Shown here one piece after another: positions 1-64,000 of a DNA stretch of 64,000 nucleotides. Each line of letters opens with the position of its first letter. Position 1 is the stretch's first letter. The translations under genes were made by a program, and so were the position numbers. The stretch is from Eledone cirrhosa (Eukaryota), in the NCBI GenBank assembly GCA_964016885.1, contig CAXHJY010000542.1, positions 1 to 64,000 of the forward strand, given 5' to 3'. The notes under the pieces are model-generated. The model had not been told where the DNA came from and made no database searches. It worked only from the letters and a program-made list of their open reading frames with translations.

Positions 1-175
1 AAACCAACCAGCCAACCAACCAATAAACACCTTTCTTTTATATTCTATATATATTTACAAAAGGGATAGAATCGATTTTATTAACATTTCATTGCAATTT
101 ATGCTTTCGAACCTCTCCAAAGGTTAACGACAAAGACAGCTGTGGTGGTTCTTAAGATTGTCATAAGGTTTTGTA

Positions 176-510
176 GGCAGAGAATTGGCAAAGTCACATA
201 GAATGCTTTATGGTATTCCTTTCGACTCTCTATGCTCTGACTTCAAATCCTTCTGAGATAAACTTTGCTTTCCATCCAATCGAGATCGATAAAAAAAAAG
301 TATCAGTCGATACTGGAGTCGATTCTTCCTCTATATCTCTTTCTCACTTCCTCTCTCTCTCTCACTTTCCTTTTCTGAAAGAAATCTGCTGAATTCAGTC
401 CTGAAGAGGAGATGAGCTCCGTCGGATTTTAAGATGCCCAAGAAACCTAAAAATCGCCGTATGTCAATACGGCGTCCCTACGGCTCCCTCGGGAGTTATG
501 GGACCATGCA
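176..510 (+). mobile_element. tRNA-derived SINE (family 2), long form
   Basis: A-box-like TTGGCAAAGTC, B-box-like TTCAAATCC, central CTTTCCATCC..TCGATAAA domain; similar copies throughout the window. Confidence 0.75.
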
Positions 511-945
511 TGCATACATGCATAACATTCTGTGCGGTGAATACCCCAGAGCAAAGTGACTTCGCGAACGTACTTTGATTTTCAATTTTTAATTGGTGCC
601 AGTTCATTTCATTTACGCTTATATTGTCTTTCCAAATCAGAAAATACAGTTCAGTTGAGTTCAGTTGATAAAACAGGGATTACAGTTGATTAGTGAAACA
701 GCTTTACGTCAATCAACACAGATGTTGCTAAGGATGATGTTAATCGTTTATGATTGCTGTCGAGTCACTTCCACATTTGTTCAAGCTTTGTTGATTTTTA
801 AATTGTTCAATTCACCTGCAACACTTCGTCTTGTCGAAAATTGATAAAGATAAAGATCAACATATATTTAAAAGAAAATATAAATATAAATAACGAAATA
901 GAAATGACTTATTGCCCTACTTCTCTCTCAATATATATATAGAGT

Positions 946-1167
946 GAAGACGCATGGCTGATTGGTTAGGAAACTGGATTCGCAATTGTGAGGTTGTCAG
1001 TTCGATTCCTGAGGTTGTCAGTTCGATGCGTTATGTCCTTGAGCAAGACACTTTATTTCATGTTGCTCCTTCTACCTGGAGTTGCGACCGATAGATAGTA
1101 TTAGCAATTGGAAAGACCAACGGAAACATTTTCTCCTCGCTCCGATTTGACGAAAGTCGATCGACTC

Positions 1168-1170
<3 letters not shown>
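946..1170 (+). mobile_element. tRNA-derived SINE (family 1)
   Basis: TGGCTGATTGGTTAG A box, GTTCGATTCC B box, TGTCCTTGAGCAAGACACTT domain; matches 6310-6528, 35686-35905, 62850-63048. Confidence 0.8.
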
Positions 1171-1226
<56 letters not shown>

Positions 1227-1411
1227 AGGGGGGAGGGGTAAAACCTGACCGCGGCGCCAAGCGGTTTCGGCTTGTGTGTTAAACTTAACATAAAAAAATC
1301 AGTATTGCATCATATACATATTTAATTACCTATTACATATGTTTCACTGCCGATCAGCTCGAGGAACAATCGATTAATGTTCGATCCTGACTCTGGAATC
1401 GGGAGCTCCTC

Positions 1412-1494
<83 letters not shown>

Positions 1495-1619
1495 TGTATG
1501 TATAGTATATTTGGCAATATACCGTATGTTTAATTAAAAACATTTAGAAGACCATTCGCTGTCAGTTTTAAAGTAGTGACTATGTCACTTACTTACTTTC
1601 GGCAAAGGCTGGAAGAGAG

Positions 1620-1658
1620 GCTGACAGCTGTTTCTCGCTGGTTGGCGTTTATCAAAGC
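1620..1658 (-). ncRNA. minimal type I hammerhead ribozyme, U3-A8 core variant
   Basis: Minus strand reads gct-TTGATAA-acgccaaccagcga-GAAA-cagctg-TC-agc: 3-bp stem I, short stem II, palindromic stem III, GUC site; tail runs to (TA)n at ~1490. Confidence 0.65.
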
Positions 1659-1724
1659 ACTTGCATATAAATATATATGTGTGTTTGTATGTGTATTGGA
1701 TCACTGATGTTTCAGAGACGCATA

Positions 1725-2206
1725 TCTAAACTATAATAAAGTAAGGAGTGCAGGACTGCGTCCAGATATGATTTTTATTATCCCGTTTGTAAAATAAGTT
1801 GGATTACTTTGAATAAATAATGAATGAATATTACATAATTTATCTACTAAATTTCGTGGCTGTTGATTAAAAATATTTTATTATTTATTTAAAGATTCAC
1901 TTCTTTAAAATTTTCAAATGTCAACACTTCCGGTTAGCGATCGCTTAAATAAACATTCATATATTTCGTCACTAATTTTCTCCTAATGCAGTTTATATAT
2001 AATATCGTCTTTTTTTAATGTATCATGGATTACGTTACTGATTACATAAAACACTGTAACACAGTCTCTCTTCAATTTCTGTGTATATTGTCAATTACGA
2101 TTTTATTTGGTGTATCATATCTACATGTATATATACCTGTGTATACTATCAATATGCACACTACACATGCTAGCAGAAAACCACCCTTCGGGTGGTTTTT
2201 TTATAG
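1725..2206 (+). mobile_element. non-autonomous Helitron
   Basis: A|TCTAAACTATAATAAA 5' end; 3' hairpin AAAACCACCC-TTC-GGGTGGTTTT then ATAG|T; second copy at 56874-57559 (-). Confidence 0.65.
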
Positions 2207-2654
2207 TACCCTTAATGTAGTTCTTGGGTAGATTCAACATGACACAAAGTCTGATAAGCCTGGCCCCTTGAATTTCAGGTACAACTCATTTTTGCCAGGT
2301 GAGTAGACGTAAAAATAAAATGTTTGTTCCGGCTCAAATCCCGCTGAGATCAACTGTAACTTTCATCTTTCGAAGTCGATAAAAAGATACCAGTTAAATA
2401 CTGTGGTCAATTCTGTCTCTATGTATCTCTAGCTCACTTCCTCACTATCATTCTCTCTCTTCTTCTCTGAAAGAAACTAACCGTCTTCAGACCTTGAGAG
2501 AGGATCGGCTCTACTAGGTTTAAAATGTCAAAAATGGTCTACTTCATTGGATGTACACGAAGTCACAGGTTTTATATCAGGCTAACCTTCTCTTAGAGAG
2601 ATGTCTGAAAGAAGACTGGGAGTCTCTCGCCACAAAAAAAAAAAAACTTTATTT

Positions 2655-2844
2655 GATTGCCGTTGACTCTCTTGAGTTCCTTCGCCCTTTGACGGGTTTT
2701 GTTTTTCATCCTGCAGGGTGTCCAAAATTACCTGCAAGCTCACCAAGCAGGCTTGGTGAGGTTGCGGGTTTAGTCACCGACGACCCAACCATGCACAGGT
2801 TGTAATGGGTTACATGTTACCAGTAGCACTGAAGAGCGACCTGA
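2655..2844 (-). mobile_element. 5' segment of RTE-like non-autonomous element (family D)
   Basis: Homologous to 37810-37950 and 55935-56128; abuts (CA)n. Confidence 0.6.
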
Positions 2845-3536
2845 CACACACACAGACACAGACTCAGACACACACAAGCACACGCATACACACACAGACA
2901 CATACAGAAGAGAGACACACACACATACACACAAACACATACACACACAGACACACAGAGGTACACACAGACACACCCGGACACACACAGACACACAAAG
3001 GCACACACAGACACAAACAAAGGAACCTACACCTATCTCTCTAATTATTTCACATTTCTATCTAGATGTGATTTCTTCTTATATCCCCATTAAAGTTGAT
3101 AACCATTTGAATATTCGATCAATATGGTTTTACATGTGTGGGTTAATAAGTGAAGCGAAATAGCTTTCGACCGGAAGTAGAAAGCAATTGTCTCGGCCGC
3201 CATTTTCCCGACCACTCAACCTCTTGATAAGGCTACCACGACGACGTTTCCCGTCTTCTTAAGCTAGTTTTATATCTATCTATTTATACGACCATTATTT
3301 TCTTTGTCTGACAGCTTCAGTGGCTTTCTTCTTCTACAGAAACATTTCTTTCACAGAAACAATTGTCAAAATCTGGCATTGATTTGTACATTTAAAAATC
3401 AATAATAACAAAACTTGTTTAGAGCACATACATACACATACAGAGAGAGAGAGACACACACACACACAAACAGACACACAGAGACATAAAGACACAGAGA
3501 CATAGACACACACGCACACACACACACACATACATA

Positions 3537-3590
<54 letters not shown>

Positions 3591-4017
3591 CCATGCTGAC
3601 GCAGTGAAACACACACAGTGATACATATACAGTGATACACATACACACTCACACACACATACAGACACACACACACAGATACACACGAACGGAGTGACAC
3701 AGACACACACTCACACCGACACACACACACACACACACAGACTCACAGACACACACACAGACATACACAGACACAGACACACATACACACACTCACACAC
3801 ACATACGCACACCCACACAATCCACCCATACAGACAGACACACTCACACACACAGACACACACGGTCACACGCACACACACACACAGAGACAGACAGACC
3901 AAGTTGCCAAACGTGTATACACACAAAGAAAAGAACACTTAATACGTTCTGAAGTGTTTATATTTGTAGATTAGGAGTTGATGAGGCTTCCACGGACATA
4001 ACTGACTATGGTGAACA

Positions 4018-4089
<72 letters not shown>

Positions 4090-4221
4090 GAGGTTATATT
4101 TAATTTGTTGGGATTCAACAAGCTTAAACATTTTTATAACTGATATAAAGCACTCAACAGTTTTAGTGGAGTAAATACACAATATATTAATAAATGGAAA
4201 CTATATTTATAAAACCATATT

Positions 4222-4284
4222 TATTTTATTATACATATTTCAAGGGCAACCAAGGCAAATTATGGTGCGCTTTCATCAGATAAA
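4222..4284 (-). ncRNA. type I hammerhead ribozyme (family A)
   Basis: tttat-CTGATGA-aagcgcacc...ggttgccctt-GAAA-tatgta-TA-ataaa. Confidence 0.7.
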
Positions 4285-4347
4285 GCTCCAACCGTTAAGG
4301 TTGTCTTTTTTCCGTGTATGTCAATATTTATTTATAAAACAAATCTG

Positions 4348-4413
4348 TATTTTACCTGATGAAAGCGCACCATAATTTGCCTTGGTTGCCCTTGAAATAT
4401 GTATAATAAAATA
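4348..4413 (+). ncRNA. type I hammerhead ribozyme (family A, inverted copy)
   Basis: tattttac-CTGATGA-aagcgcacc...ggttgccctt-GAAA-tatgta-TA-ataaaata; the core-proximal stem I pair is mismatched. Confidence 0.65.
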
Positions 4414-4469
4414 AATATGGTTTTATAAATATAGTTTCCATTTATTAATATATTGTATATATATATATA

Positions 4470-4915
4470 TATAACTGACTGTGATGTACAGGTGTGTATA
4501 TATATATACATACATAACTGGCTGTGATGTACAGGTGTGTATATATATATACATACATAACTGGGTGTGATGTACAGGTGTATATATATATATACATGCA
4601 TAACTGGCTGTGATGTACAGGTGTGTATATATATATATACATGCATAACTGGGTGTGATGTACAGGTGTGTATATATATATACATACATAACTGGGTGTG
4701 ATGTACAGGTGTGTATATATATATACATACATAACTGGCTGTGATGTACAGGTGTGTATATATATATACATACATAACTGGGTGTGATGTATAGGTGTGT
4801 ATATATATATACATACATAACTGGCTGTGATGTACAGGTGTGTATATATACATACATAACTGGGTGTGATGTACAGGTGTGTGTATATATATACATACAT
4901 AACTGGCTGTGATGA
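4470..4915. repeat. minisatellite, ~42-46 bp unit
   Basis: ~10 copies of catacataactggctgtgatgtacaggtgtg(ta)n. Confidence 0.9.
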
Positions 4916-5051
4916 AAATGCGTGTATATCCACACCGATATGTATATATATATGAAGGGGGCCGACCCGACTAGAAACTGCTAAATGTGTGGCCACCTTC
5001 TTGTCTCTGCCTTTTCAGCCCCATGGATTATATTCCTTTGTTAAATTTTGA

Positions 5052-5109
5052 ATACCTGATGATGTCACCGGATTCATACTGAACTCAGTCATTGAAATGT
5101 TCATAGTAT
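5052..5109 (+). ncRNA. type I hammerhead ribozyme, stem II partly decayed
   Basis: atac-CTGATGA-tgtcaccggattcatactgaactcagtcatt-GAAA-tgttca-TA-gtat; followed by AATAAA, a short tail and (TA)n. Confidence 0.6.
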
Positions 5110-5152
5110 AATAAACCTTTAAGGAATTACACCAGTCCAGCCTCCTGTTATT

Positions 5153-5221
<69 letters not shown>

Positions 5222-5236
5222 TATATGTGTGTGTTT

Positions 5237-5458
5237 GAATGAAGTAATTCCGTCGGAAAAGTCCAGGAAAAAAGAGTGCTCTATGTAAGCAACAGAGCTT
5301 AATTATTATTATGTAATAAACAACATAAGGCAATTATTCCATTTGCCTGTGGTTTCTTAAAAGCAAAAGGTTTTGAGGATTGAAAGCAAAACCTTTTGCT
5401 TTTAAGAAACCACTGGTAAATGGAATAATTGCCTTATGTTGTTTATTACATAATAATA
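5237..5458 (-). mobile_element. family C HHR element 3' end with fold-back palindrome
   Basis: 72-bp inverted arms 5304-5375 and 5387-5458; GAAA-ccactgg-TA-aatgg half-hammerhead; homologous to 42417-42545 and 42863-42975. Confidence 0.7.
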
Positions 5459-5479
5459 TATATATATATATATAATATA

Positions 5480-5549
<70 letters not shown>

Positions 5550-5700
5550 TATATAATATATATTAGAATAGAGGCGGTAAAAAACCAGTAAGACCATTAA
5601 TCATCAGAGTACTCGATAGTAGAGTGCGGTCATGAATTTTTTCATATATATGCATATATATATATATACACACACATATATAAATATATATGTATGTATT

Positions 5701-5758
<58 letters not shown>

Positions 5759-5939
5759 AAGACAGGGGGGAAGAAAAAAATGGCTTCACTTGTACTTTCA
5801 ACAAATTTATTTTCTTCACAATATCCAAAAATATTTTTTTTCCGGATTAGAAAAAATTATTTATTTTATTTTTATTTTTTTATTTTTTATAAATTGAGTC
5901 GTTGGTGTATGTGTGTATGTATATATATATGTGTATGTA

Positions 5940-6180
5940 TGGTCCCGTAACTCCTGATAGAGTTGTAAAGGCGCCATATTGACATACGGCGTTTCTTGGG
6001 TATTTTAAGGCCTGAGTACAGTAGATTTCTTACAAAGAGAGCTTAAAAGTGAGAGAGAGGAAATGAGAAAGAAATGTAGAGGAAGAATTGACCCCAGTAC
6101 TAGACTGGTACTTTTTGTTATTGACCTCGAAAGGATGAAAGGCAAAGTTGACTTCGGTGGGGTTTGAACTCTGAGAGAGC
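5940..6180 (-). mobile_element. SINE family 2
   Basis: Reverse complement of the family 2 body (aaggatgaaaggcaaagttgac...tttgaactc). Confidence 0.75.
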
Positions 6181-6265
6181 AGAGATATATATACATACAT
6201 ATATACATACATATATACATACAATTTTTTAAATATTTATATGTATATTTACATATATTTATGTG

Positions 6266-6309
<44 letters not shown>

Positions 6310-6310
<1 letters not shown>

Positions 6311-6528
6311 AGGAACGATCGACTTTCGTCAAATCGGACCGACGGAATAATGTTTCCGTTGGTCTTTCCAATTGCTAATACTATCTATCGGTCGCAACTC
6401 CAGGTAGAAGGAGCAACGTGAAATAAAGTGTCTTGCTCAAGGACATAACGCATCGCCTGGTCCGGGAATCGAACTCACAACCTCACGATTGCGAATCCAA
6501 TTCTCTAACCACTCAGCCACACGCCTTC
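6310..6528 (-). mobile_element. SINE family 1
   Basis: ggaatcgaac (B box, reverse complement), ctaaccactcagcca (A box, reverse complement). Confidence 0.8.
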
Positions 6529-6530
6529 AC

Positions 6531-6582
<52 letters not shown>

Positions 6583-6652
6583 ACAAATACATGTAAATAT
6601 ACATATAGATATAAAAACATGTATGTATATATACATGACAGTGTCTGTGTGG

Positions 6653-6703
<51 letters not shown>

Positions 6704-6784
6704 AGTCGTGAGAACGTTGGATAGAATGCTTTATGTTATTCGTTTCGGCTCTCTGCTCTCGGAGCTCAAATCCCACCGAGGTCA

Positions 6785-6860
<76 letters not shown>

Positions 6861-7144
6861 AAGAAAAAAAGATGAAATCGAAAATGCAACTGGAGTCTTA
6901 TTTTTTAAAAATTATATATATTTATTTGGTTCCTTTACCGGTTTCAAAAGTAGAGTTGAGATGGAGGGTCTGTGGTTTTTCTCGCATCAGATGTGAGAAA
7001 AACCACAGACCCTATCTCTACCTCTATATCTCTAGCTGTCTGTCTGTCTGTCCGTCACACTATCTCTACCTCTATGGTTAGAATCTCCTGGATAGTTTTA
7101 AAAATATTTTGCTTGTTGTATCCCAACAAATTAAATATAACCTC

Positions 7145-7189
<45 letters not shown>

Positions 7190-7769
7190 ATATTATTATA
7201 TTTGGGTTTGGGAAGGGTCATGTTGTTATAATATTGCCAAAAATATATAATAAAACATTTCACACCCCAAATATAATAATATTTGTTTCAACACTCGATT
7301 TCATACCAAAAAACCTTGCATAACAAATTCATCGCCGCATAATTGTATATATATATGTGTATATATATATGTGTATATATATGTGTGTGTATATATATGT
7401 GTGTGTATGTGTGTATATGTGTATATATATATGTGTATATGTATATATATGTGTATATATATGTGTATATATATGTGTATCTATATATATGTATATATAT
7501 ATATATATATGTATATATATGTATGCATATATAAATATGTTCATATATATATATGCATATGTATATATTTATGTATATATATTTATATTTATATATGTAT
7601 ATATATATCTATATATATATCTATATATATATCTATATATAGATATAATCATATGTATATGTATTTATATATGTATATATATATGTGTGTGTATATATAT
7701 ATATATATATAGATATATATGTACATATATATATATATGTATATGTATATACATATATATATATATACA

Positions 7770-7860
<91 letters not shown>

Positions 7861-8051
7861 AATGTTATAAATATGATAAGGAAAGTTGTGATACCATCTT
7901 GCATTTCTTTCAAGTCAATATATTTCGAGATAAAATCCTTTCATCAAAAGATAAATAGAAAAAGTTAGTTCGTGTTTGATATTTGTCGTCGTTACTAAGT
8001 TGCCAACTTTTAATATTTATCTCCTATTTTTATGGACACACACAGACACAT

Positions 8052-8186
<135 letters not shown>

Positions 8187-8699
8187 CAAATACATGCATA
8201 CACACACAGACACATGCATACACGCACACGCACACATGCATACACACACACACAGACACACACACACACACACGCTCACTCAGACACAGACACACATACA
8301 CAGACACATGCATACACAGACTCAGAGAAGTACTCACACACACACACATACACGAACACTCACACAGACACACACATACGCACGCATACACATACACACA
8401 CACATACACGAACACTCACACAGACACACACATACACACACATACACATACACACACACACACATCACACACAGAAGCACACACAAGCACGTAGAGAAAT
8501 ACACACACACACACACACATACACTCATACAGACACACGCACACACAGAGAAATGCACACGCGCACACACACAGACACACACTCACAGACACACGCATAC
8601 ATACGCATACACACACACACCACACAGAAACACACTCACCGAAACACACACAACACACACTGACATAGATTCACACACATGTATATTCAATTCATTATT

Positions 8700-9480
8700 C
8701 TCTCACTATCTCTGTCTGTCTGTCACACTATCTCTACCTCTATATCTCTAGCACTATGTCTGTCTGTCTGTCACACTATCTCTACCTCTATATCTCTAGC
8801 TATCTGTCTGTCTGTCTGTCCGTCACACTACATCTACCTCTATATCTCTAGCACTATGTCTGTTTGTCCGTCACACTATCTCTACCTTCTTTACCTCTAT
8901 ATCTCTAGCTATATGTCTGTCTGTCTGTCACACTATCTTTACCTCTATATCTCTAGCACTATGTCTGTCTGTCACACTATCTCTACCTCTATATCTCTAG
9001 CTATCTGTCTGTCTGTCCGTCACACTATCTCTACCTCTATATCTCTTGCACTATGTCTGTCTATCTGTCACACTATCTCTCCCTCTATATCTCTAGCACT
9101 ATGTCTGTCTGTCTGTCACACTATCTCTACCTCTATATCTCTAGCACTATGTCTGTCTGTCACACTATCTCTACCTCTATATCTCTAGCTATCTGTCTGT
9201 CTGTCTGTCCGTCACACTACATCTACCTCTATATCTCTAGCACTATGTCTGTCTGTCTGTCACACTATCTTTACCTCTATATCTCTAGCTCTATGTCTGT
9301 CTGTCACACTATCTCTACCTCTATATCTCTAGCTGTTTGTCTGTCCGTCACACTATCTCTACCTATATATCTCTAGCTATATATCTGTCTGTCCGTCACA
9401 CTATCTCTAGCTATCTGTCTGTCTGTCTGTCACACTATCTCTACCTCTTTAAACATATGTCTGTATGTCACACTATGTAT
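8700..9480. repeat. minisatellite, ~40-48 bp unit
   Basis: Tandem (tctg)n-tcacactatctctacctctatatctctagcactatg. Confidence 0.9.
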
Positions 9481-10612
9481 GTGTGCGCGCACGCACACTT
9501 ATGCATACAGCCTCCCCCCACACACATTCACAACCACATTACAATCAGTTAAACAAATACATACACACACATACGCACACAAACTTACACACACACACAC
9601 ACATATCCATAGATACACACAGGCATATACGACCACATTACACGTGTTCTGTTTATAACACACGAACACATAAATACAAACACACACATACACACACAGA
9701 AACATACACACACATTCACGACCACATTACAAGCATTCTGTTTGTCATTCACAAACATGCACACACTCACTTACACACACACACACACATATACATATAC
9801 ACATATATGCATACACACACATATACATACACGCACATATACACACACACATATACATACACACACATATACATACACACAGATATACATACACACACAT
9901 ACACACATATACACATACACACACATATACATAGGCACACATATACATGCACACATATATACATACATATACACTCTCACACACATACACATACATATGT
10001 ATTTGTATATATATATATATGTGTGTGTGTATATGTGTATATATGCACATACATATACATACACACACATACACATACTTATATATACAGACACCTACAC
10101 ACAAACACATACATATATATATATACATATACATATACATATACACATACATATACATACATACATATACATACACACATACATATATATATACATATGC
10201 ATATTTTGACATAAATTGACTTTGCTTTTATTCAATCAGTGAAGAACTAAAATTGATGGCCTTCCCGTTTATAGTGCTGCACTCCTGCCATTCCGTCCTG
10301 CCATCACACCCCCTATATACTGACAGCACAGTCCATATTATACATAGCTCTTTCATGTGACAGCTGTCTATGTTTTCCACATATACACCCATATAGATGC
10401 TATCTGGTAAGTTCGTTTGTTCATCTATAAATGCATTGCTTACATAATAAGTAATTGTGTATGTAAATATTCCTACACACACACACATACACACACACGT
10501 ACCACACTCACTCACGCACACACACACACACACACACATACACATATACACACACATACATACATACATACATACATACATACATACATACATACATACA
10601 TACATACACATA

Positions 10613-10645
<33 letters not shown>

Positions 10646-11180
10646 GTACCACACTCACTCACGCACACATACACACGTCCACACATACATACATACATAC
10701 AAACATACACATATACACATACACACATACACACACACACACGCGTCCACACATACATACATACAAACATGCATACATATATACATAGACACGGAAACAT
10801 GACACAAAACATGCAGATCCACACATACAATAACATCCATACGTAAACATACATATAAACAAACACACACGCACACACACACGCACACGCACAAACACAC
10901 ACACTCACATAAACATACACACATACACACATAAACACACACGCACTCACATAAATATACACACACACATACAGGCATGCGTACGTATTTAGATAGTTGA
11001 TGTCTAAATTCCAATGAAAGTATCTTATGTCACGGTTAGAAACCGACTTTCTATCGGGGAAAATTTATAAAGCAATATAGCTAGAAGAACACACATACAT
11101 ACATGCATACATACATACATACATACATACATACATACATACATACATACATACATACATACATACATACATACATACAT

Positions 11181-11490
11181 AGGAAATTACAAGTACAATC
11201 CATTAATGGAACAGTAAAAAATATGTAAAACATTCCAAAAATTCTGCATCTAATAACTGCATATACACATGTTCAGCTACAAAGCATATACACATGTATA
11301 CATACAACTCAAAACATAAACATCCATACATACAATAACAGCCATACCTGCACACACATGCATACATGCAGAAATATATACATATCTATCTAATTGTTGT
11401 GTAAATTCCAACGAGAGAGTCTTGTAACTATGTTAGAAACCGACTCTCCCTCTATTGGTAAAAATTTATGAAATTATAAAACCAGAACAT
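11181..11490 (+). mobile_element. 3' end of R4/Dong-like LINE
   Basis: Homologous to the reverse complement of 39650-39942; flanked by (TACA)n on both sides. Confidence 0.75.
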
Positions 11491-11528
11491 ACATACATAC
11501 ATACATACATACATACATACATACATAC

Positions 11529-12077
11529 ATGGTGGCTGCCAACTCGTTTTCGAGTACGGCCACTACTTTATATCCATGTAGGAGAACCCCTACTGATGCG
11601 CTGAACAAGTGCGACTTTTTAGTCCAGCCAGCGACTTGAAAACTCTGGTACAAACACTACACTTGTGACAATTATTGACACATAGTGCTGGGCCCATGGT
11701 ACCATGTGATGACAAGTGCAGAGAGATCTCCAGATATAAAGCAATGCCTGTGCTGTCAAGCTTTTATAGTGAGCAAAGGCACTGCACAAAGCCAGTCCCA
11801 CTCTCTTAACCAAGATGATATTTACCAAAAAGAAGAACAAGTCAACATCATTGGATACCATCAGGGTTGCAGGTGTTATATCAGAGTTTTCCTTCTCCTA
11901 GAATTCTGCCTTGACAAAGGCTAAGGGGTCATCATCTCCCGGGTCGTTGGCGACTAAACTGGAAACCCCACCAAGGTTTCTTGGTGAGGAGGGTGACTTT
12001 GGACATCCTGCAGGACTAAAAACAAAACCTGTCAAAGGGCAAAGGAGCCCTTAAGAGTCAATGGCCATCCAAAATCA
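11529..12077 (-). mobile_element. family D non-autonomous retroelement with inverted 5' segment
   Basis: Near-identical to 31725-32135 and 37397-37950; 11941-12077 is inverted relative to the 37397 copy. Confidence 0.75.
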
Positions 12078-13047
12078 CATACATACATACATACATACAT
12101 ACATACATACATACATACATACATACATACATACATACAATCATATAGACAGACAGACAGGGAAACATATGCTCGTGTATATATATATACTTTTGGCACA
12201 AGGCCAGCAATTATCTCAGAGTATTACTGGTACTTTATTTTATCGACCCTGTAAGGATGAAAGGCAAAGTTAACCTCGGCGCGGGATTTGAACTCAGACC
12301 ATATAGGGCTGTAACTCTTTGCTGCAAAGCATGGCGTCCGACCCTCTACCGATACTGCCAATCCACCTATAATGCAAAACATGCAGATCCACACATACAA
12401 TAACATCCATACCTAACCCCCCCCCCCCCCCCCCCCCCACACACACACAGACACAGACGCATACAAAGGATTATATATAACTTAGTACTTTATTTTATTG
12501 ACCTCGGCAGAATGAAAGGCAAAAATGACCTCGGCTGGATTTGAACTGAGAACGTAGAAAAGGATAGTAGCGAAATACTACTGTAAGACATGTCGTACCG
12601 CGCGCAATGGACTCATCCACTCCATTGTATGTCTGATAACAAATAATTTATAAGAAGATAAAAACAGCTTATTTTTTTTTGGCATGGACACTATATTAAT
12701 TAATAAACCCCGACCACATACCACTCAATTTCTACTGCTTGTCCACCACCATGATAGTACGTCAATTTGTCTGCCATGACAGTTCGTTGATATTAACATA
12801 TTAATCAAACTTTTGTTTGTTTTTTTTTTTCACTTTTAGATCTATTTGTTTGTTTGCTGTTGTTGTTGTTGTTCTATGCTGTTTTGTCAGTCTTTAATGA
12901 ATTGAACTTTATATGATAAAAAAGAGTCCTTTTCAGTGAAACTCTGATATCCGTTAATGTTACACGTGTCTGTGGAATGCTCAGCCACTTGCACGTTAAT
13001 TTCATGAGCAGGCTGGCTATTCCGTTGATCGAAACAACCGGAGCACC

Positions 13048-13585
13048 CACCGTCGAAACCGATGGAAGCCCATTTCACAAGATGATAGAGGGTGTTGTGA
13101 TTTGTAGGAGCTTTGTCTATTATTTCTACTAGGTTGGGTGACTGCGTCTTTCAGAACACTCACCGTCAGAACCGACGGAAGCCCATCACAAGATGATAGA
13201 GTGTTTTGATTTGAGGGAGCTTTGACTGTTATTTCTAGTAGGTCGGGTGACTGCGTCTTTACAGAAAATTCACTGTAGAAACCGACGGAAGCCCATTTCA
13301 CAAGATGATAGAGGGTGTTGTGATTTGAGGGAGCTTTGACTGTTATTTCTAGTAGGTTGGGTGGCTGCGTCTTTATCGAAACCCACGGAAGCCCATTTCA
13401 TATGACAGAGTGTGTTATTTAAGGACTCACCGTCGAAACCGACGAAAGCTCATTGCAGAAGATGATAGAAGGTGTTGTGCTTTGAGGGAGCTTTGATTGT
13501 TGTTTCAAGTAGATCAGGCGCCGGAGTAAAGGCTTCTAATGTCGGCACATCTCCATAGAAGGTTCCTTGTAGAAACCGACGTAGG
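13048..13585. repeat. degenerate tandem repeat, ~110-bp unit, 4-5 copies
   Basis: Recurrent gaaaccgacggaagcccatttcacaagatgatagagggtgttgtgatttgagggagctttg. Confidence 0.8.
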
Positions 13586-14115
13586 TCCGTTCCACGAACA
13601 TTAAACGACAACGCGCCTCTGCGTGTCCAAAGCTCCTCAACAGATAAGACCTTTCTCTAATCCAGCTGTCCATTGAAGCTCTGTAATCATCGATGAGTGA
13701 TCAACGAAGAAGATGAAGCGAAGAAACAGTGTTAGATGTCCACTAAGCTGGTGTTCGATCTTTAATCTTATTGATTGGTTTAGCTTAATGATACGTGATA
13801 TGTCAACGTTGGGTTTGTCTTTCAAAGCTTCGAGTATATTAACGTCGCCATTTTACCAAATTAAAATGTGTTAATAATGAGGAGATAGAGCTAAATGAAA
13901 TAGAATTGGCGACGACGACAGTGTTGTTGTTGTTGTTGGTGTTGGTGGTAGTGGTAGTAGTGGTGGTGGGGATGATTGTGGCGGTGTGTAGAGGGCCGTA
14001 GGGGTGTTGATAATTAAAATTGTGTCTGTGCAAAATGGCTGCCATAAAGTTAAACATTATTACTGACAACACAGTCATCTCTACCATTAACACATCCTTA
14101 TCCACAGCAACCACC

Positions 14116-14228
<113 letters not shown>

Positions 14229-14266
14229 CACCACCACCACCACTACTACTACTACTATTAATACAA

Positions 14267-14567
14267 TTTGACAGGGTCGTTAGAAGGTCGGATATATTGC
14301 TTTGTGGTATTTGTTCTGGCTGTCAACTCTCAGAGTTCAAATCCCACCAACTTTACCTTTCATCCTTTCGAAGTCGATAAAAAAATATACCAGTTTAGTA
14401 CTGGGGTCGATTCTTCCTTTATATCTCTTTCTCACTTCCATTCTTTGGAACAAACCTGCTGTATTCCAACTTGGAGAGGAGATGGACCCCAACAGGTTTT
14501 TTTTAAAAGATCCCAAGAACGCAGTATGTCAGTACGGCGCCTCTACGATTCCTTCAGGAGTTATGGG

Positions 14568-14568
<1 letters not shown>
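14267..14568 (+). mobile_element. SINE family 2
   Basis: Near-identical to the 41509 copy, including the upstream ctattaatacaat. Confidence 0.75.
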
Positions 14569-14647
<79 letters not shown>

Positions 14648-15059
14648 CTCTTCCTCTTTATATATATATATATATATTGATCTCCATTCTCTCGGTTACT
14701 TACTTACTTACATGTACCATTGTCCGTGTTCTCTCTTCTATCGGTATATTTACTTATTTTTTCCCTTTTTTCTTCTCCTTTTTTTTTCATTTTTTTCTTC
14801 TCTCTTTCTTCTCTCTTTCTTCTCTCTTTCTTCTCTCTTTCTTCTCTCTTTCTTCTTTCCTTTCTCTCCATCGTGGCCTTTTGATAGATAAAAGGCTATG
14901 GACGCACTACGGATAGATGTATAGTTTATAATTCGCCGAAACATCCGTGATCCGTAGTAAACTACTGACGAAGGGACACTGTCCATCTCTTGTTTGGGTT
15001 TCCTTACCTTCTAACACTCGTTATCAGTAACCACACAGCCCCTCCTCTCAATCCATAAT

Positions 15060-15091
<32 letters not shown>

Positions 15092-15743
15092 TAAAGGCTA
15101 AGTGGTGAGGCCTTGTTACTCTGGAGTTTCATCACTTTGCCTTTTAATGAATATTTAAACTCTACGTAGTTATTGAGTACTTTTATAAATATATACATTA
15201 ACATATACAGGGAGTTGAACCTGGTTCATTCACTACATACTCATCACATCGTAGATTGACCTAAATATTTCACATCAAATATTATAGTTTAGAGAAGATA
15301 TGAAAATGTAATTTGAAAAAAAAAAAAAAAAAAAAGACATGAATAAAAATGTAAAAAAATACGAGATATTAAGAATAGAACGAGGCAAATTATCAGGTTG
15401 GACTGATGATTTAAAACATCATGGATGGCGGAGAGGAAATAGAGCTGGAATTGAATTTGAATATGAATGATGAGTCATTGATTAGGTATGGACATAAATG
15501 AGGGTTAAAATGTGTGAAATTAGGATAGTGATTGAATAATTTGACAAAAATAAATCAAAATTTAATTCTCGACTCCATTTAGATAACAAAAGGCGTTACA
15601 ACATTAGTTTTGAAAATGTTCGGCAGTTAGTTCCGGTAGAATACAATTGAAAATATAACAACGTAACAAGACAACGTAGGAGGGTGTACGTCGTTACTGA
15701 ACGGATGAGGGGGGGAAAGGGCGGCTACAAGAAACAAGTAAAG

Positions 15744-16028
15744 GACCTATAACTCCTTGTGGAGTTGTAGAGGCGCCGTCCTACGGCGTGTCTAGGGCAC
15801 TTTTAAACCTGGCGGAGCCCAACCTTCTCTAGGTGTGAACACACCCGACTTTTTCTATAGAGGAAGAATCGACTCCAGTACTGGACTGGTACTTTTTTTA
15901 TCGACCTCGAAAGGATGAAAGGCAAAGTTGACCTCGGCGGGATTTGAACTGAGAGCGCGCGACAAGGTGAGACGAATACCGTAAAGCATTCTATCCGACG
16001 TCTTAACGACTCTGCCATTTCGTCGCCC
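15744..16028 (-). mobile_element. SINE family 2
   Basis: Reverse complement of head and central domain. Confidence 0.75.
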
Positions 16029-16225
16029 TATAAGAAACTAGTAACATCAACCAAATCTTCAAATTACAGTCTGCCTTAAAAATGTAAGTTAATAATAATA
16101 AAAGGAGTTTGACTGTCTCGGGCCCGGAGAGTCACCAGGCCGCTACTTATTTCGGTGTCTGTGATGTGAACTGACTGAAAATACAAGACTTACCCCTGGA
16201 CATGGTGCCAGTCTATCACAGCGTT

Positions 16226-16430
16226 AAAGTCTGTCTCGAACCCTAAGGTTCACCAGGCCGGTGCTCATCCTGATTTCCGCGGAGTTAAAGATTGAGAGGA
16301 TAAGTCTGCCTCCTGGACAGGACGCCAGTCCATCGCAGGGTTAAACCGCTTGCTATTGTTGGCACTCATTTTTAGCTGACTATACTGGAACAACGTGAAA
16401 TGAAATGTTTTGCCCCAGAACACAACACAC
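16226..16430 (-). mobile_element. SINE family 3 (related to family 1)
   Basis: ggacgccagtccatcgcagggtt motif; homologous to 30432-30578. Confidence 0.6.
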
Positions 16431-16579
16431 AACCCAGTCCAGAAAGCAATAACAATAGCAACAACGACACTAACAACAACGCCATCACCACCACCAACAA
16501 CAACAACAACAACAAAACAACAACAAAATAACAACGCCACCACCACCAACAACAACAAAACAACGACAAAACGACAACA

Positions 16580-17550
16580 AAACACCACCACCACCACCAC
16601 CACCAATACCACCACCAATACTATCACCACCACCACCACCACCAATACCACCACCAACGCCACCACCACCACCACCACCACCAATACCACCACCAACACC
16701 ACCACCACCACCAATACCACCACCAACACCACCACCACCACCAATACCACCACCAACACCACCACCACCACCACCACCACCACCAATACCACCACCAACA
16801 CCACCACCACCACCACCACCACCACCAACACCGCCACCACCACCAATACCACCACCAACACCACCACCACCACCACCACCACTACCACCATCACCACCAC
16901 CACCACCACCACCAATACCACCACCAACACCACCACCAACACCAATACCACCACCAACACCACCACCACCACCACCACCACCACCACTACCACCAACACC
17001 AACACCACCACCACCACCACCAACACCACCACCACCACCACCAATACCACCACTACCAACACCACTACCAACACCACCACCACCACCACCACCACCACCA
17101 ATACCACCAACACCACCACCACCACCACCAACGCCACCACCACCAACACCACCACCACCACCAACACCACCACCACCACCACCAATACCACCACCACCAC
17201 CACCAACACCACCACCACCACCACCAACACCACCACCACCACCACCACCACCACCACCACCACCAATACCACCACTACCAACACCACCACCAATACCACC
17301 ACCAACACCACCACCACCACCACCACCACCACCACTACCACCATCACCACCACCACCACCACCACCAATACCACCACCACCACCAACACCACCACCAACA
17401 CCAATACCACCACCAACACCACCACCACCACCACCACCACCACCACTACCACCAACACCAACACCACCACCACCAACACCACCACCACCACCACCAATAC
17501 CACCACTACCAACACCACTACCAACACCACTACCAACACCAACAACAACA
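16580..17550. repeat. compound (ACC/AAC/AAT)n trinucleotide repeat
   Basis: Direct inspection. Confidence 0.95.
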
Positions 17551-17864
17551 ATAGCAACACATTATTTGAAACAATGGCTTTCCAGATATCTTCTTGTAAA
17601 GTATCTACCAAGCATAAACAATATCTTCCACAACAGAAGCCACCAATCCATTCAACAATGGAAATTCTTAGTTGTTTTATACTTGTCCGGCTTTTCCACC
17701 ATTTTCTTCCCAATTTCTGATTCTTTACATCCGCTTTTCTTTCTCAATATTCTATCTCTCTCTCACTGTCTGCCTGCCCATCTGTCTGTCTGTCTGTCTG
17801 CCGGCCCATCTGTCTGTCTGTCTCTATGTCTCTCTGTCTGTCTATCCATCTATTTGTTTGTCTG

Positions 17865-19550
17865 ATAAAAGATCAAGGGAGCACCCACTCTCTGTTCTCC
17901 TGAGGAGAAGGGTTGCACACTTTTTTCGGGGACGTGTGCGACCCCCCAAGGCGCCTCCTCCCTATTGAGGATTTTGTTATAAAATTTATTTTGTTATGTT
18001 GTATTTTATTTTTACATCTTGTTATTGCCTCCTCCTTATTGAGGACGCCTTTTTATGTAAACTCCCCCCATTGTACTTGTCCCACTTTTTGATACCCTGG
18101 TGGCAAATAAAAAGAAAATTATCTATTTGTTTGTCTAACTGTGTCTGGCTGTCTATCTATCTATTTTTTTTTCAAAGACCGAGAAAACTGGGCGCCTGGC
18201 ACACTGAGTGTGCCCAGGCGCTCACCGCCCTCTGGCAGGCGGATCCGGTTATCAGTGGAGACTCCACCGCAACATTCTATAGAGGGCTGGTACGCAGCAG
18301 GTGCGACGACGCCCTCGGAGAAGCCCTAGACATGGAGGAGGACGAACTGGCCAGCCTGTTCGGTAGGACATTCAGCCCGGGACCTATGGACAACTTCCAG
18401 AAGTCCCTGGCCTGGCAGTGCTACCGAGGGGCTTTACCCGTTCGAGAAAGGCTCTACAGACACGGGCGCCCGGGTAGGGACCCCGCCAAAAAGATCTGTC
18501 CCAGATGCGTGTGCGACGAGGAAACCGTTGCACACGCATTAGTACACTGCTCGGGCGTAGCCGATCTGTGGGGCTATGTCGAACAACTGCTGTCAAGGGT
18601 GGGACCGATCCGGTTGACCACCGAGTCTATTGTAATGATCAAGCCGCCTCCCCCCTTCAAAGATGAAGCAGAGGTGGTGTTTCTGTGCGTAATAGCCATG
18701 GCGAAAGAGGTTGTATGGTGGACGCGTCTGAAAGGACTGAGGTCGGGCACCTTTCTCTCTGGCCAACAACTGGTCCGTTTCTTCCGATATCATTTTGGAA
18801 GAAGGATCAGGATGGAGAGAGAGGTGCTGCACCCCAGCCGTTTCTATGAAAGATGGGTGAAAGTGGCGAGATGGCCCGTGTGAATGGGCCTTCACTCTAC
18901 ATCAGACTATAGGTGAGGAAGATGAAAGACCAAGGGAGCACCCCTTCTCTGTGCTCCTGAGGAGAAGGGTTGCACACTTTTTTCGGGGGTGTGTGCGACC
19001 ACCCAAGGCGCCTCCTCTCTATTGAGGATTTTGTTAAAAATTTTATTTTTTGTTATATCTTATTTTATTTTTATATTTTGTTATTGCCTCCTCCTTATTG
19101 AGGACGCCTTTTTGTGTAAACTCCCCCCTTTGTACTTGTCCCACTTTTGATGCCCTAGTGGCAAATAAAAGAAATATATCTATTTTTTTTCCTTTTTTCA
19201 AATACCACTTTAGAAGAGAGAGAGGTGCTGTACCCCAGCAAGTTTTATGAAAGGTGGGTGAAAGTGGCGAGAATGGCCCGAGTGAATGGGCCTTCTCTCT
19301 ATATCAGCCTGTAGGTTGAGGAAAAAGAGGAAGAGAGGAAAAGGGTACTCACTCTTCGTACTCCTGGAGATGAGGGTTGCACATTTTTTCGGGGGTATGT
19401 GTTACCCATATGAACTGTCTCCCCCTATTGGGGAAAATCGATTAATTTTTAAATTGCATTTGTGATAATATTTTACACGTTTTTATTGTATGTAAACTTC
19501 CCCCTTTTGTATTGTCCCCTTCTTTTGTGCCCCTGTGGCTAATAAAGAAA
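17865..19550 (+). mobile_element. three head-to-tail 5'-truncated Tx1/L1-like LINE 3' ends
   Basis: 3' UTR repeated at ~17865-18118, ~18884-19175 and ~19310-19550, each ending AATAAA(A)GAAA followed by TCTA-type repeats. Confidence 0.75.
18175..18883 (+). pseudogene. C-terminus of Tx1/L1-clade ORF2 (zf-RVT zinc-binding region)
   Basis: LAWQCYRGALPVRERL...CPRCVCDEETVAHALVHC...LW motif; no upstream RT. Confidence 0.8.
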
Positions 19551-19551
19551 C

Positions 19552-19591
<40 letters not shown>

Positions 19592-19684
19592 AAATCAGTT
19601 TTTCTATTTATCTGTCTGTTTGTCTGTCTGTCTATCTACCCTATCTATCTACCTACCTACCTACATATCTGTCTATCTATCGAA

Positions 19685-19758
<74 letters not shown>

Positions 19759-21437
19759 ATCTATCTATCTATCTATCTATATCCTGCCTGTCTGTCTGTC
19801 TGTCTGTCTGTCTGCCTGTCTGTCTGTCTGTCTACCCACCTATCCACCTACCCACCTACCTAGCTACCTACCTACCTACCTACCCACCCACCTACCTACC
19901 TACCTATTACCTACCTACCTACCCACCTACCCACCTACCTACCTACCTACCTACCTACCTACCTACCTACCTACCTACCCACCTACCCACCTACCTACCT
20001 ATCTATCTATCTACCTCTATCTCTCTATCCATCTTCCTGAATATCTATCTCCGTGTCTCTTGTTTTTGTCCCTTAACTGTAAGAAGCATTACATACCTCT
20101 CCTACTCTCACACCTTACTAGCTCTCTACGGACGTTTATATTGATTAAATAAATACATAACAAATAAATAGATAGCTAGATACGTAGTCGAAACGCTTCA
20201 TTGAGTACAGGACAACGGATACCAGTCTAATTGCACGGTCCAGTGAAATGAGGAGCTAACCGTTAGAACTGGTTCATACAGTGTACTGGCTTTCTGGCAC
20301 TCAGTCAATAGCTCGATATAAGATAATAAAAAAAAAGACTAGGTCAAGTGAGACTGATACACACATATACATAGACATATATATACATAAACATATATAG
20401 ACATATATATACATAGACATATATACATAGATACATAGACATATATATACATATATACATATATACATATATACATATACATAGACATATATACATAGAC
20501 ATATATATACATAGACATATATATACATATATACATATATACATATATACATAGACATATATATATACATAGACATATACATAGACATATACATACATAG
20601 TCATATATATACATAGACATAAATACATAGACATATATATACATAGACATATATATACATATATACATATATACATATATACATATATACATATACATAT
20701 ATATACATAGACATATACATAGACATATACATACATAGACATATACATAGACATATATATACATAGACATATATATACATAGACATATATATACATATAT
20801 ACATATATACATATACATAGACATATATATACATATATACATAGATACATATATACATAGATACATATATACATATACATATATATACATAGACATATAC
20901 ATAGACATATACATACATAGACATAAATACATAGACATATACATATACATACATAGACATATACACATACATAGACATATACATACATAGACATATATAT
21001 ATACATAGACATATATACACATACATACACATATACATACATAGACATATATATACATAGACATATATACACATACATAGACATATATATACATATACAT
21101 AGACATATATATAGACATATATATACATATATACATAGACATATATACATAGACATATATATACATAGACATATATATACATATACATATATAAATATAC
21201 ATAGACATATACATACATAGACATATATATACATATACATATATATACATAGACATATATATACATAGACATATATATACATAAAAATACGTATTTAAGA
21301 AAGCCACAACAATGCAAAGGGAAATCTCGAGGTAGGAAGTGAAATATAGATAGGAAAAACAGGTGAAAGTGAAAGTTGAGAGAGACAAAGATGAAAACAA
21401 AACAAAGGTAGAAGGGTTACCGTAGTAGAGATTTTAA

Positions 21438-21473
21438 TCCCAATATTTCGGGCTCACGCCCATCAACGGGGGA
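21438..21473 (-). ncRNA. variant minimal hammerhead-like motif in the Penelope 3' UTR
   Basis: tccc-CCGTTGA-t-gggc-gtga-gccc-GAAA-ta-TT-ggga; stems intact, core deviates at U4 and A6. Confidence 0.5.
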
Positions 21474-22081
21474 AAAGTTCCAAAAGGGGGGAAAACAGGC
21501 CAAGCGGAGAAAGTGTTGTTGTCGTTAAGACAGGAATGCCGTTATGGGGAGAAAAATATTTAAAATTTAAACGAGGGAGAGAATGCGCGTGCGCGTGATA
21601 AGCTGTGGCAAAAGCTACTGACCAAATGGGTTAAATCAAGAGGGTGCGTTAGCGTGTGAAAGCCTTAAGATATGTGTATGTAAATATATATGTGTGTGTG
21701 ACTGTGTGTGTATAGGTGTAAGTGTGTATATGTGTGAGTGTGTGTGTGTGTGAAAGATAGTGGGCTGTAGAAGTTAGAAATCAAAGGGTGTGAAAGGTGG
21801 TAGGTTGTAAAATATGTGTGCGTGTATAAATATAGAAGTGTGTGTGTGTAAGCGTATGGGTATACATGTGTGTGTGTAACTGTGTATGTATATGTGTGAG
21901 TGCGTTTGTGTGTGAAAGATAGTGGGCTGTAGAAGCTGGAAATCAAAGGGTGTGAAAGGTGGTAGGTTGTAAAAACATGTGTGCGTGTAAAATATAGAAG
22001 TGTGTGTGCATGCGTATGGGTAAGCATATACGTGCGTGTGTGTGAATATAACAGGCCGTAGGCTGTGAGTGGTCAATATGG

Positions 22082-22664
22082 TTAAATTAGCCATGTCAGC
22101 TCATTTCTCTCAGCCCGGTTGTTAAGTGGGGGTCTGAGGTTCTTAATAACAAGTGCTTCCTTTATCCTTAAGGATCCGATGTTGCGTTCAGTCGCTAGGA
22201 CTGTGACCAAGGGTCTACCCTGTGGGTTTCCGCATTTGAGGATATGTTTACGGAAGGAAGATGCGTTGGTGTTGATATGTTCCTTGATACGAACATGTAG
22301 GGGTCGGATGGTGCTACCTATGTAAAACTTGTTACATTTATCGCATTGAATCTTATATACGACATAGGTGCGTAGGCAATCTGCCCCCCGTATCGGGCAG
22401 TTGCTGAGGGAACAAGTCCTATCTGCCTCGTAGGGTTTGTTGGAGAGGCATCTTCGCAGCGAAGGTCCTGTGTGGGCCAAATGTATGTCAAGTCCCTCCG
22501 TACGTATGGCCCTGCGGATGGCGTTCGTGGTACATTCACTCAGGTGGGGGATTTTAAAGAAGCACCTGCTAAAATTAAGTTTTCTAGTGGGTGTCGGTCT
22601 ACTGGGTCTGGGGTCTCTAATTCCGTTAATCAGTCGCTTGGGATAACCATTAGATCTGAGTAGA
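22082..22664 (-). pseudogene. Penelope RT thumb/linker plus GIY-YIG endonuclease (open frame, N-terminally truncated)
   Basis: LRSNGYP...C-SLSNCP..C...VVYKIQCDKCNKFYIGSTIRPLHVRIKEH...LRIKEALVIK...PPLN. Confidence 0.9.
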
Positions 22665-24812
22665 GACATATACATAGACATATACATACATAGACATATA
22701 CATAGACATATATATACATAGACATATATATACATAGACATATATATACATAGACATATATACATAGACATAGACATATATATATATACATAGACATATA
22801 TAGACATATATATACATAGACATATATATACATATACATATATACACATACATAGACATATACATACATACATAGACATATATATACATAGACATATATA
22901 CATATACATAGACATATACATACATAGACATATATACATATACATAGACATATACATACATAGACATATATATACATAGACATATATATACATAGACATA
23001 TACATACATAGACATATATATACATACATACATATATATACATATATACATATACATATATATACATAGACATATACATAGACATATACATACATAGACA
23101 TATACATAGACATATATATACATAGACATATATATACATAGACATATATATACATAGACATATATACATAGACATAGACATATATATACATAGACATATA
23201 TACATATACATAGACATATATATACATAGACATATATACATATACATATACATATACATAGACATATATATACATAGACATATACATACATATACATACA
23301 TAGACATATATATACATAGACATATATACACATACATAGACATATACATACATAGACATATATATACATAGACATATATACATATAAATAGACATATACA
23401 TACATAGACATATATATACATAGACATATACATACATAGACATATATATACATAGACATATAGACACATACATAGACATATATACATACATAGACATATA
23501 TATACATATACATATATACATAGACATATACATACATAGACATATATATATATAGACATATATATACATAGACATATCTATACATAGACATATATATATA
23601 GACATATATACATATACATAGACATACATAGACATATACATAGACATACATAGACATATATATACATACACACATATACATAGACATATATATACATAGA
23701 CATATATATACATACATAGACATATATATACATACAGAGACATATATATACATAGACATATACATACATATACATAGACATACATAGACATATATATACA
23801 TGGACATAGACATATACATATACATATATATACATACATAGACATATATACATATACATATATACATATACATATATACATATACATAGACATATACATA
23901 CATAGACATATATACACATACATAGACATATACATACATAAACATATATATACATACAGAGACATATATATATATACATAGACAGATAACCACATACGTA
24001 GACATATATATACATAGACATATATACACACATACATAGACAGATACGCACATAGACATATACACACATACATAGACATATATATACATAGACATATACA
24101 TACAGAGACATACATATACATACATAGACATATATACACACATACATAGACATATATACACAAACATAGACACACAAACATAGATATACATACATAGACA
24201 TACACTTACACAGTTATAGCCATACACATACACATAAACATAGATATGCATACACGCACACAAAAACAAACACACACACACACAAAATCGCAGACACACG
24301 CTCACATACACACACACATACACACACCGACACAGACTCACACACAAAAACAAACACACACACACACACACAATCACATACACACACACACACACAATCA
24401 CAGACACACGCTCACATACACACACACATACACACACCGACACAGACACACACACAAAAACAAACAAACACAGACACACACACACAAAAACAAACACACA
24501 CACACACACACAATCACAGACACACACACACACAATCACAGACATACGCTCACATACACACACACATACACACACCGACACAGACACACACACAAAAACA
24601 AACAAACACAGACACACACACACAAAAACAAACACACACACACACACACAATCACAGACACACACTCACACACACAGACACACACACACACATACACACA
24701 CAGACACACGCACAAAATCAGACGTCCCCTCTCCCCCCCATTCTGTCATCCTGGCGTCTACAGAATTTGTTAATGTTTATAACATCAGTAACATCAAGGA
24801 AGCCTCATTTAT

Positions 24813-24905
<93 letters not shown>

Positions 24906-25060
24906 GGTTGCTTGTCTGTCTAGTAATCTACACTCACACATTCATATATATATATACATATATATATAAACATACTTTTAAACAAACAAGTTCATTGATC
25001 AAGTATATTCTACTAAAACCAACCTTGGATTGACCAATAAGCAGCAGTAACTCGTTGTGA

Positions 25061-25129
<69 letters not shown>

Positions 25130-25131
<2 letters not shown>

Positions 25132-25443
25132 AAAGTTATATTTAAATTGTTGGGTTAACAACGAGTAAATATTTATAACTGATATAAAAGCACTCAACAA
25201 GTATTTGGAGTATATTTATGATATTAAATAAATGGAAACTATATTTATAAAACCATATTTATTTCGTTATATATATTTCAGGGATATCATATTAACAATA
25301 TGTTATGCCTTCTTCAGACAAAATACAATATATTAATAGATTTGGCAAATCAACCTCCCAAATGCAAGGTGATTGAAAGGTATGTCGTATCTATTTATTT
25401 ATTTATAAGACTGTTTATATTGTATTTTGTCTGAAGAAGGCAT

Positions 25444-25447
<4 letters not shown>
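25130..25447 (-). mobile_element. family A HHR element with short inverted copy
   Basis: Near-identical to 43825-44030; both ends in (TA)n. Confidence 0.75.
25260..25325 (-). ncRNA. type I hammerhead ribozyme (family A)
   Basis: tattttgt-CTGAAGA-aggcataacatat..atatgatatccct-GAAA-tatata-TA-acgaaata. Confidence 0.75.
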
Positions 25448-25481
<34 letters not shown>

Positions 25482-25575
25482 CATTTTGCCGTTCATCCTT
25501 ACGGGGTCGATAAAATAAAGTACCAGTAATGCACTGGGTAATTGCTGGCCTTGTGCCTAAAGTAGAAACAATTAT

Positions 25576-25625
<50 letters not shown>

Positions 25626-25756
25626 TGTAAAATAACGATTGCGGCGACAAGCGGTTTCGGTTTTTGTGATTTTACATATCTCTATACCCTCTCTGCATCT
25701 CCTCTTGTATTAAGTACTCCCACAATTAGATGTCTCCTCGCTCTCAACCCCCACAG

Positions 25757-25811
<55 letters not shown>

Positions 25812-25812
<1 letters not shown>

Positions 25813-27000
25813 CCTAGGGCGGGTAAAATTCCCGAAATCCATGGACGAGTTCTCTCCAGCGATCTCTGTCCCTCATTATCGCTGCCATGTCCTGCGTCTC
25901 CCAGAGACCAGTGTCTGTACTTAGGGCATCAACATATGTCAATCACGGTCTCCCTCATCCACTGTGTCCGTGCAGGGGCTCCCACAGGAGCACTGAGTGC
26001 AGTGTCAACTCTGGATGTCGTTGAGCATGTCCAGCCAACCCCAGTCTCCTCTGTGTCACTTTTGAGCCGACCTTTGGGAGGCTCCCATACAGCTCTGAGT
26101 TTTTCATCCTCAGTGTATACTGATTAATGTTCAGAGCCATCCTCAGCATTCTCGTGTAGCACCCATGCACCATCTGAGTGAGTTTCTTGGTCAGTGTCCA
26201 AGTCTCAGACCCGTACAGCAGCACAGACTCCACTGCAGCAACGAAGAGACGGATCTTCAGGTCGTTACGAAGGTCCGACTTCCACACCAATCTCAAACTG
26301 TGGCTCAGGCTTTGCTGTTTCTCTCAATCACATCATCCTCTGTGTTTCCAATCTTTGCTCCCAGATACAGGAAGTCCTCAACCAATTCTACCGGCTTCCC
26401 GCCTACATTCATAATCTTCTCTGGCTTCTTGATATTCTGTACCAGATACTTCGTCTTAATCTCATTCATTCTCAGCCCCACACTCATCGACACAGTCTCC
26501 ACCTCTTGCATCAACACCTGCGCCTCCTTCATTGTGTTTGTCACCAGAACTATGTCTTCAGCAAATTCAGCATCTCATCTTTTTCGCCTTAACTATCCTG
26601 CTCTGAGGCAGTGCTACAGTAAAGCCAGAGTCCTGGTGTTTCTCCAGCGCAAGGCGCATACACTAGTCCACTGCGATGATAAAAAAGTAGTGAGCCAATG
26701 TATCTCCCTGGAGCACTCCAGCCAATATCTCAAAGAACTCTGTCATCCCGTCAGGTGTAATGACTTGGGCTTTGGTGTTGATGTAGAGCAGTGATATCAG
26801 GTCCACTATCTTCTTGGGGATTCCATAAGCCTGTAAGATCTTCATCAGGCAGTGACGGTCCACAGAATCAAAGGCCTTCCTAAAGTCAATGAAAATCATG
26901 ACAGCAGGAAGGCTCTATCTCCATCTAATATCCCCCTCAGCATCTGGAATTGACTGGTGGTTGATCTTCCATCTCTGAAGCCGTTCTGGTTGTCCCTGAG
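25812..27000 (-). pseudogene. degenerate RTE-clade LINE reverse transcriptase
   Basis: QNGFRDGRST, FIDFRKAFDSV, GVLQGDTLA, FLYLG, VESVLLYGSETWTL motifs across frameshifts; 3' end abuts (CA)n. Confidence 0.9.
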
Positions 27001-27631
27001 CCTCTTCTTCCAGCAACTATGTTGAAAAATAAGCCTCATTTGGTCATTCCATAAGAGTATCATGGTCAGCCTATGAAGGAGTGATGCTAGAGCTGTGAAA
27101 TTTTGCTTGTATTAATTTCAACTCTTCTTATTAATAACTGCATTGTTTCTTACCAGCGACTATGTTGAAATATGAACCTCATTTGGTCATTCCATCTTGG
27201 TCAGCCTATGAACTTTTCACTCTATCATCTTTTCAACCGACCCTCGTTTATCAATTTATTTTTAACATTTTTTTTTTTTTTTACTGAAACAAAACATCAG
27301 TTTTATTTATTGGTCCAAGAGCAGATTTTTGTGTGTCTTCAGTAGAGTGAGTTAAATAGCCTCTAGGAGATATTGGTTATTTAATTAACCTTGGCGGTAT
27401 ACCAGCTTAGAAGAGAGCGCCATGACATTAAATGTTATAAGGCGTAATGTCTGCTGTTCCAAACATTTATGTCATTCTGTTGACCTAGCCCGATCGAGAT
27501 AAATGTTAAGAAAATTTTCCTCCTCCACATACAAACACGCACACACGCATGCAGAGGAACGCACACACACACACGCACAGTAACACACACACGCACAGGA
27601 ACACATACACACACACACACACATATATATA

Positions 27632-27729
27632 CAGGTAAAATTCCGTTATAACGAATACCCTTATAACGAATTTTTCGTTAAAAAGAATTTTTTATAGCCC
27701 CTGAATTTCGTTATAACGGAATGTCACTG
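27632..27729. mobile_element. pogo/Tigger-type MITE
   Basis: TA|CAGGTAAAATTCCGTTATAACGAA ... TTCGTTATAACGGAATGTCACTG terminal inverted repeats. Confidence 0.7.
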
Positions 27730-27731
27730 TG

Positions 27732-27762
<31 letters not shown>

Positions 27763-27818
27763 GCGTTCGAATCTAGTTGTCGAAACGGCCGGAGCTCAGC
27801 TGTCGGGGCCCTGACTCT

Positions 27819-27854
<36 letters not shown>

Positions 27855-28045
27855 TCTCTATTTCTCTCTTCCTCTATCTATCTATCTTTCTATCTATCTT
27901 TCTATCTATCTATCTGTTTGTCTGACTCTCCCCCTCTCTATTGCTCTGAGTGAACATACATATATAGATATATAGATATAGACACATACACAAGTATACA
28001 AATATAGATATATGCATACATACTTATATACAACGTACATCCATG

Positions 28046-28141
<96 letters not shown>

Positions 28142-28832
28142 TTATACTCGGGGAGCGTCATATTGTTATAATATTGCCAGAAATAATAATAAAACACACT
28201 CACTGTTTGGTTTGGGTTGGTTTTCGCTTCTGTATCTTTTATATCTCCATAGTTAATTTAATTGGCAATCAATGTTTATCATAAATATAAATATAAATGT
28301 AAACATAAATAAATAAATATATATATACACACAAGTACAATAACAACAAACACATATAAACAGACACTAGTGAACAAAAATAGAATACAAAAACAAAAAC
28401 ACATACACTGAAACGCAAACACACACACACCAAACATTAAACACACACGCAAACGCATGCGCAGAGACAGAGGCAAGAATAAATGAATAAATAAATAAAA
28501 TAAAAATGGCGTAGGCTTTAAAATACAACGAGAGGAAACATAATAGTACCACTTATGATGTCGCAGATGTGTGAGGAAAGAACTTTGATAGACTATATAT
28601 ATATATATATATATATTTATATCTGTATTTTTAACCGTTGGTCACTCAATGATAAACATTCATAGCCAAATAAATTAACTATGGAGATATAAAAGATACA
28701 GAAGCGAAAACCAACCAAACAGTGTGTGTGTTCTGTTATTATTTCTGGCAATATTATTATAACAATATGACCCTCCCCAAGTATAACAATATTTGTTTCG
28801 ACACACGATTTCATATAAAAAACCTTGCAAAC

Positions 28833-28882
<50 letters not shown>

Positions 28883-28901
28883 ATAAATATATATAAATAT
28901 G

Positions 28902-28956
<55 letters not shown>

Positions 28957-28974
28957 ATAAATATATATAAATAT

Positions 28975-29044
<70 letters not shown>

Positions 29045-29578
29045 ATATATATATATATATATTTAATATATATATATATATTTAATATATATATATATAT
29101 ATTTAATATATATATATATATATTTAATATATATATATATATATATATCTAATATATATCAATATATATAAATATATATTGATATATATATATAAATATA
29201 TATTGATATATATATATAAATATATATTGATATATATATATAAATATATATTATTATATATATCAATATATATATTGATATATATATCAATATATATCAA
29301 TATATATATATTGATATATATATATATATCAATATATATATTGATATATATATCAATATATATCAATATATATATATTGATATATATATATATATCAATA
29401 TTTATATTGATATATATATATATATCAATATATATCAATATATATATATTGATATATATATATATATATATATATCAATATTTATATTGATATATATATA
29501 TATATCAATATATATATATATTGATATATATATATATATATAATCAATATATATATTTAATATATATAAATATATATA

Positions 29579-29648
<70 letters not shown>

Positions 29649-29857
29649 CAAATTAAAGTTTAAGCAAAGAATCGCTGCTTTCACCGTTAACGGGATCTTC
29701 TGAAACTAAAAAAATCAATCTGTGAACGCGGAATATCAGATATTGAGTTAGAAACTCAAAATAGTCTCTTACAATTAAATAGTTCGAAGAAAGAAGTTTT
29801 TCCGAGCCGTGTAATATAATTGAATATAGAAGAAGACTGAATTGTCACACAATCTTT

Positions 29858-29932
29858 AACACCTACTGATGAGCAGAAAGTTGGTGATACCTTAATAATT
29901 TTGCGAACAGTTCATATAACTGTCTATGTGTT
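29858..29932 (+). ncRNA. type I hammerhead ribozyme with full stem III, one core A missing
   Basis: aacaccta-CTGATGA-gcagaa...ttttgc-GAA-cagtt-catat-aactg-TC-tatgtgtt. Confidence 0.65.
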
Positions 29933-30175
29933 TCAAGTAGTTGCCTAATATAGGTTTGTTCTTCTTTTTCTTGATTTATTACTTTAAATTAAGTCTGGCA
30001 AACCATATTGTTATAGTTAGTATTTATTTCACCCTAGTGAACCTGGTCCTTTACAATTCGAACACATGTATATTTATATTTGTGTTTATCTCTCTTGTAT
30101 ATTCAATTATATATATACATAAATGTAATAAATATATATATATATATATAAATATGTAATATATATATATATATA

Positions 30176-30367
30176 TAGGAAAAGTAAGACCCCCGACAGC
30201 AGAGCTCAAGCTGTTTCGACGGCTATTTCTGGAGTCCAGAAATAGCCGTCGAAACGGCTTGAACTCTGCCGTCGGGGCCTTATTTTTTCCTATTTCCCAC
30301 TCTACTACCCTAAGTATTGAGTACTCTGGTGCGTTATGGTCCATCTGGTTCCTTACCACAATTCCTT

Positions 30368-30374
<7 letters not shown>
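30176..30374 (+). mobile_element. family B (TA)n-embedded fold-back element
   Basis: Imperfect palindrome 30176-30292 centred at 30234; homologous to 56392-56607. Confidence 0.7.
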
Positions 30375-30431
<57 letters not shown>

Positions 30432-30576
30432 AAAGTCTAAAGTCTGTCTTGAGCCAGAAGGCTCATTTGGCCAGTGCTTATCCCGGTTTCATAGCGTGAA
30501 GCGACTGAGAGTACAAGGCTCCCCCCCTGGACAGGATGCCAGTCCATCGCAGGGTTAAACCTCCAGCTATTGCTGG

Positions 30577-30613
<37 letters not shown>

Positions 30614-30732
30614 CACGCACACACAAACAAATGTACGCATACAAACACACGTTCCTATCGTGTGAGTGTGTGTGTGTGTGTATGGAAGTGTATGTGTGTC
30701 AGTGTAAGTGTACACCCGTTCATTATCTATAG

Positions 30733-30912
30733 GGCAGTATCGGTAGAGGGTCGGACGCCATGCTTTCCAGCATAGTTACGTCCCTTTACGATCTGAGTTC
30801 AAATCCCGCCCGCCGAGGTTGACTTTGCCATACATCCTTACGGGGTCGATAAAATAAACTACCAGTAATGCACTGGGTATTTGCTGGCCTTGTGCCTAAA
30901 GTAGAAACAATT
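30733..30912 (+). mobile_element. SINE family 2, short form
   Basis: ggcagtatcggtagag A box, gttcaaatcc B box, ggtcgataaaataaa domain. Confidence 0.8.
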
Positions 30913-31064
30913 ATCTATAGATACTTCATAATTGGCAAACCAGCTCCGTATTTGTGCAACCACATGTATGTCTAGTCTCTAGCTAAATATAATCCGTATG
31001 TGTAAATATTGGATCGGCCAGAACAATTGGCCAAATTATCCAAATCCTCAATATATAATCTATG

Positions 31065-31161
31065 TTGATCCTCTTAGCTGAAATTATAATGAGAAAGTTA
31101 AAACACACATCATACACTACTACAACACACACACACAGAATTCTCTCCAGGTAATTACAAG

Positions 31162-31203
<42 letters not shown>

Positions 31204-31215
31204 CACGGGCGTGTG

Positions 31216-31270
<55 letters not shown>

Positions 31271-31562
31271 ATATGTATGTATATATATATGTATGTATAT
31301 ATATATGTATATATATATATATGTATATATATATGTATATATATATATGTATGTATATATATATGTATGTATATATGTATATATGTATGTATATATATAT
31401 GTATGTATATATGTATGTATATGTATATGTATATATGTATGTATATATATATGTATACATACATACATATATACATATATACATACATATATACATATAT
31501 ACATACATATATACATATATATATATTTATATATATATATATATATATATACATACACACGC

Positions 31563-31627
<65 letters not shown>

Positions 31628-31724
31628 CTTGTAATTACCTGGAGAGACTTCTGTGTGTGTGTGTTGTAGTAGTGTATGATGTGTGTTTTAACTTTCTCAT
31701 TATAATTTCAGCTAAGAGGATCAA
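31065..31724. repeat. inverted duplication of unique plus microsatellite sequence
   Basis: 31065-~31225 is the reverse complement of ~31545-31724. Confidence 0.85.
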
Positions 31725-32135
31725 GGGAGAGATGACCCCTTAGCCTTTGTCAAGGCAGAATTCTAGGAGAAGGAAAACTCTGATATAACACCTGCAACCC
31801 TGATGGTATCCAATGATGTTGACTTGTTCTTCTTTTTGGTAAATATCATCTTGGTTAAGAGAGTGGGACTGGCTTTGTGCAGTGCCTTTGCTCACTATAA
31901 AAGCTTCACGGCACAGGCATTGCTTTATATCTGGAGATCTCTCTGCACTTGTCATCACATGGTACCATGGGCCCAGCACTATGTGTCAATAATTGTCACA
32001 AGTGTAGTGTTTGTACCAGAGTTTTCAAGTCGCTGGCTGGACTAAAAAGTCACACTCGTTCAGCGCATCAGTAGGGGTTCTCCTACATGGATATAAAGTA
32101 GTGGCCGTACTCGAAAACGAGTTGGCAGCCACCAT
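31725..32135 (+). mobile_element. family D element, 5'-truncated
   Basis: Reverse complement of 11529-11940. Confidence 0.75.
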
Positions 32136-33033
32136 ACATGTATGTATATATATATGTATGTATATATGTATATATATATGTATGTATATATGTATGTATA
32201 TATGTATGTATATATGTATGTATATATATATGTATGTATATAAATGAATATATATATATGTATGTATATAAATGAATATATATATATGTATGTATATATG
32301 TATGTATATAAATGAATATATATATATATGTATGTATATATATATGTATGTATATAAATGAATATATATATATATATGTATGTATATATATATGTATGTA
32401 TGTATATAAATGAATATATATATGTATGTATATAAATGAATATATATATATGTATATATATATGTATGTATATAAATGAATATATATATATGTATGTATA
32501 TATATATGTATATATATATATATATATGTATATATATGTATATATATATGTATATATATATATATGTATGTATATATATATATGTATATATATATATATG
32601 GGGGCCTGATAGGATTTCCAGATATAAGGTATGACTCTCTTTATTATTATTATTTTTTATCTGAAATACTGATTGATCTTCCTTGTACCCCATGTCTGAT
32701 TTAGCCTTAGACAATGTATATGGGTGATCCATACATGTATTTATTATGTTTTAATATCTCTATGTGTGCATTGGTTGTGTATACATATAGTTATTCTTTT
32801 AATATCCAATTGAGTTCTTATACACGTGGTTAATACCTAACAGGTTTAAATGACCAGCGTGTATATTGTTTTATTTTAAGATGACCTCCCTTTACCCTTT
32901 TGGGGACAGCGTGTATTTTATCTTTGAGAGGACTGCTGGATTTTCTAATCTACCAGTCTCTTCTTAGCGCTGAGGGAGACCATCACCATTCTATTAATGT
33001 CGATATAATTCTTATATCGATATTATTTGGGCA

Positions 33034-33157
33034 TCCACTGATGAGTTTATAAGAGCCCGCTTGTGTATAAAACTATGGATTATATACAAGTTTCTACATA
33101 ACCTGGAAATTATTTATCCAAAATTGTAGAAATCTTATAACGAAACGGCCGTCTGGA
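33034..33157 (+). ncRNA. type I hammerhead ribozyme with branched stem II insertion
   Basis: tcca-CTGATGA-gtttataaga[two hairpins]tcttataac-GAAA-cggccg-TC-tgga; perfect core, GUC site, palindromic stem III. Confidence 0.8.
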
Positions 33158-33338
33158 AGGAAAGAGATATTTATTTAATAATGTCTCATAAAATAATACA
33201 ACCAGCTATCCACGAAATACTCATTAGTTAGCACCCCAAACACTAAATTGGGATAATACTTAGGTATATCCTAATGTTTGTTGAGTGAGATGGAGTTGGT
33301 CGGAGTATCGCTTAAGGCTTTCTCTGTTTATGTATTGA

Positions 33339-33386
<48 letters not shown>

Positions 33387-33395
33387 TTGTATATA

Positions 33396-33496
<101 letters not shown>

Positions 33497-33580
33497 AGAT
33501 AGAGGGAGAGAGAATAGAATGAAACGAAATTTCATTTCTCACTCTTAGTACGGCACTTACTTAAATGTAAGTATGTATGA

Positions 33581-33876
33581 ATGTATACGTACATACATAT
33601 ATGTATACAGACGTACAGTAGTATGTATATATATACATACATGCACACACATATATATATATGCACGTATCGGTTTACCGAACATTTATTATAATGCTCG
33701 GTTTGTTTGTTTGTAAACACTGTACGGCGTAATTCGGGCTGTTTGTTTGTTTACAAACAAACAGACTGAGCATTATAATAAATGTTCGGTAAACCGATAC
33801 GTGCATATATATATGTGTGCATGTATGTATATATATACATACTACTGTACGTCTGTATACATATATGTATGTACGT

Positions 33877-33882
<6 letters not shown>
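33581..33882. repeat. inverted repeat (~135-bp arms, ~30-bp spacer), possible MITE or fold-back element
   Basis: gcacgtatcggtttaccgaacatttattataatgctc and its reverse complement. Confidence 0.7.
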
Positions 33883-33925
<43 letters not shown>

Positions 33926-34483
33926 CTGTATATATATATACAAACGCAAATATATGCTTTCATAAACATGTATATTTATGTATATGAATTATGTTTATAT
34001 ATACGTATGTGGAGGCATGTGGCCTAGTAGTAAGGGTGTTGGACTTACGAACATAATGTTGTGGGTTCTTGTACTCTCAGTCGCTTTACGCCATGAAACT
34101 GGGGTAAGCACCGGCCAAATGAGCCTTTTGGTTTAAGACAGGCTTTAGACTTATATATATGTATACATATAAAGATATATACATATAAATATATAACTTG
34201 CGCGGCAAAAATATTATTTTTCCTCCCCTGAGTCACATTATTCCGACTCTAGAGAGCCTTCATTTCATTTGTTTTGGTCTCATCTTTTCTAAAGCGACTA
34301 AAAAAACCACATCTTTACTACTGTTCAACGTTTCTCGGCTCAAAATTAATTACCTACTTAACTTTCACAGAATCAGTTCAAGGCCATGTCGAGTAATATA
34401 AACAACTGCAGAATTTTTTTGAACGCTGCTCAAAAAAATTTATTTTAAAACAATGTTTACAGAATTAAGGAAGACACACACAC

Positions 34484-34732
<249 letters not shown>

Positions 34733-35083
34733 AATATAAATTACCGAGAATCGTATTTCGGCTTTGGAATTAGCGAAAAACAACTTCCGAGATGTGTGGC
34801 AAGCGCTCAATAATTCTGACGAACCAGAGCTACAACATACGTTTAAGGCCAAACACACTGAGACGATGGTTAAACCGTCATCCGCACAACCATAGAAACG
34901 ACCAAGTAATTCGGGTCAAACAAATAAAAAAATATGTGATTGAAAAACTTTACCCGGACCCCTGGATGGTTGGTAAAATCCAGCATTTGGGTTTCTGCGA
35001 CTCCTAAATCAAGTACTGTCCGCTTAGAGACAAATAATGTTAGGCTTCTGGTAAGATGATTGAACAAGGGAGTCACTTTCTCA

Positions 35084-35475
35084 ATATATATATTGGTAAA
35101 CGGAATAGAAAATGCTGACAAATTGTTCACAGTTGAAAAATGGTTTAATTAGGAATAAAAGAGTATTAGTGATTGTATGGGTTAGTATTCAGTTGTGGTT
35201 TTAAGTTTTTAAGTTTTTACCGGTTGCGCATTTCTAAATGCTTTTCAAAAATAATTTTGAGATAGAGTGTCCGTGTTGTTTGCTCAGAGCAAACAGCACG
35301 GACACTCTATCTCAAAATTATTTTTGAAAACCATTTAGAAATGCGCAACCGGTAAAAACTTAAAAACTTAAAACCACAACTGAATACTAACCCATACAAT
35401 CACTAATACTCTTTTATTCCTAATTAAACCATTTTTCAACTGTGAACAATTTGTCAGCATTTTCTATTCCGTTTA

Positions 35476-35488
<13 letters not shown>
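35084..35488. mobile_element. near-perfect ~200-bp-arm palindrome with a minimal HHR variant in each arm
   Basis: Centre at 35286, two arm differences seen, TA repeats at both ends. Confidence 0.75.
35215..35251 (-). ncRNA. minimal hammerhead variant (U3-A8, GCAA instead of GAAA)
   Basis: ttt-TTGAAAA-gcatt-taga-aatgc-GCAA-ccgg-TA-aaa; mirrored at 35321-35357 (+). Confidence 0.55.
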
Positions 35489-35513
<25 letters not shown>

Positions 35514-35685
35514 AAAGATCCTTCCTGTGTCCTGGCGCGACCGAGTGCGAGACGGCGCGGAAGAATCTAAGACTAAGATATATATATATATATATATATA
35601 TATTATACATTTATCATATATCTATTATATATTTTTATATATTTACTATACACACACACACACGCATATATATATATATATATAT

Positions 35686-35905
35686 GAAGGCGTGTGGCTG
35701 AGTGGTTAGAGAATTGGATTCGCAATCGTGAGTTTGTGAGTTCGATTCCCGGACCAGGGGATGTGTTATGTCCTTGAGCAAGACACTTTATTTCACATTG
35801 CTCCTTATACCTGGAGTTGCGACCGATAGATAGTATTAGCAATTGGAAAGACCAATGGAAACATTGTTTCCTCGGTCCGATTTGACGAAAGTCGATCGTT
35901 CCTTT
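35686..35905 (+). mobile_element. SINE family 1
   Basis: ggcgtgtggctgagtggttag A box, gttcgattcc B box. Confidence 0.85.
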
Positions 35906-37124
35906 ATACATATATATATATATATATATATGTATTTATCACATTTATTATATATATATAATATAATAATAATATATATTATATTATTATATATTTATCT
36001 TATATTTATTATATATTTTTATATATTTACTATATATATATTATGCATATAATATATATTTATTATGTATATTACATATTTATTATATATTTATCATATA
36101 TTTATTATATATATTTATCTATTTCTATTATTTGATATTTATTTATTTATTTTTTGTTTATTATTTATCCATTTTTTATTTATTATTTATTTTGTTTTTA
36201 ATTATATATACATATATACATTCATTTACTTATTATTATCTATTTATCTATTTATCTATTTATTTAAATAAATAAATAAAGAAATATATCTATTTATTTA
36301 GTTGTTTATTTACATATTTATCTATTTGTTGTTTGGTTGCGGTAAAGTAGAATGAAATCTACTTTCATCTCTTATATTATCGTAGAAAAAGTAGCAAGCT
36401 AATTAATATAATTTAATTAAATCACTCAATTTGCATATAAATTAGTCTATTTCATTTTCTTAAAACTCATCAGTGCATATCAGAAAGATTTAAATTACTT
36501 AATGGTGATTAGAGATGTGAAAAAATTATTTAGTTGAATTTCTTCGTTAAATTTCTTAGTTAAATTTTTTTTGCTTTCAAAATCTTTATATAAGAGAGAA
36601 AGCAGCTAAATTATATGATTTCTTTTCTATATATTTCTATATTTTCCTATTTTACATTCCATTCTTCTCAATCTAAATTTTCTGTTATTTTCTTCTTCTA
36701 TTAAACTGTATTTACAAGATTTATTCCATAAATAAAATTACCTATTCTCTTTTTTCAGCATAAATGTGCTTCTATTGTTTATCTGATGTTGTTATTGTTG
36801 TTGCTGTTGTAGTCTCCCCCCCCCCCCCGACTCTCTCTTTTTTTCTCTCCTCCAAACATCTCAGTATTTAACATGAAAATCGATTTTGAATATTTATTTC
36901 GTGTCACAACAAGATTTTTAGAGGTTAAGGGCCGAAAAACGTTCTTGAGGTTGGGGCGTGTGTCTATGGGGGTGGGGCTGGGGTGGGGGTGTTCTTCTCT
37001 GAAGTCCTTCTGCTCTTCTGAGAGTTTCTTACCTCTTAGGAATCCGTTACTTCCATAACACGTGACATTCCAGTACACACACACACACACACAAATACAC
37101 AAACACACACATATATATATATAC

Positions 37125-37209
<85 letters not shown>

Positions 37210-37255
37210 GAATATAAATGCTGTTGAAGTGGGTATATTTTGGGGGGACACCCTG

Positions 37256-37950
<695 letters not shown>

Positions 37951-38048
37951 ATACATACATATATATATACATATATATATATATACATACATATATATAT
38001 ACATATATATATACATATATATATATACATATATATATATGTATATAC

Positions 38049-38081
<33 letters not shown>

Positions 38082-38207
38082 TACATATACATATATACAT
38101 GTATATATATGTATATATATATACATGTATATATATACATGTATATATATGTATATATATATATATACACACGTATATTTATGTATATATATTTATATAT
38201 ATGTATA

Positions 38208-38270
<63 letters not shown>

Positions 38271-38305
38271 GTATATTTATGTATATATATTTATATACAT
38301 GTATA

Positions 38306-38391
<86 letters not shown>

Positions 38392-38873
38392 TATATATAT
38401 ATATATGTGTGTCTATCCGGCTGTTTCAACGCGGCCGGAGCTCAGCCGCCGGGGTCCTGAATTTTTTCATATATATATCTATATATAGATATATGAATTA
38501 TATATACATATTATATATTCATGTATTATTTTCAATAAGCATAGAAAATTTTGTGAGAGCGCGCGATTCTACATTGCTAAAACGGTCGATTCCTCACTGT
38601 TGTAGACAGTAGAAGCATCCTAGACATAAGACACACAGAGGACCGCTGGCAAAGAATGTGCCAATTCTATAGACTGCTGGGTCAGTTGTAATGGAAATTA
38701 AGCTATCCATTTTGTCTGTTCTGTTCTTATTGACTTTGAATTGGAAGAGTCTGCACAATCATCGGAAATTATATCATCGAACGAATATGGATAGGTTGAA
38801 AATCATGTGATCTATAAGTACTTCTTTAGATACATATCATATATGTATGTCGGCACACAACGCAACACCGCCC

Positions 38874-38989
<116 letters not shown>

Positions 38990-39016
38990 TCATATATAAA
39001 TGTATGCACATACATA

Positions 39017-39079
<63 letters not shown>

Positions 39080-39377
39080 TGATTCCTGATGATTTCTAAT
39101 GAAATAATGAAATTATTGTGTACAGTGCTCAGGTGCACTACAACTCATCAAAGGTGCATGTATAGTACATAGAATAATGTACAAATGTCAGGAAAATAAA
39201 CAGTGTATGAGTCATGATATAATAACAATAACAATAATGAAATATTGTGCACAGTGCCCAGGTGGAATGAAACAGTTCTAGTCCTGTAGAATCTCATCTA
39301 TATTAAAACTGTTATACTCTGCTATGTATGGAGTACCTTACTTACTGTGGTTACCTCCGATTCAACCCGGAATAACG

Positions 39378-39414
<37 letters not shown>

Positions 39415-39649
39415 ATGTATGCATGTGTGTATGTATGTTTATCTCTTTCTCTTAATCTCGAGTACATTTTTTTTGACCGGCCACCTTTCTGGTGGCAAGG
39501 TTGTAAAAGAAGAGAAATTGTCATCCCTTGAATCGCAAGAATGGTTTGCAAATTTTGAAGGTGCCAGCTCTATGTATGTATGTATGTATGTATGTATGTA
39601 TGTATGTATGTATGTATGTATGTATGTATGTATGTATGTATGTATGTAT

Positions 39650-40940
39650 GTTCTTCTGGTTTTATAATTTCACAAACTTTTTCCAATAGAGAGAGAGAGA
39701 GAGTCAGTTTCTAACGTAGATACACGACTCTCTCATTGGAATTTACACATCAACTAGGTCGATATGTGTGTGGAGGTATGTATGTTATTGTATGTGTGGA
39801 TGTGAATGTTTTGAGTTGTATGTGTGAATGTGCATATGCTTTGTATCTGTACAAGTGTATATGCAGTTATTAGATGCAGAACTTTTGGAATGTTTTACAT
39901 ATTTTTTACTGTTCCATTAATGGATTGTACTTGTAATTTCCTAACTAGTTGTGTTCTTTCTGTTTCTGTGAAGCTCAGCTTCTCAAGATTTGTGTTTAGG
40001 CAGTTACTAACATATCCCAGTGCCCCAATAATCACAGGCATAAATCTGAAGGAATAGTCAGGGTGGAGTATCTGCAGATTTCTCATTAGTTCTGCATAGA
40101 TATTTTCCTTTTCGCTAATCTTTGATATCATATTGGCATCTGCTGGGCAGCTAACTTCCACTACTGTGCATGCCTTCTTTTCCCTGTCCCATATCATTAT
40201 ATCAGGTCTGTTATGCCTGCATTTTATTGGTGATTTTACTGGAACATTCAATCAGTATTTCATAATATGTATATGTATGTCTTCCATATTTCTGTAGCTT
40301 TTAATGTGTTTATTATCGGGGCTATTTTTTCTACGGATTGCATTGTACAGTGTTTTGGCCACTACATTATGCCTCATAGGTAGATAGTACCACGATGACA
40401 TCTTTGGGCAGCTACTTATGACATGGGGGACATCTTCGATGTTAATTCTGCAGAGTTTGCACTTGTTGTTACATCTAGGTGTTTTGCCTGCATCCTCTTT
40501 TGTGAATCAGGTATTTTGTGTTGATTTCCTATTCTTGGATTGCAAAAGCATATCCTTCAAAGTGAGAGCCAATCTAGCTGTTGTTGGTCCAAGATAGACT
40601 ACTTTCTTTATCTATATTACTCTCACTCTGGAGCTTCTTGGCAACATATCCATGCTTGATTTTTTGCTGATAAGCATGCAGTTTTTCATACATGGATTCA
40701 CTGCGGTATTGCTGGGCAACAACTACCCAGGGTGTAAGTTTTTTATTATCATGCAGGGGATATCTTTCAAGGAGTTCCTTCCCAACTCTCATGATCTTAT
40801 CTGTCTCATGCAGACAGACTTGCTTGATAGATGGGGGCCCCTATGCTTGGAGGTTATGTGAATGTTGTCGGAGGGATATGATATGACACTCAAATTCTGT
40901 CTAGCCTGATGTTAGGCCTCTGCCTCCCTGCTTACGTTTC
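39650..40940 (-). pseudogene. 5'-truncated R4/Dong-like LINE (CCHC plus restriction-like endonuclease) with 3' UTR
   Basis: RKQGGRGL, CKLC..H..SSC..RHN, HNRPDIMIWD..VVEVSCP..K..IY..PVIIGALG motifs; both ends in (TACA)n. Confidence 0.85.
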
Positions 40941-41225
40941 ATGTATGTATGTATGCATGTATGTATGTATGTATGTATGTATGTATGTATGTATGTATGC
41001 ATTGTGTATATCTCAAGATATATACATTTAATTCGACGCTCCAACAAATATGGAATCACCCACATCAATAAACATTTGTTGTTATCTATATTTCTATAAA
41101 TGTACAACCAAACAGCCACTTCTTATTGCTCCATTATCTTATTTATCTTATAATACATCTAACTCTATATCCATGCATAGCAGGCGAATAAGGAAGCCTT
41201 TATTTATTCCTTTAATGGTTTCATT

Positions 41226-42150
41226 GGCGGCGAATTGACAGAGTCGTTAGAACGTCGAATAGAATGCTTTGTGGTATTCGTTCCGTCACTCTGCTATCTG
41301 AGTTCAAATCCCGCCGAGGTCAACTTTGCCTTTCATCCATTCGAGGCCGATAAAAAAAATAGCAGTCTACTACTACTACTACTACTACTACTCCACAAGG
41401 GCTTTTGTAGATTTTCATCTCCAAATTCCACCCAAAAAGCATTAGTCAACCCAGGGATGGTCTTCATTCTTTTTTTCTATGATCGTTATCCTTGAGTCTA
41501 TTAATACAATTTGACAGGGTCGTTAGAACGTCGGATATATTGCTTTGTGGTATTTGTTCTGGCTGTCAACTCTCAGAGTTCAAATCCCACCGAGGTCAAC
41601 TTTCCCTTTCATCCTTTCGAAGTCGATAAAAAAATATACCAGTTTAGTACTGGGGTCGATTCTTCCTTTATATCTCTTTCTCACTTCCATTCGCTCACTT
41701 TCTAACCTTCTCTGGAAGAAATCTGCTGTATTCAGACCTGGAAAGGAGATGGAATCTGTCGGGGTTTTTAAAATGCCATAGAAACGTCATATGTCAATAT
41801 GGTGTCCAAACGACTCCCTCGGGAGTTACGGGACCATGCATGCAAAAATATAGTCATTCATTATCGGTGAATTGGCAGAGTCGTTAGAACGTCAGATAGA
41901 ATATTCCGGCTCTCTGCTCTTTGATTTTAAATCCCACCGAGGTCAAATTTGTCTTTCATCCTTTCGAGGTCGATTAAAAAATAGAATACCAGTCAAGTAC
42001 AAAGGTCGATTCTTCCTCTATATCTCTTTCTCATTTCCTCTCTCTCCCTTTCTATCCTCCTCTGGAAGAAATCTACGGTATTCAGACCTGGAGGGGAGAT
42101 GGGATTTTGTCAGGGTTTTAAAGTGCCCACGAATCGCTGAATGGCAATAC
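41226..42150 (+). mobile_element. cluster of three SINE family 2 copies
   Basis: Heads at ~41226, ~41509 and ~41865. Confidence 0.75.
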
Positions 42151-42336
42151 ATGCATGCACAATATATTCATGCAATGTCTGTGAATTGGCAGAGTTTGGG
42201 ACTCAGCAAACGAAGTTTAGAATTGAAATAGAAATAGAACCTTTGCCGTAATATTTCTTAATAAAATATAGTCTAATAATGGGGTGTATAACCCATTGAG
42301 TGGAAATATATTACTGCGAAGCGTATATTTCCATTT

Positions 42337-42421
<85 letters not shown>

Positions 42422-42540
42422 AAGTAATTCCGTCGGAAAAGTCCAGGAAAAAAGAGTGCTCGATGTAGGTAACAGAGCTTAATAGTTATGTAATAAACAA
42501 CACTGGTAAATGGAATAATTGCCTTATGTTGTTTATTACA

Positions 42541-42623
<83 letters not shown>

Positions 42624-42638
42624 GTGTGTGTATATATA

Positions 42639-42669
<31 letters not shown>

Positions 42670-42809
42670 TGATATATATATATATGATATATTTTTCCCG
42701 TTATTTTATTTTATTTTATATTTTATATCTTTATTTTATTATATATCAGCCTCGCTTTCAATTGTAATAGCCTTTGTTTTTAAATTCATATCTTACGTCC
42801 ATATTAAAT

Positions 42810-42882
42810 TTTCATTCTGATGAGCGATTTCAGACGTCTCTGTTGAGCTCGTCTGTCTTCGTGAAACCTTTGGTAAATGGAA
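42810..42882 (+). ncRNA. type I hammerhead ribozyme (family C)
   Basis: tttcatt-CTGATGA-gcga..cagacg..cgtctg..tcgt-GAAA-cc-ttt-gg-TA-aatggaa; ~95-nt tail then (TA)n. Confidence 0.8.
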
Positions 42883-42972
42883 TAATTGTCTTTTGTTGTT
42901 TATTACATAATTAAAAAGCTCTGTAGCCTACATAGAGCACTCTCCTTTCCTTTACCCTTCCTACGGAAATAC

Positions 42973-43007
<35 letters not shown>

Positions 43008-43028
43008 TTTATCGTTGATATAACAAAT

Positions 43029-43210
43029 AATTGTTTCTACTTTTGGCACAAGGCCAGCAATTACCCAGTGCATTACTGGTACTTTATTTTATCGACCCCG
43101 TAAGGATGAAAGGCAAAGTGAACCTCGGCGGGATTTGAACTCAGAACGTAAAGGGACGTAACTATGCTGGAAAGCATAGCGTCCGACTCTCCACCGATAC
43201 TGCCAATCCA
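43029..43210 (-). mobile_element. SINE family 2, short form
   Basis: Reverse complement of the 30733 copy. Confidence 0.8.
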
Positions 43211-43612
43211 ATAATAATTCTGTATAATTACTAATTTTTTTTTTATCCGAATTGTTTTAGAGAAGGGCCTTCAAACTTCATATAGCTTAGGGTTTCAGAA
43301 TGTAAAAGTCCGGCCCTGGTATCAGGGGCTACATTGTCTTATGCACCATTTCAGCATTCCTTTTTTGTTTCTTTGGCTTTCATTTTCTTCAAAGCCGATA
43401 AAATGAGATTTGAGGTAGATTTGTCTGCCATTTCTAGCTGGTCAAGCAACGCCGCAGAAGACTCTTTGTTGATTTAGAGCGCATATTTTAGTTACATTTA
43501 GTGTTTTACATGTAGGAGTTTATCTAATGTACGTATTTTGAATTAATATATATATATATATATATATATTAATTCAAAATATTAACAAAATAGATATTCT
43601 TGTGATCAAGTA

Positions 43613-43679
43613 TATTTTATTATACATATTTCAGAGGTACTGAGTTAACTTCAACAGTACGTCCTCATCAGATAAAATA
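43613..43679 (-). ncRNA. type I hammerhead ribozyme (family A-related)
   Basis: tattttat-CTGATGA-ggacgtactg..cagtacctct-GAAA-tatgta-TA-ataaaata; 8-bp perfect stem I. Confidence 0.75.
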
Positions 43680-43953
43680 AGATGATGCATGACATACCCC
43701 GACATAGTAGATGGTTAACATTCAGTCATGGTAGTGAGTAATATATGACAAAACTCAATATTTATATACAAACTCATTCTTTGATTTATTCATTGAACCT
43801 TGTTTAACCTTTAAATATATATATGCAAAGTTTTATTTAAATTGTTGGGTTACAACGAGTAAATATTTATAACTGATATAAAAGCACTCAACAAGTATTT
43901 GGAGTATATTTACGATATTAAATAAATGGAAACTATATTTATAAAACCATATT

Positions 43954-44019
43954 TATTTCATTATATATATTTCAGGGATATCATATTAAAAATATGGTAT
44001 GCCTTCATCAGACAAAATA
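43954..44019 (-). ncRNA. type I hammerhead ribozyme (family A)
   Basis: tattttgt-CTGATGA-aggcataccatat..atatgatatccct-GAAA-tatata-TA-atgaaata. Confidence 0.75.
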
Positions 44020-44155
44020 CAATATAAACAGTCTTATAAATAGATAGATTTGACATACCTTACAACTTCAACTTCCATTTAAAAAGTTGATTTTAAATGG
44101 AAGTTGAAGTTGTAAGGTATGTCAAATCTATCTATTTATAAGACTGTTTATATTG

Positions 44156-44221
44156 TATTTTGTCTGATGAAGGCATACCATATTTTTAATATGATATCCC
44201 TGAAATATATATAATGAAATA
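44156..44221 (+). ncRNA. type I hammerhead ribozyme (family A, mirror copy)
   Basis: Same sequence as 43954-44019 on the opposite strand. Confidence 0.75.
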
Positions 44222-44261
44222 AATATGGTTTTATAAATATAGTTTCCATTTATTTAATATC

Positions 44262-44321
<60 letters not shown>

Positions 44322-44343
44322 GATATGCTAAAGTAGTTTACAT

Positions 44344-44528
44344 AATTGTTTCTACTTTAGGCACAAGGCCAGCAATTACCCAGTGCATTACTGGTACTTT
44401 ATTTTATCGACCCCGTAAGGATGAAAGGCAAAGTCAACCTCGGCGGGATTTGAACTCAGATCGTAAAGGGACGTAACTATGCTGGAAAGCATGGCGTCCG
44501 ACCCTCTACCGATACTGCCAATCCACCA
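44344..44528 (-). mobile_element. SINE family 2, short form
   Basis: Head to tail intact. Confidence 0.85.
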
Positions 44529-44636
44529 CCCTTAAAGTAGTTTACATAATGTAGGATATTTGACGCTGATTTTCCTCCACTTTCTCTCCTTTCCTCACAG
44601 ACATACGTGTGTTTGTGTGTGTATGTGTATGTCTCT

Positions 44637-44723
<87 letters not shown>

Positions 44724-44902
44724 GCAACATGTTTAACTGGAACGTATCAAGATAATTGCAATACGATGAGCGATAAAAACAAAATCAGTAGGAATCAATA
44801 AGAACGTTGTAAAACATCGAATATGGCTGGGGGAGGGAGGGAAGAGGGGGGGGGGGAGAAACTGGCAGGTCTCTCTCCCACCACATACATATATATATAT
44901 AT

Positions 44903-45346
44903 AATTGTTTCTAGTTTTTTTGCACAAGGCCAGCAATTATCCCAGTGCATTACTGGTACTTTATTTTATCGACCCCGTAAGGATATATAATTGTTTCTAC
45001 TTTTGGCACAAGGCCAGCAATTACCCCAGTGCATTACTGGTACTTTATTTTATCGACCCCGTAAGGATATATAATTGTTTCTACTTTAGGCACAAGGCCA
45101 GCAATTACCCCAGTACATTACTGGTACTTTATTTTATCGACCCCGTAAGGATGAAAGGCAAAGTTAACCTCGGCGGGATTTGAACTCAGATCGTAAAGGG
45201 CCGTAACTCTATGCTGCAAAGCATGGCGTCCGACTCTCTACCGATACTGCCAATCCACCAACATTAAATGTTTCTACTTTTGGCACAAGGCCGGGAAATA
45301 CCACAGTACATTACTGGTACTTTATTTTATCGACCTCGTAAGGATG
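44903..45346 (-). mobile_element. SINE family 2 with tandemly reiterated ~84-bp 3' half
   Basis: aattgtttctactttt..gcacaaggccagc..cgtaaggat occurs four times. Confidence 0.8.
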
Positions 45347-45359
45347 TATAATATAATAT

Positions 45360-47080
45360 AATACACGCACATACAGTACATATACACACAATACACATAC
45401 ATACAGTACATATACACACAATACACATACATACAGTACATATACACACAATACACATACATACAGTACATATACACACAATACACATACATACAGTACA
45501 TATACACACAATACACATACATACAGCACATATACACACAATACACATACATACAGTACATATACACACAATACACATACATACAGCACATATACACACA
45601 ATACACATACATACAGTACATATACATACAATACACATACAGAGTACACACACACACACATACATACAATAGACACAGTACACACACACACACATACATA
45701 CAATAGACACAGTACACCCACACACATACATACAATAGACACAGTACACACACATACTTACAATAGACACAGTACACACACACACATACATACAATAGAC
45801 ACAGTACACACACATACTTACAATAGACACAGTACACACACACATACATACAATAGATACAGTACACACACAGACACACACGCACACACACACATACATA
45901 CAATAGACACAGTACACACACACACACACATACAATAGACACAGTACACACACACATACATACAATAGACACAGTACACACACACATACAATAGACACAG
46001 TACACACACACACACATACATACAATAGACACAGTACACACACATACAATAGACACAGTACACACACATACAATAGACACAGTACACACACATACAATAG
46101 ACACAGTACACATAGATACAATAGACACAGTACACACACACATACAATAGACACAGTACACACACACATACATACAATAGACACAGTACACACACATACA
46201 ATAGACACAGACACACACACATACAATAGACACAGTACACACACACATACATACAATAGACACAGTACACACACATACAATAGACACAGTACACACACAT
46301 ACACAGACACACACACATACAATAGACACAGTACACACACACATACATACAATAGACACAGTACACACACACACACACACATACATACAATAGACACAGT
46401 ACACACACATACAATAGACACAGTACACACACATACAATAGACACAGTACACACACATACACAGACACACATACATACAATAGACACAGTACACACACAC
46501 ACATACATACAATAGACACAGTACACACACACATACATACAATAGACACAGTACACACACATACACAGACACACATACATACAATAGACACAGTACACAC
46601 ACATACAAAAGACACAGTACACACACACACATACATACAATAGACACAGTACACACACACATACATACAATAGACACAGTACACACACATACACAGACAC
46701 ACATACATACAATAGACACAGTACACACACATACAATAGACACAGTACACACACACACATACATACAATAGACACAGTACACACACACATACATACAATA
46801 GACACAGTACACACACATACACAGACACACATACATACAATAGACACAGTACACATACATACAAAAGACACAGTACACACACACACATACATACAATAGA
46901 CACAGTACACACACACATACATACAATAGACACAGTACACACACATACACAGACACACATACATACAATAGACACAGTACACACACATACAATAGACACA
47001 GTACACACACACACACATACATACAATAGACAAAGTACACACACACACACACATACAATAGACACAGTACACACACAATA
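45360..47080. repeat. CA-rich minisatellites (30-bp unit, then variable acaatagacacagt(ac)n unit)
   Basis: Direct inspection. Confidence 0.9.
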
Positions 47081-47179
47081 GAGATAAGCACACAGTAGAC
47101 TACAAGTGAAAGTTAATGGAGCTATTTAGTGGCTAGTCTACAATAGTTATTGTCAGCACATTGTATTTTGGTACAACAT

Positions 47180-49880
47180 AACATACAGCTACTTCTACTA
47201 CTACCAGAACTACTACTACCATTACTACTACAACTACTACCACTACAGCAACCACTACAACTACTACAGCTACTTCTACTACTACTAGAACTACTACTAC
47301 TACTAGAACTACTACTACTACTACTAGAACTACTACAACTACTACCACTACAGCTACTACTACAACTACAACTACAGCTACCACTACAACTACAACATAA
47401 CATACAGCTACTTCTACTACTACTACTAGAACTACTACTACCATTACTACTACAACTACTACCACTACAGCAACCACTACAACTACTACAGCTACTTCTA
47501 CTACTACTAGAACTACTACTACTACTAGAACTACTACTACTACTAGAACTACTACAACTACTACCACTACAGCTACTACTACAACTACAGCTACCACTAC
47601 AACTACAACATAACATACAGCTACTTCTACTACTACTACTAGAACTACTACTACCATTACTACTACAACTACTATCCACTACAGCAACCACTACAACTAC
47701 TACAGCTACTTCTACTACTACTAGAACTACTACTACTATTAGAACTACTACTACTACTACTAGAACTACTACAACTACTACCACTACAGCTACTACTACA
47801 ACTACTACAGCTACTTCTACTACTACCAGAACTACTACTACTACTAGAACTACTACAACTACTACAACTACAGCTACCACTACAACTACAACATAACATA
47901 CAGCTACTTCTACTACTACTACTAGAACTACTACTACCATTACTACTACAACTACTACCACTACAGCAACCACTACAACTACTACAGCTACTACTACAAC
48001 TACAACTACAGCTACCACTACAACTACAACATAACATACATCTACTTCTACTGCCACTACAGCAACCACTACAACAACTACAGCAACCACTACAACTACT
48101 ACAGCTACTACTACAACTACTACTACAACAACTACAACTACCACTACCACTACAACTACAATAACTACAGCTACCACTACAACTACTACAGCTACTACTA
48201 CAACTACAGCTACCGCTACAACTACAACATAACATACAGCTACTTCTACTGCCACTACAGCAACCACTACAACTACTACAGCTACTACTACAACTACTAC
48301 TACAACAACTACAACTACCACTACCACTACAACTACTACAACAATAACTACAGCTACCACTACAACTACAATAACTACAGCTACCACTACTACTACAACA
48401 ATAACTACAGCTACCACTACAACTACAATAACTACAGCTACCACTACTACTACAACAATAACTACAGCTACCACTACTACTACAATAACTACAGCTACCA
48501 CTACTACTACAACAATAACTACAGCTACCACTACTACTACAACAATAACTACAGCTACCACTACAACTACAATAACTACAGCTACCACTACTACTACAAC
48601 AATAACTACAGCTACCACTACTACTACAATAACTACAGCTACCACTACTACTACAACAATAACTACAGCTACCACTACTACTACAACAATAACTACAGCT
48701 ACCACTACTACTACAATAACTACAGCTACCACTACTACTACAACAATAACTACAGCTACCACTACTACTACAACAATAACTACAGCTACCACTACTACTA
48801 CAATAACTACAGCTACCACTACTACTACAACAATAACTACAGCTACCACTACTACTACAACAATAACTACAGCTACCACTACTACTACAACAATAACTAC
48901 AGCTACCACTACTACTACAACAATAACTACAGCTACCACTACTACTACAATAACTACAGCTACCACTACTACTACAACAATAACTACAGCTACCACTACT
49001 ACTACAATAACTACAGCTACCACTACTACTACAACAATAACTACAGCTACCACTACTACTACAACAATAACTACAGCTACCACTACTACTACAATAACTA
49101 CAGCTACCACTACTACTACAACAATAACTACAGCTACCACTACTACTACAACAATAACTACAGCTACCACTACTACTACAACAATAACTACAGCTACCAC
49201 TACTACTACAACAATAACTACAGCTACCACTACAACTACAATAACTACAGCTACCACTACAACTACAACAACTTCAGCTACCACTACTACAACAATAACT
49301 ACAGCTACCACTACTACTACAACAATAACTACAGCTACCACTACTACTACAACAATAACTACAGCTACCACTACAACTACAATAACTACAGCTACCACTA
49401 CTACTACAACAATAACTACAGCTACCACTACTACAACTACAATAACTACAGCTACCACTACTACTACAACAATAACTACAGCTACCATTACTACTACAAC
49501 AATAACTACAGCTACCACTACTACTACAACAATAACTACAGCTACCACTACAACTACAATAACTACAGCTACCACTACAACTACAGCTACTACAGCTACC
49601 ACTACCACTACAACTACAGCTACTACAGCTACCACTACCACTACCACTACAACTACAGCTACTACAGCTACCACTACCACTACAACTACAGCTACTACAG
49701 CTACCACTACCACTACAACTACAATAACTACAGCTACCACTACCACCACTACAACTACAATAACTACAGCTACCACTACAACTACAGCTACTACAGCTAC
49801 CACTACCACTACAACTACAATAACTACAGCTACTACAGCAACTACAATAACTACAACAAAAACTACAACTACAACAACTA
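47180..49880. repeat. compound (ACT/ACA/ACC/GCT)n repeat with 27-30 bp higher-order unit
   Basis: Direct inspection. Confidence 0.95.
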
Positions 49881-50460
49881 CAGCCACAGAACATTGCCAA
49901 AGCTGCACAACTTTTGAGGAAAAATTGATGCGATTCATAAATATATTTAGGGAATAAATTTGTCGCATGCAGCAGTAGGTTTTCACGTTAAATTATAGTT
50001 AAATAATCATTACTATATTTAATGTAGTTTCAGCATTAAACACGTTAACTAGAAATAATTATATGAGACAAGAGAGAAAGGAAAGAAAGAAAAAAGAACA
50101 TTAGACAATGGCGTATATTATTTTAATGGCGTTTACTATATCAAGAAGTACCCGGCGATGCCCGGGTACTTCATGAAGATACCAATATATCAATATATAC
50201 CGTATTTCCCCGGGGTCGAAGACATGCATACATATCTACCTAGGTGATGTTGTGTAAATTCCAATGAGAGAGTCTTGTAACTATGTTAGAAACCGACTCT
50301 CTCTCTCTATTGGTAAAACTTTGTGAAATTATAAAACCAGAGGAACATGCATACATACATACAAACATACATACACGAGGCCCTTAAATCTCTTTGAAAT
50401 ACAATAAACGTTGTGACATGCCACACAATGTTTTCTAAAATATAAGGGACTTTGTACTTA

Positions 50461-50631
50461 CCGTATTTCCCAGCGTCGAAAAAGCTACTTTTTTTCCTAA
50501 AATAAGTCTCAAAAATCTACTATGCGTCCTGGAGGCCGAAGGTTGTTTATTATTTTTAATTTAAAATTTTTGGTTGTCAAAATTAGGGTGCTTCCTCGAA
50601 GACGAAGCGTCTCCGGCGCCGGGAAATACAG
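50461..50631. mobile_element. pogo/Tc2-type MITE
   Basis: TA|CCGTATTTCCCAGCG ... CGCCGGGAAATACAG|TA; a second left end at 50200-50223. Confidence 0.75.
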
Positions 50632-51110
50632 TATATTTGCACACACACACACGCACACGCACACGCACACGCACACGCACACGCACACGCACACACGCAC
50701 ACACACATTATAAAATATATGACAAATAAACTATAATCTTTGTATCTTCTGAAATTATATCTTCTGTGAGATACTGTTGAAGTTTACTAGATAAGACAAT
50801 TTGAAATGAATTGTTTTTGTGAATAAATGTTTTATTCAGTTTGTTTTAGCCATATACACATATATTATCAGTTGATATATATTCAACATATTTATAACCT
50901 ATGAAGTTTTGAATAAACAACTTTCTTCTACTTCTATCTACTCTATTTCTCTGTACTTATCTGTCTGTTGGTCTGTCAATATGTCCGTCTCTTTCCCTTT
51001 TCTCTCTCTTGGTGAGCGTCTCTTTCCATCACTCCCTATTCCCCCTTTTCTCAGTTTTTAACTCTCGTATTCTATTACGCTTCATCTCTCATTCACCTCT
51101 CTCTCTCTCT

Positions 51111-51174
<64 letters not shown>

Positions 51175-51662
51175 CTCTATCTCTCATCCTGACTTACTCT
51201 TTCTCTTTCTTTTCTTGTGGTTCGGCAAATAGAGATCGATATAATATAAATAGATTGGAATAGATTGGAATAGATTGCCCCAGTATAACTGTTGACCAAT
51301 CGAATGACTGGAACCAATAAAAGATCTGATTAATTTCCCCCCTCATTTTTTGTATTGTTCCTTTGCTATGTTGACTGTATGTCTATAAACCTAAACCTAT
51401 ATATATATAAATTTGAGCGACTTCCGTCCGTCACATAATGTGTGTGTGTGTGTGTGTGTGTGTGAGTAAAAGAAAGGAAGGGGATGGTGAAAAAACTATA
51501 GCAAAACAGCGGTTGACGTTTCATTTGCTACGCTGTGTGTGAGTGTATGTGTAAATGTATGTGTGTTTGTGTGAATATATGTCTGTGAGTATGTATTTTT
51601 GTAAGTGTGTCTGTGTTTGCGCGTTTATATTTATATACCCATACATATAAATTTATGCATAT

Positions 51663-51720
<58 letters not shown>

Positions 51721-51883
51721 GCATACATACACACACGCGTCAGCGTGTTGAAAAAATTCTAGTGAAACAAAATTCGGCAATTGAAAGTGACTTAAGAATA
51801 ATAAGTGAAATGTACTTGGTTTGATGGGTGTTTGTGTGTGTGTTTTTGTGTGTCTCACTCTTTTATATTTTTTACTGTTGCAG

Positions 51884-51966
51884 GTGACGTAGGAAGTAAA
51901 TATGTATCTGTCCTTCTTGATAAAGAAGAGACCATGCTGGACATCACGAAAATTCAAGGAACAGAA
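51884..51966 (+). CDS. internal exon of a probable RGK-family (Rem/Rad/Gem-like) small GTPase gene
   Basis: Polypyrimidine tract plus tgcag| acceptor and GAA|gtaagt donor; encodes DVGSKYVSVLLDKEETMLDITKIQGTE, resembling the VSVLLDGEES motif of invertebrate RGK proteins. Confidence 0.65.
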
Positions 51967-52039
51967 GTAAGTTTGATTTCATTTTAACATTTAGCCACAA
52001 ATTTCCAAACATAGATTCAAAAGCTTTTATCACAGTTAT

Positions 52040-52815
52040 ATAGCATCTTAAGAAAGTATTTGTCTACCATAGTTTTGTGCCACTCAAAACCTTCGTAGCA
52101 CCTTAAGCAAGTATTGTCTACCATAGGTTCTTTGGTAGCATTTTAAGCAAGTGTTGTCTACCATAGATTTGTGTCAATCAAAATCTTGGTAGCACCTTAC
52201 GCAAGTATTGTCCACTATAGATTTGTGTCAATCAAAATCTTGGTAGCCTCTTAAGCAAGTATGGTCCACCATAGATTTGTGTCAATCAAAACCTTGGTAG
52301 CATCTTAACAAGTATTGTCCACCATAGATTTGTGTCAATCAAAACCTTGGTAGCATTTTAAGCAAGTATGGTCGACCATAGATTTGTGTCAATCAAAACC
52401 TTGGTAGCATTTTAAGCAAGTATGGTCGACCATAGATTTGTGTCAATCAAAACCTTGGTAGCATTTTAAGCAAGTATGGTCGACCATAGATTTGTGTCAA
52501 TCAAAACCTTGGTAGCATTTTAAGCAAGTATGGTCGACCATAGATTTGTGTCAATCAAAACCTTGGTAGCATTTTAAGCAAGTATGGTCGACCATAGATT
52601 TGTGTCAATCAAAACCTTGGTAGCATTTTAAGCAAGTATGGTCGACCATAGATTTGTGTCAATCAGAACCTTGGTAGCATTTTAAGCAAGTATGGTCCAC
52701 CATAGATTTGTGTCAATCAGAACCTTGGTAGCATTTTAAGCAAGTATGGTCCACCTTAGATTTGTGTCAATCAAAACCTTGGTCGCATTTGAAGCAAGTA
52801 TTGTCTACTATAGTC
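52040..52815. repeat. 54-bp minisatellite, ~14 copies
   Basis: accatagatttgtgtcaatcaaaaccttggtagcattttaagcaagtatggtcg. Confidence 0.9.
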
Positions 52816-52829
52816 TTCCAAGTGAAACA

Positions 52830-53015
52830 TTGAAGATGGGGAAACTGTTGGAAATCCTAGTTTAATACCACCATCTGGCCCTTGGACATTCTGTTGCTTT
52901 CATTGCAACCAGGTCTCTGGCCTAAGGATAACTTCCCTCTCTTTTCCCCTACCAAACTCATTGTCCTCGATATGAGTCATGAGCACTTACCTTCCTCCCC
53001 AATCTAACTCATTAA
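52830..53015 (-). pseudogene. possible old LINE fragment
   Basis: Frameshifted K..CPGPDG motif typical of the region just before non-LTR RT domains. Confidence 0.3.
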
Positions 53016-53556
53016 AATCTGCTCTAAAGCAATACTAATATATTCTACAAGACAGCAATTATTTTTCAGTTAGTTTAATAAATACGAACGACGAAGTGAT
53101 ATTTTATTAAACAAACTGAAAATTGAATTGCTGCCTTGGACAACAACAATACAGAAAATATTTTATTTAGTTTCCTAGTAATAAACACAACCGTACTTTG
53201 TATAATGATATAAGAATCGTTGACAAAAGACGCTTGATGTATTCTAGAAAGGAACAGTTGCTATCCTTTATAAAACTCCTCATTTTTTCTACCCCGGTAA
53301 TTGGTTTCAACAAAAGGAAGCGAACTAATAGATTTCTTGATCTTGCTCAAACAATATCAATGCGGAGTAAATCGCATGTTTAAACTTGCTCATCAATTAT
53401 TTCTCTTTTGAATCGCAGACTGAAAGAAGATAAAATCTCAACTGAAGATATAAGCACCCTATTAAATTGTAACATTGTTTTGTTTTTTTTTCCACTTTTC
53501 ATTGTTATTAGTATTATCATTACTGTAGGTGTTGTTGTTGTTGCTGTTGCTGTTGC

Positions 53557-53611
<55 letters not shown>

Positions 53612-54041
53612 GCTGTTGTTGGTGGTGGTGGTGGTGGTGGTGGTGGTGGTGGTGGTGGTGGTGGTGGTGTTGTTGTTGTTGTTGTTGTTTGGTAGTTCTT
53701 GACAACTGGCATCACCTGATATTGTATTGTATTGCCAACGACACAGATAATAAAGGAACATATTAGATTGGAGTCACAGCTGGTTGGGTCAGGGAAATGA
53801 AGCAGATGAGGGGGGGGGGGGGAGAAGAAGACAAAGGTGGGGAACAAGACGAAGAAGAAGGAGAAGACGAAGGTGGAGAAGAAGAAGAAGAAGAAGAAGA
53901 AGAAGAAGAAGAAGAAGGTGAAGAAGAAGAAGAAGGAGAGGAGGAGGAGAAGAAGAAGGAGAAGGTGGAGAAGAAGACGAAAAAGCTGAAGAAGGCAAAG
54001 AAGATGGAGACAGTGAGGATGTCAAGCCACTAGTCTTAAGG

Positions 54042-54101
<60 letters not shown>

Positions 54102-55386
54102 ATACCTTCAGTCTCTTCATTGGTATTACAATATCTTCGTGGTATATATTTAATCCGTTAGTATGTTTAACACCTTCACGTGGGCCTTGGGTGGTTCTAG
54201 CGAAGTGCTCTCTGTTGCAGAGTCGTTAGAACGTCGGGTAGAATGCTTTGTGGTACTCGTTCCGATTCTCTCTGCTCTCTGAGCTCAAAGTACTCAATAC
54301 ATGGTAATATGCAGAGTGGTTATATAAGTAAAAGTAGAAGACCTCCCGCGAGCTCGGCGGTTTCGGCTAGTTGCCTCTTGTGGTAACTAGCCGAAACCGC
54401 ATCTATTCTTATATATATGAGGCGAAGTGAAATATCTGAGAAAGAGTTACTTAATATATTTTGTAGGCATGTAGGTAGAGACAACAGTACCTATGTCTAT
54501 ACATTATCAGACTCATTAACTGCTTAATGAACACAACCACAAGGGTATGGTCCGAACGTGGAAGAGCCGAACTCCCACTGTCATCGCCTCCATCTCTCTT
54601 GCCCTCCTCACCTCTCTGTATGGTGAGCAAATGGGGTCCCACATGCTTCCCCCCCTCCTCCCCCACAGCCCCGGCGGACAGAATGGAGAAGGCGTTTTCC
54701 CGGAGTATGGTAAGGGAAATGTGCTGGAAAAGTTAATGGTTGTTATGAAAGACGCTGATAAGCTCGACAAATACAATTTTAGTTAGATATATAACTTTAC
54801 TTCACTTCAGTTGAAAAGGAAAAAGAATATAATTACTTCGAATCATTAAAATATAGAATTTATATATAAGGGCGGTGTCTCAGCATGGCCTCAGTCGGAT
54901 GACTGGAACAGGTAAAAGAGTAAAAGAGTAATTGATGGCAACACTCCCCAATGAATACAGTGTTGAAAAAGGTCTCCGTGTTGTGCTGGAGAATCTTCGT
55001 TTAATATGCTATGCTAGGTTAAAATATGACAATCTGTAGTCAGACAGTACGCACCAACATTGGTAGTAGTAAGCAATGGCAGATCTGTTGTCTATATGAA
55101 GAGGCAGATGATTCTGTGTGGTCCAAGTGCCGATGGAAGAATTGCTGTCGAGCCCTTGCCGACATCTTTTTGTTAAATTCTACATCTCGCTATCTGCTTG
55201 AGCAGATCGAAGTGATACTTCTCCCCCAAGGAATGAGAGAAAGAAAAATTTACCTCGCTTTACCTCAAGCTAACCACTCACTCCAGACAACTGACACCAA
55301 CCGAGATAAAAAGAAATAGCAGCCAGATGTGATGCGGGGGTCAGTATGCGCGAAGAGATTTCGCTACGCACACACACACACGCGCA

Positions 55387-55500
<114 letters not shown>

Positions 55501-55569
55501 GAGGATGTCAAGCCACTAGTCTTAAGGTTCACACACACACATGCACGCACACACACACACACACGCACG

Positions 55570-55651
<82 letters not shown>

Positions 55652-55661
55652 CACACATATA

Positions 55662-56128
55662 TGATGGCTGCAAACTCTGCTAAGAGTATTGCAATCGCTT
55701 GTAACAGATGCTGAACAAACAATGCCTGTGCTTTGAAGGTTTTTTTAAGTGGGGAAAGGCCTTGCACTCAACCAATCCCACTCTCTGAGCATCGAAAACA
55801 CTACCTGAAAAAGAGAACTGGTCAACATCATCGGTTGCTTCCAAAGTCGCAGGTTTTTTTTCAGAGTTTCCCTCTCCAAGAAAGATGTGACAACAACTGG
55901 GGGCTTTTCACTCCCAGGTTTAAAAAAAAGTACTATTTGGATGGCCATTGATTCTGCTGAGTACCTCCGCCCTTTACCGGGTCTTGTATTTCATCCCCTA
56001 GGGTGTCCAAATATCACCCTCCTCACCAAGCAAGCTTGGTGGGGTTGCTGGTTTAGTCGCCGACGACCCGACCATGAGACAGGTTGTACTGGGTTACATG
56101 TTACCGGTAGCACTCGAAAGCGACCTGA
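55662..56128 (-). mobile_element. diverged family D relative
   Basis: Collinear similarity to 37397-37950 and 2655-2844. Confidence 0.65.
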
Positions 56129-56139
56129 CACACACACAT

Positions 56140-56179
<40 letters not shown>

Positions 56180-56391
56180 GTTAGGATTGGTGCTCTGAAA
56201 TAGCGATGTATACATGAATGTATGTATAGTATATTGGGCAATATACTGTGTATTAAATTAAAAACATTTAGAAGACCATTCGCTATCAGTGTTAAAGTAG
56301 TGACTATGTCACTTACTTCTTTTCAGCGAAAACATACAGTATATTGCCAAATATACTATACATACATTCATATATATATATATATATATAT

Positions 56392-56605
56392 AACGGAGGA
56401 AATGTGGTAAGGAACCAGGTGGACCATAACGCTCCAAAGTACTCAATACTTAGGGTAGTAGAGTGGGTAATAGGAACGAGTAGGACCCCGACGGCTGAGC
56501 TCAAGCCGTTTCGACGGCTAATTCTGGACTAAATGAAAATTTTCATTTAGTCCAGAATTAGCCGTCGAAACGGCTTGAGCTCAGCCGTCGGGGTCCTACT
56601 CGTTC

Positions 56606-56607
<2 letters not shown>
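56392..56607 (-). mobile_element. family B fold-back element
   Basis: Perfect spacerless palindrome 56473-56606; (TA)n on both sides. Confidence 0.75.
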
Positions 56608-56657
<50 letters not shown>

Positions 56658-56873
56658 GGTTGTTTTCTGGCAGATTTTGACCTCAACAAGATTTGAACTC
56701 AGAACGCCATAAACCGGAATAAATATCGCCCTTTACAACTCTGCCAATTCCTTGTCTTAGATTACCGTTTTCCAACTTTAGAAACGAAACATTCTATTAT
56801 TTGTTCTCGAAAGGAAGTCTACGTCTTAGTCTCCTATTATAACTCAATTCACGCCTAAAGTACTTCATAGGAA

Positions 56874-57559
56874 CTAACAGAAAACCACCATTCGGGTGGT
56901 TTTCTATTAGCATGTGTAGAGTGCATATTGATATTATCTGCAAATATATAAGCATTTAGATATAATATGTCAAACAAAATCGTAATTGGGAATATGCACA
57001 GAAATTGAAGAGAGACTGTTACACTCTCTTATGTAATCAGTAAAGTAATCCGTGATACATAAAAAAAAAGACGATATTATATATAAACTGCATTATGAAC
57101 GTTTATATAAGAGATGTAATAAGTGTTATATAACGGACGCTAACCGGAAGTGTTGACATTTGAAAATTTTAAAGAAGTGAATTTTGAAATAAGTAATAAA
57201 ATTATTTATATTTAATCAAGAGTTACGAAATTTAGTACATAAATTGTGTAATATTCATTCATTAATTATTCAAATACTGAATGGCGGCGAATTGGCAGAG
57301 TCGTTAGAACGTGGGATAGAATGCTTTATGGTATTCATTCCATCTCTCTGCTCCCAGTTCAAATCCCGCCGAGGTCAACTTTGCCTTTCATCCTTACGGA
57401 GTCGATAAAATAAAGTACCAGTAATGCACTGGGACAATTGCTGGCCTTGTGCCAAAAGTAGAAACAATTATTTATTCAAAGTAATCCAACTTATTTTACA
57501 AACGGGATAAAAAGATATATTCAGGGCGCAGTCCCGCACTTCTTTCTTTATTATATTGA
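56874..57559 (-). mobile_element. non-autonomous Helitron copy interrupted by a SINE (57282-57470, +)
   Basis: Homologous to 1725-2206; TC start, hairpin plus TTAG|T end; ttattcaaa repeated around the SINE. Confidence 0.65.
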
Positions 57560-57987
57560 CGCCAGTATTAAGTCGACGCCAGTACTTGACTGGTACTTTT
57601 CTCTATCGTGTAATGAATATATTTGTATCTATGTGTGTACGTATGTAGGTATAGGTATAAGGTATGGGTGTGTGTACGTAAGTAGGTATATATTGTGTGT
57701 GGTCTTTATTTTTTTATTTATTTTCTTTCATTGCTAAAATCTGGCTTTAACATTTGTATCGACTTATTTGTAAGTTTGAAAGCTAAACGCGACATCATCA
57801 TCAACAACAACAACAACAACAATGACAGGAAAACAAACAAACTAAAACAAGCTAAAAAAAAAGACAACAAAACAAACAAAAAAATACAAAATTAATTAGG
57901 AAACACATGATATACATACTTCTAATTGTAATTAACCCATGCCCTTCCAATTAAACAAAAACAATATATATATATATATATATATAC

Positions 57988-58091
<104 letters not shown>

Positions 58092-58427
58092 CAATTATAT
58101 ATATAATTGTATTCGTTAAATTTAGTTTATTTCAAATGTTCGGTACTGGAAATATCATTAACTTTTCTATTCAATGTCATTATCAATTAATCAACTACGT
58201 GAAAACACATCTTTTTCTGAGTTTCCTGTTGTTTTGTCATCGTTTGTTGGTAGATTGGTTGAATCGGTAGAGCGCTGACAAAAGGATTTGCGCTATTTTG
58301 TTTTCTATTCTATGTCATTAATATAGTTAATTAGTTAACTACGTGAAAACACACGTGTTAGTGGGAAATAAACTAAATGTACATTCACATCGTTTTCCTC
58401 TTATTTTGTTCTCATTGGGTAATAGAT

Positions 58428-60685
58428 TGGCAGAATCGGTAGAGTGTTGGACAGAAGGTTTTGTGCTAGAATAGGTAGAGTGTCTGACAGAAGGTTTTGT
58501 GACAGAATCAGAGGAGTGTCTGACAAAAGGCTTTGTGGCAGAATTGGTAGAGCGTTGTACAGAAGGTTTTGTGGCAGAATTGGTAGAGTGTTTGACAGAA
58601 GGTTTTGTGACAGAATCGGTAGAGTGTCTGACAGAAGGTTTTGTGGCAGAATTGGTAGAGCGTTGAACAGAAGGTTTTGTGGCAGAATTGGTAGAGTGTC
58701 TGACAGAAGTTTTTGTGGCAGAATCGGTAGAGTGTCTTACAGAAGGTTTTGTGGCAGAATTGGTAGAGTGTTTGACAGAAGGTTTTGTGACAGAATCGGT
58801 AGAGTGTCTGACAGAAGGTTTTGTGGCAGAATCGGTAGAGTGTCTTACAGAAGGTTTTGTGGCAGAATTGGTAGAGCGTTGAACAGAAGGTTTTGTGGCA
58901 GAATTGGTAGAGTGTCTGACAGAAGGTTTTGTGGCAGAATCGGTAGAGTGTCTGACAGAGGGTTTTGTGGTAGAATTGGTAGAGTGTTTGACAGAAGGTT
59001 TTGTGGCAGAATTGGTAGAGTGTTTGACAGAAGGTTTTGTGACAGAATCGGTAGAGTGTCTGACAGAGGGTTTTGTGGCAGAATCGGTAGAGTGTCTTAC
59101 AGAAGGTTTTGTGGCAGAATTGGTAGAGTGTCTGACAGAGGGTTTTGTGGCAGAATCGGTAGAGTGTCTTACAGAAGGTTTTGTGGCAGAATTGGTAGAG
59201 TGTCTGACAGAGGGTTTTGTGGCAGAATCGGTAGAGTGTCTGACAGAAGGTTTTGTGGCAGAATCGGTAGAGTGTCTGACAGAGGGTTTTGTGGCAGAAT
59301 CGGTAGAGTGTTTGACAGAAGGTTTTGTGGCAGAATCGGTAGAGTGTTTGACAGAAGGTTTTGTGGCAGAATCGGTAGAGTGTTTGACAGAAGGTTTTGT
59401 GGCAGAATCGGTAGAGTGTTTGACAGAAAGTTTTGTGGCAGAATCGGTAGAGTGTTTGACAGAAGGTTTTGTGGCAGAATCGGTAGAGTGTTTGACAGAA
59501 GGTTTTGTGGCAGAATCGGTAGAGTGTTTGACAGAAGGTTTTGTGGCAGAATCGGTAGAGTGTCTTACAGAAGGTTTTGTGGCAGAATTGGTAGAGTGTT
59601 TGACAGAAGGTTTTGTGACAGAATCGGTAGAGTGTCTGACAGAGGGTTTTGTGGCAGAATCGGTAGAGTGTCTTACAGAAGGTTTTGTGGCAGAATTGGT
59701 AGAGTGTCTGACAGAGGGTTTTGTGGCAGAATCGGTAGAGTGTCTGACAGAAGGTTTTGTGGCAGAATCGGTAGAGTGTTTGACAGAAGGTTTTGTGGCA
59801 GAATCGGTAGAGTGTTTGACAGAAGGTTTTGTGGCAGAATCGGTAGAGTGTTTGACAGAAGGTTTTGTGGCAGAATCGGTAGAGTGTTTGACAGAAGGTT
59901 TTGTGACAGAATCGGTAGAGTGTCTGACAGAAGGTTTTGTGGCAGAATCGGTAGAGTGTCTGACAGAAGGTTTTGTGGCAGAATCGGTAGAGTGTCTGAC
60001 AGAAGGTTTTGTGGCAGAATCGGTAGAGTGTCTGACAGAAGGTTTTGTGACAGAATCGGTAGAGTGTCTGACAGAAGGTTTTGTGGCAGAATCGGTAGAG
60101 TGTCTGACAGAAGGTTTTGTGGCAGAATCGGTAGAGTGTCTGACAGAGGGTTTTGTGGCAGAATCGGTAGAGTGTCTGACAGAAGGTTTTGTGGCAGAAT
60201 CGGTAGAGTGTTTGACAGAAGGTTTTGTGACAGAATCGGTAGAGTGTCTGACAGAAGGTTTTGTGGCAGAATCGGTAGAGTGTCTGACAGAAGGTTTTGT
60301 GGCAGAATCGGTAGAGTGTCTGACAGAGGGTTTTGTGGCAGAATCGGTAGAGTGTCTTACAGAAGGTTTTGTGACAGAATCGGTAGAGTGTTTGACAGAA
60401 GGTTTTGTGACAGAATCGGTAGAGTGTCTGACAGAAGGTTTTGTGGCAGAATCGGTAGAGTGTCTGACAGAAGGTTTTGTGGTAGAATTGGTAGAGTGTC
60501 TGACAAAAGGTTTTGTGGCAGAATTGGTAGAGTGTTTGACAGAAGGTTTTGTGACAGAATCAGTAGAGTCTCTTACAGAAGGTTTTGTGACAGAATCGGT
60601 AGAGTGTCTGACAGAGGGTTTTGTGGTAGAATTGGTAGAGTGTCTGACAAAAGGTTTTGTGACAGAATCGGTGGAGCGTCTGACA
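58428..60685. repeat. 36-bp minisatellite (~62 copies) derived from the SINE head
   Basis: Unit GGCAGAATCGGTAGAGTGTCTGACAGAAGGTTTTGT. Confidence 0.95.
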
Positions 60686-60714
60686 ATTCGTCGCCTACAG
60701 TCACCGTGTAAACC

Positions 60715-61312
60715 GAGTCCAATATACGAGATATACAAGATATACGTACACCTGGTAGACAAAACACTTGTCCGTGTCCAATACACGAGATATACAAGAT
60801 ATACGTACACCTGGTAGACAAAGCTCTTGTCCGTATCCAATACACGAGATATACGGGATGTTAGCACACCTGGTAGACAAACTCTTGTCCGCGTCCAATA
60901 CACGAGATATACGGGATGTTAGCACACCTGGTAGAAAAAGCTCTTGTCCGTGTCCAATACATGAGATATACGAGATGTTAGCACACCTGGTAGACAAACT
61001 CTTGTCCACGTCCAATACACGAGATATACGAGATGTTAGCACACCTGGTAGACAAAGCTCTTGTCCGTGTCCAATACACGAGATATACGGGATGTTAGCA
61101 CACCTGGTAGACAAAACTCTTGTCCGTGTCCAATACACGAGGTATACAAGATGTTAGCACACCTGGTAGACAAAACTCTTGTCCGTGTCCAATACACGAG
61201 GTATGCAAGATGTTAGCACACCTGGTAGACAAAGCTCTTGTCCATGTCCAATACACGAGGTATACAAGATGTTAGCACACCTGGTAGACAAAGCTCTTGT
61301 CCATGTCCAATA
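60715..61312. repeat. ~59-bp minisatellite, ~10 copies
   Basis: gtccaatacacgagatatacgggatgttagcacacctggtagacaaaactcttgtccgt. Confidence 0.9.
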
Positions 61313-61375
61313 GCCTTTGGCTTTTTAAGAAGCTGTTCTTATTAATGGTACCAATAGTAAAGTTTCTATTGAAAT

Positions 61376-61785
61376 AATTGTTTCTACGTTAGACACAAGG
61401 CCAGCAAATACCCAGTGCATTACTGGTACTTTATTTTATCGACCCCGTAAGGATGAAAGGCAAAGTTAACCTTGGCGGGATTTGAACTCAGAATGGCAAG
61501 GGCCGTAACTCTATACGTCAAAGCATGGCGTCCGACCCTCTACCGATACTGCCAATCCACCGCAGTGGTTTCTTATATAGGCACAAGCCTGCAATTTTTT
61601 TTTTTTTGCGGGGGAAAGTCGATTAAATCGACTCCAGTGCGTGACTGGTACTTTATTTTATCGACCGCGTAAGGATGAAAGGCAAAGTTAACCTCGGCGG
61701 GATTTGAACTCAGATCATAAAGGGCCGTAACTCTATGCTACAAAGCATCGCGTCCGAACCTCTACCGATACTGCCAATCTACCGC
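61376..61785 (-). mobile_element. two tandem SINE family 2 copies
   Basis: Two accgatactgccaatc heads. Confidence 0.8.
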
Positions 61786-61987
61786 CCTTTTCTATTTAAG
61801 GAGACTATGAGATATCTGAAAACGGATTAAAAGAAATGGTAATTGAAATCAAATAGAAATTTCTGGAAGTATTCCATAGAGGATACATTTCCATCGATTT
61901 CACTCTTTGAATTCTTGTGACGCCTGCTTTAGCAATGTTAAGCGGCGAACCGAAACTTACACTTGAGATCAATATCTCAGTGACTAT

Positions 61988-62270
61988 TGGCGGCAAATTG
62001 GCAGAGTCGTTAGAAGGTAGAATGCTTTGAGGTGTTCGTTCCAGTCCTCTGCACTCTGAGGTCAAATCCCACCGAGGTCAATGAATAAAGTACCAGCTCA
62101 GTACTGAGGTCGATTCTTCCTCTATATCACTCTATCTCTCTATCTCCTTATCTGGAAGAAATCGGCTAAGTTCTGATGTAGAGAGAGGATGGTCTCCGTC
62201 AGGTTTAAAATGCCCATGACACACACCGTATGTCACTATGGTGACCCCACGACTCCATCAGGAGTTAGGG
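61988..62270 (+). mobile_element. SINE family 2 with internal deletion
   Basis: ggcggcaaattggcagagtcgttag head. Confidence 0.7.
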
Positions 62271-62849
62271 TCTCTATATACATCCCAGGTACGATATTTC
62301 ACCCATTTGAGCAATGCGCCGGAATGTAGGCGCCAAGTAACGTCATAGGTAAAGTCTAAGTAAACATGGATCACAACCTAGTGTCTCTTTTACTTCAGTT
62401 GAGCTTCGAGGTCCCTTAAAAAAAGTATAGTACTAGGGTAGATTCTTCCTTTATGTCCCTTTCTCACATCCTTTCTCTCTCTCTCACTCTCTATCCTTTT
62501 CTGGAAGAAATCCGCTATGCTTTAAAATGACCAAGAAACGCCGTATGTCAATACAGTTCCCCAAGACACCATGAGGAGCGACGGGACCATACCATACCAT
62601 AACATAACATATACTTATAAGTACACCAAGAAAATGTTGTCCCCGACATCAACAATCCTTCGACTGTACCTTCATTTTCGTATGGAATTCTAATTCCTGT
62701 TTTAAAATTGTCCGTGCATGTTACCAATATCGCCAAACATGCTATACCAAAATACTCACTCGGTAAAATATATGTCTGGATGTCGAAAGTCGACAGTCGA
62801 TCGACAAGATGCCAGACCCTCATTCGCTTAACGAGTTGGGAGGAGCACG

Positions 62850-63048
62850 TTCAAATCGGACCGAGGAAACAATGTTTCCATTGGTATTTCCAATTGCTAA
62901 TACTATCTGTCGGTCGCAAATCCAGGTAGAAGGAGCAACGTGACATAAAGTGCTTTTCTCAAGGACATAACGCATCGCCCGGTCCGGGAATCGAACTCAC
63001 AACCTCACGATTGCGAATCCAATTCTGTAACTACTCAGTCACGTTCCT
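62850..63048 (-). mobile_element. SINE family 1
   Basis: Matches 6330-6528. Confidence 0.8.
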
Positions 63049-63474
63049 GTATGCGTGTTGTTATTATTGACGAAAGCGTCGCTAAAATTATTCTCATTGC
63101 TATAAAATTCTTCAAAAAAATTCACCTTCGCCTTTCTTCAAAGTCTGTGGGTTCTGATGCAAAATGTTTCTTCATTATATCTTTTATTCCATTTTTTGTT
63201 TATTTCTCTTGTGTAAATGTATTTCGTGCAAGTTTTTTCCCTTTACGAGGTTGTTGCCTTCATCTCCGGCCGCCCGCCATTTTGAATGTAACCGCTACAA
63301 AACAAAACTATTTTAAAATGCCATTTTCTCTATAAACGTGGGGAGGGGGGGGATTACTGCAAGCCATTAACTAATTACTTTTCTATGCTGAAATTCTGCA
63401 TTAAATAAAACACTTTTCCAGTTAATTTCCTCGGAATAAACACATACAGAGACAGCAAACATAATTGTGATAAT

Positions 63475-63980
63475 AATGGTTTCTGATTTAGGCGCAAAGC
63501 CAACAATTCAGGAGGAGGGGAAAGTCGATTAAATCAACACCAGTGCATTACTGGTACTTTATTTTATCGACCTCGTATGGATGAAAGGTAAAGCTGACCA
63601 TGGCAGAATTTGAACTCAAAATGTAAAGGGACGTGACACTATTCCACTAACTTTGTTGTCCAACTCTCTACCGATACTACCAATCCACTGCCATAGAGTA
63701 ATAATAATAATAATAATAATAATTTTGTTTCTACTTTAGGCACAAGGCCAGCAATTACCCAGTACATTACTGGTACTTTATTTTATCGACCCCCGTAAGG
63801 ATGAAAGGCAAAGTTAACCTCGGCGGGATTTGAACTCAGACTGTAAAGGGACGTAACTATGCTAGAAAACATGGCGTCCAACCCTCTACCGATACTGCCA
63901 ATAATAATAATAATAATAATAATGGTTTCGGATTTAGGCACAAGGCCAACAATTTAGGGAGAGAGGAAAGTCGAAAGTTC
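63475..63980 (-). mobile_element. tandem SINE family 2 copies separated by (AAT)n
   Basis: Repeated bodies and heads. Confidence 0.75.
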
Positions 63981-64000
63981 CACTCCATTTGGAGTTTATT

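What the first reader, a model, noticed from the sequence alone, without database searches (positions are those of the whole stretch)
33034..33157. Perfect-core hammerhead with a three-way-junction domain inserted in stem II
The 9-bp stem II (33045-54/33133-41) opens into an 11-bp hairpin (33060-70/33080-90) and an 8-bp hairpin (33091-98/33125-32) with an inner tgga/tcca helix. That inner helix duplicates stem I (tcca/tgga), so alternative pairings that switch the ribozyme off are possible. Stem III ACGGCCGT is palindromic. Searches with short loop limits would miss a branched ~80-nt insertion like this. It lies in a ~730-bp element (32600-33330) bounded by TA repeats.
Basis: partly seen in the sequence, partly recalled or inferred. 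Interest (0 to 1): 0.75.

Follow-up and report, generated by a model that had tools for sequence, protein, structure and literature searches.

The report
Branched, knotted hammerhead in jumping repeats
This is a hammerhead-type RNA motif, predicted to cut itself, with an unusually large branched arm, carried by thousands of copies of a non-coding jumping repeat in an animal genome; a short pairing seen here and in unrelated repeats likely braces the fold, in a form that standard searches miss.

Summary
The motif is real and lies where described. It is a type I hammerhead (perfect core, GUC site, predicted cut after 33153) in a 763-nt non-coding unit. Copies end in (TA)n, are 5'-truncated and form head-to-tail arrays, as Penelope-mobilised retrozymes do. 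An intact-core pattern matches 3,914 places in the genome (control 0). The three-way junction in stem II holds up. RNAalifold on 14 subfamily representatives recovers it unaided, with compensatory changes in 12 of 35 pairs, and two older lineages only 44-59% identical keep it. The proposed inner-helix switch fails: that helix is in 3 of 30 copies and the alternative pairings have probability 0.00. GGGC just before stem I matches the unpaired GCCC in the junction, in every lineage. Unrelated hammerhead families here show the same register in other letters, with compensatory changes in one. This predicted pseudoknot probably replaces the usual loop-loop contact. Pseudoknot-braced hammerheads, palindromic stem III dimers and retrozymes are known; I did not find this architecture described. 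Cleavage, expression and the helper enzyme are untested or not found. Verdict: new variant of a known kind.

The parts
32600..33337 (+). One copy of family A: unit positions about 13-763 of a 763-nt non-coding, hammerhead-bearing repeat; lacks the first dozen bases of the unit
   Evidence: 96.6% identical to the unit consensus; shared 3' end at unit position 763 in 29 of 30 copies; longest ATG ORF 43 aa
32141..32599 (.). TA-rich microsatellite, 5' flank (target tract)
   Evidence: TRF; TA at the 5' junction in 19 of 30 copies
33339..33465 (.). (AT)n microsatellite, 3' flank (target tract)
   Evidence: TRF; TA at the 3' junction in 28 of 30 copies
33028..33032 (+). 5' strand of the predicted pseudoknot, (T)GGGC, one base before stem I
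   Evidence: Four of four pairs in 113 of 141 distinct intact-core copies; kept in lineages F and H; no compensatory change within this superfamily
33034..33037 (+). Stem I, 5' strand (TCCA)
   Evidence: U-A in 10, C-G in 4 of 14 representatives at the outer pair
33038..33044 (+). Catalytic core CUGAUGA (C3-A9)
   Evidence: core and stem I intact in 26 of 30 family-A copies
33045..33054 (+). Stem II, 5' strand (G10.1 first; one bulged U)
   Evidence: 3 of 9 pairs change on both sides
33055..33059 (+). Unpaired junction strand GCCC(G), 3' strand of the predicted pseudoknot
   Evidence: Unpaired in the alignment consensus fold and wholly or largely unpaired in single-family folds (partly paired in lineage H); invariant in A-E, F, H
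33060..33090 (+). Hairpin A of the stem II junction (11 bp)
   Evidence: 5 of 10 counted pairs change on both sides; pairing probability 0.99
33091..33132 (+). Hairpin B of the stem II junction (7-8 bp, internal loop, short inner helix)
   Evidence: 3 of 8 pairs change on both sides; probability 0.97; the 4-bp TGGA/TCCA inner form is a minority allele
33133..33141 (+). Stem II, 3' strand (ends in C11.1)
33142..33153 (+). GAA (G12-A14), palindromic stem III ACGGCCGU, and C17; predicted cut 3' of 33153
   Evidence: Self-duplex -14.1 kcal/mol against +2.4 for the monomer hairpin; G-C in 8, A-U in 6 of 14 at the third pair
33154..33157 (+). Stem I, 3' strand (TGGA); predicted 5' end of the cut product
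33164..33187 (+). Hairpin just downstream of the ribozyme
   Evidence: In the circular fold of the unit; similar hairpins read by eye in B-F; role unknown
32806..32815 (+). 3' arm (CCAA-TT-GAGT) of a bulged stem whose 5' arm (ACTC-TTGG) lies at unit position 8, 7 nt past the end of inserted copies; the ACTC part is missing in this copy
   Evidence: Found in units A, B and G, not in C or D by the same scan; lead from earlier finding e1-8671399
33281..33305 (+). Conserved 3'-terminal motif TTGAGTGAG...GGTCGGAG shared by lineages A-H
   Evidence: it was used to find lineage H independently of the ribozyme

Best explanation
This is a type I hammerhead motif in a non-coding, TA-inserted tandem repeat (retrozyme-like, likely mobilised by Penelope-type enzymes), predicted to cut after C33153 as a dimer, and its branched stem II likely serves to hold out the GCCC strand that pairs with the GGGC before stem I as a bracing pseudoknot. 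SHOWN: the core; the covarying helices I, II, III, A and B; the unpaired GCCC; its match to GGGC in all lineages; tandem arrays of 2-5 units; fixed 3' ends, variable 5' ends; no ORF. INFERRED, step by step: (1) Tandem copies are transcribed. (2) Two hammerheads pair through the palindromic stem III, because the monomer hairpin is unstable. (3) The pseudoknot aligns stems I and II, as pseudoknots do in tested hammerheads (PMC3088659). (4) Two cuts release a 763-nt unit that is circularised. (5) A Penelope-type RT/GIY-YIG protein acting in trans nicks (TA)n and starts copying about 185 nt downstream of the cut site. It reads through the ribozyme and either drops off (5'-truncated copies) or continues past one unit (partial tandems and arrays). 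This solitary copy has no neighbour to pair with and lacks the start of the unit, so it is probably a dead-end insertion.
For: Fold: RNAalifold recovers stems I-III and both hairpins from 14 representatives with no structure given; 12 of 35 pairs change on both sides. Named structure: 14 of 43 pairs, 0 of 500 shuffles as high; slid controls give 2-4 pairs. Seven of eight family sequences fold singly into the junction; the G representative forms both hairpins but leaves stem II open. Lineages F and H, found by a core scan and by the 3'-end motif, not by the pseudoknot letters, are 44-59% identical to A-E and to each other and keep GGGC and GCCC. Same register in unrelated families: R GAGGT/ACCTC (7 of 9 copies) and S AAAGAA/TTCTTT (7 of 7). 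In 19 clusters of hammerheads with a 38-72-nt stem II region, 10 have 5 or more such pairs against a mean of 2.8, maximum 9, in 1000 flank shuffles (clusters are related, so not independent). In lineage S, 2 of 6 pseudoknot pairs change on both sides. Dimer: the active fold of two joined copies is -64.2 kcal/mol against -48.6 for two monomers. Mobility: 28 of 30 copies end in TA; 5' ends range over unit positions 1-372; 6 of 30 carry part of an adjacent unit head to tail; arrays of 2-5 units in B, C, D, G. The genome holds abundant RT + GIY-YIG ORFs.
Against: No cleavage or expression data. The GGGC/GCCC helix itself shows 0 of 5 compensatory pairs in this superfamily, and a search for third-position variants found only unrelated sequence in the 30 of 2,687 hits examined. 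For this family alone the match is weak statistically: shuffled flanks reach 4 pairs in 5.4% of trials. The same GGGC/GCCC pairing also appears in a nested non-ribozyme fold that is the minimum-energy structure of the fragment and of the circular unit, so it could inhibit instead of brace. Whether a 4-bp stem I and a 9-bp stem II let the pseudoknot coexist with the active core was not modelled. Many subfamilies have U-U at the core-proximal pair 10.1-11.1, which may weaken cleavage; the axolotl HHR_Amex2 has this too and cleaves (PMC7229834). No autonomous partner was found. 5' truncations do not clearly pile up at the cut (4 of 38). In an Anolis Penelope-like element cleavage was not needed for insertion in vitro (PMC11167929).
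Confidence: 0.6

Rival explanations
1. The GGGC/GCCC pairing is an off-switch. It forms early in transcription, or in the circle, and traps the core, so the RNA survives uncut until a partner or protein refolds it.
For: It is paired in the minimum-energy folds of the 146-nt fragment and of the circular unit, where stem II is not formed; probability 0.43 in the whole element. All 30 family-A copies examined span the cut site (they were selected by a query spanning it), so uncut or re-ligated RNA is a template.
Against: It uses only bases left unpaired by the covarying ribozyme fold. The register relative to stems I and II is similar in unrelated families. The folding program cannot represent pseudoknots, so it must show this pairing as an alternative. 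Tested stem I/II pseudoknots activate (PMC3088659, passages).
Confidence: 0.17
2. The branched domain and the invariant GGGC and GCCC are a binding site for the helper RT protein or a host factor; cleavage is protein-assisted and the pairing is incidental.
For: The letters are invariant rather than covarying in this superfamily. The Anolis PAc hammerhead cleaved only with its protein (PMC11167929, passages).
Against: Other families use different complementary letters in the same register, with compensatory changes in lineage S.
Confidence: 0.1
3. The repeat is the terminal repeat (pLTR) of an autonomous Penelope-like element whose coding copies I did not sample.
For: 5' truncation, partial tandems and TA targeting are PLE traits (10.1101/2021.04.23.441226, section 6 and passages). 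An earlier, unchecked note says coding elements here carry oversized hammerheads (e1-8673761).
Against: In full-length copies the 3' end joins the unit start directly. Units of A, B, C, D, G and H have no ATG ORF over 47 aa. None of 50 GIY-YIG loci had this motif as its own terminal repeat; the one match was a nested B copy.
Confidence: 0.08
4. One reading: the inner TGGA/TCCA helix swaps partners with stem I to turn the ribozyme off.
For: Both words are present in this copy; families with TCCA/TGGA stem I tend to have TGGA in hairpin B.
Against: The TCCA half is in 3 of 30 copies; C replaces A at 33120 in about 99.8% of summed contig depth in run X1. Alternative pairings have probability 0.00.
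Confidence: 0.03

Closest known systems
Metazoan non-LTR retrozymes (Cervera and de la Pena 2020, PMC7229834, parts 2-3 of 6 read; Li, Clavereau and Pollet 2026, 10.64898/2026.07.22.740005, parts 1-3 of 5 read)
   Same: Non-coding, low-GC units with one type I hammerhead each; monomers, dimers and arrays; live beside autonomous Penelope-like elements; dimer cleavage where stem III is weak.
   Different: Units of 620-990 nt against 150-450 nt in the 2020 paper (51-972 nt in the 2026 preprint). Stem II carries a 95-nt branched domain and a predicted pseudoknot in place of the loop 1/loop 2 contacts. Fixed 3' ends in (TA)n and PLE-style 5' truncation. Circular RNA not shown here.
Minimal hammerheads of Penelope-like elements (Cervera and de la Pena 2014, PMC4209133, parts 1-2 of 4 and passages of supplement file 2; supplement file 1 not searchable)
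   Same: Long helix II (7-8 bp there, 9 here), short helix I (4-5 bp), small palindromic helix III, predicted dimer action.
   Different: Their descriptor allows a loop 2 of 3-10 nt; here about 78 nt lie inside stem II. They are described as lacking the typical tertiary contacts (PMC6155905, passages); here a pseudoknot is predicted. No ORF is attached.
Pseudoknot-stabilised hammerheads (Perreault et al. 2011, PMC3088659, passages; figures not seen)
   Same: Watson-Crick pairing between stem I and stem II regions as the tertiary contact; reported in about 40% of representatives, all three types, and shown by mutation and rescue.
   Different: Here the strand is offered from a three-way junction (or, in families R, S and others, an internal loop) at the end of a long stem II, in a dimer-type animal retroelement hammerhead. 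I could not see their figures, so an equivalent example there is not excluded.
Hydra and Neptune clades of Penelope-like elements (Craig et al. 2021, 10.1101/2021.04.23.441226, section 6 and passages)
   Same: (TA)n targeting, hammerhead near the end, 5' truncation, partial tandems; candidate helpers.
   Different: They encode RT and GIY-YIG; this unit does not. Which clade mobilises it was not established.

Membership tests
Type I hammerhead ribozyme | Core C3 U4 G5 A6 N7 G8 A9, G12 A13 A14 A15, U16 H17 | tested here: met
   CUGAUGA, GAAA, GUC; consensus as listed in PMC3088659
Type I hammerhead ribozyme | Three stems around the core, stem I open-ended, core-adjacent pairs intact | tested here: met
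   Recovered by RNAalifold with covariation in all three; G10.1-C11.1 in this copy, U-U in many sister subfamilies
Type I hammerhead ribozyme | Score at the Rfam RF00163 gathering threshold | tested here: not met
   19.5 bits against 34, E = 0.092, whole model matched at 33032-33159; the shortfall is attributed to the long insert (inference)
Type I hammerhead ribozyme | Site-specific self-cleavage after H17 | not testable with these tools
   No assay; 5'-truncation proxy inconclusive
PLE minimal hammerhead (min-HHR) | Long helix II, short helix I, palindromic helix III | tested here: met
   9 bp, 4 bp, ACGGCCGU; palindromic or nearly so in A-G
PLE minimal hammerhead (min-HHR) | Loop 2 of 3-10 nt (published descriptor) | tested here: not met
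   Descriptor text; 93-97 nt between the core halves here
PLE minimal hammerhead (min-HHR) | Located in the terminal repeat of an RT + GIY-YIG element | tested here: not met
   No ORF in units; not the terminal repeat of any of 50 GIY-YIG loci; sample small against 10,596 candidates
Non-LTR retrozyme | Tandem units each with a complete type I hammerhead | tested here: met
   B dimers, C trimer, D five-unit array; for family A itself only partial tandems were seen
Non-LTR retrozyme | Non-coding, no LTR | tested here: met
   Longest ATG ORF 43 aa; no tblastn match to six PLE protein queries from this genome. PBS and PPT were not searched.
Non-LTR retrozyme | Unit of 150-450 nt with canonical loop-loop hammerhead | tested here: not met
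   620-990 nt; no canonical loop 2; within the 51-972-nt range of the 2026 preprint except family D
Non-LTR retrozyme | Expressed as linear and circular RNA | not testable with these tools
   No RNA holder listed
Pseudoknot-stabilised hammerhead | Four or more Watson-Crick pairs between stem I and stem II regions | tested here: met
   GGGC/GCCC plus U-G; 113 of 141 copies with 4 of 4 pairs
Pseudoknot-stabilised hammerhead | Compensatory change in the pseudoknot | tested here: inconclusive
   0 of 5 pairs in this superfamily; 2 of 6 in unrelated lineage S
Pseudoknot-stabilised hammerhead | Rate falls on disruption and is rescued by compensation | not testable with these tools
   Needs an assay
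Autonomous Penelope-like element | ORF with RT and GIY-YIG endonuclease | tested here: not met

The most novel reading that the evidence does not exclude
Animal retroelement hammerheads include a large, unrecognised subclass in which a long stem II offers a strand from an internal loop or three-way junction to pair with the bases just before stem I. Tens of thousands of copies in many unrelated families of this one genome follow the plan, and this finding is its most elaborate form. The pseudoknot would be the missing tertiary contact of hammerheads thought to lack one, and could explain how slow, dimer-dependent Penelope-type hammerheads work or are timed in cells.
Probability: 0.45. Interest if true: 0.7.

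Novelty: new variant of a known kind. Interest (0 to 1): 0.5.

Why it matters
Penelope-type hammerheads are described as minimal, slow in vitro and without tertiary contacts, and why elements keep them is open. This family supplies a natural panel of variants with covarying helices and one specific, testable contact. It also shows that the published descriptor and Rfam miss a large share of the hammerheads in this genome: 3,914 intact-core matches for this superfamily and 26,861 matches, control 2,322, for 40-70-nt stem II regions. Hammerhead counts in animal genomes may therefore be too low. The parts (retrozymes, dimer cleavage, pseudoknot bracing) are each known, which limits the surprise.

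Tried and rejected
Inner-helix switch: rejected. Coding remnant or autonomous element: no ORF, no tblastn match. Autonomous partner: not found in 50 GIY-YIG loci, 10 loci of a second abundant clade, 30 loci from the 3'-end motif or 50 loci from the GGGC/GCCC pattern; PLE fragments next to copies were separate insertions in the same TA tracts. Link to Naiad elements: considered at first, not tested; no Naiad ORF was recognised in my samples. Covariation of GGGC/GCCC within the superfamily: none; the variant pattern gave 2,687 hits against a control of 13,659, and none of the 30 loci examined was a branched hammerhead. A pattern for families with another stem I closing pair found 0. Fossil evidence of cutting: of 65 matches, 38 were called 5'-truncated; 4 start exactly at the cut, 27 in the ten positions after it and 11 in the nineteen before, but 18 of the 27 fall in an A/T run that mimics the TA flank and 3 fall at another TA word, so inconclusive; at least two of the 38 look like internal deletions. 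Expression: no RNA holder listed. Family F copies vary without pattern, so no within-family covariation was counted. In alignment A1 the window row is shifted by one column at pair 10.1-11.1, so that pair is undercounted. The circular-unit fold (-216 against -165.5 +/- 7.1) used only 20 crude two-base shuffles and is not relied on. Not in print as far as searched: searches found no description of a branched or pseudoknotted stem II in animal retroelement hammerheads. Lunse 2017 (PMC5785218), Weinberg 2015 (PMC4509812) and Hammann 2012 (PMC3334697) are not held; PMC13725137 says variants with additional helices have been reported and cites Weinberg 2015, Eckert 2023 and Forgia 2023; the supplement of PMC7229834, file 1 of PMC4209133, bioRxiv supplements and all figures were unseen and may bear on novelty.

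Full report
1. Observation. Rfam finds nothing at gathering thresholds in the window. At a loose threshold RF00163 matches 33032-33159 with 19.5 bits, cut-off 34. The descriptor of Cervera and de la Pena 2014 allows loop 2 of 3-10 nt (supplement passage).

2. The element. A 251-base query gave 2,112 candidates in the 3.0-Gb own genome; the 40 scored are 97-100% identical. In 30 loci the copies share one 3' end (unit position 763 in 29 of 30), followed by TA in 28. Their 5' ends range over positions 1-372. Six of 30 carry part of an adjacent unit head to tail, with the 3' end joined to the unit start; contigs of public runs X1 and X2 show the same joint. The unit is 763 nt, the cut site is at 577, the longest ATG ORF is 43 aa, and no PLE protein query matches it. 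The window copy covers positions about 13-763 at 32600-33337. Sister families found in the flanks (B-E, G; 70-85% identical over the ribozyme) have units of 679-988 nt and form arrays of two to five units. An intact-core pattern counts 3,914 places, control 0. Of the first 100 listed, 99 belong to this superfamily by eye and 9 to family A; the odd one out was checked and is unrelated. These are the traits of non-autonomous Penelope-mobilised repeats, or non-LTR retrozymes (PMC7229834, parts 2-3; 10.64898/2026.07.22.740005, parts 1-3; 10.1101/2021.04.23.441226, section 6).

3. The branched domain is conserved as a fold. I aligned 14 subfamily representatives, chosen from 16 clusters of 141 distinct intact-core copies; one deletion and one truncated cluster were left out, and the window copy stood for family A. 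RNAalifold, given no structure, returned stems I, II, III and both hairpins, with changes on both sides in 12 of 35 pairs. For the named structure 14 of 43 pairs change on both sides, above all 500 shuffles, while slid controls give 2-4. Hairpin A has 5 of 10 and hairpin B 3 of 8. Two older lineages were found without using the junction: F by a core scan and H by the shared 3'-end motif. They are 44-59% identical to A-E and to each other and fold into the same junction with 93-94 nt between the core halves.

4. The proposed switch fails. The 4-bp TGGA/TCCA inner helix needs A at 33120, which 3 of 30 copies have; 26 have C and 1 has T. C makes up about 99.8% of summed contig depth in run X1. 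The three alternative pairings with stem I have probability 0.00 in 143-, 251- and 736-nt contexts.

5. The only unpaired strand of the junction, GCCC(A/G) at 33055-59, is complementary to (T)GGGC at 33028-32, one base before stem I. All four pairs are present in 113 of 141 copies and three in 24 more. Both words persist in F and H. Within this superfamily they never change together (0 of 5 pairs), so the evidence is invariance, not covariation. For this family alone a 4-bp match arises in 5.4% of shuffled flanks. The stronger evidence came from outside. Two unrelated repeat families with 53-57-nt stem II regions have a complementary pair in the same register with other letters: R, GAGGT/ACCTC, and S, AAAGAA/TTCTTT. 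Cross-family pairings reach 5 bp in 8 of 240. The abundant short-stem-II families lack it, apart from two AT-only matches that overlap paired bases; two other long-stem-II clusters and the mutated F copy also lack it. In a further sample of 19 clusters, 10 had five or more pairs against a shuffled mean of 2.8 and a maximum of 9 in 1000; cross-cluster pairings reached five in 67 of 342, because many clusters are related. In ten S-lineage sequences, 2 of 6 pseudoknot pairs change on both sides, and one pair is broken in 5 of 9. So a pseudoknot from the stem I 5' flank to the first unpaired strand beyond stem II looks like a common plan in this genome. The finding's three-way junction is that plan with hairpin B in place of an A/U-rich strand (inference).

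6. How it most likely works. Stem III cannot close well in one molecule (+2.4 kcal/mol) but pairs fully between two (-14.1). The active fold of two joined copies is 15.6 kcal/mol better than that of two monomers. This matches dimer cleavage reported for PLE and amphibian hammerheads (PMC4209133, PMC7229834, PMC6765202 passages). Pseudoknots between stems I and II raised rates by orders of magnitude in tested hammerheads (PMC3088659, passages), so bracing is my preferred role (0.6). An off-switch role is the main rival (0.17): the same pairing occurs in nested non-ribozyme minimum-energy folds, and the fit of a 4-bp stem I with a 9-bp stem II was not modelled. Insertions end about 185 nt downstream of the cut and can read through it and beyond one unit, so the template can be uncut, multimeric or circular. 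Internal initiation is shown for an Anolis PLE (PMC11167929, passages). A bulged ACTC/GAGT stem, suggested by earlier notes e1-8671399 and e1-8673755, begins 7 nt past the end of inserted family-A copies and was found in units A, B and G but not C or D. It exists only in a tandem or circular RNA, which fits this model. Candidate helpers are plentiful, but none shared this element's ends. The test for 5' truncation at the cut was inconclusive (4 of 38), so I could not confirm that claim of e1-8664355 for this family. I also could not confirm the claim of e1-8673761 that coding elements carry such oversized hammerheads.

7. Comparison and novelty. It works like a dimer-type PLE or retrozyme hammerhead and meets the core and stem criteria of type I hammerheads. 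It fails the size limits of the published min-HHR descriptor and of the 2020 retrozyme description, and it is not an autonomous PLE. Eight literature searches found no account of a branched or pseudoknotted stem II in animal retroelement hammerheads. Three key papers are not held, figures and some supplements were unseen, and PMC13725137 (passages, reference list) notes that variants with additional helices exist. Two earlier notes of this scan describe the same or a similar motif; they are not independent evidence.

8. Verdict. The feature is real and well supported as structure, untested as enzyme. New variant of a known kind; interest 0.5. The boldest reading is a widespread, overlooked pseudoknot-braced subclass of animal hammerheads (probability 0.45, interest 0.7 if true), testable with a few mutants.

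Noticed in passing
window 4279(-), 25317(-), 43671(-), 44011(-), 44164(+): Five hammerheads of other repeat families with a 31-32-nt stem II region and AT-rich palindromic stem III; the pair at 44011/44164 is an inverted arrangement. Partial or decayed partners at 4356(+) and 25431(+).
   Followed up: partly
L056, L456, L623, L627-L656 (family R): Unrelated 591-nt tandem and inverted repeat with a U3-A8 core variant hammerhead and GAGGT/ACCTC pairing; 7,605 pattern matches, control 49.
   Followed up: partly
L089, L624, L657-L686 (lineage S): Unrelated 483-nt repeat lineage, 2,605 matches, control 0; pseudoknot letters covary between subfamilies.
   Followed up: yes
G000, (L687-L716): 26,861 matches (control 2,322) to a hammerhead pattern with a 40-70-nt stem II region. 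Many families show stem II, a pyrimidine-rich unpaired strand, a hairpin and an A/U-rich strand; several have a complementary purine run before stem I.
   Followed up: partly
window 32626-32634: AAG|GTATGA, resembling a 5' splice site, near the unit start; AAGGT is also in B, C and H. No conserved 3' site and no spliced copy seen. Penelope elements are known to keep an intron.
   Followed up: no
L597:3300-4388, L599, L593; A very young, abundant TA-inserting Penelope-like family (15,358 candidates, open frames up to 1,294 aa) with a divergent RT motif and its own short hammerhead-like motif; clade not determined; its 3' end does not match this element.
   Followed up: partly
L061, L077-L080: Neptune-type elements (clade assigned from motifs recalled and from 10.1101/2021.04.23.441226) carry short hammerheads with the U3-A8 core variant and ACCGGT stem III.
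   Followed up: no
window about 33580-33890: A long inverted repeat of another repeat family just downstream of the element, read by eye.
   Followed up: no
L503, L510, L507, L530, L528, L555, L605, L619: Further old, decayed families that share the 3'-terminal motif or the GGGC/GCCC plan, pointing to a long radiation of these elements.
   Followed up: partly
whole window and G000: A 3.0-Gb animal genome rich in AT microsatellites; the repeat landscape resembles an octopus genome (recalled, and said in earlier notes; not tested).
   Followed up: no
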